In this document: positions 1 to 64,000 of the stretch, in pieces
How positions within the stretch are numbered: the stretch's first letter is position 1
How the letters are laid out: every line of letters begins with the position of its first letter
Origin: Podarcis pityusensis
Taxonomy: Eukaryota
Reading direction: 5' to 3' (one strand)
DNA: 64,000 bases
Assembly (NCBI GenBank): GCA_964106645.2
Contig: OZ067042.1
The notes under the pieces: generated by a model
What the model saw: the letters and a program-made list of their open reading frames with translations, nothing else
Databases searched by the model: none
What the model was told of the DNA's origin: nothing
Translations under genes and position numbers: made by a program

Positions 1-237
1 GGCTCCGGTTACAAGAGAAGGGGGGGGGGGAACCTCTTGAGAATTTAGTGAAGCTTTTACTATGGCAGGTGGAACATGCATGCGGAATGAGATTCTCAGT
101 TTTTTTTTACAATGGGGATGAGAAAAAGTTTCGCACAACCTTCCGGTTTAAAGGGCCCCTTAATATGTAAAGGACAGCAATGAGGAGTTCAGCTTTAAAA
201 AAAAAAAAAGCCTGGAGAAATTATTAACCACAATTTA

Positions 238-245
238 TGACGTCA
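238..245. promoter_or_regulatory. Perfect CRE palindrome (TGACGTCA) about 210 bp upstream of the PRR5 ATG
   Basis: TGACGTCA read directly; function inferred from the motif only. Confidence 0.4.
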
Positions 246-451
246 GAGTTGATCTGATTAAAGGTTTGTTTTCTTGCTGGCAGAGGTGTGTTCTGTAGAG
301 ACTGGTTCTCTCTTCTTTGTTTTTTGTTTTGTTTTTTTAAGTTTCATTTTTGAACAGCAAACGGAGAAGCTGCTGCTCCAGCTGCGTGTGTGTGTGTTGT
401 AAAAAGGATGGTGTTTCTCTAGCTGCCACGCACAAAACAACACATTTGACC

Positions 452-582
452 ATGAGGACTCTTCGCAGGTTGAAGTTCATGAGTTCGCCCAGCCTCAGTG
501 ATCTGGGCAAGAGAGAGCCGGCATCCTTGGATGAGCGGGGGACCCAGCAGCGACGGGCCTGCTCCAACGCCACCTGGAACAG
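452..582 (+). CDS. PRR5: PRR5 (Protor-1) coding exon 1
   Basis: ACCATG start; MRTLRRLKFMSSPSLSDLGKREPASLDERGTQQRRACSNATWN matches the remembered PRR5 N-terminus; donor AG|GTACGG, phase 2. Confidence 0.96.
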
Positions 583-2058
583 GTACGGTCTTGCATATCC
601 CCACGCACACAGGCAGGCACCAGGAATTTATTCCACAATAGCCAACGCAGCCAACACTGCAAACAATCACTTCTGGCTCAGATTTTAAAGAGCATGTGCT
701 GTGCACACACGCAGCAACAAGGCACAACACAGTTTGAAGTCTGATTTTCATATGAGAGGAAACTTCCAGGTTTTTCATGCTTCTAGCCCTTCTCTTAGTG
801 CTGACATACACTGTTTTCTCTCATTTCATTCTCACTGGCAATGACTGTTAAGATCTAGGGAACCCTTTTTCTTTTGCTGGCTATTATGTCTCCTGGTTGC
901 TTTGCTTGTTGAGAAAGTAGGTGTAGTTTCTCCTTTCCCAGGGGAGGGTGGTTTGTTTATGGAACAGGCAAAACTGCATGTGTTTTGGTGATGGGAGGGG
1001 GGGAGAGAAACACTTGAAGTGGGTTGTTAAATATATTTGTAGCTAGAAATAAATCACGGGGAGAGAGATTTACTGAAGGAATCTCTGCCATTTTTAAAAA
1101 AATACAAATAAAAAATGCCAGAGTTCCCTATGTTATCACTAAGGTTTAACCGTTATTGATGTTGGCATTTGAAGAAGAAAAAAGGGAGAAGCAGACCAAG
1201 TTACGACTATAATCTCAATCCGGGCCTTACTAAATGTTATATGCACGTGTGTGAAATGAAACCTCAAAAGACTTTTTAAAATATTTTTGACTGGAAACAC
1301 TGTGGTGGGGGTGGCATTCAGTTGAAAGCAGAGAAGTGGTGGTCTGGGAAAGGAAGGAGGAGCTCTAAATTGTTTCTCTCCACCCCCCCCCCCACCCTGA
1401 AAAGACCTTCTCTTTTTGAGCCACTCTCCTGGGCACTGAATGCAGGGGCGAAGGGCCTCCAATGGTTGGTGGGGCAGGCTTGTGTGGAATAATGCAGTCC
1501 CTTGGGAACCCAAATCCCAGGATGTTTAGGATTTTGAAAGCCAAAAACAGCACCTTTAATTGAGCCTGGAGGAGGAGGAGGAGGAGGAGCATGAATTTAC
1601 TCATCCTCTTTACGCAAGTCTCTCAAGGCCATGCGCAATAAAAATCAGCAGATTTTTTTTTAAAAAAAATAGACAGCGATGGCAGAGACCCATTCATCCA
1701 GGTGGCAAACCACACCATGAAAAAAAATGTATTAAACCGTTTCTAGAAAGTGCAAGTAGTGGTCACTTGTCAAATCTCGACAGGAATGCTGTTCCACAGA
1801 ACAGGTAGCCATGCCGAAAGCCCTGCTTTGAGTTGCCATGGAGTGGGCTTCTGATCTTTTGGAACTTGTAGGAGCAGCTCTTCTGCAGACTGCAGTGACC
1901 TGCTGGATAAATAATGGATAACACAATCTCTAAATTAACTTGATCCTGAGCTGTACTGGGCCTTATATGTTAGTACCAGCACCTTTATTCTGGTAGTCTG
2001 GTAGCAGAGAAGACAATTAGTGGCTGCTCACTCCGATGGCTCTACTCTGCTTCCATGG

Positions 2059-2741
2059 TGTGCTGGTCCCGGGGGTAAGGTACCTTGGGTGTAGCAGAGT
2101 CCACACGAAGAGGGGCAAGGTCCGAGGCAGAGAGCCGGGCGGGGAACAGGAACGCTGGAACAGGAGGCTGTGCAGGGAACAGGAACACCGGATGGTCGGG
2201 AACAGGAGGCCGAGCAGGGAACAGGAGTACCGGATAGTCAGGAACAGGAAGCCGAGCAGGGAACAGGAGTACCGGATAGTCAGGAACAGGAGGCCGAGCA
2301 GGGATCAGGAACACAGGAAGGTCCGAAGCCAACAACGACGTTGCTCCCGCAACCTGGGGCCGGGCTGACTGGGCTTTTATCCTCTTCTAGGGCCAGGGGC
2401 GGTCCCGGTCCCCAGGAGCCCCGCCTCCTCTGGCCTTAAGGCGAGCACTCCTCCTGGGGGCAACCAGTTCCCTTCGCCTCTCTGCCCTAAGCCTCTGCAG
2501 ATCAGGAGAGGCCGAAGGGTTACTGGGCCCTGGAGGAGGCTCACCTGTGGCCACTGAGTCGTCAAGCCCCTCTGGGGCCAGAAGGGCTTCACCTGGGGCC
2601 AGCTCCTGATGCACTGCCACAGGTGCAGGCTCTTCAGCATCTAGGCCTTGCCCCAGTTCAGCCGGCCCTGGAGGCGGGGACTCCTGTGCAGGCTGGGATT
2701 CCTCTGTTTCATCCTCCGAATCGGAATCCCAGGCCATCACA
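2059..2741 (-). repeat. 3' LTR (683 bp)
   Basis: Direct repeat of 7131-7813; no difference seen by eye and the ORF-track translations across both copies are identical. Confidence 0.97.
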
Positions 2742-4451
2742 CCATCCCCCCTCCCAGGCCCCCCCCTCAACCGAGGGTCCGGACCCGGCTTGCCGGGGTA
2801 CGTCGCGTGGAACTCTCGGAGGCAGGCAGGTGCGTGGACATTGGCCGCTGGTTCCCAGGAACGGTCCTCCGGTCCGTACCCCTTCCAGTCAATGAGATAC
2901 TGCAGCTTTCCCCTGCGGTATCGGGAGTCCAGGATGCGTTCCACCTCGTACTCAGGCTCTCCCCGAACCAACACTGGCTGCGGTCGGGGACGGTTCGGGT
3001 GGAACTCGTCGGGTGGGGCCACCGGACTCAAAAGGGACCTGTGGAAGACCGGGTGAACCTTCAGGGTTGCGGGTAACCGGAGACGGAATGCCACAGGAGA
3101 GATTTGGTCTACGATAGGGAACGGGCCGGTGAAGCGGGCGTCCAACTTCCGCGAAGGTCGAGAGGGGTGGAGGTGGCGAGTGGAGAGCCAAACCAGGTCA
3201 CCGACGCGAAGTTCCGGCCCCACCTGGCGGTGGCGGTCGGCCTGGGCTTTGTACGCTTCCTTGGCCTGGTGCAGTTGCTCCACCAAAAGCTGTTGCTGGG
3301 ACTGGAGCTCTTGAAGCCACTCCGTCACCGCCGGGACCGCGGATGCCGGCAGCACCTCTGGAAACAGCCGTGGATGATAACCATAACTGGCCTGGAACGG
3401 GGTCTGCTGGGTGGACGCATTCACCGCGTTGTTATAGGCGAACTCCGCCAATGCCAGGTGGTCGACCCAGTCATCCTGCTGGTAGCTGCAGTAACACCGG
3501 AGGTACTGCTCCAGCACCGCGTTCGCCCGTTCCGTCTGGCCATCGGTCTGTGGGTGGTAGGCTGACGAGAGGCAGACCTCTGTCCCGAGGGTCTGGTGTA
3601 ATGCTCGCCAGAACCGGGATGTGAACTGAACGCCCCGGTCGGACACCACGCGCTCAGGTAGTCCATGCAGGCGGAAGACATGCTGAAGGTACAGCTGAGC
3701 AGTTTCCTTGGCTGTGGGTACAGATGGACAGGGAGCGCAGTGCACCATCTTGGTGAAATGGTCGGAGAAAACCAGAAGGCAGGTACAGCCACGAGACGAG
3801 GGTAAGTCCACTACAAAGTCCAACGAAACTGTGTGCCAAGGGCGCGGTGGAACTGGCAATGGCTGAAGTAGGCCGGGGGGTCGCCCGGTAGGTCCCTTGG
3901 CGCGCCGGCAGACATCACAACCAGCAACGTAGCGAGCCACGTCAGCCTTCAGGCGGGGCCACCAAAACTCACGACTGACCAGATGGGTGGTCCGATACCG
4001 TCCAAAGTGCCCTGCTGCTGGGGCATCATGGGCCATCCGGAGAACCTCCAGCCGCAGTGGCCCTGGCGGGATGTACAGACGACCGTGGTGCAGCAGGAGG
4101 CCCTGATGCAGGACCAGCCCCGGATACTGTGGGCTGGACCCTTCAGCCAGCTCCCGGAGTCGTTCCTGGGCCCAAGCGTCGACCCGCTGCTGTTCCCGCA
4201 CCCGAACCTGCAGTGGCTGCGCCTCCTGGGTGGCCAGGAATGCAGCCGGAGGTAGGATCGTGGTGGGTTCTGCTTGCTGTACCGTGTCTGTGTTGTCTTC
4301 AGGTTTCCGGGACAGGGCATCCGCCTTCTGATTCTGAGAGCTAGGGATGTAGCGGATCCGGAACTGGAACCGGGAAAAGAACAACGCCCACCGGATCTGT
4401 CTTTGGTTCAGCTTGCGGGTGGTCTGGAGGTACTCCAGGTTCCGGTGGTCA
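2387..4451 (-). CDS. pol: Pol part 2 (RNase H end, integrase HHCC/DDE/GPF, chromodomain, LTR-encoded tail), separated from part 1 by an 8-bp duplication frameshift
   Basis: HDAPAAGH..CDVC, SLDFV, VSDRG, GQTERAN, GPF, EYEVERILDSR..YLIDWKGY..SWEP; stop codon inside the 3' LTR. Confidence 0.92.
2742..2755 (-). other. Polypurine tract
   Basis: GGGAGGGGGGATGG on the minus strand abutting the 3' LTR. Confidence 0.9.
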
Positions 4452-6192
4452 GGTGGTCAGTTCTCACCTCCACCGGATGTCGTGCCCCCTCAAGATGGTG
4501 GCGCCAGACCTCAAAGGCTACCTTGATGGCCAGTAGTTCCCGCTCCCACACAGTATAGTTACGCTCCGCTGGTAGGAGCTGGCGAGAATAGAAGGCACAG
4601 GGTAAGAGTGGCGCTTCAGGACCAATCTGTTGAGACAAGACGGCACCGAGAGCCGTACTGGAAGCGTCGGTCTCCACCACAAAGGGTCGAGAGGGGTCAG
4701 GATGTTGTAAGATTGGTGCCCTCTGGAAACAGGCCTTCAACCCCTGAAACGCCTCCTCTGCCTCCTTGTCCCAGGAAAACGGCGTCTTTGGGCGCAGTAG
4801 CCGGGTCAACGGGGTGGTGCGATGAGCATAATCAGCGATGAAGGTCCGGTAGTAATTGGCGAACCCCAGGAAACGCTGCAGGTCCTTGCGGTTCCGGGGT
4901 GCCGCCCATTCTTGAACCGCTGTCACCTTCCCCGGGTCCATTTGCACCCCATCTGGAGAGAGCCGGTGACCAAGGAAGTCCACAGTCCGCTGATGGAACT
5001 CGCACTTGCTGAGCTTTGCGTACAAACGGTGCTCACGCAAGCGCTGCAGCACGGTCCGGACATGTCCCTCATGGCAAGCCGGGTCACGGGAGTAAATCAG
5101 TATGTCATCCAAATACACCACCACGTACTTGTCTAACAAGTCCTGAAACACGTGGTTGATGTAGCGTTGGAACACAGCAGGCGCGTTGCACAAACCGAAA
5201 GGCATAACCAAATATTCGAACTGCCCGTACCGGGTCCCAAACGCTGTCTTCCACTCATCCCCGGCTCGGATCCGAATCAAGTTGTAGGCCCCCCGGAGGT
5301 CCAGCTTGGTGAACACCTGTGCCCCTTGCACCCGCTCCAGCAGCTCCGAGATAAGGGGCAAGGGGTATCGGTCTGGGACGGTAATTTTGTTCAGGGCCCG
5401 GTAATCATGGCAAGGGCGGAGTTCCCCACATTTCTTCTTAACGAAAAGCACTGGTGCCGCGGTAGGCGAGGTGGAAGGCCTAATGAACCCACGCTCCAGG
5501 TTCTTGCGCAAGAAGTCCTGCAAAGCCTCGCGCTCTGGCTCTGTTAGGGAATATAAGCGACTCACTGGTAAAGGCGCTCCGGGTTGGAGGTCTATGCCGC
5601 AGTCAAAAGGCCGATGCGGCGGCAGCTGGTCTGCCCCCCGTTCCTCGAACACGTCCTGGTAGTCCTGGTACACGGCTGGGAGCGTGGGTGCTGCCTCCTC
5701 TGAGGGCGCGGCCGCCAGCGTTCCAGATTGAGCATGGGAACATGGGTCTGGGAAGTGCACGGTCCGTTTGACCCAGTCAATCTGAACGTTGTGGGCTTCC
5801 AGCCAGTCCATCCCGAGCACCAGGGGGAAGCGGGGCATAGAGGCAATGTCCAAAGTTCGCAACTCCCGGTGCTGCTGGAGACACAGGACCAGGGGCTGGG
5901 TCTCCTGAGTAACGGCACCTGAACGCAGAAGTCGTCCGTCAATCGCTTCCACCTGGACCGGTACTGGCTTGTTCCGAAGTGGCACCTGATGATGGGCGGC
6001 AAAAGCAGCGTCCATATAGGAGCGGGTTGCCCCTGAATCTACCAAAGCATGGGTGAGGATCCAGGGCCCACCTGGAGGGTATAAACGTACCGAAACCATA
6101 AGATGTTGCAAGTCCATTGGTGCGGGCCCATTCTGTACGGTTTGGGACCCCCGGTAGCTAGGGCCATCAGCTACTGGGGTTGGCGGTTTCCC
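4452..6192 (-). CDS. pol: Pol part 1 (protease, reverse transcriptase, RNase H N-terminal part), reached by -1 frameshift from gag
   Basis: ALVDSGAT, LDLRGAY, MPFGLCNAP, YLDD, ETDASS; the -1 frame is open from GGGAAAC (6192-6186) into ORF 6117..4408. Confidence 0.92.
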
Positions 6193-7067
6193 TGCAGCTG
6201 GCGTTTCTCAGGGCAGGACAGAGCGAAGTGTCCACTTCCGCCACAGTAAAGACAGAGATTTCCCTCCCGACGCCGCGCCTTCTCTGCGGGGGAAAGGCGT
6301 GGCCGCACTGCCCCGAGCTGCATAGGCTCCTCCGTTAAATCAGTTGTGACCGTGGGGCTGCCGGAAAAAGCTGGTGCCGTGAACTGGAAGTGTCGGCGAC
6401 CCCGGGCCTGACGACGATCCTCCAACCGGTCGTCTATTTGTAGACTCCGTTGAATGAGAGTGTCCAGCGTGGTGGGGCGTTCCATTGTGGCCAACTGGTC
6501 CAGTACCTCGTCCGAAAGCCCTTCGAGATACTGGTCCCGCAGTGCCGAGTCATTCCAGGTCAAGTCCTGTGCCAACAGCCGAAACTCCGTGGTATATGTG
6601 GCCACCGTGGACTTGCCCTGTTTCAAACGCCGAATCGCCCGGTTGGCTTGACTCTCTTTCTGGGGGTTGCCGAACGCGGCCTCCAAACGATTGCAAAACC
6701 CCGTATAGTCTGCCAGCAAGGGGGAGTCTTGCCTGAGTAGCGGCAACGCCCACTTGGCCGCCTGGTCCTTTAACAAACTAATCAAAAAGTGCACCTTGGT
6801 GCGGTCGTCAGGAAAGTTCCGGGCTCGCCCCTGAATATACAGCTTGGCCTGGGCCAGGAACATGGGAAAGCTGGCCGGGGCTCCATCAAATTTCTCAGGC
6901 AAAGCCACTGGGTACTTGCCAGGAGCCGGGGCGTCGGCCCCAGGAGCCGGTAGGGCTTCCAAGCGTTGCTGAAGTGCCACAACCGCGTCGCTGAGCTGCT
7001 GCACGGTGTGAGTCAAGGCCTGGTTCTCCTGGGCCAAAGCCACCAGTGCAGCCGCCTGTTCAGCCAT
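6171..7067 (-). CDS. gag: Gag (298 aa): coiled coil, retrotransposon capsid domain, CCHC zinc knuckle
   Basis: LPEKFDG, LKQGKSTVATYTTEF (MHR-like), EEPMQLG, CLYCGGSGHFALSC; PEG10/RTL-like architecture. Confidence 0.95.
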   Translation of the reverse strand: MAEQAAALVALAQENQALTHTVQQLSDAVVALQQRLEALPAPGADAPAPGKYPVALPEKFDGAPASFPMFLAQAKLYIQGRARNFPDDRTKVHFLISLLKDQAAKWALPLLRQDSPLLADYTGFCNRLEAAFGNPQKESQANRAIRRLKQGKSTVATYTTEFRLLAQDLTWNDSALRDQYLEGLSDEVLDQLATMERPTTLDTLIQRSLQIDDRLEDRRQARGRRHFQFTAPAFSGSPTVTTDLTEEPMQLGAVRPRLSPAEKARRREGNLCLYCGGSGHFALSCPEKRQLQGNRQPQ

Positions 7068-7118
7068 GGCCTCTGGCTCTTCCCGAACGCACCCCTACGA
7101 AGGGGAAGTGCGGGTGTG

Positions 7119-7128
7119 GCGGGAGCAA
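7119..7128 (-). other. Self-priming primer-binding site (non-tRNA PBS)
   Basis: TTGCTCCCGC 2 nt after the 5' LTR; no TGG tRNA complement; perfectly complementary to LTR positions 7422-7413. Confidence 0.8.
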
Positions 7129-7130
7129 AC

Positions 7131-7813
7131 TGTGCTGGTCCCGGGGGTAAGGTACCTTGGGTGTAGCAGAGTCCACACGAAGAGGGGCAAGGTCCGAGGC
7201 AGAGAGCCGGGCGGGGAACAGGAACGCTGGAACAGGAGGCTGTGCAGGGAACAGGAACACCGGATGGTCGGGAACAGGAGGCCGAGCAGGGAACAGGAGT
7301 ACCGGATAGTCAGGAACAGGAAGCCGAGCAGGGAACAGGAGTACCGGATAGTCAGGAACAGGAGGCCGAGCAGGGATCAGGAACACAGGAAGGTCCGAAG
7401 CCAACAACGACGTTGCTCCCGCAACCTGGGGCCGGGCTGACTGGGCTTTTATCCTCTTCTAGGGCCAGGGGCGGTCCCGGTCCCCAGGAGCCCCGCCTCC
7501 TCTGGCCTTAAGGCGAGCACTCCTCCTGGGGGCAACCAGTTCCCTTCGCCTCTCTGCCCTAAGCCTCTGCAGATCAGGAGAGGCCGAAGGGTTACTGGGC
7601 CCTGGAGGAGGCTCACCTGTGGCCACTGAGTCGTCAAGCCCCTCTGGGGCCAGAAGGGCTTCACCTGGGGCCAGCTCCTGATGCACTGCCACAGGTGCAG
7701 GCTCTTCAGCATCTAGGCCTTGCCCCAGTTCAGCCGGCCCTGGAGGCGGGGACTCCTGTGCAGGCTGGGATTCCTCTGTTTCATCCTCCGAATCGGAATC
7801 CCAGGCCATCACA
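7131..7813 (-). repeat. 5' LTR (683 bp) with a TATA-like GATAAAAG at 7453-7446
   Basis: Direct repeat of 2059-2741, immediately upstream of the PBS and gag. Confidence 0.97.
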
Positions 7814-7899
7814 CATGGTCAGAAACTATACGCTTCTGAATACCAGCAGCTGGAAACCTTAGGAGGGGAGAGGGCTGTTGCGTTCAGGTCCTGCTTGGC

Positions 7900-9700
7900 T
7901 AGACAGGCCACATGCTCTTATTCTTAAGTTGCCAACCAGTGGAACTCCCAGAAGCAAGATGTTACATGCAGGTTCCCACAAGCAACCTGGCCACTGCATT
8001 CTGCACCATCTAGTCTCTTCACCAACCTGAAGGGCAGCCCCACATAGAGCACATGGCAGTGGTCCAACTTGGCACTACCAATGCATGGACAACGGTGGCC
8101 AAGCTGTCCCAATCCAGGAACAGTTGGTAAAAGGCACTCCTAGCCATCACAGACACCTGTGCATCCAGGGATGGGTGGATCCAGGAGTGCCCTCAGATTA
8201 CACACCTGCTCCTTCAGGGAGAGTGTGACCCCATCCAAGGCAAGCGACTTACCAAATTTTCAGAGCCAGGAAACATCTGCAAAGCCTCCATCTTGCCAGG
8301 ATTCACACACATTTTTTTTCATGCCCACTGCTGCATCCAGTCATCTCAGCTATCCCCAATTCAGATGTTACAGAGAAACAGTGTTGGGTATCATTGGTGT
8401 ACTGATGCCACCTTGTGCAAGATCTCTTAGTGACCACTCCTAGCAGCTTCATGTGGTGTTCAGGAGCATTGGAGACGGCGTAGCACCTTGTAGTATCCCA
8501 TAGCTCAAGACCCAGGGGACTGAGAAGCACTCAGCCAGTGCCATAACCATCCCTGGAGATAAGATAGGAAGCTCTGTATAACAGTGCCACCCAAATCCCA
8601 TCTTCCATAAACAACCTAGAAGGATATCATAATCGATTGTATCAAAAGCCAATGACAGATTTATTTAGAGTCACAGGGTCACATCTACACTATCCCTTCA
8701 CTCCCCTTTAAGCCTGCAGCTGTGTCACCATGACCTTTTCAAGTACCTTGCCCAAAGGGGGGGGGGGGATTTGTGACAGGGCAGTACTGGTAGTTGTTAA
8801 TACACCTAGTCTTTAAGAGGGGGTGGTCCCCATAAGGAATAGGCTGAATACTACTTTCCTAGATTGATAATATTAGCAGCAAATCTGTTTTGGGATTGAA
8901 CTTCAGTTTCTTAGCTCTCATCTAGCCTGTTACTAACTCTAGGCATCTGCACAGAGTATCCATGATTACATCTGGACCACGTGTAAGAGAGAGAGAGAGA
9001 GAGAGAGATGGGTGTTATCTCCATAATGAAATCTACCTCCAGCTCCTCTGATTACTTCTTTCAGTGGTTTCATATAATTGATAGGTAGCCTGGGGGGCAG
9101 TGCAGAAGTCTGTGGAGCACTGTAGCATAGCTGCCCCGGTGCCAAACTGCAGCCACCCAGCCCAACATTCTGCAAATGATCATCAGGTAGGAATAAGTGT
9201 AAAGCAGTGTACCCAAACCAGACATGCATTTCTGAAAAATATTGTGGCTGATTATATGCTGATGTGAGGTGTCAGGGAATGGACACGTGCCTTCTGTCAC
9301 TCTCCTATTACAGTTTGACCAGTGGCTGACCAAAGCCACTTCAGTTCCCAATCTGCCTAGAAGAAGGCAGATAAAAATGGCTCCAGAAAATGAGCGTCAT
9401 TCAGGATACCTGGAGCCTCACATCTACACACTTTGAACCAAGAAAAGGAGATTTGCAACTCAGTGATAGCTGGTGAAATCACCAGGGACCAGGAAGAATC
9501 TGCCCACTTGTTTCTAGCCACTGTTAATACTTTTTTAAGAGTTTGCCACCATCTAAGTCCTAATCATCAACCCAACCATTTCATTGTCTTAGCAGATCTG
9601 AGAATAAGAAGTGATTGTGTTGGTTGTCTGGGTCATCTCTGGTTTCTGGAGGTCAACCAGGGCATCAGTTTGTGCACCAACCCAATCAACTAGACACCCT
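7900..9700 (-). mobile_element. Old degenerate L2/CR1-group LINE reverse-transcriptase fragments
   Basis: Decayed RT motifs AFDTIDYDILL, YTNDTQHC and YGDNTHLS (YADDTQLY-like), KLDHCHVLYVGLP; boundaries approximate. Confidence 0.65.
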
Positions 9701-10783
9701 TGCAGAGCTGTCTGGTCCTTCAGCCCTGCAGAGGTTAGCAAGAACCAGTGGCTGAAATCAATATACTCGCTCTGCTTTCCTTTACTCTGAGCCTCTCATT
9801 GGTGGGCCACTTTAAGGATGAGATGGAGCATAACAGGTCAGGGGTAGGCATAGAGTATTAAGGGGGCAAGAAAATAGCATTACTGATAGCGGACTTGATT
9901 TGGCCCTGGAGCTACTGCTTGCTGTTCCCTAGTCTGTGAATCCACCTTGACAAACTCCTTAATCACACACAAACACCATGGTAATGTCTTGTGACCTCAG
10001 TGGCCAGCCTTTCCTTATTTGGACTCGGGGTCTATTTTTTCTCTTGCCTTGTAGGTAAGCTGCTCTAATGCCCCCTGGCATATGTCACTACTTAGCTGTT
10101 TCGATTAGCCACCTGAAGTGACACTGACTTGTGAGATGCAAGACCTTTGCTCACTTAATTTGCATCCAGGCGAATATTGGGCATATATGTGCCCAGGTGC
10201 TATGATAGCCTGTTGTTGCAGCAAAAAATAGCATGCTGTTTGTTACAGAAAAAATGGCTTAAATTAATAAAATGTGTGTGCATATGAGTTTTGAGGAAGG
10301 GGAGAAACATACTTTGTTTTTACCCAATGCACACCCAGGCCACAGCAAGCACCGTCTTAGAAGAGACATTCTGTCTTGTACAGCAGAGAAGAGGCAATGC
10401 CGCTCCTTAAAGTGCCTCTCAAAATTTGTGTACATCTGCTATAAAAAGTCATTTTGTAAAAACAAAACAACAACAACAAAAAACCAGATTGTCGCCTGAT
10501 TAATCCAGGGGACTTTTAAAAATGTTTAACTCAATATTGCAGACCTAATAAATATATTTATTATACTGACTAGATTATCTGTACATAAAATCCAGTTCAA
10601 AACTTGAGAGAGATACTTTTCCTAACAAGCAGTAGAGTGGTTTCCTAGGAAATGTCCCAGTTTGTCAACTGTTCATTTTACCATCTCTATTCAGTAGTAT
10701 TCCTAGAAGCCATAAGATAGTCTCTCTGGACAAACCGAGTTTCCAATTGAAAGCAAACTTTGATTTTAAAACAAATTAAACAA

Positions 10784-10866
10784 TTGTCCAGTAGCACCTT
10801 AGAGACCAACTACATTTGTTCTGGGTATAAGCTTTTGTGTGCATGCATACTTCTTCAGATACCAAC
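10784..10866 (-). mobile_element. Penelope-like element terminal-repeat fragment containing a decayed minimal hammerhead ribozyme
   Basis: Minus strand GGTAT-CTGAAGA-AGTATGCATGCACAC-AAAAGCTT-ATACC followed by ...TTGGTCTCTAAGGTGCTACTGGAC, typical of reptile Penelope ends. Confidence 0.7.
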
Positions 10867-11159
10867 TTCAGATACTAACTTTTGATTTTAAAAGTTACTT
10901 GACAGAAAATACAAGCACACTAAAAGCTTTTCAGCAAGAAGACATCAATATGTCTGTCTTTCAGGCAGTCTTCTCAGAAAGTTACAGTGCATTATAGTCT
11001 ATGGAATCCACTTTTTTCTTTTACTTGTCCTATCACCCTGTAGCCATTGGGTGGTCAGTTGTAAAATCACACAGGGATCCTGCACCTGTATTGTTAAATG
11101 GAAGAGCAAATTTCAACGGCTTTTGGGGTCTTCTGATCAACTTCCGTCTTCTTCTTCCG

Positions 11160-11313
11160 CCAAGGAGTGTGGTGGAGTCTCCTTCTTTGGAGGTCTTTAA
11201 GCAGAGGCTTGACAACCATATGTCAGGAGTGCTCTGATGGTGTTTCCTGCTTGGCAGGGGGTTGGACTCGATGGCCCTTGTGGTCTCTTCCAACTCTATG
11301 ATTCTATGATTCT
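11160..11313 (+). mobile_element. CR1 LINE 3' end
   Basis: VVESPSLEVFKQRLDNHMSG ORF2 end and a TTCCAACTCTATGATTCTATGATTCT octamer tail. Confidence 0.9.
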
Positions 11314-13351
11314 TTGAATCCAGCCACCCTATGGGGAGAAAAGAACATAAGGATAAAATGGAGAGGAGCTGCAGCTGCTTCAGTCAGTCAGACTTCTATT
11401 GTTTATGGCCAATGGCTATTTCATTATAAATTGCAATACATCAACAAGACGATCCACTTAAAATATATCGATTTTCAGAACTGCAAATGACCCAAAATTG
11501 AAATTGAAAAGTTCCCCAAATCATTTAGAATTTTTAAAAAATCCTGTTGACCGTCAATGGTGTTCTGCAAGTGCTTCATCTCTCCACTTCTTTTCAGTAA
11601 TCTTAAAAAAAAGTTGCACTCTTGGCTGCAATTAAGGATGTGAGCTTGTGACTGAGAATTCCTGGTCCGTAGGCAAGGACAAGCTTTGGCAGATCAAGGA
11701 CCAGAATGAGAATTTTTGGCAGACCTGGTTCAGAAATTGGGGAATTTTGATGCAAAGACCACTTGGAGGTTTGTTTGGTTTTTTACAGTGAAGTGGCATA
11801 TAAATTTGATAAAATAAATGCATTAAATGGAGTGATGAAGAGCCTTCCACCCAGGCACTGATCAGGCTCACCAGGCAGTTTCCAACTCAGAGCCCTCACC
11901 TGACATCTTCCTTCACACTCTTGAGTTCTCCGAAGCTGTGGCTTGACTTCACACCACTTCTAATTGTGACAAGATTGACATCAGGTGATTGGCAGCTGCT
12001 TTGGCACCTGTCCCTTCCCCAGGCCTGCCTAAGATTCACAATTGGTCTCAGCTCTTGGAATTCCTAGCATGCTTTCATTCTCTGCAGGGATTTCCCTTTG
12101 ATTCCAAAGCTAATGTGAAACTGTCAGATCAAAGCAAGCCTTCTGCCTAGTTTCTGCTGTGCAAATTTATACTTTATAATTTCATGGCCTCTTCAGCTTT
12201 CCCATGAATCCTCAAAACAGCTTACATTGCCTGCTTCACAGCCTACACAAGCAAACCAACCTAACAGCAAACATAAGCATAAATTACATTACCTACCAGT
12301 TTCATTTAATCACTCAAAATTTGCATAGGATTAAAATAACTTCGATTCTTTACTTTCTTTGTGAAGTCTTTAGCTGCTCGTTGAAGTGGGGCAGGACTGG
12401 AATAAGCTCTAGAGTGCTGAAAACAGAACAGATAATAATAGCAAAAATGAATTCCAGGCTTTCTGATCTTTGGCCTAATTTCTAAGACCAAAAGGATAGG
12501 ATATTTGTTTGTTTTCCTTTTTTGTGCCCCTTAGAAAACAGTGGCTGCTTGTAGGATTAACTGGTAGTGTTGGAGGTTGGGGGGAAGGAAGAGACAATGA
12601 TGTAGAAAGAAGGGGAATATAAACCTGAAAAAGACAAGTGTCTTAAAATGGTGAAATTGATCAGCAGTGCAAGTAAGTAGACATTTTACACATCATGTAG
12701 GCCAAAATCCGCCCTCACTGCTGAACTGCATGTGAAGAACACGATCTGAGGGAAGGAGCTGCCACAGGTACCTGGTCTAACCACTCAACCTCCTTGCCAC
12801 TGAGACTCTTCAGTGATGCATCAAACCTTCACCCAGTTCCCCAAGTTCTCTATGACAGAGTCCTGGATTTCCCTGTCACAAACAACACGTTGCTCTTTCC
12901 CTGCTTCTGTTGTGAGTTGACTGGGACAAGGGCTTGTTGTTGGACGTTAGGAGAGCAGGATTATGGCTGGAACCTCTAACCTCTTCCCCCAGTCCCAGAA
13001 AACCAGTTTCCTCCCTTTCCGCAAAACAATAGACAGCAACGTACCATGTACGACCATGTTACTTACAGCATTTGTTTATATATGATATCCTGCATTTCAT
13101 GGATTCTAAAGAAGTATATGAAATAATCTTGTAAAATCAGACCTTTGCTTAAAAGGTCTGCAAAGCCAGTTTTAAATGGATATTCCTTAACTGGGTACCT
13201 CGGTTTAAAAAGCTCCGCTATCTTATGTATTCATGGGATCCAAACTCCAGGTCCTTATAGAGAAAGACATCCTTAGTTTGGTTATTTCTTTACAGTTCAG
13301 GGAAACAGAATAATCCACTGTAAAAGGTTAAAACAAATGAGAAGACAGCAA

Positions 13352-13380
<29 letters not shown>

Positions 13381-13382
<2 letters not shown>

Positions 13383-13745
13383 TTTATTTATTTATTTATA
13401 CATACATACATACATACATACATACCCCAGCCACTCTGGGTAGCTTCCAACAAAGTACAGTGGTACCTCGGGTAAAGAACTTAATTCCTTCTGGAGGTCC
13501 GTTCTTAACCTGAAACTGTTCTTAACCTGAAGCACCAGTTTAGCTAATGGGGTCTCCCGCTGCTGCTGCGCCGCCAGAGCATGATTTCTGTTCTCATCCT
13601 GAAGCAAAGTTCTTAACCCGAGGTACTGTTTCTGGGTTAGCGGAGTCTGTAACCTGAAGCGTCTGTAACCTGAAGCGTCTGTAACCCAATGTACCACTGT
13701 ATTAAAATGCAGTGGTCTGTTAAACATTAAAAGCTTCCCTAAACA
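13381..13745 (-). mobile_element. L2-type LINE 3' fragment with microsatellite tail, interrupted by a Tigger-like MITE
   Basis: Shares CCCCAGCCACTCTG...AAACATTAAAA.CTTCCCTA with the copy at about 25002-25392; adjacent (AAT)n/(TTTA)n/(TACA)n runs. Confidence 0.6.
13458..13699. mobile_element. Tc1/mariner (Tigger-like) MITE
   Basis: TIRs CAGTGGTAC/GTACCACTG, TA TSD on both sides. Confidence 0.88.
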
Positions 13746-16137
13746 AAGAAACATACCATAGGAGCAAAGGACACGACCCATTCAAAAGAAACCAGGCCTG
13801 GATCAGCAGAAGTGAAATCAAAATAGTTTTTCTGTCAGTTCTTTCCCTCAAAGCACAAGAAAGCTATGCAACATTACTTTTATGTGAGATGTTCATCTTT
13901 TGTGTGTGCATATATTGCATAGAAAGGCAGTTCCCTCCATTCCTTCACATTTTAGTGTCCGTAAGAATGGGGACTATGCAGATAGTAGCAGACTGAGTCC
14001 TACTTGATGAAAAACTGTAAGCAGAGACTGCAAGGAATCCTTATCAACACCTCATGTCGTAGCTGCAGCCATTTTAAGTTTGTGCGGGCGTCAGAGCACC
14101 CCTAGCTTAGATCTTGGGTTGCAAGTCATTTACTGGGGTCCACAGCAGGAAAGATTTGCAAAGTATGTTAATCACAAGTCTTGTGCATATAAATGAGCTG
14201 GGGGGCTAATTTGCTGACTTCAGCATCTTCACATTACCATAATTAGTGTATAGTTTCTTGAGAAGATGTCAAGTGTTGCGCAGTATCTTACTCTTACACA
14301 GTTCTGATCAATTATGAATAAGTGGCAGTTATTAAAGCTGAAGAATGCTATTACTTTTGGGAGTTCTTGTTCCCGTACTCTTTTTGCAAATTTGTCACCC
14401 TCACTTTTTGACACCCTCACTGTGTGGCTAATGAGAGTTTCCACAGTCAGCTGGTTCAACTTGCCCAACATTGTCTGCAGGGAGGGAAGGGGGGGGAGCC
14501 AGCGCATGCGGGGAGAGTGGTCTCCCTGGGAGCAGAAATAAGGGTGGGGACAAAGCAGTTGAAACTGGGAGCCAGCAGCAACAGGGCTTAAGCATCATCA
14601 TCATTATATTAACTGCCTCATCACAGAGCCGTCCCTGCCTGTGAGGGTTGTGGGACTGAGAGAAGGGTCTCTCCCAAAGGTCTCAGAACTCAGATAGGTT
14701 TGTATGAGGAAATGCCGTCTTTCAAAGACCCTGGACCCTGCTTGAGAGGGCAGGGAATGCTGATTTGCTACACCAGCTCACAAGCTTGCACAGTGGACAT
14801 GCTTGGATTTGGACTGTTTCCATCACACAATGGTAGCAGGACTAGCTCAGGATCCAGCCAGGGCCCTAGCTAGGGGGTGGTGCGGTGGGCCCCCACCAGG
14901 GGCGCAGGCGAGGGGGTGGGCACAAAATCATCTTAAAAATATGTCCAGCAGTTTGAGGCAGAGTTGTATAATCCCCATTTAGCAGAAAAACCTGTAGGTT
15001 CTGTAGATAGACGCAGACCTGCTTTAGGAGGAGTGGGGCAGGGATTTTCCATTCCCTTCTGCTCTGAAAACTAAAGCCAAGCTGGTAATTCAAGAAGGAA
15101 AGTTTACTTGAGTGACACCCGTTGCTCACCACGCTGCCTTGGGATGGTACCCCAGCTCAGGTACTGCTCACAAACAAACCACACCTGTATTGTATGGTAG
15201 ATGGCGTGGTTTTCATGAAGTGTGGTGGTAGGACAGGGATTTTGGTGACTGCGCCAGTTTGAGAAGAGTCTGCCTGCATGGCCCATGGTTCCTTGAAATG
15301 TGTTCCTTGAAATCAGAGTTTTCATTAGAGAGAGAGAGAGAGAACGAACTTCTGCCTTGAAGCATCTCACTACTTCCCCAGATCTGTGAGCCATTTAAGG
15401 TCCCGATTAATTTAGAACAAGTGGGGGACAAATGACACCAAGACTTTTGTTCCCCCTCCCATTAATTTATTAAGTAATAATAGGAGGACCTGAGCAGTGT
15501 TTCCTCTGATGCTTTACAGTAATTATACCATCTTTGTAATGCATAAAGATGCATTATATGCAGATAATAATATAATACATAACCCACACATTATGATGAG
15601 GAACATTTTGCTGGTGGAAGAAGTAAGAAAAGGATGTTGAAATTGTACAATGGTGACAGAGACCCTCATCCTATGTCCTTGGTCCAAAGAATTTGTGCCT
15701 GAGTAGTGGGGGTGTCTCGAGATCTTTTCTCTTCCAGAAGAGCTTTTCAGACTGCATGGGGATCACTTCTGAAGATCCCTGAATTTTAGGGGCTGCTTCT
15801 TGAACGGGGACTTCGAAGCTGCACTCCTCTCGTGGAATTGTCTGTGAAGACCTTTGGATTGTGACCTGACCTGGCATTTAAGCAACACAACCTCCCAGCA
15901 TTGTTATTTTGAGCTGGGTTATGTTCAGCAAGAAACACACAGAAGAGTTCCTTTTAAGTTGGAGAAGAAAGTCGATTTTACTTTAATGTTCTCCCACATT
16001 TTGTACTAGTTTTATGTGTGCAGCAAATTTTTAGCTTGGGATGTGAAGGACTTTCAAAAATGCTAACTTCTACCTGCAGTCTCACGTCACCTGCTAAATA
16101 GTTAGATCAGCTTTTGACTGGACTATGATTTAAACGA

Positions 16138-16207
16138 GATTCCTGCATTGCAAGGGGTTGGACTAGATGACCCTTAGGGGTCCCTTCCAACTCCACAATT
16201 CTATGAT
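16138..16207 (+). mobile_element. CR1-type 3' tail (SINE or LINE remnant)
   Basis: ATTCCTGCATTGCAAGGGGTTGGACTAGATGACCC...TTCCAACTCCACAATTCTATGAT. Confidence 0.75.
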
Positions 16208-17811
16208 GCTGTGACTATTACATACCCAGAGCAGATTATATCCCTCCTTGGAAGGAGGACTTGGTTCTCCCCAAGCCAGTGAATCGAAAGTGTTTCACTG
16301 GGTCATTTATAGAGCAGGAATATGCAATGCAAAGCATCACAGATCAGAAAATTATAATCCTATAAGCTTCAGAAGCAGAATTCTGTTACCTAGGTTGTTA
16401 TTTAAATCTGACAGACAGGATGAGCAACAACAACAAAGAGAACTAGAGTCCTGTTGATTCATCCAAAGCAAAATAATTGAGCGAGTTTCAAGAATTGAAG
16501 ACCCAGTTTCAGATCCTGTCTTACTCATGAAGCTGATGAGGAGGCCTTGGGCAAGTTGAACTCTCTCAACCTAGACTAAAATGGCTTCTTTGCACAAAGG
16601 ATGGAATGCAGTGGAGTAACTTATAATTAGTTGGCCTAATTGCGTACCCCAGATGTCCTACTATAATTTGTTGGTGGAAACAAACACTTTTGTCTTCAAA
16701 CAAATCAGAGTACCTCCAGTAAAAATTACAAATGCTTGCAAGATGGTGGCAGAAAGTATATTTCATATTCTGAATGTATTTCATTTTCTCTCTGAACTGA
16801 ATTGCGCCTGAGTCGTACTGCTGTCTGCAGAGACATCTAGCCTCAAATCTTTCAAATTGTCCGCTGAGTGTATCTACATGCTGTCCCAAACCTGCTGACC
16901 AGTGTTTCCATTCTGTGTGTCTCTGAGAGAGGAGTTCAGACAAAGAGCTACTGAACCAGCTTGAAAGAGTTATCAGCTGAAAGAAGAATGGGGAGAGAAG
17001 AGAAAAACCAAGCAATATCTTCTATTTTTATCTGTTCATGCATTTCTGCATGGTTAGGTAGTGGCCTCATTGCCCTGGCCTGCCAGCTACGGTTTCCTGT
17101 AAATGGGATGATGAGGCCGGACTTGCTGCTCAACAATGAGGCTCAACATGAAACTGGAAGCATGTTTTGGTGATGAGCTGCTGCGACCGCGGCAAAAGGT
17201 CATGCAAACACAGCAATTATTGAAGCAAAGAATCCCACCACTTTCCTCTACACACAGGAACTCTTTTTTGTCCTTTAAGGTGTGCTGATTGAAGTGCTGA
17301 CTTTCTCTACTGTGCAAAATACGAATGGCAATACAGTAGCATAACAGACTAAACACTCTGCAGTCTCTTTCCCCTTTAAGCATAGAATAGGAGAGGTGGT
17401 TGGCAATCCATCCAGGGGTTCAGCCCAGCTTCCTGTCTCGCCCTTGATCCTGTATTCCCTCCAATGCATCTCAGATCCTTTCTCCTGTGCCAGCAGAGAT
17501 TAAGGGAAAGACTTCTTTGGCACCTCTGCCAAAGAGCAGCTAGAGGCTTGAATAGGGCCCTCACATTATCATCATCTCACCTGCTGTCTCCCTGGGTCTG
17601 TCTGAGGCAAACAAGGGGAAAGCTCTGCCAAAGACTGCTTTCTGCTCATGATTGCATCTTTTATATATTTCATCAAATATTGCAGTATTACCATTAATAA
17701 AATATCACGTGTATCCTGCCCTTCCTCAAGCAAGCTCAATCTATATCTATCCTGTATTATGAAATGCAGCATTTTTTCCTTAAAGCAGCTTCAGTCTGAA
17801 TGGAGAAGAAG

Positions 17812-18074
17812 AACAATAGCTCAACTGGTTAGAACGTGGTGCTGATAACACCCAAGGTTGCAGGTTTGATCCAAGGTGGGTTGGACTAGAACAGGCATAG
17901 GCAAACTCGGCACTGAGATGTTTTGGGACTACAACTCCCACCATCCCTAACTAACAGGACCAGTGGTCGGGGATGATGGGAATTATAGTCTCAAAACATC
18001 TGGAGGGCTGAGTTTGCCTATGCCTGGACTAGAAGATCCTCAGGGTCCCTTCCAACTCTACAATTATTCTATAA
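17812..18074 (+). mobile_element. tRNA-Ile-head / CR1-tail SINE split by a hAT MITE
   Basis: TAGCTCAACTGGTTAGA..GGTGCTGATAAC..GGTTTGATCC head; the CR1 tail resumes after 18026. Confidence 0.75.
17892..18026. mobile_element. hAT (Charlie-like) MITE
   Basis: TIRs CAGGCATAGGCAAACTC/GAGTTTGCCTATGCCTG; 8-bp TSD GACTAGAA at 17884-17891 and 18027-18034. Confidence 0.9.
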
Positions 18075-18454
18075 TCTAGCTGAGTTTTAAGTTCGTAATG
18101 TGTACCCAGCCATAGTTGATGGTTATGTCTGTACAGAGGGATTTTCAAATCGTCACTCAGTTTTGTCATTGTTGGGCAGGGATTTGAACCCAAGTTTTCC
18201 CTGATCTAGTCCAGTATTCCATCCATTACGTGCTTTATCAAAAAGAACTAGAAGTTAGAACTTCTCCATCTTTTCTTCTAGCCTGATTTCCATCTGTTCT
18301 GTCTTCTTCACCATGCTACTTGCAGCAGGTTTGTGGGTTACCCCTCACTTTCTGTGCTTTGGAAGTAATTGTTAGGAATGCCTAAAAACTAAAGGCTGTG
18401 AAATCTTAAGTTAAATGCTGTGCAGCTTGTCAGAAATGTGCCTTTTTCTTGCAG

Positions 18455-18535
18455 TATCCATAATGGAGTCATAGCTGTGTTCCAGCGAAAAGGTCTTGCA
18501 GAACACGAGCTCTACAATCTGAATGAAGGAGTCAG
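18455..18535 (+). CDS. PRR5: PRR5 coding exon 2
   Basis: ttcttgcag| (S)IHNGVIAVFQRKGLAEHELYNLNEGV(R) |gtgagt; 81 nt, phase 2/2. Confidence 0.96.
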
Positions 18536-20556
18536 GTGAGTCAGATCATCAGATTATACACTTGTCCCAAGACACAGTCATCACCACGGAGGGTCATTGT
18601 TTCATAAGTGATCTGTACCATTTTACTTTATTCCAACTATTGAGATAGTGGCACTGGTGTTAATGACAGTGTGCAGAGATGTGCACAAAGGCAAGCCCTC
18701 CTCAAGGAATTAACGTAGGTTCTGCAGTTGTTATTGGCTTCCATCTTTCTTGAGAGACAATGGAGTGTGCCTTCAGGGGTGAAGCCAAACGGCTGTGTTA
18801 GCAGCACCAAAGTGACCTCCCCGGGGTGCAAGAAGGTAGTTGCCACATTTTTGCCCCTGAAAAGTTCATACAGTTGAAGAGAGGATGATGCAATGCTCTT
18901 TCTAGCTTCCTCCTTCACCTCACTGTGCTTGTCCCTTTTCATACTAGCCCTGCAACTTTTCAGAGGTGCCAGAAAACAGCAGGGCTAATCATCAACCCTC
19001 CTTTAGACAGCAGCAGCCAGTCCTGTTTCGCTGCCTGAGGCGAAATGACAAGGAGCTGGTGCCCCTTGGCTGAAGCCTCACTTACTGGGGTTGCAAGATC
19101 TCGCTCCTTCTCCTGTCTGGGGCAGCAGGGGCAGGCAGGGCAAGGGTGCTGCCCCAAGGAATTCACCACCCAAGGCAGCTGCCTCAGGCTGCCTCATGGG
19201 TGGGCTGGCCGGCCCTAGCTGTAGGTAAAGGAGACATATTTACAGTAAAATCCATTATGTGGTTGCTATAAGCGATAATGCCTTTTATCCTTTTCTTGAT
19301 GCCCACTGAGGCTAGAATTCTCTGCCCCTCCTCCAGCAGCCTTCTTTGTTTATCTGCTGGCTGTGGACAAAGATGCTGTGCCTTCGCCCTGCCCAGCATC
19401 AAAGCAAGCAGGCTTGCAGCAAACGCCTGGAGCGCTGCATGCCCCTGTTCTTCCCCTGCCAGCCCACTGCATTTCTACACTGGCTCTAGATAAGGGCCAT
19501 GTTCCCTCCTGTGGGTACAGCATAAAAGCCAAGAGCTGGCAGGAAAGGTGTAGGTTGCTCCATGTCTGCTTCACCAGGTTGATATATTTGCTCTATATTT
19601 TTCCTAGTCTGTTTTCTACTTATAAGAGAAGCTGGTAAAGAATTGAAGAACACTCTATTCATCCTCTACTGGGCCACTTTTAGGAGTTAAACAAATCTGG
19701 TATATTTTATTTTTTATTATTTGTAGTCTAGGGTTGACTTTGTATGGGTGGGGTAAAAGGATAGGAAGATAAGACCATGAAAAGCTTTCCATGGCTGGTA
19801 AAGCTGAAACAAGCCTCTCCTTTGAAGGTCTTTGCTGCATTTCCTAAGGGCTAGTTGGAATTGTTGTTCTTTCCTGTGCTATATTTTTTGGAGCAGGCGT
19901 ATCTTTCCCCCTGCACTGATTATGTTGGTAAGAATTTCAGATATTTACTGTATAAGAAGAACAGAATTTGATAACAAATATGCTTTTAACATTGTTGAAT
20001 GAATGAGCTGATGCATAGGGAAAAGAGCTGTCAGAGTGGTGGAAGTCTAAGGCATAGAGGGTCACACTTGAGAGAGGGATCAGTTGTGTCAAAGGCAACA
20101 AAGGAAGCAGAGCAAGAGAGAGAAGAGACCTTTGGGCTTGCCAACAAGAAGATTGTCCGTGAACTTAGCAAGGACATTTTGGTGGAGTGCAAAGGGTGGA
20201 AGCTAGACTGTAGGGGGTGAGGAATGGAGCTGGAAGAGTAAGTCAAGTGGGAGTGAGCAGCCTGCTGAAAAATTGAGGAAGACAAGAAGAGAGAGGAAAT
20301 TGTGATAAAGCAGGATATCAGTGACTCAAGCTTTGAGGTATTTTTAGCTGCTTCCAGATGCTGGTAACAGACAAAGCACATTGCATAATTGCTTTGCTAA
20401 CCTCTGCTGTGGCTGTTGCCCAATACAAAGGCAGCTCCTGCCTCTTTCATAAAGGTTTTTGTATATGGCAGTTTTGAATACCTAAGCTACTTTTGTTTTT
20501 CTGAATTAAAATTGAAGGCACCAGGAAAGTTAGGCTCGGCTTACTTTTAAAGCCTC

Positions 20557-21042
20557 ACATCACCTTGCCAACAAAGGTCCGTATAGTTAAAGCTATGGTT
20601 TTCCCAGTAGTGATGTATGGAAGTGAGAGCTGGACCATAAAGAAGGCTGATCTCCGAAGAATTGATGCTTTTGAATTATGGTGCTGGAGGAGACTCTTGA
20701 GAGTCCCATGGACAGCAAGAAGATCCAGCCTATCCATTCTTAAGGAAATCAGCCCTGAGTGCTCACTGGAAGGACAGATTGTGAAGCTGAGGCTCCAATA
20801 CTATGGCCACCTCATGAGAAGAGAAGACTCCCTGGAAAAGACCCTGATGTTGGGAAAGATGGAGGGCACAAGGAGAAGGGGACGACAGAGGGCGAGATGG
20901 TTGGATAGTGTTCTCGAAGCTACCAGCATGAGTTTTACCAAACTGCGGGAGACAGTGGAAGACAGGAGTGCCTTGGCGTGCTCTGGTCCATGGGGTCACG
21001 AAGAGTCGGACACGACTAAACGACTAAACAACAACAACAACA
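20557..21042 (+). mobile_element. BovB (RTE) LINE 3' fragment
   Basis: PTKVRIVKAMVFPVVMYGSESWTIKKA..RRIDAFELWCWRRLLRVPWTARRS..; GGGTCACGAAGAGTCGGACACGACT and a (CAA)n tail. Confidence 0.95.
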
Positions 21043-21332
21043 CTGAGGGGCAAACTAGATGGGATGCAATCTGCAGGTTTTTGTTGTTTGTTTTTACTTC
21101 AGAACAAGCATTCCCATGTGGAATTGCTCATTTTGTCCAGTGCCACTATTTCAGTAAGTGTTATGTGGTTCAACTATGATCTAACAAGGTATTGTGTCAT
21201 TTTTGATAGACGAACACATTTACTCTTGCATGAACATTCACTGGCCACAAAGTACGGTGCATGTACAGCACAATGTGATGGTCACATGATTTTTTAGTAT
21301 TATTATTATTATTATTATTCTCTTTGGAACAG

Positions 21333-21381
21333 GCAACTACTGAAAACTGAGTTGGGATCATTTTTTACTGAATATTTACAG
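21333..21381 (+). CDS. PRR5: PRR5 coding exon 3
   Basis: aacag| QLLKTELGSFFTEYLQ |gttggt; 49 nt. Confidence 0.95.
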
Positions 21382-22885
21382 GTTGGTACAGTTTGCTTTT
21401 TAGTCTTTTACTTTTCCCTCACGCTGTTCACTGAAGCAGTCTGCTGAACAAAACTATTGACAGCAGGCGCTTCTAAACTGAGTCAGTCCCATTGAACTAA
21501 ATAGGACTTACGGAACAATTCCGATGGAGGTCAGGGAGCAGCAGAGCAGCAGATCCACAACCACAGCAGAAGTCCTGTCGGCTCATGTTGGCCAGGGCTG
21601 AAGGTGCAGGTAGGAGCTTTGTCACTCTTGGTGCACCAGCTCCAGTCTGGCACAGCTGAGGGGCCTGAACAGACATGCAGAAGATGCTGCTATAAATTAG
21701 TTCCATTTTATTTATTCAAGTCATATATCTAACATTTAGGGGGGTAATATTTGAAGGACGTTTTCAAAATTATGATATAAAGATGGCCAACATAACATTG
21801 AAAGACTAACGGGGGGCACTTTTGTAGGGATCCTGGCTCAGGCCAGAGGAGTTTAACCTCCTCTCCCTACACACTGTGGCTGCAATGAAAACTAGGGGAG
21901 CCCCACACCTAAGGTTAAGGAATGTTTTGGACCCTGACACGGCTGCTAGCCATAGGGCTGGGTTCAACTAGCTAATCCCAATAGTAGAAGCTTGTGCAAG
22001 GACTTCCATGAGCTCAATAGGGCTTGCACTGATGGAGCAATCTCCTTAGTGCTGTTGTGAATTCCTCCCATAAATTGTGGTTTGATGCTCAAAGAAAACA
22101 GGATTTATCCTTGGCTACCTCCTTCTCCTCACTTTCCCTGAGCTCTGTGTGGATTGTAGCTGAGACAGTTGCAGAGGAGTCCTCCCTAGCTTGCTGGCTA
22201 TTAAATACCTAGCAGCAAGCTTCACGGATCTCATCCCCCTGCAACTTCCTCATAAGACATCCGGAGCTTGCATGCTTGCGAGTTGCCTCCCTTTTGCCTT
22301 GGCAACTGTTTCTACAGCTCTGCAGCTGCTGGCTTCAGCAGACTCTGCCAAGGGAGCTGCGCCAGTGGCTGGTGGCATCTTCTGCTTTTGCACCCCAGAA
22401 CTGCAAGAATATGTGGTTGTTTTTCTACAAGCTCAAAAATTAGAAAGTGACAAAAAAAACCATACAAGTGTGTGATTTCTAAGCCAGCCCAGTCATGTGA
22501 GTTAGCACAAGGTTTTTAAAACAATCCTACACTAAAGGTTCCCCAGTGAGTAATGTGAGGGGTTGAAAGGAAAGCAGGATCTGACCCAGGCTATGCAGTC
22601 CAGTAAAATCCACACTATATAATTCTAGTTTCTTTGCATATTGTCTGTTTCCAGGTTTAATTTTCCTGCTTTCACAGCATCATAAATATTAAGATGAGAC
22701 ATCCCATACATTGCAATTACTATTCACGTAGCCCAGTAGAAGCTGTGAGCAACCCTCCTCTAATGAACTGCCATTAAAAAAAAACCAAAATACCTTGTGG
22801 TTAAAATATGGAAGTAATAATCTATCAATGATTCAAGGGAAGCAGCATAACATAAATGGAAAGTTGTTTTATGTTGTATTTGCAG

Positions 22886-22943
22886 AACCAGCTGCTTACA
22901 AAAGGCATGGTGATCCTGAGGGACAAGATCCGGTTTTATGAAG
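22886..22943 (+). CDS. PRR5: PRR5 coding exon 4
   Basis: ttgcag| NQLLTKGMVILRDKIRFYE(G) |gtaatt; 58 nt. Confidence 0.96.
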
Positions 22944-24093
22944 GTAATTGAGGCATCAATTGTGCCTGCGGAGCTTGATCCAAAAGCGCATCCAAATCAA
23001 AACTCTTTCTTCAACTGGCTTCAGACCAGAACAACAGCCTGCTTCGGCCCCAGCAGTCGTTTAATGTTCCTGCCTGCTGAACAAGGAAATGAAGTTGGTC
23101 TGGCACATCAGCTGAGGAAACGGCAGCCTCCCGTGTGGCTGTTTACCTTTTGCCTCAAATTATAAACCTCTTTATGATTAAATAGTCCTGTGAACATCAG
23201 TGAAAAACTGCAGAAGCCAATTCACTGAGAATGTTCCTTCCCTTAGACTCCACTCTTCTGTCAAAGAGCTCATAGCCATTTCCATATGTTTCCCTGGCAG
23301 TCTCCCGTCCAGGCAGTGCTCAGGGCCAGGTCTACTTAGCTTCTGCACTGGAACTCCATTCTGTGACTTAAGGCCATTCTCTGGGACTTTAAAGCGCAGC
23401 GGGGGGGGCGTGTCTCAGGGGTTGCACATATCTGGGGCTGCACATAAATCTCCCCTCCCCTCACACACCTGCGAAAAAAGTATGTTCAAATCCTATTAAT
23501 TTAGGAGAGGGTGTTAATCAGCTGCCCTTCAGGGGCTTGGTTTTATTGCTTTTTAAAAAGGAGGGTACACACAAACAGTCGTTAATTCATGCACACTTCG
23601 TTGAACTGGTACAAAATCATTCGAGCCTCACCAAATGGAGCTTGAACAAAATCTACCTGATTCAAGAGGCAGGACTTGCTCTTATTAAGCCTGATTCACA
23701 GTTTGCACAGCAAATAAATCTCCCGTATCTCTGCATGAACTTTCATGTTTGAAGGAGATTCCCAGTGGTATGAACACAAGACTCTACAGTGAGTATGCCA
23801 TATCCATCTCATGCATCACGGTACCCACAAACTAAATGGTTGTACGCACAAAGCTCATCTGTGTGTTTAGCTGTTTGTCTTTCAAATGTATGCAAAGGGA
23901 AAATGGAAAAGAGCTCCCTCCTTCGCATGTATTTTAAAGAAACAAGAAGCTCAACGTATGCACAGTTCTGATGTGGCACATAATGCATATATTTGGTAGT
24001 TTGCTTTTCCACCTTTGTACAAAATACCCTTTTAAAAAGAACTCTTCAGTATGAGCCCTTGGACTAACTCCCCCCTCCCCTCCTAATTTGTAG

Positions 24094-24185
24094 GACAGAA
24101 ACTTCTGGATACCTTGGCTGAAACGTGGGATTTCTTTTTCAGTGATGTCCTGCCCATGCTTCAGGCTATATTCTATCCTGTGCAG
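24094..24185 (+). CDS. PRR5: PRR5 coding exon 5
   Basis: ttgtag| QKLLDTLAETWDFFFSDVLPMLQAIFYPVQ |gtaaaa; 92 nt. Confidence 0.96.
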
Positions 24186-25001
24186 GTAAAATATTGCTCT
24201 GTTACTTTAGAATCAGGAAAAACCAGAAGAAGCGACTCTGCAGGTTGATCAGCCAAGAGCCAGATATCACAGCGGGACAACAGATGAGGAAATACTTCTG
24301 CCAAACACATGGAGGGGGGTGTTTTCATTACGGAGAAGTGCCTGTGTAGGTGTGTCTCTCTTCATAGCATGATGTTCAGAGTGTCACTAGAAAATTATAG
24401 CTTGAACTTTCAAAAAGTCCCACCACTTTCTCAGCCTAGATGTGTCCAGTACCTCCAAAATAACTGGCTAGGATCCAGAGAATCAGTTGATTTGTTTTGC
24501 ATTTCCATGGGCTATTTGGAGTTATGAGGTTTGGGGATTAGCTTTCTACACCACCACTCATCAGTCCTATGACTATCACAAACCACTTTCGAAACTTAAG
24601 AGGAGTGTCAAAGAAGTTTGTAACTTTAGAGAGGTTTGAAAACAAAATATTCCTAAATACAATATCCTAAGAAACATGAGTTAAATTCACCACTGTGATT
24701 AATATTATTTCAATAAACCTATATCCCCACATAAAATGATCCAGATTATAATGGCAGAAATTTTCATAGAATTAGTCAGTTATAGGATTTCTATAGAACT
24801 ACAGAAAGTCAAGTACTAAAGATTAATAGATCAGGACAATAACTTTTGGAGGGCCCAAAATACTTCTGTTGCATTTCCAATGTCATCACATTCCATACAA
24901 AAACAAATATTTATTATTATATATATCCATCTCCTTAACCAAACTCTTACCCAAAGTAGTAGTAGTAGTAGTAGTAGCAGCAGCAGCAGCAGCAATAGCA
25001 A

Positions 25002-25392
25002 TTTTATTATTTATACGTCACCCATCCGAATGGGTTTCCCCAGCCACTCTGACCAGCTTACAGCACATATAAAAACATAGTTAAATGTCAAACATTAAAA
25101 ACTTCCCTATACAAGGCTGCCTTCAGGTGTCTTCTAAAAGTTATGTAGTTCTTGGTCTCCTTGACATGTGAAGGGAGGACATTCCGCAGGGAGGGCACCT
25201 CTGTCTGGTTCCCCGTAACTTCACTTCTGTCAGTGAGGGAACCACCAAAAGACCCTCAGAGAACCTCAGTTTCCAGGCTTGAACGATGGGGGTGGAGACG
25301 CTCCTTCAGGTATACTGGACCGAGGCCGTTTAGGGCTTTAAAGGTCAACACCAACACTTTGAATTGTGCTCGGAAACGTACTGGGAGCCAAT
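25002..25392 (-). mobile_element. L2-type LINE 3' fragment
   Basis: Reverse complement encodes LHWLPVRFRAQFKVLVLTFKALNGLGP, an L2 ORF2 C-terminal motif; 3' UTR ends in an AATAAA-rich tail. Confidence 0.85.
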
Positions 25393-25866
25393 GTATTTCT
25401 TGTGGCTGAAATTATAGTTGGGGGGGGGGGATTGCTCCATAATTCATATGCCCTCCCAAAAATTGAAAACTAGAAATGGAATTGATATAACCAGTCTTGA
25501 TATTTTACATCATCTTTGCATTAATTTTTACATTATGAAACATATATGGCAGAAATCAGCCATTTTGATGGATTATATAAATTTTAAAAATGAAAGTAAA
25601 TACCATCACAAAGGTTCCTATGGTAATTTCCCCATAATTATTTGGAATATTATAAAGGCAGAACCTGTTCATTGTTCTTCAGCTTATGAATCTCCATTTT
25701 GTCCTGATTGTACATAAAGTTTGTGTTCCTTACTGCTGAGACTAAATTAGGGAATCTTCCATTAAATCAAAAGGACTTAAGCAGGCTTAACTGGCTTCCA
25801 CAAATAAATCTGAAAGCAAGCAAACGACAAGTGTTGAAAACAACTTTCATTCAATTGTCTCTTTAG

Positions 25867-26007
25867 GGAAAGGAGCCCTCTGTCCGACAACTGTCTCTGC
25901 TGCACTTCAGGAATATTATAACTCTCAATATTAAACTGGAAGATGCCTTGTCCCGTTCCAGAGCGAGGGTTCCTCCTTCCATTATTCAGATGTTACTTAT
26001 CCTACAG
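25867..26007 (+). CDS. PRR5: PRR5 coding exon 6
   Basis: ctttag| GKEPSVRQLSLLHFRNIITLNIKLEDALSRSRARVPPSIIQMLLILQ |gtacgg; 141 nt. Confidence 0.96.
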
Positions 26008-26290
26008 GTACGGATTTTTCTCAAATATATAAATTGTGTTTGTGCATGACTTTAGCGTAACAAACTGTTCAAAAGGACTTACTGGTGTTGACCCCTCTTA
26101 GAAGATGCTTTCGTTTACTCCGTTTGGTGACTCTCCGTGTGGCAAGAAGCCATTCATTGAGAAGTGCATCGTGTATGTTGATTCTTGGGGCAAGATGCCA
26201 TTATTACCACCCGCACCACACAGCGCAGCCAGAACCCATGTATGTGGTGGCCCATGATGTAAGAATTACTACTAAGTAATCAGAGAAGGT

Positions 26291-26645
26291 GGGACGCGGG
26301 TGGCGCTGTGGGTAAAACCTCAGCGCCTAGGACTTGCCGATCGCATGGTCGGCAGTTCGAATCCCCGCGGCGGGATGCGCTCCCGTCGTTCGGTCCCAGC
26401 GCCTGCCAACCTAGCTGTTCGAAAGCACCCCCTGGGTGCAAGTAGATAAATAGGGACCGCTTACCAGCGGGAAGGTAAATGGCGTTCCGTGTGCTGCGCT
26501 GGCTCGCCAGATGCAGCTTGTCACGCTGGCCACATGACCCGGATGTGTCTGCGGACAGCGCTGGCTCCCAGCCTCTAGAGTGAGATGAGTGCACAACCCT
26601 AGAGTCTGGCAAGACTGGCCCGAAAGGGCAGGGGTACCTTTACCT
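26291..26645 (+). mobile_element. Sauria SINE, copy 1 of a tandem pair
   Basis: GGGACGCGGGTGGCGCTGTGGG head, B box GTTCGAATCC, GGGGTACCTTTACCTT tail; 13-bp TSD. Confidence 0.93.
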
Positions 26646-26659
26646 TAATCAGAGAAGGA

Positions 26660-27026
26660 GGGACGCGGGTGGTGCTGTGGGTAAAACCTCAGCGCCTAGG
26701 ACTTGCCGATCTCATGGTCGGCGGTTCGAATCCCCGCAGCGGGGTGAGCTCCCGTTGTTCGGTCCCAGCTCCTGCCCACCTAGCAGTTCGAAAGCACAAT
26801 TAAGTGCAAGTAGATAAATAGGTACCGCTTTCTAGCGGGAAGGTAAAGGCGTTTCCGTGTGCTGCGCTGGTGCCGGTTCGCCGGAGCAGCAATGTCACGC
26901 TGGCCATGTGACCCGGAAGTGTCTGCCGACAGCGCTGGCTCCCGGCCTCTAGAGTGAGATGAGCGCACAACCCTAGAGTCTGTCAAGACTGGCCGGTACG
27001 GGCAGGGGTACCTTTACCTTTATCTT
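26660..27026 (+). mobile_element. Sauria SINE, copy 2 of a tandem pair (different internal variant)
   Basis: Same head and tail as copy 1, different middle segment; flanked by the same 13-bp TSD. Confidence 0.93.
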
Positions 27027-28484
27027 TAATCAGAGAAGGGATGGTTTGCAAACAGAAAAAGTTGGTTAGTGATAAAGTTGGTTTTATCACAGAAAATACA
27101 CTTGTCTCATAAACCACTTTGTAGAGAATACAGAAACTGACCATACCTGGCCCCTAGATTAAAGGAAGCCAAATGGCTACAGGAAGGCCATGCTCTTTTG
27201 TTCCTCTGCTTTACTTACCTTTACATGAACAACAAAATGTGGACATAGGAGGCCATTTACTATATGGTGGCATACCACGCAGGCAGGCAGGCAGGCATGG
27301 CAAGCGAGCTACTCCTGATCTGCTCTTATCTTGCCTGGTGTCAGGAGGAGAACTTTATTGCAACCAACACTGGGCTCTGTCGTTGTTGTAGGCTTGTACT
27401 TTTAAAACAGCTGTGTGTGGCCTGTAATAGAGGGGAGACCATATCAAAAGCTTTTTGGGGCCCTTTGTATGTATTTGCCTCTGCTTCATAAGATTATCAG
27501 GGAGAAATGTCATGTCAGCAGCTACCACAATTGTGTTCAGTGTTGTGTATGGAGAAAACTATGGTGGTGACTCTTCTGTAAATCCTAATGGAGGAGTTAA
27601 TAAAAGTTACATTTTTTAGTTTCACAGTTCAATTTCAGTCAAAGTTTCCTGTTCCATACTATACCAACAACATCCTTTTTGGGTGGGGCCACCTGCAACA
27701 GGAGGAGGTGGGATTCACTCCTGAAGTGGTAGGATGTTCTGTACTATTTCAGACTGCACATGGGAGTTCCTAATTTTGAATGCTCTCCTATGCTAACTGA
27801 GCCTTGTATTAAATAGCAAGGGCTGTTTGTGCAACTGGGCATGAATGAAGGCAGAACACGAAGCTAGAGTTCTTTCCCATTAGGCCAATGAAGATGCCTG
27901 TCACCGGTGGCATCAGAGTAAACCCTGATTATAGATAACATGCTTGGAGAACACTGAAAGCTCTGTTCACAGTGTAAAAGAATGCAAGAATCCTGCATTG
28001 TGAATGCCTGGAAGTGGGCCAGGAACAGCTCAGGAGAGGACGAGGTCAAGCTGGAACAGATTCCACTTCCAAGGGCAATTTCCAGCTCCATAGCCAGCCA
28101 CAGAAGTCCCCCGACAGCACTGAAAGTCAAGAGGATGGAAAGTGCTAGTTGTACAATAAGGAAATCTCACCCCGATCCTGAGCTCATTCCTAGGAGGAAG
28201 GGCTGAGGTTGTAGTCACTCATACCAAGCTAATGACACCTCAAGGCATTGTTTCCCCTTCAGAGGCTATTTCATGAAGCCATAAACTGGAAATGTATTTA
28301 TTTATCTATTAAATTTGAACACCACCCTTCATCCTTGGATCTTAGGGCAGTTCACAACATAAAATTACAATATATAAAGCACACGTCAAGGTGTGCTTTT
28401 TTGCAAGAAACTTCTTAATGGAGAGGTCATCCTATAATAACCTTTTGTCATATAAATTTACTAGCCCAAACCTATGCATATTTA

Positions 28485-28743
28485 CTGTATTTTTTGCTCT
28501 ATAAGACTCACTTTTTCCCTCCTAAAAAGTAAGGGAAAATGTGTGTGCGTCTTATGAAGCGAATGCAGGCTGTGCAGCTATCCCAGAAGCCAGAACAGCA
28601 AGAGAGATTGCTGCTTTCACTGCGCAGCGATCCCTCTTGCTGTTCTGGCTTCTGAGATTCAGAATATTTTTTTCCTTGTTTTCCTCCTCCAAAAACTTGG
28701 TGCGTCTTGTGGTCTGGTGCGTCTTATAGAGCGAGAAATATGG
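28485..28743. mobile_element. Tc1/mariner-pogo MITE
   Basis: Imperfect TIRs CTGTATTTTTTGCTCTATAAGAC / GTCTTATAGAGCGAGAAATATGG, TA TSD. Confidence 0.8.
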
Positions 28744-30975
28744 TACCTTGTCCATGTCCTTGGGCCTTACTAACTGAAACTCATCCAATGTAACTGGACT
28801 AGGTGGCAACAAATGACTTCAAAGCTCTCCACCAGACAGAAGGGAACCAGAACCTCCTCTGCCCATTCACAGGCAGGGGAAGTTTAACTGTTACAAGTTC
28901 TGATCCCAGTGATCCCAGCCCTTTCCTTGCTGCTGTGAGCCTTGGGCAGGGGAAACTCCCACTGACACCAACAGTAAGGTGTAGGTGGCAGTTTTCATCA
29001 GGATCATGACATCAGGAGGAAAGGTTAGGACTCCCGGGTGCACTGTGGTCCCACGGTACCCTATGCATCTTTTTTTAAAAAATCTGCTATTGGTGCCTCA
29101 ATGTTAAGCATTTATTTTCATGTGTGGTGCCTTGCGTGGTTTGGCCCTGAGTGTTTAAAGGGACATTAATGTAATTTTAAACATGCACTTCCCAAGTCAT
29201 TGTGGAAGTCGCATGGGTTGAACACACCATGGAGAATCAGCTGCAAGGAAATTGTGCCTTTAAATGTACACCTCTATGAATAGTAGCATGTATTGGATAT
29301 TTCAATAACACCCAGGCTTCTATGTGACAGACAAGAATTTGCCCTTAGCAAACATCACTGTATTCTTAATAAAAATAATTGATGGTGTTAGCTTAAAAGG
29401 CAGTAGCCTAATTATTAAGATACCAGAAAAGTTGCTCTTTACAACCTTACAGAGATTTCCTATCCGCTTCTTTAGTCATACTTCAAAAGCAAGAAAAAAA
29501 CCAGTCAAACTGATTTAGTTATTCACAGAGGATAAGGCTGTGGAAATGCCTTTGAAAGCTGAAATCCATCAAAATGAAAAACTCATGAATGTTTTAGTCC
29601 TGGAACATAGGTGTGAAAGGGTGGGAGGGTGTTATCCTCATAAGCACTCGACAGCAGTCAAGCCAGCATTCATACTTCTTCAAAGCACTGCATAGGATAT
29701 CTCTTCAAAGAAACTTAAGGAAGCCAAACTTAGCCGTTTAAAGTAGATTCTTGCCAATCCCTCCGCTTCCTGCTTGGAGATATACACACATTAAACTCAG
29801 GTAGCTAAGCACATCTCAGTTTGGAAGTGAAACAGGGCCACCCAAAAATAAGGGCGTGCCCATGCTCGGGGGACTCCCTAGGTGTGTAGAAATATGTACA
29901 TTGGTGGTTTTTTCTTTAAACGTGCTTTCTAAAGCTTCTAGCATAGCTTTGTTAATTCTTAGGGTTGCCAAATTGTAGAGCTTTTCTGGGGAAATCTCCC
30001 CCCAAAATAGTGATTTTAAGCTTTTGGAGCTGTTTCTTTTGTGCAGCTACATTTCAGTGGAACTTGCAGAGGAGAACTTCCTGTGACATTGTGCCCTATC
30101 TGCCATGGATGCCATAGCTGAGACTCCAGCATTGCAGGGGGTCAGCCCAGGGCGGTCAGGGTCACAGCCATCTCTAAATTAACAAGGTGTAAAGTGCATC
30201 ATCCTGAGCTTGCTGGCCCAGTGGTCTGACGCAGTATAAGGCAAGTTTTAGGGAAAACACCAGGGGCAGAGCTTGTGGTTTGAATGCAGAAGATCTCAGC
30301 CCCTGGCATCCCAGTTTAAGGTCTCGTATCACAAGACTGGCAAAAACCTCAGCCAGGGCCATTTTGCTTTAGGTGAGCTTTCCATGAGCCGCTATAAGTT
30401 TTTGACTCCGTGGTTTTTAAATCTGGCATAGTCTCTTATGCTTTTATACTTTTAGATACAATGCCTTCTGTGTACATGCACGTGTTAAGGAAGAATAAAA
30501 ATGATATTGAATAAATAAAGAGCTAATGCTGGTTAGAAAAAGCTGTCTTGGACTGATTTGGTATGCCTGGTATTAGTATGTCTTTGAGATTTTCCGCCTC
30601 AGGCACCAGAAAGCTGTTGACTTCCCCTACTAAATAAAGCAACTGGCAGAGAATAAGCAGGTGAGCCCTGCCTTCTGCAAAACTTCCAAGCAGCCTATCT
30701 GAGATCAGGTCAGATCATAGAACTGTGTCTAGCAAAGGACTTGGGGAGGCAGCACTTTGCATTTGGGTAGAGTAATTTAACTCCTTCCTGCTGGGCCCCC
30801 TGACCTGCAGCTAAAGTCTAGGGGCTTCCAGTTAAACTATGAGACCTAGCAAGTTCTAATTCTGACGAAACATCAGCTTGGGGTGGGGGGGGGGAGTAAA
30901 ACTATATATAGCAGATTACAGGTATTTTTTATCATTCCTGTATTCCACAGGAATACAGGACACGGGTGGCGCTAA

Positions 30976-31329
30976 GGGACGCGGGTGGCGCTGTGGGTAA
31001 AACCTCAGCGCCTAGGACTTGCCGATCGCATGGTCGGCGGTTCGAATCCCCGCAACGGGGTGCGCTCCCGTTCGGTCCCAGCGCCTGCCAACCTAGCAGT
31101 TTGAAAGCACCCCCGGGTGCAAGTAGATAAATAGGGACCGCTTACCAGCGGGAAGGTAAACGGCGTTCCGTGTACTGCGCTGGCTCGCCAGATGCAGCTT
31201 GTCACGCTGGCCACGTGACCCGGAAGTGTCTGCGGACAGCGCTGGCTCCCGGCCTATAGAGTGAGATGAGCGCACAACCCTAGAGTCTGGCAAGACTGGC
31301 CCGTAGGGGCAGGGGTACCTTTACCTTTT
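30976..31329 (+). mobile_element. Sauria SINE
   Basis: Full-length copy near-identical to 26291-26645; TSD TATTCCACAG at 30941-30950 and 31330-31339. Confidence 0.93.
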
Positions 31330-32004
31330 TATTCCACAGCAATGATGCATGTGTGTTTTGTTTTTAACAGAGCTATCATTCTGAATAGCTGTAAACGGTT
31401 TGTGAGTGTTTTCATTGCACATTTAAGGCACTTGTTACAGCTCCTTATCACCTGCAAGTCTGTTGCCACATTGTGTGAAAGAATCAATAAAACATTAAAG
31501 AGGGAAAACGTTTGCTTAGATTTCCCTAAGTAAAGTGGAACCAACTCTCACTTTGAAAGCTATCTCTGCAGCTTCAGTGATTCTTCCTTGGTACAAACAA
31601 CCTGGCAAGTGGCTATTTACAGACCTGAGGTAATCCCTCAGTTTCTGGATTTAAAAGTCCACATTATTCATTTAGAGTCTGCGGCAGTTGGACCTGAAAT
31701 AGTCATCATGGGGAAACATGCACTGGCACCGTTAAACAACTTGCAAGGGGTGCTTATGTATGTATATACAAACGGCTACAAATTTTCCACATTTACAATT
31801 TTAGAGGAGCAATCCATTCCCAGGAAATTCTGGAAGATCTACGACAATAGTTGGCCAGAAAGGAATTGTGCAGGTGGTTGTGGCAATAGATTGTGACGAG
31901 ACAAGAAAGGCTGTGACTCTTTTTGAAAGCTTTTCCCCTCCTTTTGTCTCTGGGCTGGGAAAAGGTTTGCCAACTTCATTTCTGCATGTCAGGCTGCTGT
32001 TAAA

Positions 32005-32157
32005 GGCGCAGGATAGCTCAGCTGGTTAGAGTGTGCTGCTGATAACCCCAAGGTTGCAGGTTCGATCCCCGTATGAGACAGCTGCATATTCCTGCATTGC
32101 AGGGGGTTGGATTCGGTGGTCCTCTGGTCCCCTTCCAACTCTGCAATTCTATGATTA
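32005..32157 (+). mobile_element. tRNA-Ile-derived SINE with CR1 tail (POM/Squam2-like)
   Basis: A box TAGCTCAGCTGG, anticodon loop CTGATAA, B box GGTTCGATCCC, then a CR1 3' tail. Confidence 0.85.
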
Positions 32158-32374
32158 TCTCACTTTACTACTGATCTTCACAAAAAGGAATAAGACAAAA
32201 TAATTGTTTAGTTTACTGGAAGTGTTTCAGGGCATCCCTGAAAATGTAAAATTGACATCCTTAATATGGTTGCCACAAGTAAAAAAAACTTTGCTCTAGC
32301 TAATAACTGGGAGGGAGGATTTCTACGGTTATAACTTTATCCGAATTAGCACAAACCCAAACCCTTGCATTGCA

Positions 32375-32388
32375 CTGACACCTAGTGG
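32375..32388 (-). promoter_or_regulatory. Candidate CTCF site
   Basis: Minus strand CCACTAGGTGTCAG, one mismatch from the core CCASYAGRKGGCRS. Confidence 0.5.
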
Positions 32389-32770
32389 TCCATGGAAATA
32401 GTGCAACGTCCTGAGAATCATGATGGGGCATTGCATTCTGTACAAAATGTGGGAAGTGTCTGGAATATAGGGTTGTCTCCTACACAATGAGACTATTGGG
32501 CTGGAACATGGGCTTATCTACAAGATGGAGGCCTCTTGTGTGAGTGAGTTTGTGAACATGTGTTCCTTCCAAGGAGCTCTGGGTGGCAGACATGGTACTC
32601 CCCCTCCCCCTCTTTACCCTTGCACAGCCGTAGGAGGTAAAGTAGGCTGAGAGAAAGGACTGCTCCAAAATCACCCCACGAGAATCGTGGCTTAGTGGGG
32701 ATTCAGACCTGGGCCTCTCATGCCCTTAACCAGGACTCCAGTGCCGCTGCACTATCTTGGCTACGAATGT

Positions 32771-32917
32771 CATGGAACCACAGGGTTGTAGCGTAGGAAG
32801 GGACCACGAGGGTCATCTAGTCCAACCCCCTGCAATGCAGGAATCTTTTTGCCCAACATAAGGCTCAAACCCACATTGCTGAGATTAAGAGTCTCGTGCT
32901 CTACTGACTGAGCTATT
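32771..32917 (-). mobile_element. tRNA-Lys-derived SINE with CR1 tail
   Basis: Minus strand TAGCTCAGTCAGTAGAGCACGAGACTCTTAATCTCAG (tRNA-Lys CTT-like), then ATTCCTGCATTGCAGGGGGTTGGACTAGATGACCC. Confidence 0.8.
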
Positions 32918-33276
32918 GTGTCAAGACTAGGGAGTGCAGATTTAGATCAAGCAGAAACAAGGGATTGGCTGACCGCAATCCACAGACCAGGCTGGAACTG
33001 TTTGCAATTCCTCCCTCCATTCATTTCCCGCACCAGCATTCATTCATTCATTCATTCAATTTCTATCCCGCCCTTCATCTGAGGATCACAAGGATCCAGA
33101 ACAGAATCCACAAGGTTTCTCATTCAAATCCTGCAGAATGTGACACACAAGTTGTAATTAAACAATGCATGTCCCTGACAGCAATTAAGTACACCAGCCT
33201 CGCTTTGCAATGATTGATAGCTTAAGTCTGAAATGTTGACGTTTGTGTTTCCTCCCCCCCCCCATGTGTTTCTCAG

Positions 33277-33415
33277 GGTGTTCATGAATCAAAAGGGGTG
33301 ACCGAAGACTATTTGAAACTGGAAAACCTGTTGCAGAAGGTTGTTTCTCCTTACTTGGGCACCTATGGCTTGTATTCCAGCGATGGGCCTATCCCACACT
33401 CATCCTGCATTTTAG
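33277..33415 (+). CDS. PRR5: PRR5 coding exon 7
   Basis: tctcag| GVHESKGVTEDYLKLENLLQKVVSPYLGTYGLYSSDGPIPHSSCIL(E) |gtaacg; 139 nt, ends in phase 1. Confidence 0.96.
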
Positions 33416-34641
33416 GTAACGTTCACACCGTCTTCTAAAACACAATATGTCTGTTGAAGTGCTTTTTTGTCCACAAAAGATGGTATCATTTTCTGGCTGG
33501 GACTGCACAACTATACCAAAGTTAGGCATCTGTGTAAAATGTCCTCCATAACCAGCTTACCTAAGAGATTTCGCTTGGATGATAAACTAGGGGCAGGCCT
33601 TTGTGCCAATGCAACTTCTTTGCTGGAAGACGGCAGAGGTTGTCTGAGGTAAGCAAAATATGCATCGTAAAATCTCACTCCATGAACTTGGCCCAGGACC
33701 AAGCCAGAGGTTTCCCAACTTCAAGTTGGTAGAGTAGGGTAGGCTAGAGAACCTCATGCCAAACTAGGGCTAACATTCAGTGGGTGCTGGAAAAGAGCCT
33801 CAGATATTTTCTGACACTGGTAGAAGGATGTGAGAATGGCACTGCGGTGCCTCCGTGGTTCAGACATGCAGAGTGCTTCCAGCCTATGAAGAGCAATGGA
33901 CTGAGAGAAGCCTGAGAGGAAATGAACCTTCTTTTCCACAAGACACTTCCCCTGCTCTCAGACGGGGGCGAGTTTGGGAAGCTGTCTGTTGGACAAAGTT
34001 TCCATAATAATTTTACCCCCCAGGTGGGGGCTGTGACCTCTGACATGGCAAACCAGTAGCGCTGCTGCATTTCCTTTTCCCCTTTTCTGCCACTGATTGT
34101 CAGGTAAATATTAGGGATACATAAAAAAGAGTCAGAAAAGTGAATCTACAACATCATCGGCTTTTTTCTTATTTGCCATCATTTGTTAAGACAGATTCCA
34201 AAGTAATTTACAGAAATAATCCTACAAACATCCTAGCTAGACAGGATGCAGAAAGAAGTAAAAGACGCTTAAAAAGAAAAGGGCTTCTATGTCAGTTCTT
34301 CTATTTAAAGGCAGATTCTGGTTATGGAAAAGATGCTGGTTACTCTATACCCTTTTTGAAAATAATTTCATCTGCAAGAGAAGGAGCTGGTATTTGCTCC
34401 TTTGCATGTGACAGCTTTAAACTGCTGCCTCCTTGTGGCTATTTTGATGAAACAGCACTCAGCTGAACAGCCTCAGCTGCCTGAAAGTTGTGACCACTGT
34501 CATCTCACTCACCTAAGCTCTTCAAGGAAGAACAGGCCTGAATATACTTTTTTCCCCAAAGAGGAAATTAATAATAGAAGTTAGAAAATTCTCTGAAACT
34601 GATTGAGAGATCGCTTGACCTTAGTCTGAGAAGGCCTAGAG

Positions 34642-34708
34642 TCATGGAATTGTAGAGTTGGAAGGAACCCCTGGGGTCATCTAATCCAACCCCCTCAATG
34701 CAGGAATC
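34642..34708 (-). mobile_element. CR1-type 3' tail
   Basis: Reverse complement of the same CR1 tail; another copy at about 60318-60377. Confidence 0.75.
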
Positions 34709-35137
34709 TCAACACACAGTTCCCCCCCATCCAATTTGGGATCTCTGTGTCCAAATAATCTATACTGTAAGGCACTGTGAGATGCTGTGGCCGTCTCCAG
34801 GCTGATCTGCCATAATGCCGGGGAGGGGGGGGCAGAAAGGTTTTTCTTGTTGTTGCTGCTGCTGCACATGCCCTAGAGAGGGAAGCAGAAGATGCTGAGG
34901 CCAAGAAGGGAAGGAGGCAGAGACCTGAAATGGCAACTCATCAAGCACATACAGCCAAGTGTCTGAACCTGGCCAGGCAAGTTTAGGAAAGAATGGGTTT
35001 GAAGAGTGAGGAAGAAAAGGGGAAGAGTCCTCGACCACAGGCCTCTCATGGTGGTAGTAGCAGTGATGGTAACGATACTCACAAGAAAAGCGTAGGGTTG
35101 TGTACAGGTTTTAACTGGTCTTCATGTTTGTTAACAG

Positions 35138-35691
35138 AAAAACGTTTCTTCCGGCGATCCAAATCGGGGGACATCATGACCAAGAACCCTGTGGTGAGAT
35201 CCAAAAGTTACAACAATCCTTTGCTGACTCCAGTAGCTGAGTACGAAACGGAGGGCGTGGCCCCCAATGGCACTGGCATCCGAAGGCACTCTGTTTCCGA
35301 AATGACTTCCTGCACAGAGATGCAGGGCTACTCCAACCTCACAACCATCACAGACAGTGGTTCCAAGACCTCCATGATCACCATGAAGAATTCGCAGTCA
35401 GGAGAGTCAGAGAGGCTTTCTGCCAGCTCAGCGCAGTGCCCCAGCAACCTCAATGCACCTGAGCAACAGAAGGGATTCTTTTACGCAAGAGATGACCAAA
35501 AGAGAGCATTTGAGCTGGCCAGGGACTCAGACTTGATTGCCATAGCCCCTACAGCCAGCCCTGAAAATATAGTGGACCAAATTTTGGAGTCTATTGAGTC
35601 AGATTCTGATGGGATTTTCATTGATTTCAGCCAGAGCTGCTCAAGTTCATCAGGGTACAATGTGGATGTGAGCAGGCAGAGCCTTGTCTGA
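35138..35691 (+). CDS. PRR5: PRR5 terminal coding exon 8
   Basis: ttaacag| KRFFRRSKSGDIMTKNPVVRSKSYN...IRRHSVSEMTSC...SPENIVDQILESIESDSDGIFIDF...RQSLV*; the eight exons sum to 1245 nt = 414 aa + stop. Confidence 0.95.
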
Positions 35692-37391
35692 AGCACTCTT
35701 GATAAGAATCCTAGTTTGTGCTTAGGAACACAGGATAACTGAAGGGTGCGAGGGGGTCATATGAAATTCTTGAGCAGCTAGAAATTCAGATAAAGAGAAT
35801 GCCCCTCAGACCAGAATGACATAGGAGGGACACATGGGGGGGGGATGGATCATCGTGGTTTAGATAATGGTAATACCACTGAACCTCAGTTGTGGGAAAG
35901 TGTCTCTGTCTATTCCACAGACTTCAGTGGAGCTTGGGCAGGTTGCACCAGCTGCCAGTCAAACCCGTGAAAGCAACACCATTCCATCAGAGGCCAGCCT
36001 GGGGCAAAGGTGCTACATGGGGGGCAGGCAAGGGAGCACAAACCTGGGGTCTCCAGTCTGCCTCTGCCCTGTTATACTGCTGCTGCCCTGGATCAAGACA
36101 CCAGAGGAAAACCTACAGTGAAGGACCTGGTGGAATAGTGGGCTGGGTATCTGTGTCCATGTGCTATAGTGCACACAAAACTAGTATTCTCTCATTCTCT
36201 GGACTGGACTTGTGGCACACTTTCCTTAAAGGAATCCTGCCCCCTTCCCATTCTTCCACCACTTAGGCCTGGCGTGTGTACATTGCCTCCCTGCCATCAA
36301 AGCTCCTTCCGCATGGTTGTGTTCCACAGTGCAGCAATAGCATCAGTAAAAAGTAAAAGATTGCAGGTGCAATTACTGGTTTGGAAAGTAATTATGTCAT
36401 TCCTCTAGCCTATGTGATTCCTATTGATGGAGGTTATCAATGTGGTTTGGGGTCTAAGTAGATGAAAGTGGTCCTTGCAACAAACGGGAAGCGTATGAAT
36501 TGGGCTGGAGGATTTGAGTGCATGAGAATCTCCACGTTTTCCAATTTTATGCTTTCACATAAAGCTGTAGGAAGAAGTTTCAGAAGAAACAGGGTATTTG
36601 AGGTGTGGAAGAATTCCATGCCAGCATTGCAAAGGGGAGAAGACGCATCCTCAGTGGCTGCCCCGTCTGTGGCGCAAACAAGCAGCAAAGCAGTGTGGAC
36701 CAAACACCGTGAATCTGATGCCCTGGAAAAGCAAACCAGGGGCAGGTTTGTGGGCTCATGTGTACCACTTGGCTTATTGCTGGATTACTCACACCTCATA
36801 GTGCCTAGCTGACAACCCTTTGGAAACCTGTGCCAAATTAGTGACAATTAACTTAAGCCTTGTTTGTTTTAATTGGATTGGGGCCATTAAATCTGAAGTA
36901 AAGTGAGGAGGTATCTGTGGTCCTTGATTTGTGAAGGCCCATTCATAGTTCTGAAGTCTTCATCTAATGTTGCGGTCATCCTGAGCATGCATGTGTGAAC
37001 CGGCCTGCAACACAAACCTGAGAATGCACCATGTGACTATGCCCTTAGACTTCTTGCTGTCTTTGTCTCCTTCATCAAACACTGTTGTTAAGTACACATT
37101 TCCCACACCTGCTATTAAATCCTTTTGGATGGCAGCAGCCACCGCCACCGCCTGCCACACGTACTTTTGGGGTTACTTACAAACACTTCCATAAAAGCAA
37201 AAGCTAGGTTCTTTGAAGAATAACATTTATTTAGGATTCAGAAGTCAGCAAAGTCTGTTTTAATTTTAAAAAGATTGTGCCAGATAATAGTAAAATCTTA
37301 TGATTTATCATGACCATTTTGGTTGTTTTTCTCACTACATCAGCACTCCCTTTTACCAATCAGTGAGTGAAAGTTCTAAACAAAAAATTTA

Positions 37392-37397
37392 AATAAA
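37392..37397 (+). terminator. Candidate PRR5 polyadenylation signal
   Basis: AATAAA about 1.7 kb after the stop codon, followed by a GT/T-rich tract at about 37438-37450. Confidence 0.45.
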
Positions 37398-40332
37398 TAG
37401 CGTGCTGTATGAATAGCACTATTGAGAGACCGCTTCCTGTGTGTTTTTTCTTACAAAACCAATAATTTTTTTAAGCGTAATTCTTGAAATAATAGCCAGA
37501 TGCGTCTCATGAAGCACTGCCAAAAACTGCACTTCACTTGTGCTAACGGAAGCTAAGTTAAGTCCTCGCTACCAATCTATATATAGAAACCCATCCCATT
37601 CTTGATTTGTATGTACTGTGTGTTGGGAAACTGGGCTTCAGGAAAACTCTCTTTGGTCCCCCATTAGTGGGAGTGATGGGTAGCCATACCTGCAATTGTA
37701 TGAAGTTGTCATGAGCTCTGCTGGGTGTGCTTCCTTTTCTCACAGTGTTCCTCAAGAAGTCCAAACAAGTATCTCGAGCATCTTTGGCCCTTCCACACTA
37801 GCAAGGGGGGAGCAAAGCGAGAGGCATGATGGAGCTCATCTCCTGAAGCTATTCTTCCCATTTCTTCCTCTGAATCACGCTCATAAATAGAAAGGAGAGA
37901 GAGAGAGATTCCTTTTTTCCTTCACCCCATTTTCTGCTCCGCTATTCCACAATTTGGATGCTGGATATATGTAAATCCCATGCAGCCTGCACTCCTCCTC
38001 CCTTTAATAATTGATCCAGTGTACACACATCCGTAGAAAGAAGTGTTTTGCACAGTGATTGAGAACTCCTGTGCTTATATAATTTGTGTGTACTGAATGC
38101 ACCAAGTTACAACTTACTGTCTAGGTAAGCGGCTGGGAACCTGTAGCCCTCTAGATGTTGAACCACAACTCTCCTCATTCCTGACCATTAGCCATGCTGG
38201 TGGAAACTGGAGTCCAGTATCATCTGAAGGGCCACAGGTTCCACACTGATGGCTGAGGACCTAACTCGGCTTCATTTAACCAATAACAAGAATGCCATTT
38301 AAATTACACTGAAAACATAATACACCCTCACAGTTCTGTGGGATAAACCTTCAAGTACTACCCAGACTTTATTCTCTTCACCAGACTTTCCACCTTTCAC
38401 CCAACCCCCCTCCACATTAGGAACTGAACTCCAGATATGTCTTAAAATGATACACAGAGGAAATTCTATACACAAATTAATGTAGCACAACTTTACAGAC
38501 CTTTGTGGAATAATTTTAAAGTGAACTGAATACTTATGGCAAACACACAGTTTGTGCAACATTCATGTTTCTGGCAGAAGAAGAGTCTTGGCCAGCCTAA
38601 AAACGTGAATGGGGAAGAAGTTCACCAAGATTTTTAAAGAGGTGTGATAGGAATCTATCTTAGCATTTTGAAGAGGAGTGCATAGCTTAGGAAACTGGGC
38701 CTTAGGAGCAGGGGGGTGCAGTGAAAAGAGCCATAGCTTGATACTAGATTGCATCCTTTGTGTGCAGGCTGTTCCAGGTTAAAGCCCCAACATCTCAACT
38801 AGATAGGATCTCAACTAGCAAGGCTGCAAGAAGCCTCTGTCCAACACCATGGAAAGCCACTGACTGCTAGAGTAATAAAGTAGACCAGGTTTATACGAGA
38901 GAAAGCATGAGGGTGGACCCTACGAAGTCTCAGAGGTCAGATCTGCACACCCCCTCTCATTAAACAACTATTTGGTTTGTCTATCTGCAGTCCTATCTAA
39001 TTTTCATCAGAGTGAAATATAAAGCTTCCTGCAATTTTCATTTGTAAGGAAAAGATGCAGTGTTGTCTGGTTCAAAGAAACAAGAGACAATGTTTACTTA
39101 ATGTTCTTGTCTCTCTAGGATTTCGTAGGCCATGTTCAAGCTGCACCTCAGCACATGTGCTTCGTAAGTGGGAAACATTTGCTGCTAGAAGGCACCAACT
39201 TAATTACAGAACCTGATTACATGTCTACTCTTACCTGGAGAACAGAATAGTCCTGGGAATACAGAAGCTGCCAACATTTGTATTGGGAAAGACCAGGAAC
39301 GAACCAGCCCCCTTCCTTGGCTCCCTTCATCCGTCCATATATTCAAAGATGCTCTCAGAAGGCAGGTGAAGCAGGTGTCATCACAAATGAGTATTTTGTG
39401 AGGCTCCTTCTTGCCTCAGGTTTAGTATTTGAAATGGGAGTTGGAGTTGGGGGAGGGCAACTTTTCTGCCAGAGCTTTTCAGCTGCAGCAGCCAGGAATA
39501 AATGCTAATGCCCAAAGGTACTGGATGTAATTATCAGTATATTGGGGTGGAATGTGTTAAATTTATCCCCAGTCACATGTTATACACAAACATGCATGTT
39601 AGTGTGCCATCAATGGAAGCATTTTTCAAAACAAAAAACAGGAGCCCAGAGTGCTCTGGGAAGGTAAGCAAGCCTTTGGGCAAACAATTTGGTGCAAACA
39701 CAGGAAAATGTCTTCAAGGGAGAGCACAAGGTTTTGTGTTGCCTTTGGGTCCTACCTAAAGCAAAATAAAACAATAAACATGGGGAGGAGGCAAGGGGCA
39801 GAGGAGGTGGGAACAAGCTGAGGATGGAGCAGTCTGTCCTAGGAGAGGACTGCAAGACTGAGCGGCATAGTCTCCTGGAGAAGAGACTCTGTTTCACGAA
39901 GAGAGGGGTGACCTATCATGGAAGTTGCATGCTCTTTTAAAAAGGAGGAGAAAAGGTAGGTGCATTCAGGAAGCTCACTGAGGACACACATTTCAGGCAT
40001 TGGTGATGAGTGGAAAGGGGAAGGCACCATATACGAAGGAGAATAGGAAGACTAGGTTCTGGTACATCTCATGCAAATGGGCTGGGTGCAAAAGGGGTTC
40101 AGTGTGCAGACCTGGGTGTGGGGATCCTAACCTTTACTAATGTAAATGATGATTGACTAATTTACCAGCCGAGGCTGCTTTTTGTTCTCAGGGCTACTGA
40201 ACAACTAAACAAGAGGCCAGCCCCTGTGGGGTCTACATATGGCAAAGAGTCAAGTGCAGAATAAGGCATTTGATACAGTACATCCAGAGTCCTTATACCT
40301 CTTGGGTAATGAGGATAAGCAAATTTCCAATA

Positions 40333-40539
40333 CAGTGGTACCTTGGGTTACATATGCTTCAGGTTACATACGCTTCAGGTTTCAGACTCCGCTAACCCAG
40401 AAATAGTACCTCGGGTTAAGAACTCCCGCAGCAGCAGCGGGAGGCCCCATTAGCTAAAGTGGTGCTTCAGGTTAAGAACAGTTTCAGGTTAAGAATGGAC
40501 CTCCGGAACGAATTAAGTACGAAAACAGAGGTACCACCG
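40333..40539. mobile_element. Tigger-like MITE, same family as 13458-13699 in opposite orientation
   Basis: CAGTGGTACC...GGTACCACCG ends, TA TSD, shared internal sequence. Confidence 0.87.
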
Positions 40540-41922
40540 TACATGCTGTGTGACTGCCTAGCGGTGTGCAGAGTTAGGCACAAGACACATGCTCAGGATG
40601 ACAGCAAAGCAGAGTGCCTTCCTAACAAATATGAGTTGCTCTCTCAAGGCTGGGGTCCAAGAATGTTGAGGAAGCAGGTAGCGGAAATCGTGCCTTGAAA
40701 CGGAAGCAAATAATCCAAAGCAGCACAAACCCCTCCAACATCTCCCATCATTCCTGCCAATTAGACATGCTGTCTGGGCTTATGGGAGTTGTAGTCCAAC
40801 AACACCAGGAGGGCACAAGGTTGGGGGAGGTTGATTGAAATGCACAAATGGGAGGCATCAAATAATAGAAACTCTTAAGTGTGTGAAGTACGGTTTAATT
40901 AGGATGTGGAGCAGAAGAGCATCAGAATTGAGACACACGTCAGAGAAGGAGATAGGGAGGGAGACCTAGATGAGAGAAGGCTTTTCCCTAAACCAGATGT
41001 GGGGAATCTTTGGCCCTTCAGAAGTTGCTGAACTACAAGTACAAGCACAGTCAATGTCTAAGGATGATGGGATTCAGCATTGCTTGGGGACCCTCAGGGT
41101 CCCTTCCAATTCTACCATTCTACTTGGAGGGCTGAGGGTTTTTCACACCCTGCCCTAAATGAATGTGAAAACCAAGATGGTCCCTCCCTCAGTGGTGCAA
41201 CTAGGTAGACTTCATGGTAGGTAGACAGGGATCACTTAAATCATAGCATCATCAGAAGAAAAATTGACTTTGCCTCTTCCATCCTGATGCTAATCACGTT
41301 AATGTATTAATCAGTTAGATTTTGTACTAGAAAAGGATAACATATATTTTAAAATAAAAACCGTAAAAATGGGGGGGGGGGTTTCAAAGGTGAGTGTTAT
41401 GGCCTTTAAAAAAAAATACTTTGCACACTCAGAGGCACACTTGCTTCTGGGAACCCCACCTTCTTTGCTTGTGGGCTTCCCAGAAGTGAGTGTAATAGGC
41501 ATGCTGTTTGTCTCCATCACCTGATATTCAGAGGTACACTGCACTTAAACACAGAGGTTCTATCACCCCATTAATCTGACTAATTCTTTTTCAAGTAATC
41601 TAGGTTACTGTCAACAACATAAGCTGTGGATGCAAATTTCGAAAGTTAAATATGCATTTCATGAATATGTACTTTTTTTTTGTCTGTTCTGCATCTTCCT
41701 GCTAATCAGTTTCTTTGGCCTGAAAACTGCCATTCTGGGTCTATCCAATTTACCTTCCCGCCACAGACAAACTGTCCTTTAAGGCCATGGCAAATGTTCT
41801 CTTTTGAATATGTGATTCCTCTTTGCTTACTTTGACAGATGAATCAACACTGTCACAACCTGCCTGTTTCTACCCATCAATCTTCAATCCACTATGTTTC
41901 CGTGGATTGAACTAATCTGTTT

Positions 41923-42277
41923 CCTTTTTCTTTTTTTAAATGATATTTATTGAGAATTTAAAATTACAGAGTTAGAGAAGGAAAAAAAAGGAAAAGGAAA
42001 AAAGGTAGACAAAAAGAGAAATTAAACAATACAAGTCAATAAAAAAAACCAAAAAAACCAAAAAAAAAAACACACAATACATCAAAAACAAAAATAAACT
42101 AAAAATTTAAAAACAAATCCAATATTCCCAAATCTTTGTCTTTCATTAACTTGTTTCATCGACCTCCTCACACCTCCCTTTTTTGTATTCTAGTTATTAA
42201 TTATCTCAGCAAATCCTTTCCATCTTTCACTATATTCTGTCATTAAATAACCTTAATTTATTTTAACCTTATCTTAC
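41923..42277 (-). mobile_element. L1-family 3' UTR fragment (5'-truncated)
   Basis: Poly(T) and TTTATT on the + strand; homologous to 44244-44535; TSD TGAACTAATCTGTTT. Confidence 0.85.
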
Positions 42278-44223
42278 CATGAACTAATCTGTTTTCATGA
42301 ACTAATCTGTTTTCTTTCCTGCTTCAGTTTCACCTAATTGAAGTGCTATGAAATTATGGCTTTTAAAATGCTAATATGTATTGATTCCAATTACCGGCTG
42401 CCCTTAGTCTCTGCCTGTTCTATCAATGTCTAATGATCTTCTGCGTTTCTCCTTCATTCAGTTTGTCTTGGACTCCTGCCTTCCTTAGACTTGTCCATAG
42501 ACCTTCATCAGAAATACTGAGACTACAACCGTTTTAAGCCTCTCCAAGAGGCAGCACATTGCTGCTAACCATATTGGCCACTGGAATGCACCATAGCTCC
42601 AAACAAAAGCAGCAAGCAGCAACAGAAATGGCTGAGGCTATGTGCGCATTAGCTGCTTTAAATACAGCAAGGTTGCTTTTCCGTGCTGCCTTTGAAGTCA
42701 CATTTGCATGTTGCTGTACACACCAGAAAGGGGCACATCATAAAAAAGAAAAAGAAAGGGGCACATCACCTGCTCGGTTCCTCCACGCTTGCAGCCCCTC
42801 CTCCAAACTGTCATGAAGATGTCATCTGTGCATGCACATAGGCAACAGCTGTCTCAAATGGAGCTTACCTGCGACTTGCGTTTTCTAACTGGATGGAAGC
42901 TGGTTTGAGGAAAAGCACATCAAACAGCATTATTTATCAAGAAACTGCAGAATAGATATGAATTGTAGCTCACACCATGTCTATAAAGGACCAAGTGCCC
43001 ATGGTGGGAGCGCACTGGAGCCAGAGTAAATGGTGTGTACACAACCTAAGACTCAGGACTCATGCACACTTCTGTTTTCCCCACCACTTTCTCCAAGGAA
43101 AACCCGTGGTTTAGCACTGAACTGACACAAATGGCAGCTGGGTTTCCTACTGATTGCCGTTCATTCCAGTTTAGTGCAAAAAGCAATTTTTCTGGGGGAA
43201 AGTGGCAAGGCAAAGGCAAAACCACTCAGACGCAGGCCAAGAAAGCATGGGAGAAGTGAGTGTGTGGACAAGCCCTCAGTCATGTAGAATTGTCTTGCCT
43301 AAAGGCAACTCAGAGAACTAGTTTATAGAATCAGCAGATCAAGAAGGCAGGCTTCTTTTCTGGACTGCACCACACATCAGGGATGGCTCAATACATGTTA
43401 GCACCTGAGGTGAACTGTAGAATGCTCCCGGCCCCTGCCATGGAAGAAAGGATGAGTGAAGATGGGAAACAAGAGGGGAATAAAGCTCCACATTGAGAAC
43501 ATGGCGAGGAATCAAAGGTCATCGCGGGCCGGATCTGAATCCTCCTGCGTGGGTGCAGAGCCCAGGAGACCCCAGAGGGCATTCCCTGCCTTTTCCTCCC
43601 TGGGTTGGGGGGAGACTAGCAGGGCCTCTGATCTGCAGAGAGCCTGCTGTAGAGACGGCATTGGGAGGGAGGCTGCCGAGGAAGCAGCAGATCTGGCCTC
43701 CAAGGAGTGTGCCACATCCATTGCTGCCACTGTGTGTGCATCTCACTGAATGAAATTAAGCTCAACTTTCTCCCCAGCAAGTAAGTTTTCTGCCAACAAG
43801 GTTTTGATGTGGGGGTACATTTAATAGCCTCTCCTGAAGCAGTACTGTCCAAAAAAGATTGGATTCTACTGGTTGTATAAATTATTCCAGAGTACAAAAG
43901 GAGAGTGGTCCAGCCTATTTAGTGTAGCAGGTATTCTAAATGAGGCACGTTGAAGCAATCCCTCAGTCATTTCTACTAAGGGGTGCTTCAATAGGTGATA
44001 TTATATTGTAATGGGTTTTACTATCACATTTATGTGAATAGAGCTATCAGTGTGGGTTGCTTTAGGCCAAAACCTGGCCAGATTCTGGCACTTAACAAAT
44101 AACAGCCTGGGATATTTACATGATGTGTTTCCATGGAAGCTAATCATTAGATGATTGCTTTCATAGCCGGATCTTCACTGTATCTTCTGAATATGGCAAA
44201 ACCAGACATTTCCTGTTCCCTAG

Positions 44224-46346
44224 GTTTTTTTTTGTTTTTGTTTTTAAATGATATTTATTGAAATTTTTTTAAAATTACAAAACAGAACAAAACAGAAAAA
44301 TAAAAATAAAAAACAAACCACATCAAACAATACAAATTCAAAAAACAAAAATACACCACAAACACTCAAAAACAAATCCATCATTCTCGAATCCTCAACT
44401 TTCATTACCGTCTTTCTTTGACCTCCTCCTCCTCCCTTTTTTTGTATCCTAGTTGTTAATTGTTGCAGCAAATCCTTTCCATATTTCATAATATTCTGTC
44501 ATTACATTACCTTAATCTATTTTCATCTTATCTTACTGTAAAGAACCTTAAAACTTAAAACTTAAATCTTATTTTTACCAACTTCTCATAACCATAATAT
44601 TCTTACATAATTCTCTAAACATTTTTGCTAAAGCCAAGTAATTTCGTTCCAACATTTTTCTAACATTCATCAATTTTATAAAACAATCCTAGTAATAAAA
44701 AGAAAGAAATAAAAACAATCCAATCTTCATCCAGCGTCCCTTCCTCCAGGTCCCGGGTTTTGTCAGTCCTTTTTATCCCATTGATCTAGCGCATTAACCT
44801 GGTAACCTTATATCCGAGGCCCTTAAGTCCCTTCCATGTCCCTTCTGAGGCTCTTCTTCATATTCTCCTTTCACTCGTGGGAACTCCAGCTTGACAATGT
44901 TTTTGACCCTTCTCAACAAATCAGCCCCTTTTCCATAGTCCAGACTAAACTCCATGTGGTATTTAAAAACATGTTTCAGAATCCCTCCAAAATTAAGAGC
45001 CCCCACAGCCCCAAACATCTCACGGCCCATTGCCAGACTTGAAAAGTCCAAACATCCCTGCATAGGGGGGTCTATCCAACCCCCCATTTCCAAACCAGTC
45101 CAAACTTTATCTTTCCAAATCTGGCTTTTTCCAAGTTCATTTGTCAAATCCAAAAGCTCATGTTCCTGCAGGGCCACAGCTCCCTCCATCTCTGGCGCCC
45201 AAGATTCAGCAACATCCTCTTCCCTCATCTGTTCTGTCGGGGCACACTCCTGATTTAATTCCTGGGTGGGCTCCATATAGTTTCCCAGTGCCTGTTCAAA
45301 AATTCTGATCGCATCAGTCATCAAATCCGTCTTCTCATTTAGCTGTTCCAGTAGGGCATTTGTTTTACAGAGAGCACACAACAGAGCTTCTGAATACATT
45401 GTCCTACAAGGTCAGAAGTCTATTCCCACGATTGTAATCTGTAACAGATGCAAGCTCCCTGGAATTGGTTACAGTTTCACAGTCTCCCTCTAGGGAGAAA
45501 ACTTCTATTTGTTCTTTCTTTTAAGGACAAATCTAGCAACAAAGTTTCCTTTTTCAGATATTTTGTCAATATTTGTTCCTTTAAAATGCGAAGGGGAACA
45601 GTGGAATCACTATGTTTCTCTTCTTTTAGCTATCTGTCAAAAACGTTTGTCTCTGGTCAATGAGCTTCAAAAAATGTCAGTCCTGACATCCCGCTCCAGG
45701 ATCAAGACGGTGGAAAGTTACTTTACTTTACACTCACTTCTGCAGGTTTAAACAGTCCGAAAAAGATCCCCCCTCTTCTCCTGCTTCCGAAGGGGGTTCA
45801 ACAATTTTAAATGATGAAAGTTAATCTTTTAGAAGCGATTTTCTGAGCTCTAGTTTGCCTTGTCTTTGCTTTAATCTATCTACAAAGAAAAGGAAGGCTG
45901 ACTTCCTGTTTAGACCTTCCCGTTTCAGTGCCAAATTGAAGTAAACTTTTAAGTCCAATTTTCCTTTCTGCTCGCAAGTCCTTATTTAAAGTCCAATTGT
46001 CCGAAATTTAAGTACTCACGGGTGATTATTTTAGAAGCCAAATTGTCCCAGGAAAAAGGCAGCGCTCTCCGGCAATGGCTGTGCGGCTTCGCTCCATGGA
46101 AGAAGCAGTTGACTCTCAGCACCGCGCCACTTCCCCCTCTTCGCTTCGGAGCCCGTTAATGGGTTCCTTTGCGGGTTGGGGGGGCGCTAAGGGTGCCCGC
46201 CGAGTCCCATGGTCACAGGCTTCATCCGCCTGTGATTTTTGAAAGGGTCCCCGCTTCGCCATAGCAGAAAAGACCCGTTTCGCGTGGAGCTAGTCCCTCC
46301 AGATCAGAGGGAATCCGCCATTGCCGATGGCGCCACCCCGGAAGTC
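44224..46346 (-). mobile_element. Full-length non-autonomous L1-derived retroposon (half-L1-like), about 2.1 kb
   Basis: 13-bp TSD TCCTGTTCCCTAG at 44211-44223 and 46347-46359; CpG-rich 5' end GACTTCCGG..AATGGCGG; L1 3' UTR, AATAAA and poly(A); no RT or endonuclease. Confidence 0.85.
44794..45399 (-). CDS. 201-aa ORF of the non-autonomous L1 derivative; acidic, with a possible N-terminal coiled coil; function unknown
   Basis: Uninterrupted ATG (ACAATG) to TAA in the element's sense orientation, between the 5' UTR and the ORF2 remnant. Confidence 0.55.
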   Translation of the reverse strand: MYSEALLCALCKTNALLEQLNEKTDLMTDAIRIFEQALGNYMEPTQELNQECAPTEQMREEDVAESWAPEMEGAVALQEHELLDLTNELGKSQIWKDKVWTGLEMGGWIDPPMQGCLDFSSLAMGREMFGAVGALNFGGILKHVFKYHMEFSLDYGKGADLLRRVKNIVKLEFPRVKGEYEEEPQKGHGRDLRASDIRLPG

Positions 46347-46366
46347 TCCTGTTCCCTAGTTAAATA

Positions 46367-46610
46367 CAGTCATACCTCGGGTTGAAGTTGCTTCAGGTTG
46401 AGCGCTTTCGGGTTGCGCTCCACGGCGACCCAGAAGTAACGGAATGCGTTACTTCCGGGTTTTGCCGCTTGCGCATGCGCAGATGGTCAAAATGATGTCA
46501 CGCGCATACGCAGAAGCGGCGACCCGCGCACGCACAGATGCGGGTTGCATTCGATTCTGGATGCGAACAGGGTTCTGGAACGGATCCCGTTCATATCCAA
46601 AGGTATGCTG
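46367..46610. mobile_element. Tigger-like MITE
   Basis: TA|CAGTCATACCTCGG...CCAAAGGTATGCTG imperfect TIRs; CpG-rich interior. Confidence 0.7.
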
Positions 46611-46624
46611 CAATCTTAAGGGTG

Positions 46625-47085
46625 TGTGACAGGAACAAAAGTGTTAGAATTCCTGCTCCGTGATTGCAGTCAGGGGCTTTTTGTCTGTCACATGACGGTG
46701 TATGTTTTGACTCCAAAAAAGTGGGAAGTGACGGAGACAGGATGTTTGTGTTACTGTGTTCTGTGAAGTGGGACTATTGTCCTTTGTTCTTTCTCTTTGC
46801 TGTCTGGTGCTAGAGAGAGGGAGCCATGTTGCAGTGCTCCGTGTGTGTTTATATTTAAATAAAGTAGATTAGCCAAAATGCTGAGTTGCTGAGGTCTGTC
46901 ACACAAGCTGTGAAGACTCTGCAGATCCCTAAGTGTGCTGGTGTCTGTTGGCATCGGTCGCTGTGATGTTCAGGCAGAAGAAAGTTTTTGAAGCTCCCGG
47001 ACGAAAGACCAGGAGGGAGAGAACATGCCAGTCAGGCATGTGTCTCTGCCAGGGTCCTTCTCGAGGGTAGGCTGAGCTCCTGACA
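46625..47085 (+). mobile_element. Probable solo LTR
   Basis: TGTGA...TGACA ends and an internal AATAAA at about 46858; no TSD found. Confidence 0.4.
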
Positions 47086-50000
47086 AAAAGTACAGTTTTG
47101 GAGAGAGAAGATGGCTGGGGATACCTGTAATCTGAAGTGGAACAGTAGATTAGGCTGTCTTTTGGTTTGTTTAAGTTTATGCTCAACTTGCCTATTTGTC
47201 AATAAAGTCATATTTTTACCAAATGCCATAAGCCTCCAGTGACCCCTTTCCAAAGGAAACCAAACCCAAGTGAAAGTTGCAACTGTGGAACCATTTGAAG
47301 TTGGTTGCGCATAGCAATGCTGTCAGGAAGAAGCAATGCAAAAAGTGAGATGAGATGTGTAAAGCTGCACATGATTTTTGTGTCCTCTTCTGTCTTTGTC
47401 AGCAAACTATGTGTGATGGTCTCATTGTGCAGGCTGGATCCCTGCTGTACAGCTTCCTTTTGGATGAAATGAGTGTATATCAAAACATGACTGAGGAATA
47501 GCCTGGCTCAAGAATGGTCTGGGAGAGAACGGTTGTCTAAGCATTTTATTAGCAAAATAGCATCCAGGAGTGTGCTGGCAGAAGGTGATCTCATGGGAAA
47601 GAAGGGTATATCGTGCTTTGCTTTCTTTCTTAGAGCGAATGTAATGCTGGAGAAGTATAAAAATTGAAGACTCCCTGGAGACTGAGCTATTTTATCTACA
47701 GCACAAAGATAGTGCAGGCAAGGTAATTTCAGCTGAACTGCCAGTGTCCCTCCTATGCTGTGGTTCAGCCTGGGAAGTTCGTATTCAAAGCCAGCTCATT
47801 CTCTCCTGTAGCTGAAAGAGCTGCCAGTGAACACAATAGTTTGTGCAATGAAAGTAGCATCAAAAGATATCTCAGTTGGTGTGTTAAGTTAGTGGTGGCC
47901 TACTTGTTTGGCTTTTGGTTTTACTAGAATTCTTCTGTGGTCTACTTATATGTTTTGAATTTGCAAAGCAAGAGTGAATAATCAGGATTTCTCAGAGCTA
48001 AAGACACAATTACAAAGTGCTAAGAGATCGTGAGTATGTGTTCAAGAACACAAGGAGTGCCTTCATCGATCCGACCAAGGTCTACTCAACATTTTTTGCA
48101 AGAACCTAGCTTCTAGGTGGCCCATAGTTGTTCTTTATGACACTGTATTTCAAACTGTCGGCTCAATGAGAGGTCCTAGTGAAGATCTATCCCTTTGTAG
48201 GCCCACAAATCTCAGCCAAGCCCTGGATGTGAACCCAGAGCAGCCTTCCTCTTGCCTTGAACAGTGCTTAGTACACCTTCACTACCCCAATGCACACTTT
48301 CAGTTCAAGACACGGGGGGCTAATCTGTGTCCCTCCAGATATTGTTGAACTGTAGCTCCTGGTTTATGGTATTCAGCAGCAGCTAGATTTAGGTGAGAGC
48401 CATTTTCAGGAAGGAATGGAGAATGGGGAGTCACAGCCCCACCTATGCCCCGAGTGGATGGCACACCCTGTTGCCGCAGTTACCACTCTCTCAATGCTCC
48501 TCTCTTGCTGCTACATTGTCAACCATGGGACCAGGTGGTATTCCTGACTGTGTCTGGTTTGGTCCAGCTTTCTCAAGCTGCTGGTTTATGGTTTATGATG
48601 AACATCAATCATTTCAAAAAGACAGGCTCTTCAGTGGGTTTTTGCAATTACAGTTGTGTGGCTAATATCTAACTCCCATGGTCCCAAACAAAGCTAATAT
48701 TTTGGCTTGATAAATAGTTCCTGTCTACATTTGCATTCTTGCATAAATAGCACAAGTTACTTCTCAACAGGGTGAACAGCACTTTGCTGGTGATAAATGA
48801 AGAAACTGCTCTAAATCAACAAGCAGACTGAATGGCATCACAAAGCAGAGTTGGCAGCAAAGATAATGCTACAGTCATAACCTACTGTTCATTTTCATTC
48901 ATGATTGTTTCTCCTTCCACTGGGGAAGTCTCAGGAAACAGTATGTTTGCCATCAAACAGCCATTCCCAGTTGGATATTTGATAATTAGTACTTGTGGTT
49001 TAGGCAAACCACAAGTTTTGGGTGCCATCCAGCTGCTGAGCACATCAAAGTGTAGCTAAGCATTTCCCACTGCCCTATCTACAGCAACCTGGTGACTTCC
49101 AGATGTTTTAGACTGCAACTTGCATCATTTCTGATCAGTGGCTATGCTAGCTGGGGCTGGTGGGAGCTGTCATCCAAAACATCTGGGAGCACCAGGTTGG
49201 AGAAGACTGGTTTATGGCACCTTCCACAGACTAAAACAAGTCCCATTTCCTGTCTACCATGGAATGCCACTTATATCCCTCTTGAAGATTTCCAGCATAC
49301 ATCCAGACCTTTTGTCAACCGCTGTCCATTCTATTCCCACAGGGTGTTGTTTTTTTTCCTAGCCAAGTAGCTCTTGTTACACAATGAGTAGTTGTCTGTT
49401 TAGTGCAATGGAATGGGACTACCACCTCTCTCTCTGGCAGGGTAGAGTATGCAGTTCCAACAGGCAGAAATTCAACAAATAAAGCTTTCCCCATCCCTGC
49501 ATATCCCTGCAGGGAAATCTGCAGCTACTGAATTTCTGTCAGATGTGCAGCACTTTAGGGCACAAAACCTGCCAGAAACAAAAGGTGACAACCTTAGCGA
49601 AAGGCATAATTTCCTCATAAGTGTGCAAGATTTGCAGCTCTGCACTTTCTTTAACAACCACCCACAATTCTTGGTATGTATACTTGTGTTTGGCACGAGT
49701 TCCTAGGCGTGTGGAGGGAAATTCAATGAGCTTGCTTTGCTGAGACCAGCAGATTATTTTTGGCTGGTCACAAAGCCAATTTGTTGTGATTGCAGTTCCT
49801 ATTAACAGCCTGGACTACTCAATCAGACCATCAATTACCAGCTTGCTTTCACTGACTCCTCGGTTCTGTTAGTCTTTTCATCTGCTTGTCAGTTTTTCTG
49901 TTCAGCATTCATCGCTGCAATGAGGATAGTAAAAAAACCAGTCTACAGAACAGTGTTTAAACTCAATAAGCAGCACTTAAAGTAATTTTGGTTTCCAACT

Positions 50001-51799
50001 ACACCTTGGAATTTGACAGAATGCATATCAAGACAGCATAAACCTTAACCTAAGTCTTGGGGTTAAATTTCTGTGTCTATCAAAACACCGCCTGTGCTGG
50101 AAGTGACTAGACTTGTTTACATTGCATGGGAAGATAAATGCTGTGACTCTTAAAATGATTGGTCGCTGTAGCATTATAGCAAGGCCTATATAGCTCACAG
50201 CTGGTCACATTTGGATGATTTCAGCATTTATGATAATCTGCACATATGAATGGGCTGTCATAGATATTACATCACAGACAGAACTTTTGTATGGCCTCAT
50301 CTTGCCCATATCAAGTGACATGCATGCATATGGAAATCAGGCCATAATGTTTTGGATATGTGGCAATGCAGCAAGAAATGTAATTGATCAGTACTTTAAG
50401 TTTAAATGGTGATGGTTTTTATTAAAAACATGTACCAGTACCTTTCCACCTAGAAATGGAGTGCTTCATTTATTGTTGCAAGGTGACAGACATAGAATTG
50501 AGTGGGGTTTCTAGTCTGCTTTGGGGCTCACATATTAAGCACATATTTCAGCATGAACTATAGGAAACCTCATCCACATTACAAGAAGATATAATATAAT
50601 TCTGTCTTGTTTATTTAAGTGAAGTTAAAAGAACTTAATTCTAATTTCCATAGGTGAAGAGTGTTCTAGAAGCATGTAGTGTTTTATTGTAGCATCTATT
50701 TATTTAGAAAAAAATACATGCAGAATAGGAGAGAAACATGTACCCACATATGAAGCAAAGAGGAGGAAAAGACTGTGGCTTCCAAGAGCAGAGAAGTTCT
50801 GGAAGACGATCTGTGCCTGATATGTGCCCCACCCCTTTCTTTTCTGAATAACTCCTGGATGGGCACTCAAGAGGCAGCATCCAGGCATCCTCCTTGCCCT
50901 GTGCCACGCATCACTCCTGGTCATGCTTGAGCCACATTCCTCAGTAGTATGACACTGATAAAATGTGCCCATTTTAATTAATGTTGGATGCTATGTTTCA
51001 TCTCTTGCATGATGATGAGTTGAAGCAAAGCTTTGAACATGATGGAATTTCACTTGCAAATCTGTTCTCAAAAGATGTTTCCCCTCTTTAAATGAAGCCT
51101 GATTGACAACAGCAAAAGAACTCAAGCCACTGAGCTATTACATCTTGAATATGAGGGGGGCTTGTTTGTTTTTGTGGGAGGGGGGAGTTGGTGGGGGGGG
51201 TTCCTCAATGAAATAAATGTTCTCGGTATGTAAATGCACAGGAGGGGAGGCAATGTTCTTATGCTTATTTACAGCAAATTTGACAGGCAGAAAACATTGA
51301 CCGGGCAAAAATAATAATTAGCCATTTTCCTTCATAGTTAAGTCAAAAGCTGATAGTTATGAAGGTTGCACAAAATGCTTGACTTTAGATGTCCCCCATT
51401 TCTCCATCAGTGGTTACACATAAGAAATGGTTTCTTAACGATGCCTGCTTTCATTAGAACGGTAGCTAAAAACATTGTTTTAATTGACACGTAGCACATC
51501 CTAGGAAAATAACAGAGAAAACTCCCTAACCAGTCAATTACCATATAAATAGGAATGCATAGATCATCCCTCGTATCAGCATCTTGCTTTTTGGTTGATG
51601 AAAATATGTTAATGGGCAAATGCAGCTTTTCATTTGAATAATGACTTAATGCTTCTGTGAATTTCAGATTGTGGATTAAGCCCTTTCTGTGAAAAGTTTA
51701 AATATTTTTCCTATAGTTCACCAGCTGCCTTTGCTCAAGGAGGAAAAAAAGCCCCTGAATTGAGGATCTTCAAATAACAACACGTGCCAGGATTCTGGG

Positions 51800-51802
<3 letters not shown>

Positions 51803-51840
<38 letters not shown>

Positions 51841-51843
51841 CGC
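51803..51843. repeat. (TG)n(CG)n compound microsatellite
   Basis: Read directly. Confidence 0.95.
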
Positions 51844-53674
51844 CTGCCTGTGAGCCCATGCAGAAGTCTATTTAGGGAAAGGAAAAATATGAGCATTCTG
51901 TGTTTATCTTTTCTTTCAGAAAGGATACTTACTGTTTGATGGGCCAGCAGGAAAGATGAACAGCATTGCATTTGACGGCTGCAATCAGTTTCTTTTATCA
52001 CTCCTTGCAGGCCTTCTTGGATCCTTGCCATTTCCCAAACCAGCTGGACAGAAACCTTTGCTCATTTACATGACGTGCTTAAGATTTTATATGATCACAG
52101 AGAGGAGAAAGACCAGTTTCTCTCTGTAGCTTAACTGTGTGCAAAGAATGAGATAGGAGGCAAAGTTAATTAAACATCATTGGTATTTTCATGCACAAGT
52201 CCCATGAAATGAGCCCAGCAGTGACCCAAAGAGCAATGAACTGTTGTCACTTGCTGGCCTGGCCAAATCATGAGATAAGTTGGAAGGTCCTTCCTTAGCC
52301 AGCACAATGCTTTTTTATTTTATTTTTTTGCAGCGGGCAGGGGTTGGCTTTGGGCTACATTGATCAGCATAGATTGCTGATGGGTTACTGTCTTGTTATT
52401 GCTTACCCTATTCTTTCCCATAAAACCTATTTTGAGAACACAACATAGATTTATCTTCTCATGTGTGCTCATCTGAGGGAATTAAAGCAAATGAAGCTGT
52501 AAAGTTTTAGAGGAACTCAGAATTCTCCTCAGGGTACGTAATAGGTAAGAGGGTCGGGGGGGGGGGGAAATAAGCTTGTGACAAAAGAAAGAGACATCAC
52601 CCTCTGGGCATAATTGGGTTGCTTTTCCTTTTTAAAGTTTAGCTACTGCAGAATTTTCTTCTTGAGTAAATCTAGTAAAATGTAACTTCATAAACATTTC
52701 TGTTTATGAAGCAAAAAGGCAGCACTCAGTCAATAGAAATGAAAAGAAGCCTTTTCACAAGTACATTTTTATTTATGTATTTATTTATATATTTTATATT
52801 GCACCTTCTCTCTAAGGAGCTCTAAGTGGCCTCCCCATTTTATCCTCACGACATCCATCCCAGCTGAGAGGTGTCAACTCATCGAAGGTCACATATGGCT
52901 GAGTTTTTAGTGCTTCATGAACCTGCACTTGTTTCTGCCTTAATGTATTTGTTGCGTTAAACTTCACTGTGATATTATGAAGATATAAAATGCTATTAAA
53001 TAAACTAAAGCATGAATGTGACAAACATGTGGCTTCGCTGCGCCTTGCTATCCAATGTACACTCATGGGCAGAGTCCAACAAGCACTTTATCACTTGATG
53101 GTGCTAGGGGGCATGGGTGGAGACAACTTGCTTGAATTCTCCTTCATGGGCCTCAGCACCCCGTCTTTAGCTGCCTGGAGAGCTGGCTGTGACAACGCAA
53201 AAGAATCACCCTATGTTTAAGTGTTTTGTTATTATGCACGCAGCTAGGGGATTTTTCAAAATGGTGGATTATATAAGGCAAATTCTTACCCCTGTGCATT
53301 TCATACACCCTTTTGCTAGACTTTTCTCAGCTGAAAAAAACCCACACACAGCAGAACAAGTTCTAAAAAATGTCACAGCTTATTTGATTTATTCTGTTTC
53401 AAGACACCTCTGGGGGTAAAACTCCCTCTCTGGAGAGTCGTACTTTCCCTCTTTGCCACCCCTAACAGAGTAAATTACACTCTACAATTCTTACAGGCCC
53501 CAAGGCTGAAACTTTGCTCAAAGCCTGGTTCTTTGATGCTGTGAACGAATAGGTTGGGAAGCTGGTGTGCATGTGGCTGTGCAGAGGCCATTTTTCTTTC
53601 CGCAAAACATGTTAAACATGTCCCTTCCTGTGAGGGGTCAGCTGGTGCACCTGTGATAAACTTCATTCTGATAT

Positions 53675-54154
53675 TTGTTGTTGTTGTTGTTTAGTAGTTT
53701 AGTCATGTCCGACTCTTCGTAACCCCATGGACCAGAGCACGCCAGGCACTCCTGTCTTCCACGGCCTCCCGCAGTTTGGTCAGACTCATGTTTGTAGCTT
53801 CGAGAACACTGTCCAACCATCTCGTCCTCTGTCGTCCCCTTCTCCTTGTGCCCTCCATCTTCCCCAACATCAGGGTCTTTTCAAGGGAGTCTTCTCTTCT
53901 CATGAGGTGGCCAAAGTATTGGAGCCTCAGCTTCACGATCTGTCCTTCCAGTGAGCACTCAGGGCTAATTTCCTTAAGAATGGATAGGTTTGATCTTCTT
54001 GCAGTCCCTGGGACTCTCAAGAGTCTCCTCCAGCACCAGAATTCAAAAGCATCAATTCTTCGGCGATCAGCCTTCTTTTTGGTCCAGCTTTCACTTCCAT
54101 ACATCACTACTGGGAAAACCATGGTTTTAACTTTACGGACCTTTGTTGGCAAGG
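53675..54154 (-). mobile_element. BovB (RTE) LINE 3' fragment
   Basis: ORF 54152..53703 encodes the BovB RT C-terminus; (CAA)n tail; possible TSD TATTTGTTG. Confidence 0.95.
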
Positions 54155-54410
54155 CGTATTTGTTGGCATTCTGGTATTAAGAACATGCTAATCATACATA
54201 GTGCCCCCTTAATCTTAGTTCATCAGACCCATCTCCAGTGTATCCTGTAACAGCTCCCCCCCCAAAAAAAAACACAACTGCTGATACAGGAAAAAGAAAC
54301 CGACCCTTTTAGAAAAGGCACCACAGTGAACTGCAGTGGCTGAGTACCTAACAACCTGGAACCAAAACTGTCCCGCCTAAAAACAAGGCAGCATTTCCTA
54401 CACAATATTC

Positions 54411-54528
54411 CAGGCATAGGCAAACTGGGCCCTCCAGATGTTTTTGGGACTACAACTCCCATCATCCCTAGCTAACAGGACCAGTGGTCAGGGATGATGG
54501 GAGTTGTAGTCTCAAAAAAACATATGGC
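54411..54528. mobile_element. hAT MITE, same family as 17892-18026, second TIR lost
   Basis: CAGGCATAGGCAAACT..GGGACTACAACTCCCATCATCCCT internal palindrome. Confidence 0.8.
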
Positions 54529-54639
54529 GAGTCAGAAGTATAGTAACTTGTAAATTCTGATGTCCCCAAAGGAGCCTGGCCACGACCAAGGCGCACACAG
54601 GACATGGAGGGTATCGAGGGGGTGGTTGGGGAGGGAAGA

Positions 54640-55430
54640 GCCCCTAGCAGCTTCGAGCAAGTCTCCTGCAAAGAGGCGCCTGGCCGGGAGTCCCGTGCCG
54701 TCTCGGCCGGGGTTTTGCGGCGAGGCCCCTCAGTGAGGAGTCTGGTCCTCTCTGAGGTGTGAAGAGGCGGCCCCTTTCTTTCGGCGCTGCCGGGCCTCCT
54801 CCCCAGAAGGGCCTTTCCCGGCCGGGGGCGGCGAGGCGGCTTCCTCCTGCCCGAGGGACGAGGCCCGTCCCAGCCGGTTCCTGCAGCCCGGGAGGCCGGC
54901 CAGGCCCAGAGGCGGAAGGAGCGGCGCCAGGGGAAGGCGCGCCTCGCCCAGGTAGGGGAGCCGAGACGCCAGGTGAGCAGGGAGGGTCGCCTCTGCCGCG
55001 CGCCCCGAAGCGGGGAGAGGGTCGCCCCAAAGCCGCGCGCCCCGCTCTCCTCCGCCTCCGCCTCCTCCTCCTCCGGGGGGCGAGCGCAGCCTCCCCCGCG
55101 GCCGCCCTGCCTGGACGGAGGACCTTCCCGCCCCAAGTCCCGGGACAGGAATGGAGGCCGGGGAGGAAGTCCCACCGAGGGCACGGGGCTTACTCCTCTG
55201 TCGGCCTCCGTAGGCCTCGGGACCTGAGCTGGGTTTCCTCACCGAGAGGCGGTGGTGGTGGTTTGCGGGGGGTCGCCGCCTTTGCCACCCCCGTCTTGGG
55301 AGCAGCAGCGCGACCATTTGGAAGGCATCTGTGCGTTTGGGCTGAGCCAATATTCTTGGAAAGGCTTTTCCTGAACCCGGGAGTTGCGCCCTGGGAATTG
55401 CTGCGCACACGAGCGAGGGGAATCAGCTCC
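54640..55430 (+). promoter_or_regulatory. CpG island; probable promoter and non-coding first exon of the downstream gene (ARHGAP8 by synteny)
   Basis: Very GC/CpG-rich and non-repetitive; GC boxes; strong donor CAG|GTGAGC at 54972/54973. Confidence 0.8.
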
Positions 55431-55515
55431 GCTCTTCCTTAGGGACTTTCCTACAGAACCACAGAATCGTGGAATTCGAACCCACTAGTCCAGCCCACTT
55501 CAAGGCAGGAATCTC

Positions 55516-55976
55516 TCTTTTTTAAAAAAAATAATATTTATTAAAATTTCAAAAGAAGAAAAATCACATTAATAAGAAAATTAACAATAAAAATACAAAA
55601 TACAAAAAAGAAAAAACAGTTAAAAACAATTCCATCTTTTCTTCACTTCTTTTACATTTACTTGTTTCCCGGACCTCCTCATACCTCCCTCTTTTGTATT
55701 CCAATTCAGTATGTTAATCCAGCAATTCCTTTCCCTCCTTTTTAATCCTAATCTTTAATCTTGATAAATTATAACATTAAATTTTTACATATTAAAAACC
55801 AATTTTTCCATATTTTTTTATACCATTACCGCTAGAAACCACTTAACTTCAATCCGTCATCATTCTAACATTCATTAATTTTACAATATTTCTGTAAGTA
55901 GTCTTTAAATTTCTTCCAATCTTCTTCCACCGACTCTTCTTCCTGGTCTCGGATTCTGCCAGTCATTTCCGCCAAT
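55516..55976 (-). mobile_element. L1 3' fragment (ORF2 C-terminus and 3' UTR) inserted in a CR1 remnant
   Basis: LAEMTGRIRDQEEESVEEDWKKFKDYLQKYCKINEC*; poly(A); 17-bp TSD TTCAAGGCAGGAATCTC at 55499-55515 and 55977-55993. Confidence 0.88.
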
Positions 55977-57682
55977 TTCAAGGCAGGAATCTCAACTAGA
56001 TCATCCATGACAGATGGCCACTGCACCTCCAAGGAGGCTGACTGCTTAGAGCAGAACCATTGAAATAAAATAAGAGTTATGACTAACTTAAACCCAGTTG
56101 ATGTCCGTGTGTCTCCTCTCAAGTCTGGGTCCAGCCCAGAACTGAACCAGGGCTGCTACAGACTCTTCTCCCTTCATTCCTTCTGGCAAACACAGCTCAC
56201 CCTCTGGAATCTCCTTTGGGATAACCTGAGCTTCAAGTGGGAGAAAGTCACACTAAAGTCAACGGGTCTTACTGCTTAGTTAACATTTATATGACTAGCC
56301 CATGAGGCTGTTATCCTGTAGGCCTCTGCTTCAGAATAAGCTCTGTTGAACTTACCAGGGAGTTGTTTCAGAGTAAGCGGCCCTCAAGGTACTCAGAAGC
56401 AAGTTGCATCAAAGTTAATGGCACTTAACTTCCAGGTAACTACTAATCAGGGCTATAAGACTGCAAATTTATTCTTTGGTTGTGGTAAACTGCAAAGTGG
56501 TGTTTCCCTCAGTGTCTGAATTTGTCTGTAATGCAAGTTTACTTAGAAGCAAGTCCCACTGAGTTAAACATGACTTACTTCCAAATTTACTTGCAAATAA
56601 GTCCCATTGACCTGCAAGATTTCTGTCTAAATATGTTCAGTTTGTGCTGTAAGGTTGTAAACCTATACATACTTACTTGGAAGTTGGATCCTTTGATAAT
56701 CAGATTCGTGTCCATTTTAGAGGGCCTGGATGGAAAGGAGCTCAGGGCTTCCTATACACTTACTGGTGGTGTGAATGAGAAAAATTCAACAGAGGTGGTG
56801 TTTGTCAGACCTCCACGATGATGCATGACTGCTGAAATTCTTATCTGTGCAAAAGACCCATCTTTCTTGCCCAAACCACTCTGATTTATTACCACCAGAG
56901 GCGGATTTAGGGGAGTGCAACCCAATTGCCCACACTGGGTGCCAAGCTGAGAGGGTGCTGCAGGTAACACTGCAACAGTGGTGAGTAATTGAAGGCAAGA
57001 GGTAGGGCACGCGCCAAATTTTGGCATTGCACAGGACACTGCTGAAATTTTAAAGCCCCAAGTCCACCACTGTTCCTACCTCAGTGTTTGCTGTGTACCA
57101 GTTCAGTACATTGAAAGGCTTCTGGTTCCTCTGATGTCACGATTTCCTTACCACACAAGAAACATACGTCCCAAGAGGCCAGGTGCTGCTTGTGTGATAT
57201 GGTAAACAAAACACATGAGGAATCACATGCAGTGTGAACTCGTATTTGGAGTTGCTTGGGAGAACCATGTAGGTGGTGATACTAACTGGAGAGCCTGTCA
57301 AGGAGGGTTCTAGGCAGGCAAAAAGGGGTTGAGAATAAGAGGAAAAAGGACACTTTGAAAGGTAAAACTTTGTCCTCCTGTAACAACCCCAAGGCCTGTA
57401 AACACTGAACAGCCTACTCAATTTAGCTTTAGGTGAGATATAGCTGAATATAGCATAGGAGTGTTGTACCTGCTTCTCTCCCAGGAAAAGCAGCAGCTCA
57501 GGGGGGTGCTTTTACTGTGCAGGGTAAAGAAGGTTTAACCCTTCCTTCTTGCCTGCCATGGTCCCAGTCTGGGTTATCCCCGAGCTATTGTTTTCAAAGT
57601 AAAAACAAGACATCGGAATGCATGCACATATTTATCAGTTAGCTTGGCACTGAGAAAATAATTATATGTTACCTGAGCAAAT

Positions 57683-58510
57683 ACAACAACAACAATCTTT
57701 ATCACGGGCCAGAGACCCAACAAATCGTTACAAAGCAATACACAATTCATACAACCTACCTCCAGGTTAAACAAGCATTTTGTTCAGAATATAGGGATCA
57801 TTGGTTCTTGCAACCTCCGATAAAAACTTTGCCGCTGCTAATGTCCTAGGCGCTGAGGTTTTACCCACAGCGTCACCCGCGTCCCTTAACATCTTTTGGG
57901 CGCCTTCATAACCCAGGTAATACAGTTGGGGGGTGACGGACCAATAGAGATGGCTTTTTTAGTCATGGTTTTCTGCCATTTGCTGACAAATTCCTCATTG
58001 GTCAGGTGTTGGTACAAACCCTTCCCTAGATCAAACACTGAAATCCTGAGCCGGTGTTGTAGGGCAGCCCACCACGCTTTAGTTGAAATTGGGCATTCCC
58101 CAGCTTCTAACAGAAGTATGGAGTTGGGGACACAGTTGGGTACCTGCAGCAGAGATCGTAGAAATTTTGCCTGAAAGCCATCTAGCTTTGGCAGGTCCCC
58201 ATTATGCCAGACATTTGCAGCGTACAGGAGTTGGGAAACGGGTTTTGCGTTGAAAACCCTTAAGGCTGCTGGAACATATTTGCTGCCCTTTGTGAAAAAG
58301 AATCTGAGTATGGCTAGTTTTTTGATCTCCGTCTTTTGAAGGGAGGTTTGCCAGTGGTGCTTCCAAGATCCTGTATGATGGAGTGTGAGCCCTAGGTAAC
58401 TGAAGTATTTGATCTGTTCAAGGTTATGGCCATCCAGCACCCATTTAGACCGGGAGAAGCTTCTTTTGAAAACTAAAATTTTAGATTTTTCATAATTAAT
58501 GGAGCAAATA
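57683..58510 (-). mobile_element. LINE 3' fragment (RTE-X/Rex1-like RT thumb) with an internal deletion and a 43-bp Sauria SINE head at 57843-57885
   Basis: INYEKSKILVF..LEQIKYFSYLGL..QLLYAANVW..FQAKFLRSLLQVP..LLEAG; AAKFL C-terminus; (TTG)n tail. Confidence 0.75.
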
Positions 58511-60649
58511 AGGTATTTTCAAACCTTCATCTCCTGTACGGTGTAAGATGAAGGAGAGGGAAGGAGTGACAGTGGGAGGTGTGTGCACATCAGACAACTG
58601 CAAGGGTGGGGTGGGTATTTGCATAGGAAGTGCAAGGGGTGTGTGCAAGGGATGTGCTTAACCTCTAACCATGTATGCTGATCTCACACATATATACACA
58701 CACACACACACCCCTCTCTACCTGTCCAGCAGGATTTCCTCCAAGGACTTGGAAAGAAAGCAGATTAAATATGTCCTTGGGTAGCTGACACCCCAGAGGA
58801 GATTTGGAGGGCAAGTACCCTCCTGCTCTCTCCTCATGCGTATGAGCAAGCGGGAGACCCTTATTTTGTACCCTTTACTTCAGTTTACTAAAAGAATGAC
58901 TCCACTGTGTTTGCGTTTTCTTCCCTGTTCTCTGCAACACAACAGCTTTACCTGGTGCCTGTGTGGTGCTGACAAACATTTCCTGCTTTTTGACTGAACA
59001 GCCGGTTGAAGTTTTATTGTGTTTGTTATCTCATTAAAACTAGATTCCTACACATACTTGAAGTCCTGTTAAGATCAGTACCAGTTTCTTCTTGGTTAGG
59101 GTTGAGTTGTGTGTTTCTGCTTCAGTTCACTTCTTCCATTTTGGTACTTAAATTTTCTATCTGCATAGCTTGGTGAAGGTCATAGGAAACCCAGAGGAAA
59201 CACTGTGACTTTGCACACTGGCTCTCTTTGTTTCCTTTCCTGAGCAGGCAAGCTGCATGAAGGTCTTTTCACAATTTTAGAACCATTTTACCATTTTAAA
59301 CAGCACTTGATTGAAATAAAGGTAAGGGTCTTGATCTAGCTGTAGTCACACTATGTTGTGGGTAATTTGTAGCCCTGGACCAAGGTGCCTGTTCCCACCC
59401 ACATGTAATTCATCTCATAGGGTGCACTGGGAACTGGGTGAACCTCTCCATGTCCTTGTTGATGTGGGAATCCACATTATTTCAATGTGCTGATTACCAT
59501 TGTTTTCTCAATTGCTCTGTGTTTCTTTGCTGCTATTGTGTGCTATGCTTAAGAAACTCGAGCCTGTGTTATTTAATATATTAATATTCTTTATGAAGAG
59601 CTAATTTATTTGAGCTGAATGATTCCCTGTGGATCATTCTTGCAGTTAAAAATATGTAGTTACTACACTCCAGACTGTTGTCCACTAGCTTGCCAGCTTA
59701 ATTCAATTAAAGCTGCCATCTTAAAATATATTTCAGTCTAAGATCCAAAGCATTATACTCTTGGGATATAATCTCTGCTTGAGTGTGGATTTAGCCTAAC
59801 ATAATTCTTTGTTGTTGCTTCCTTTTACAGTTAGTTAATTTAATAGAAAGCAGATTTCATAAAACGGTTGATCATTAATGTTTATTGTGATTAACAGCTA
59901 ATCATCCTTACCCAATAAACACATGCACTGCTTCAAGCAAATATAAGATTTTGCTGTCTGTTTTATGCCAAGCTCTGGCTGTAATCCAGCCACCATTTAG
60001 ACTTATTTAAGAGCCCATTCACATGACCCAAAAACTTAATGAAATAAAAATAAAAGTGGCACTGATACTTAGTCTTGTGACCAGGAGGGATCACCTTTCA
60101 GAAGTGTGAAGAGGCAACTGTTTTTATCCACAACTCCTCAGACTCAAACTGGAATAGAGCAGGCTAGGTAGTACCAGTAACTATTATCTTGGTTGCCTGT
60201 GGCAAATAAAATTGCTTCTCTGCCTAGACAAGGCAGAGATGCTTTTGAAAGTTGCTGGTGTGTCTGTGTGCCAAAAATGACCAGTACACTGCTAACTTTT
60301 GTGAGCTGAACTAGATTCATAGAGTTGGAAAGGACCTCAAGGGACATCTAATCTAATCCTCTGCAGTGCAGGAATCCCATCCAATTTTGAACGATTCTGG
60401 ACCCTGCTTAGTTTTGCAAAGGTGCTGGCAGTTTTATTGCTGCACCATTAGGAGACACATGACAACATGACAGAACAGCTGAAATAGTAGCCTGCAGCTC
60501 TCTTATTTTTCAAAGTGCATCAGAGGGAAAAGTATGAGGAGTCTCCCAATCTGAACCAGAGAGTAAACAGTTGATAGAATGAGTTGCCTAACACTTTCCC
60601 CAACTCCTTTCTCTCTTCTCTGCCTAACCTTTGAGTGGGAGATCTAGAG

Positions 60650-60820
60650 CAGTGGTGTCCAAACTTTTTTCAAAGAGGGCCGGATTTGCTGAAGTGAAAG
60701 GGGCTGACCAAAGTTGTTGAACTTTTTTTAGGATTGAAGTTATTGGGCTTTTTTAGGATTGATGTTGTTGAGATATTTTTAGGATTTTCCCTCAGGAAAT
60801 AAACTGCCACGGGGGCCAGA
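60650..60820. mobile_element. hAT-Charlie-like transposon end fragment
   Basis: CAGTGGTGTCCAAACTTTTTTCAAAGAGGGCCGGATTT preceded by a TCTAGAG target. Confidence 0.55.
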
Positions 60821-62758
60821 GGATCACAGCACAGGAAACCTAGACATTAATTAGAGAATTCATAAAAATGATATGCAAGCTCTTTTGCTCTCTCCCAACT
60901 GTTACTGGCTGCATTTTACTTTTCTTGGTACCCTATAGTAAGCATGCAGGTTTAATTTAATATTGATATTTTTATCTTTAAAAAAAAGTTCTCTGAAACT
61001 TTAGCTTCTCTCAAGATGTTAAAGAATGCAAAATGTACTTTGCATATTAAAGTAGTCTGATATTTCATGTTGCATCTCAGAAGAAACAAAGAGTTATTGG
61101 TGGAGGGCAGATACATGTGGAGACAGGGATCTCCCTCCCTTTTAAAGATCCAGATCAATAGCTTTCTGCTTTACATTTAAATAAGAGGTGTAGCTGACAG
61201 CCAGAGGAACAAAGGGAAAGCATCAAAGAGTTAACAAACATTGCAAGGAATCCTTTGGCTTTGTTTCATCTATCCATTGATGCCCGTTCTTTTATTTTTT
61301 TTAACTGTTGTGTTTGCAGTTTCGTTTTTTTTTAATGCCTACATGGCAACAATCTTTCTAGGCTGTCAAAAGGTAGTACTCATGAATGATACAAATTGGG
61401 TTTTATTGTAGAAGGTTTCCAAATTTTTATTGTGGAACATTTCCCTTCATTAGGCATTGAGGAAGAGTTAATTCTGGCAGTTCACTATAAACAGTAATAC
61501 TTGGCGTCAAATGCTATTAAGGAGATTATGTTATCTCTTAGGAACAGAGAATGCTATGGTCAGGGGTAAATTAATTTCCTAGGGTGCTACAGTAATTTTT
61601 TTCTTGTAAATGGAAACTTTCTAATTGGAGCCCCTCAGGAACAATATGCTGAAAACTGGGCAGATGTTCTCTTTTCATGATCCCATCTCCCTTCGTGTTT
61701 TAACTTGTTTCTGATTTTTTTGCAGGGGCATTCTGGCACTGTTTAGAAAATCTGGGAAATAAACTTAGGCTGAAGGATTTGCTTACCTAGACCTTTGGTG
61801 GGGCAGAGTGGTTGGGGGCAGCTATTCAGAAAGGGGGCTCTTCCTCCCAAGAGCTTCTGCCTGCCTATCTGCCTGTTGCTTATTACTCACACAGGGTCAA
61901 TTTGGTGCTGAGGAAAAGACCCACTTCCTGACTCTTCCGGAGTCCATTCCCATGTGGGTAGGCAAAACTAACCTCCCATTTGCCTAGCCTTGGTCATCCC
62001 ACTACAAGGAGGCAAGCAAGAACATTTCTGTTTTAAGTCCACTTTGGGCTGTGATCTAGATATTTGATTTTTCTGCTGTTCCCATACCTGCTCTCTTTTT
62101 GCTGCAGCTTAGGGTTTTAATGGTATTTTTTATGTACATCAGGACTGGGCAGACTTTAGGATTGCAGAATCTATTTTGTTTTCCCACTAGAATTCTGAGT
62201 TACACCAAGTGGATCAGGAAGGGAGACATAGAATGGAAGAACATGTTGCTTCAGAGCCCATTGTCAGCCCAGGAGTTTCCTTGCAACGCCAGAACTCTTC
62301 TCTTCTCTTCTCTTCTCTTCTCTTCTCCTCCTGCCCCAGTTTCCAGCAGCCTAATTTAGCAGAGAGAGAGAGAGAGAGAAAATAATTATTTTTCTCATCA
62401 CCACTGCTAAAAGCATTGTGAGCTGGAAACAGTTACTTATCCACTGCAGATCACTCAGACAGTTTCCTGAAGATCCATACTGATCTGCCCACTCTTGGAA
62501 AGGTGTTTGATGAATTTAATAAGAAATAAGCAGATAGGTACCTTCTTTTTATTACAAGAGAAACTTGCAGAAAGGTCATGCAATACTGAGTGCCTAGCAC
62601 AGCTGCAACAAGATGTGTCTGGAACTGAGCCCTAAAATATGCTCTGGTGAAGCTTTTCTCCTTCTCTCTGATTCTAATAATTTTCGTTTTGTTTTTCAGG
62701 GTTGATCAAGGACTGAAGAACTAGAAGACAACATTGTCTGCATTGGATAGCTTTGTAT

Positions 62759-62804
62759 ATGGAAGGCATGTCAGAAATCGATTTTGAAAAGTTAGCTGAA
62801 ATAG
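62759..62804 (+). CDS. ARHGAP8: Probable first coding exon of ARHGAP8 (exon 62700-62804; MEGMSEIDFEKLAEI, phase 1)
   Basis: Strong acceptor ttttgtttttcag|62700 and donor ATAG|GTAAAT; identity rests on the known PRR5-ARHGAP8 adjacency, with no diagnostic domain in the window. Confidence 0.55.
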
Positions 62805-64000
62805 GTAAATTATAGATAGATCTATTACTGCCCATCAAGTGGTATCTTCTATATATTTCCAGATGATTTAGAAGACATTCTTCCCTAAGTGAAAAACTTT
62901 TGCCAGGATAGTGTAATATTTTTGAGTTACAACCGCTGCACTGGCATGTACCTTATTATCAAAAGCTATTAAGGTTGAAGGTTAGTTTAATACACACAGT
63001 TTAAATGAATTATTGGCATGTGTTCCCAGTGAAATTCTAGGCTATTGGAATAATGCTATCATCACATATTGTGGCACAAATGGGAGTCATTACTCTAAAG
63101 AGACAAGTATTGAATGAGGCTAGAGACCTCCTGATTGTCTGTTATCTTTTGAAGATGTTCCAATGAACATAACCATATGGCCAACTCATTAGGGGGCCCA
63201 TCATTTTTTGGGGGGGATCAATTCTAACATATAATAATATAGAAATTTGACTTTTGAAAACCCTGTTTATTCAGAAAACATAAATTGTATCTCACCACTT
63301 ATACATAAAAGGGAGAAAATTGCACACAAATCATTGTGTGTAAGAACAATCCTCTGTAGTTGGAAGCAGTATACCTTTGAGTGCTTGGATGCCTGGAACA
63401 AATAACAGCAGGTTGCCATCACCACCTTACCCTACTCATGAACTTCCAGAAGCATCTGGTTGGCTGCTGGACTAGAGGGATGCTTAATGTGACACGGAAA
63501 TAATATAATTCTTACTTTTTAAACATACTAACAGTGTTTACCGGTCCATTAAGAAAGCATTGCCTATTCACTTTGATAAATGATGACATAAGCTAATATT
63601 TAATATGAGTAGATTTCCATTAGAGTTAATGCCTGATCATTTTTACATTTTAACTTTACAAAATAGTGTCTGTATAAAACTGTTTCTTCCTTGCTATTAA
63701 AATATGTCACTTTTAACATAAGTGCTATGGCTTATGCTTTATGCATTGTGAAAATTGGCATTGTTATAGTTAACTATTGCTGTATTAATAATTACATGAA
63801 TTATTAATTAAAAGTTAATGATTAATTTGTTATCCAGGATCTTTACACTGCTCTTTAAACTTTCTAATAAATGTGATGTGCCAATAGCATTAGAGCTGTT
63901 AATGCTTAACCATCTCCTTCCAAAAATTTTTAGAGGTCCTGTTCACCAGATATGCAGAAAATCTCCACAGTAACAACTGTAACATCAATGTTTTCCATTA

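Follow-up and report, generated by a model that had tools for sequence, protein, structure and literature searches.

On the minus strand of the window (the whole 64,000-nucleotide stretch of lizard DNA analyzed here), positions 2059 to 7813 are a young chromodomain Ty3/gypsy retrotransposon. Its two 683-bp LTRs, the 5' LTR at 7131-7813 and the 3' LTR at 2059-2741, run from TG to CA and are 100% identical, and the junction sequence contains a 5-bp target-site duplication, CCATG, with its left copy at 7814-7818 and its right copy at 2054-2058. Gag (6171-7067) is assigned from Pfam matches covering DUF4939, Retrotrans_gag, the Ty3 capsid, and a CCHC knuckle, and its overlap with pol contains a GGGAAAC heptamer (6186-6192) that is probably a -1 frameshift site. 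Pol is divided between a first frame (4408-6207) with protease (PR), reverse transcriptase (RT), and most of RNase H (RH) and a second frame (2387-4456) with integrase (IN), an SH3 domain, and a chromodomain, which continues into the 3' LTR; Chromo (E = 4e-15) and SH3_Tf2-1 are among the Pfam matches, and a polypurine tract lies at 2742-2768. The gag-PR-RT-RH-IN order, the C-terminal chromodomain, and the TG...CA LTRs together are the layout of Tf1/sushi elements (chromoviruses).

About 115 codons of the integrase frame lie inside the 3' LTR (2387-2741), with a tail that is first acidic and then basic; an overlap of pol with the LTR is also described for a pufferfish V-clade element (PMC11117352). 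The R-U5 region (7230-7400) carries pyrimidine-rich tandem repeats of about 42 nt each. Elsewhere in the window, short repeats at 11244-11303, 16140-16200, and 17878-18065 resemble the 3' tails of reptile LINEs or SINEs.

The preliminary description had called the element recently active. For its family, here family A, this is borne out by the identical LTRs, by near-identical copies (the 30 best DNA matches, selected for likeness, have 0 to 4 differences from the window LTR over 683 sites), and by 256 pattern matches in the genome to the junction between LTR and primer-binding site (PBS). It does not extend to the window copy as a source of protein, as pol changes frame within RNase H and integrase was therefore probably supplied by other copies. 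The RT-RNase H region is 99 to 100% identical to Podarcis muralis UniRef entries named "Gypsy retrotransposon integrase-like protein 1" (P0048), which place the same family in a named lacertid lizard and whose annotation is domain-only and silent on priming; identity to other reptile, amphibian, and fish elements is 60 to 69%, which points to a lacertid-like host. Distant Gag queries returned the same clade in the loci examined, a PF19259 profile search at E = 1e-9 gave no matches, viral contigs held no relatives of the element, and metagenome contigs gave two fragment matches. One candidate for a distant family, L121, was rejected as an internally deleted copy of family A. The gag-pol layout differs between family A subfamilies at about 96% RT identity (L236 and L240 versus L244, L239, and L252), some having one open frame of about 1560 codons (1623-codon frames were also found) and others the -1 overlap; the mode of expression has switched within one young clade.

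A primer-binding site complementary to its own LTR

As the preliminary description stated, the PBS of this element lacks TGG and is the exact complement of a stretch of the LTR: TTGCTCCCGC (7128-7119) and GCGGGAGCAA (7422-7413), both read on the minus strand, are reverse complements over 10 nt, and the PBS region has no longer complement in the 683-nt LTR. The PBS begins 2 nt past the terminal CA of the LTR, behind a GT spacer (7129-7130) that is probably the overhang trimmed by integrase. The LTR 10-mer, which is the predicted self-primer and presumably nucleotides 1 to 10 of the RNA, has its copy in the 3' LTR at 2341-2350. It starts at 7422, 31 nt downstream of the first base of a TATA-like box, GATAAAAG (7453-7446). 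The window LTR shows no hexamer resembling a poly(A) signal other than this putative promoter box, which in family A might serve both as promoter and in 3' end formation. A non-tRNA PBS that starts 0 to 5 nt after the LTR and complements at least 10 nt of the element's own 5' LTR is the mark of self-complementarity used in PMC6317226, and it is the arrangement present here.

Complements of this length do arise by chance, and 49 of the 4370 overlapping internal 18-mers have at least 10 nt of complement somewhere in the LTR. In the 26-nt interval where the transcript start would be expected, the count falls to 3/4370, and these three are, by position, the 18-mers that hold the PBS itself; the background is thus near 1% for the LTR as a whole and near zero at the expected start.

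As there is no TGG in the PBS, a match to a tRNA 3' end is not possible. When the exact 10-mer was sought upstream of a T-loop motif, five matches came up (four in the reversed control), and none of the five lies in a tRNA gene. These results bear on an alternative that we regard as very improbable, in which the two 10-mers pair for structural reasons, to close the 5' leader in packaging or translation, while a host RNA, for example a tRNA fragment, does the priming. Some room is left to it by the scope of the search, which covered exact 10-mer matches near a T-loop motif only; the matches themselves, all outside tRNA genes, speak against it.

Compensating changes between and within families

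Other gypsy families in the same genome were obtained by Pfam searches. The 100 regions fetched yielded RT in 92, an LTR pair in 71, and clean TG...CA ends with a 5-bp target-site duplication in 51. A 10- to 11-nt complement to the element's own LTR is present in 36 of 40 clean chromodomain elements (offset +2 in 35 and +3 in one), and the remaining four, L242 and L247 among them, lack the full complement through single substitutions. TGG is found at the PBS of none of the 40. The non-chromodomain gypsy controls, in contrast, have TGG in 11/11 and the complement in 0/11, their longest match being 6 nt.

The complement is kept with different letters. Seven primer letter pairs occur in families at 51 to 92% RT identity, the primers being GCGGGAGCAA in A, ACTGACGGATT in B, ACTGTCGGAAT in B2, GTCGAAGCAA in C, AGTTAGAGCAA in C2, AGATGGAGCTT in D, and CAGAAGGTAT in E, with C and C2 represented by one element each. 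Each primer matches its own PBS in full and the PBS of other letter pairs at only 2 to 9 positions. Set against the 1% background in the window LTR, the contrast of 36/40 with 0/11, the fixed offset, and the different letters, together with the family D comparison below, effectively exclude a chance complement. For a structural pairing combined with a host RNA primer, seven PBS sequences and the co-changes between individual copies would require as many host RNAs.

Several further regularities accompany the primer. The first spacer base (7130 in the window) is G in 40/40 chromodomain elements, and the LTR base right after the primer (7412 in the window) is C in 35/36 elements; these two could add one pair past a bulge of one base, at the presumed cleavage site. 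An A/T-rich box near -30 is clear in families A, B, and D, weak in E, and missing in C/C2. An AATAAA-like signal in R-U5 occurs at +66 to +75 in C, D, and E, and none is seen in A and B (7131-7422 in the window).

Within family A, both 10-mers are kept in subfamilies with Gag identity down to 68%, and while the R-U5 distance between them ranges from 165 to 360 nt, the primer and the LTR end are fixed. The pair is intact in 103 of 111 distinct insertions gathered by protein searches, the others having single breaks or being unreadable, and the breaks in old copies are single and mostly at CpG. Copies picked for a C>T change in the PBS have the matching primer in only 2/10 cases, as expected from CpG decay after insertion. 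We rejected covariation within family A, as most of its variation consists of single CpG changes in older copies, and also the double changes in L046 and L153, which can be independent CpG decay; family A alone therefore demonstrates conservation and not covariation. The LTR and PBS are also covered by contigs from four runs of related organisms; in the 40 rows examined out of 80, neither 10-mer shows a difference, a comparison that we set aside as evidence.

Covariation within a young family is provided by the sister family D, which has 1431 pattern matches in the genome. The statistics given here come from 70 of these, all on contig C1 (one non-family match was skipped among the first 71 listed). 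Primer and PBS agree in 68/70 copies, and the two discordant copies have private changes. Two variant primer types, with eight copies each, have the compensating PBS in 16/16, and neither type is a CpG-decay change. On a tree built without the primer and PBS sites, the primer changes seven times and the PBS seven times, counts that are rough because the tree is star-like and that overstate independent events because copies share descent. The covariation in relatives that the preliminary description named as a check is thus present both across families and within one young family. As to genomic distribution, copies of family D cluster toward contig ends and those of family B cluster on contig C19, which suggests different insertion or retention biases.

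The same copies help to weigh a further alternative, which we consider unlikely, namely that priming uses the element's own sequence but in trans, from short capped transcripts or from primers cut from another RNA (a second copy or solo LTRs). Most of the genomic evidence is equally compatible with priming in cis or in trans. Cross-pairing between the family D types, with G:U tolerated, should nevertheless leave some copies with a PBS of another type than the LTR, and this is seen in 0/70, an argument that is weak if the variants are rarely coexpressed.

Bases behind the primer-binding site and a proposed priming cycle

Directly behind the PBS, at 7118-7117, stand a C and then a variable base, which may be a cap-copied C and an untemplated base. 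A C directly follows the complement in 34 of the 36 elements that have one, in 111/111 family A insertions, and in 35/35 family B/B2 copies; in the junction listing for family A, this C is missing in 1 of 100 rows listed. The second base behind the PBS is A in 94, T in 11, and C in 6 of the 111 family A insertions. Over the 5 nt behind the PBS, 13 of 88 near-identical family A copies vary versus 1.2 expected, in four of five clusters (Poisson, 6e-10, a value that ignores shared descent).

Family D has a comparable hot spot. From PBS position 11, 28 copies read T then C, 37 read C then C, and 5 have other bases; the T is complementary to the first base of the primer, an A that does not vary. 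Copies that are identical across 340 flanking bases can still differ here. On the tree, position 11 changes 22 times and position 13 changes 16 times, whereas none of the 1594 other columns changes more than 8 times. The tRNA-type control family, which is small, has one difference in 10 copies over the 8 nt behind its PBS. In this non-chromodomain family (L330-L347), the TGG-type PBS itself comes in two versions that differ at two sites, in 4 and 6 of 10 copies, and two tRNA primers are possibly in use.

Reverse transcriptases can add a C opposite the RNA cap. The C and the hot spot behind the PBS would fit a PBS that is copied anew from a capped RNA primer beginning at 7422, and on this reading the first base of the RNA would be G7422 and family D would have two adjacent starts. 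A structural role for the pairing, in contrast, does not predict a C and a hot spot at this place. Tf1 cDNA is described as retaining the copied PBS and gaining nontemplated bases (PMC11042837), which fits the hot spot in the lizard elements.

RNA data were drawn from four 2026 RNA runs, with 39 to 174 raw reads on both strands. Read starts and ends show no pile-up in these runs, depth is continuous across 7422, and it is nearly nil inside the element. The reads neither place the start at 7422 nor put it elsewhere, which leaves a little room for a structural pairing with a host RNA primer. Both the contigs and the RNA reads contain far more LTR sequence, from solo and other copies, than internal sequence, and this would suit primers supplied in trans, as would the minimum-energy fold of the predicted 5' leader of the window copy, in which the primer:PBS helix is not formed (z = 0.61). 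The helix is formed in 9/18 folds of subfamily representatives, as read from dot-brackets.

Taken together, the segment at 7119-7813 is the 5' LTR and PBS of a young chromodomain Ty3/gypsy element that very probably uses the 10 leading nucleotides of its own transcript as primer for reverse transcription, in the manner of Tf1. The preliminary description had proposed a recently active, self-priming retrotransposon of an amniote, and its self-priming part is supported by the conserved complement, the co-change of letters, and the hot spot after the PBS.

A priming cycle for such an element can be hypothesized as follows. Transcription would start at G7422, and nucleotides 1 to 10 of the RNA would pair with the PBS. 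By analogy with Tf1, the element's RNase H may then cut behind the primer and leave a 3' OH. The plus strand could later copy the primer up to its capped end, adding a C opposite the cap and some untemplated bases, with the outcome that the PBS and the bases behind it would be rewritten in part of the progeny. Both LTRs would regain the primer sequence from the copy of R at the 3' end.

From this cycle a broader proposal follows, which on balance we favor: lizard sushi-type elements may keep a record of their own priming, the PBS being recopied in each cycle from the capped self-primer, so that primer mutations are written into it and a cap-derived C with untemplated bases marks the first nucleotide of the transcript. 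If this is true, genome copies would suffice to map where transcripts of self-primed elements start, and there would be direct evidence that an amniote element primes without a tRNA. The literature searched, in which the primary papers of 1997 to 2006 fell outside the scope, contained no such direct evidence, no squamate case of self-priming, and no cap footprint behind a PBS. It could also be speculated that self-priming elements would escape control exerted via tRNAs or tRNA fragments.

Comparison with known and proposed self-priming elements

In a 49-row FastTree of the RT core, which held no row named as Tf1 or sushi-ichi, the window element and its sister families share a clade (support 0.92) with chromoviruses of fungi and vertebrates, from which the plant chromoviruses are separate. 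This branch is described as self-priming (10.1101/2022.12.06.519325). For Tf1 of Schizosaccharomyces pombe, it is known from experiment that RNase H cuts off the leading 11 nt of the transcript and that these serve as the primer (PMC7175516, PMC5341516). PMC6317226 describes self-priming for yeast and for vertebrates, and PMC4600332 has it implicated "from fungi to vertebrates", the vertebrate proposal being credited in these accounts and in 10.1101/2022.12.06.519325 to Butler et al. 2001; PMC2864245 also describes some relatives without the signature.

Like Tf1/Tf2, the lizard element is a chromodomain Ty3/gypsy element whose PBS complements 10 to 11 nt of its own LTR (10 nt in family A and 11 in some sister families) and which has no tRNA site. 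It differs in the 2-nt G-N spacer after the LTR, as the PBS of Tf1 appears, from the account in PMC11042837, to abut the LTR, and in a Gag with a CCHC knuckle and a gag/pol overlap in the -1 frame, which are unlike Tf1 as described in 10.1101/2022.12.06.519325. For Tf1, cleavage of the primer by RNase H is established, whereas for the lizard element it is presumed by analogy.

The likeness to the vertebrate Tf1/sushi group (sushi-ichi of Takifugu; the Fungi/Vertebrates cluster of GyDB, or "V-clade") extends to domain order, the chromodomain, the -1 gag/pol overlap, and the 5.5-kb size, and in the RT tree the lizard element falls with elements from fish, amphibians, and reptiles. Sushi LTRs are described in PMC3601003 and fish V-clade elements in PMC11117352; AATAAA in R-U5, typical of Sushi LTRs according to PMC3601003, is absent in family A and present in C, D, and E. 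Self-priming with a three-duplex "pretzel" is described as a common feature of the Tf1/sushi group (10.1101/2022.12.06.519325). The central duplex of this fold, primer:PBS, is present by sequence in the lizard elements. The flanking stems, undetected in family A, are no better than shuffles in 10/11 representatives under a crude test without pseudoknot folding, and in family D the flanking duplexes beat shuffles, with 11 and 3 of 200 shuffles as good. Tf1/sushi elements also represent a lineage related to mammalian PEG10/RTL1 (PMC4340606).

The self-priming mechanism itself is thus already known, proven for Tf1 and proposed for vertebrate Tf1/sushi elements. What is added here is a natural compensatory series and a footprint behind the PBS, which are unusually good genomic evidence, and, with multiple young families present at high copy number in a single lizard genome, vertebrate self-priming moves from resemblance toward a testable mechanism.

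What the first reader, a model, noticed from the sequence alone, without database searches (positions are those of the whole stretch)
44211..46359. Full-length non-autonomous L1 derivative carrying an intact, unrecognised 201-aa protein
Seen: a perfect 13-bp TSD brackets 2.1 kb on the minus strand. The element starts with an L1-like CpG-rich internal promoter (ETS-like ACTTCCGG, YY1-like AATGGCGG). It has one intact ORF (45399-44794) and ends in an L1 3' UTR with poly(A). Just after the ORF is a decayed copy of the last L1 ORF2 codons: 44770-44660 reads RTDKTRDLEEGTLDEDW, against MTGRIRDQEEESVEEDW in the true L1 fragment at about 55970-55865. Known: half-L1 (HAL1) elements keep only ORF1 and borrow ORF2 in trans. 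Inference: this ORF lacks the RRNNLRI-type RRM signature I would expect in L1 ORF1p. It may be a lizard L1-parasitic family maintaining a novel or highly diverged protein, for example a coiled-coil partner or competitor of ORF1p. The fragment at 41923-42277 is closer to this element than to the 55.5-kb L1, which suggests a multi-copy family.
Basis: partly seen in the sequence, partly recalled or inferred. Interest (0 to 1): 0.8.

Follow-up and report, generated by a model that had tools for sequence, protein, structure and literature searches.

The report
Lizard half-L1 with shrunken ORF1 protein
This is one copy of a very abundant wall-lizard jumping element that has lost the LINE-1 copying enzyme and kept, under selection, a shortened acidic remnant of the LINE-1 ORF1 protein, so it is a reptile counterpart of mammalian half-L1 (HAL1) elements and not the carrier of an orphan protein.

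Summary
A perfect 13-bp target-site duplication (46347-46359 and 44211-44223) brackets a 2.1-kb minus-strand insert. The insert has a CpG-rich leader, one intact 201-aa ORF, a decayed ORF2 end, an L1 3'UTR, AATAAA and an A-tail.

It is not a one-off deletion. Other Podarcis loci carry copies that start at the same first base, one with its own duplication. Two DNA runs each gave about 17,000 matching contig pieces.

Leader and tail are homologous to genuine lacertid L1s.

The "unrecognised" protein is a diverged, shortened ORF1p. A profile-profile comparison with lacertid L1 ORF1p gives 98% probability (E 4e-14) over 197 columns. The coiled-coil half and the C-terminal-domain half each match separately. 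About 40 residues of the RRM core are deleted. All members are acidic (pI 4.7-6.0, against 8.3-9.1 for ORF1p).

dN/dS is 0.35-0.56 in frame, against 0.17-0.18 for autonomous ORF1. A C-terminal peptide (DLRASD..PG) is conserved with synonymous codon changes.

Best reading: a HAL1-like L1 parasite whose ORF1p remnant probably works as a coiled-coil adaptor. That function is inferred.

The scan noted this kind of element twice before on other DNA of this genome. One follow-up called the protein an orphan, and that is corrected here.

The parts
46347..46359 (.). Target-site duplication, copy at the element's 5' side
   Evidence: Identical 13 bases at 44211-44223
44211..44223 (.). Target-site duplication, copy after the A-tail
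   Evidence: The pre-insertion site reads ..ATTTAA|CTAGG.., T-rich then A-rich, as expected for L1 endonuclease
44224..46346 (-). Whole element: a 2.1-kb HAL1-like non-autonomous L1 derivative
   Evidence: Matches an independent P. lilfordi copy end to end at 92.6%, and not in the flanks. Further copies were seen. About 17,000 contig pieces per DNA run lie on it
45400..46346 (-). L1-derived 5' leader (947 nt) with a CpG-rich start that is the presumed internal promoter
   Evidence: 69.5-71% identical to the 5'UTRs of genuine L1s L007 and L011, from the same first base in L007. CpG o/e is 0.85-0.91 in the first 400 nt. It holds six short out-of-frame upstream ATGs
44794..45399 (-). ORF of 201 aa: a shortened, acidic derivative of L1 ORF1p
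   Evidence: hhalign against lacertid ORF1p gives 98.2%, E 4e-14, 197 columns. The two halves match separately and reversed controls fail. dN/dS is 0.35-0.56. pI is 4.73
45274..45390 (-). Codons 4-42: heptad-repeat helix homologous to the ORF1p coiled coil
   Evidence: AlphaFold2 gives a helix at 4-42 with pLDDT above 90. BLASTP against P. raffonei ORF1p gives 33% over 115 aa
44797..44832 (-). Last 12 codons (RDLRASDIRLPG): the most conserved part of the family protein
   Evidence: Nearly invariant in 13 relatives. The codons differ synonymously among 9 loci
44660..44785 (-). Decayed last ~40 codons of L1 ORF2 including its stop, out of frame with the ORF
   Evidence: The same remnant follows the stop in most of the fetched relatives, including deep ones
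44246..44659 (-). L1-type 3'UTR with a conserved purine-rich block at 44400-44492
   Evidence: Alignments A2 and A8. The blocks are invariant across three L1s and six family copies. No structure with covariation was found
44224..44259 (-). AATAAA (44254-44259) and A-rich tail
   Evidence: The terminal motif after AATAAA is the same as in the genuine L1 L007
41920..42277 (-). 5'-truncated copy of the same kind of 3' end
   Evidence: 80% identical to the element's 3'UTR. It could come from the family or from a partner L1
55560..55981 (-). Strongly 5'-truncated genuine L1: the last 37 ORF2 codons and the 3'UTR
   Evidence: 86% aa identity to the ORF2 end of an RT-bearing L1 (L002)

Best explanation
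The insert is one copy of a high-copy, non-autonomous LINE-1 derivative of lacertid (Podarcis-type) lizards, built like a mammalian half-L1 (HAL1).

Structure. It has an L1 leader with its internal promoter, one ORF descended from L1 ORF1, no endonuclease or reverse transcriptase, the last ~40 codons of ORF2, and the L1 3'UTR and polyadenylation signal.

Mobilisation (inferred). It is transcribed from its own leader and copied into new sites by ORF2p supplied by autonomous L1s. This is inferred from the duplications, the A-tail and the T-rich/A-rich target sites.

The protein (shown). The ORF is a reduced ORF1p. It keeps the coiled-coil helix and a degenerate C-terminal domain. It has lost the basic N-terminus and the RRM core (the stretch that aligns with human ORF1p ..RHIIVRF.. 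through ..IRLTV). It has turned acidic and ends in a conserved peptide.

What the protein does (my inference, about 40% likely). It no longer binds RNA itself. It acts in cis as an adaptor, through coiled-coil assembly with itself or with L1 ORF1p and/or through the C-terminal peptide. That would bring the parasite RNA into L1 particles or to ORF2p.
For: Structure and insertion:
- Perfect 13-bp duplication, AATAAA and A-tail.
- An independent full-length copy with its own ~17-bp duplication at a TT|AAAA site.
- Further full-length or truncated copies and a second subfamily with the same layout.
- 17,842 and 16,658 contig pieces at 85% or more in two DNA runs. The flank has single-copy depth of 25 against about 1e5 summed depth on the element.

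L1 origin:
- The leader is ~70% identical to genuine L1 5'UTRs, from the same first base in L007.
- The ORF2 end, the 3'UTR and the terminal motif are shared with L1.
- The genuine L1s carry Exo_endo_phos and RVT_1 domains.

ORF is ORF1p-derived:
- An HMM search of 1.8 billion proteins found only ~200-aa relatives and lacertid ORF1p.
- hhalign gives 98.2%, E 4e-14. The N-half gives 95%, E 3e-8, and the CTD half gives 88%, E 3e-6. Reversed controls give E 0.5.
- The lacertid ORF1p profile hits human/mouse L1 ORF1p structures.
- On a tree, the family and ORF1p are separated by a 100/100 branch.

Selection:
- In-frame dN/dS is lowest in all 10 pairs.
- There are synonymous changes within the conserved C-terminal peptide.
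- Intact ORFs persist across lineages with dS above 1.

Loss of RNA-binding features:
- About 40 residues of the RRM core are missing.
- pI is 4.7-6.0, against 8.3-9.1 for ORF1p.
- Only the helix at 4-42 is predicted with confidence.
Against: - There is no direct evidence of translation. The leader has six upstream ATGs.
- The RNA evidence rests on contigs from runs that are only guessed to be RNA.
- The selection signal is moderate. Out-of-frame controls reach as low as 0.44, and some confidence intervals overlap.
- The intact relatives came from protein databases, which hold only open frames.
- One fetched copy (L005) is frameshifted. In run X1 about half of the depth at the G6 run (45080) lacks one base.
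- AlphaFold2 predicts no folded domain beyond the N-terminal helix.
- Mobilisation in trans by L1 ORF2p and any adaptor role are inferred, not shown.
Confidence: 0.78

Rival explanations
1. The element is a real L1-mobilised family, but the ORF is a decaying relic without protein function. Only the leader and the L1 3' end matter. The frame looks conserved because active masters are young and because open frames were picked from protein databases.
For: - Low-confidence fold.
- The RRM core is lost.
- The gap between in-frame and out-of-frame dN/dS is only moderate.
- Frameshifted copies are common.
- The 5'UTR is better conserved than the ORF between subfamilies.
Against: - ORFs of 182-215 aa persist in lineages with dS above 1 and ~30% identity.
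- In-frame dN/dS is lowest in all 10 pairs.
- The C-terminal peptide is conserved through synonymous changes.
- The family has shifted consistently to acidic pI, which random decay does not predict.
Confidence: 0.14
2. The protein works against L1 and not for the parasite. As an RRM-less coiled-coil partner it would poison ORF1p trimers, acting as a dominant-negative competitor. The element would spread despite this, or the host would benefit.
For: - The coiled-coil helix is retained while the RNA-binding parts are lost and the charge is acidic.
- Such truncated oligomerisation partners are classic dominant negatives (general knowledge).
Against: - A parasite that depends on L1 ORF2p gains nothing by shutting L1 down.
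- The family is very abundant alongside L1s with intact-looking ORF1.
- The N@d-type coiled-coil motifs of the L1 protein are not kept in the family, so heterotrimer formation is uncertain.
Confidence: 0.06
3. It is a single internally deleted L1 copy, or a processed retrocopy of a host mRNA.
For: The duplication and A-tail alone would fit either.
Against: - Several independent copies share the same ends and internal junction.
- Thousands of contig pieces lie on the element.
- The leader and tail are L1 sequence.
Confidence: 0.01

Closest known systems
Mammalian HAL1 (half-L1) elements (Smit 1999; Bao & Jurka 2010, as summarised in PMC5753468)
   Same: A non-autonomous L1 derivative that encodes only an ORF1 product. 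It is multi-copy, with subfamilies. It inserts in the L1 manner with duplications and an A-tail, and presumably borrows ORF2p.
   Different: - The host is a lacertid lizard, and the origin is independent, from lacertid L1.
- The ORF1 product is cut to ~200 aa, lacks the basic N-terminus and the RRM core, is acidic, and ends in a family-specific conserved peptide.
- A remnant of the ORF2 end is kept.
- No HAL1 from lizards was found in the held literature. Repbase and Dfam could not be searched.
Autonomous lacertid L1 and its ORF1p (loci L007 and L011; proteins P0012, P0014-P0021)
   Same: The same first bases and leader (~70% identity). Homologous coiled coil and C-terminal domain. The same ORF2 end, 3'UTR blocks and terminal motif.
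   Different: - No endonuclease or reverse transcriptase.
- ORF of 201 aa against ~370 aa.
- pI 4.7 against 8.3-9.1.
- dN/dS 0.35-0.56 against 0.17-0.18.
L1TD1, the domesticated ORF1p-derived host gene of mammals (PMC4161310)
   Same: An ORF1p-derived protein that exists outside an autonomous L1 and may interact with L1 particles.
   Different: L1TD1 is a single-copy host gene that keeps its RRM and CTD modules. Here the protein sits in a mobile element with thousands of copies and has lost the RRM core.
SINEs and composite elements that carry a LINE 3' tail (e.g. SVA, LAVA)
   Same: They depend on the LINE machinery and share the partner's 3' end.
   Different: Those are non-coding. This family keeps a translated-looking ORF and the L1 promoter.

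Membership tests
HAL1-type (ORF1-only) non-autonomous L1 derivative | The ends derive from L1 (5'UTR/promoter and 3' end) | tested here: met
   The leader is 69.5-71% identical to two genuine L1s, from the same first base in L007. The ORF2 end, 3'UTR and terminal motif are shared
HAL1-type (ORF1-only) non-autonomous L1 derivative | Encodes an ORF1 product and no ORF2 (no EN, no RT) | tested here: met
   The ORF is homologous to ORF1p. Only the last ~40 ORF2 codons remain. The element is 2.1 kb
HAL1-type (ORF1-only) non-autonomous L1 derivative | Multi-copy, with L1-type insertions (duplications, A-tail, T/A-rich target) | tested here: met
HAL1-type (ORF1-only) non-autonomous L1 derivative | Mobilised in trans by L1 ORF2p | not testable with these tools
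   Inferred from the insertion signatures and the shared 3' end. It needs a retrotransposition assay
HAL1-type (ORF1-only) non-autonomous L1 derivative | Descent from the described mammalian HAL1 lineages | tested here: not met
   The nearest relatives are lacertid L1 sequences. This is an independent, analogous origin
L1 ORF1p (coiled coil + RRM + C-terminal domain) | N-terminal trimerising coiled coil | tested here: met
   Helix at 4-42 with pLDDT above 90 and a heptad pattern. It is homologous to the ORF1p coil. Oligomeric state was not tested
L1 ORF1p (coiled coil + RRM + C-terminal domain) | Intact RRM | tested here: not met
   The NLRI-type strand is unrecognisable. About 40 residues, equivalent to human ..RHIIVRF.. 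through ..IRLTV, are deleted in all members
L1 ORF1p (coiled coil + RRM + C-terminal domain) | C-terminal domain | tested here: inconclusive
   Sequence homology gives 88% probability, E 3e-6. AlphaFold2 does not fold it, and the arginines that matter in human ORF1p (from memory) are not kept
L1 ORF1p (coiled coil + RRM + C-terminal domain) | Basic, nucleic-acid-binding charge | tested here: not met
   pI is 4.7-6.0 in nine family members, against 8.3-9.1 in six lacertid ORF1p
L1 ORF1p (coiled coil + RRM + C-terminal domain) | Match to Pfam ORF1 models | tested here: not met
   No Pfam hit. The genuine lacertid ORF1p also fails Pfam, so this test has little weight

The most novel reading that the evidence does not exclude
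The family encodes a minimal, RNA-binding-dead ORF1p remnant: a coiled coil plus a conserved C-terminal peptide. It works as an adaptor that docks the parasite's own RNA-ribosome complex onto L1 ORF1p trimers or directly onto ORF2p. That would be a protein-based way of hijacking a LINE, distinct from the RNA-mimicry of SINEs and from HAL1s with a complete ORF1p.
Probability: 0.25. Interest if true: 0.7.

Novelty: new variant of a known kind. Interest (0 to 1): 0.5.

Why it matters
In the papers I could read, HAL1 elements are described only from mammals, and there they are said to encode ORF1p. This lizard family arose independently, reached thousands of copies, and split into subfamilies that are only ~30% identical. 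Throughout, it kept only part of ORF1p: the coiled coil, a degenerate C-terminal domain and a short conserved end peptide. It dropped the RRM core and the positive charge.

That is a natural deletion experiment on which parts of ORF1p a LINE-dependent RNA needs in cis. It gives a testable handle on how ORF1p parts contribute to recruiting ORF2p.

For annotators, it explains a set of 'hypothetical proteins' in Podarcis gene sets.

Tried and rejected
- Pfam on the ORF and on eight relatives: nothing.
- PDB by sequence and by profile of the family: nothing.
- ESM Atlas features: only weak unnamed hits, and recognition was below the useful level.
- AlphaFold2 with 6 sequences: pLDDT 37.5. With 20 sequences, only the N-terminal helix is confident. 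I therefore ran no fold search, because a single helix and low-confidence coil give meaningless matches.
- Rfam on 43800-46800: no family.
- Consensus folding of the conserved 3'UTR block: -1.7 kcal/mol and no real covariation, so I claim no RNA structure.
- tRNA scan of the repeat that hosts the insertion: none.
- tblastn of genuine ORF1p against the window: no hit at E 0.01 or better. The homology is visible only to profiles.
- Bao & Jurka 2010 is not held, so the HAL1 definition comes from PMC5753468.
- The species of the Logan contigs that carry the deepest relatives could not be learned, so the age and host range of the family stay open.
- P0006 is a spliced gene-model artefact and was not used.
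Full report
**1. Observation**

On the minus strand, the 13-base string CTAGGGAACAGGA occurs at 46359-46347 and again at 44223-44211.

- The element lies between them, from 46346 down to 44224.
- It begins GACTTCCGG.. and carries AATGGCGG 25 bases further in.
- Its first 400 nt are CpG-rich (observed/expected 0.85-0.91, G+C 61-47%).
- The only long ORF on that strand is 45399-44794, 201 aa.
- Directly after its stop, in another frame, 44785-44660 reads a decayed ORF2 end down to a ..KIDEC-stop. The genuine L1 fragment at 55981-55862 reads ..KINEC-stop.
- AATAAA (44259-44254) and an A-rich tail close the element.

**2. A family, not a single deletion product**

- The ORF has a 93% identical 'hypothetical protein' in Podarcis lilfordi.
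- Its locus (L001) aligns with the window element from the first base to the tail at 92.6%, and not at all in the flanks.
- L001 has its own duplication of about 17 bases at a TT|AAAA site.
- L005 holds another full-length copy (85%) with a frameshifted ORF.
- L002 holds a full-length copy of a second subfamily. Its untranslated parts are 75-80% identical, and its 199-aa ORF is only 33% identical. L004 is a 5'-truncated copy of that subfamily.
- I laid public runs on 43835-46746. This gave 17,842 and 16,658 contig pieces at 85% or more in two DNA runs, spread over leader, ORF and tail alike.
- In run X3 the left flank is covered once at depth about 25, and the bins of the element sum to about 1e5-3.6e5. 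The tool warns that this is not a copy number. I read it only as 'thousands of copies'.
- Two runs that are guessed to be RNA gave 882 and 322 pieces. That is compatible with transcription but does not prove it.
- Word matches occur in runs of at least seven coded organisms.

**3. The ends are L1**

- L007 and L011 are P. lilfordi L1s with ORF1 followed by Exo_endo_phos. L007 also shows RVT_1 in the gene table, and both match a lacertid RT-bearing ORF2.
- The first 610-740 nt of the element's leader align to their 5'UTRs at 69.5-71%.
- In the 5'-end alignment, the four full-length family copies and L1 L007 begin at the same base. They share the ACTTCCGG and AATGGCGG motifs.
- The last 550 nt align to the ORF2 end and 3'UTR of L007 at 65%.
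- A multiple alignment shows the ORF2 codons, several invariant purine-rich 3'UTR blocks and the same terminal motif after AATAAA.
- The ETS-like and YY1-like readings of the two 5' motifs rest on my memory of consensus sites. Their conservation is shown. Their function is not.

**4. The protein is a reduced ORF1p**

- Pfam, PDB sequence searches and Atlas features gave nothing.
- A profile of six family members was searched against 1.84 billion representatives. It found only ten proteins:
  - further ORFs of 182-215 aa (plus one 87-aa fragment) ending in ..DLRASD..P(G/D);
  - two longer proteins, P0009 (P. raffonei) and P0012 (P. lilfordi), whose residues 55-170 match the family's N-terminal half.
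- P0012 is the ORF1 of L1 L007.
- Its full-length relatives are P0014-P0021, about 355-376 aa. One of them is named 'L1 transposable element RRM domain-containing protein' by UniRef.
- As a profile, these relatives hit the solved human/mouse L1 ORF1p RRM-CTD structures (2ldy E 1.2e-3, 2ykp E 1.7e-3).
- Profile-profile comparison of the 14-member family alignment with the 9-member ORF1p alignment gives probability 98.2%, E 4e-14, with 197 aligned columns. Family positions 1-199 align to ORF1p 50-319.
- Cut in two, the coiled-coil half (95.1%, E 3e-8) and the C-terminal-domain half (87.8%, E 3e-6) each match. Reversed controls give E about 0.5.

The joint alignment shows what is kept:
- the start of the coil;
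- the stretch up to the ..AFRLG-type strand;
- the ..Y-G-.-L-..-LL.. and ..EFP.. motifs of the C-terminal domain;
- in one subfamily, the KGKK.. stretch;
- the ..EDLQKG.. tail.

It also shows what is lost:
- the basic first ~50 residues;
- several coil heptads;
- about 40 residues that align with human ..RHIIVRF.. through ..IRLTV, that is, the central strand, second helix and last strand of the RRM.

Further properties:
- All nine family proteins examined are acidic (pI 4.7-6.0, net charge -2 to -16), and six lacertid ORF1p are basic (pI 8.3-9.1).
- AlphaFold2 with the joint alignment predicts a helix at 4-42 with pLDDT above 90 and nothing confident after it.
- That helix has a clean 3-4 hydrophobic spacing.
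- On a maximum-likelihood tree, the nine family proteins and the eight ORF1p lie on either side of a 100/100 branch (the fragments P0002, P0011 and P0012 were left out). This fits one origin.
- So does the ORF2-end remnant, which is visible just after the stop in most of the fetched relatives, including deep ones.

**5. Selection**

- Nei-Gojobori dN/dS is 0.35-0.56 in ten pairs ranging from dS 0.09 to 1.3.
- The same alignments read in the two wrong frames give 0.44-1.24. The true frame is the lowest in every pair, though some intervals overlap.
- Autonomous ORF1 (L011 against L007) gives 0.17-0.18, and 0.11 in the RRM.
- The parasite's ORF is therefore constrained, but two to three times less than ORF1 of the autonomous element.
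- The last 12 codons are the best conserved part of the protein, and their codons differ synonymously among nine loci. The constraint is therefore on the peptide, not on the RNA.

Caveats:
- The relatives came from protein databases, which hold only open frames.
- L005 is frameshifted.
- At the G6 and C6 runs (45085-45080 and 45070-45065), many contigs lack one base.

**6. How it probably works**

Shown:
- the structure;
- the L1 origin of all three parts;
- high copy number;
- independent insertions with L1-type signatures;
- protein-level constraint.

Inferred:
- transcription from the L1-type leader;
- reverse transcription by ORF2p of autonomous L1s.

On the protein, my best guess (about 40%) is an adaptor acting in cis. 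The coiled coil would assemble with itself or with L1 ORF1p, or the conserved end peptide would bind a partner. Either would place the parasite RNA in an L1 particle without any RNA binding of its own. The relic reading and the dominant-negative reading remain open (see rivals).

**7. Comparison and novelty**

By the definition in PMC5753468, HAL1 is a non-autonomous L1 derivative that encodes only ORF1p and arose several times in mammals. This element works like a HAL1 and meets the structural criteria.

It is not a member of the mammalian lineages. Its ORF1 product fails the RRM and charge criteria of ORF1p.

I found no lizard HAL1 in the held literature. Repbase and Dfam could not be searched.

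I therefore rate it a new variant of a known kind.

The scan had already noted the same kind of element twice on other DNA of this genome (s1-722486 with a 206-aa ORF, s1-717189 with a 205-aa ORF). The follow-up of the first called the protein one 'that matches nothing known'. The 206-aa type (P0005) is part of my family profile, so that statement is corrected here.

**8. Limits**

- I have no direct proof of translation or mobility.
- There is no exact copy count.
- The species of the deepest relatives are unknown.
- The partner L1 lineage was not identified. The two L1s examined are only 65-71% identical in the shared parts.

Noticed in passing
window 46360-46750 (and 40329-40381): The element is inserted into another high-copy repeat. 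This flank has very high summed depth in all four runs, including the two guessed to be RNA. It shares a 37-base motif with 40329-40381. No tRNA-like head was found.
   Followed up: partly
proteins P0014-P0021 (lacertid L1 ORF1p), profile positions 53-142: The coiled coil of lacertid L1 ORF1p carries repeated ..NT.SI.. motifs. It matches a trimeric autotransporter adhesin coiled-coil fragment (2wpq, E 8.5e-6) better than it matches human ORF1p. This suggests asparagine-layer trimer geometry. The family protein has lost these motifs.
   Followed up: no
proteins P0022, P0023 (Podarcis muralis): Two TRIM39-like gene models (RING and B-box domains) are 67-72% identical to L1 ORF1p over half of its length. 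They are either annotation chimeras or L1 ORF1 sequence taken up into TRIM genes.
   Followed up: no
L002 5259-7086 and L007 5259-6964: A family copy (L002) and a genuine L1 (L007) in P. lilfordi both sit directly next to C2H2 zinc-finger arrays with an 84-base period.
   Followed up: no
window 44400-44492 (minus strand): The 3'UTR blocks ..GGAAAGGATTTGCTG.., ..GAATACAAA.. and a G-rich purine tract ..GAGGAGGTC.. are invariant across three L1s and six family copies that are otherwise 65-80% identical. No covarying structure was found. They may be a sequence signal or a G-rich tract like the one I recall from mammalian L1 3'UTRs.
   Followed up: partly
window 45065-45085 (minus strand, ORF codons ~105-112): G6 and C6 homopolymer runs lie inside the ORF. 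One-base-shorter versions make up to 47% of contig depth in run X1 but under 1% in X3, and copy L005 changes frame at this spot. This may be an indel hotspot or assembly noise.
   Followed up: partly
L002 7081-7458: The leader of the second-subfamily copy holds a 106-125-aa ORF that was called as a gene. The window copy has only short upstream ORFs (5-48 codons) there, so it does not look conserved.
   Followed up: partly
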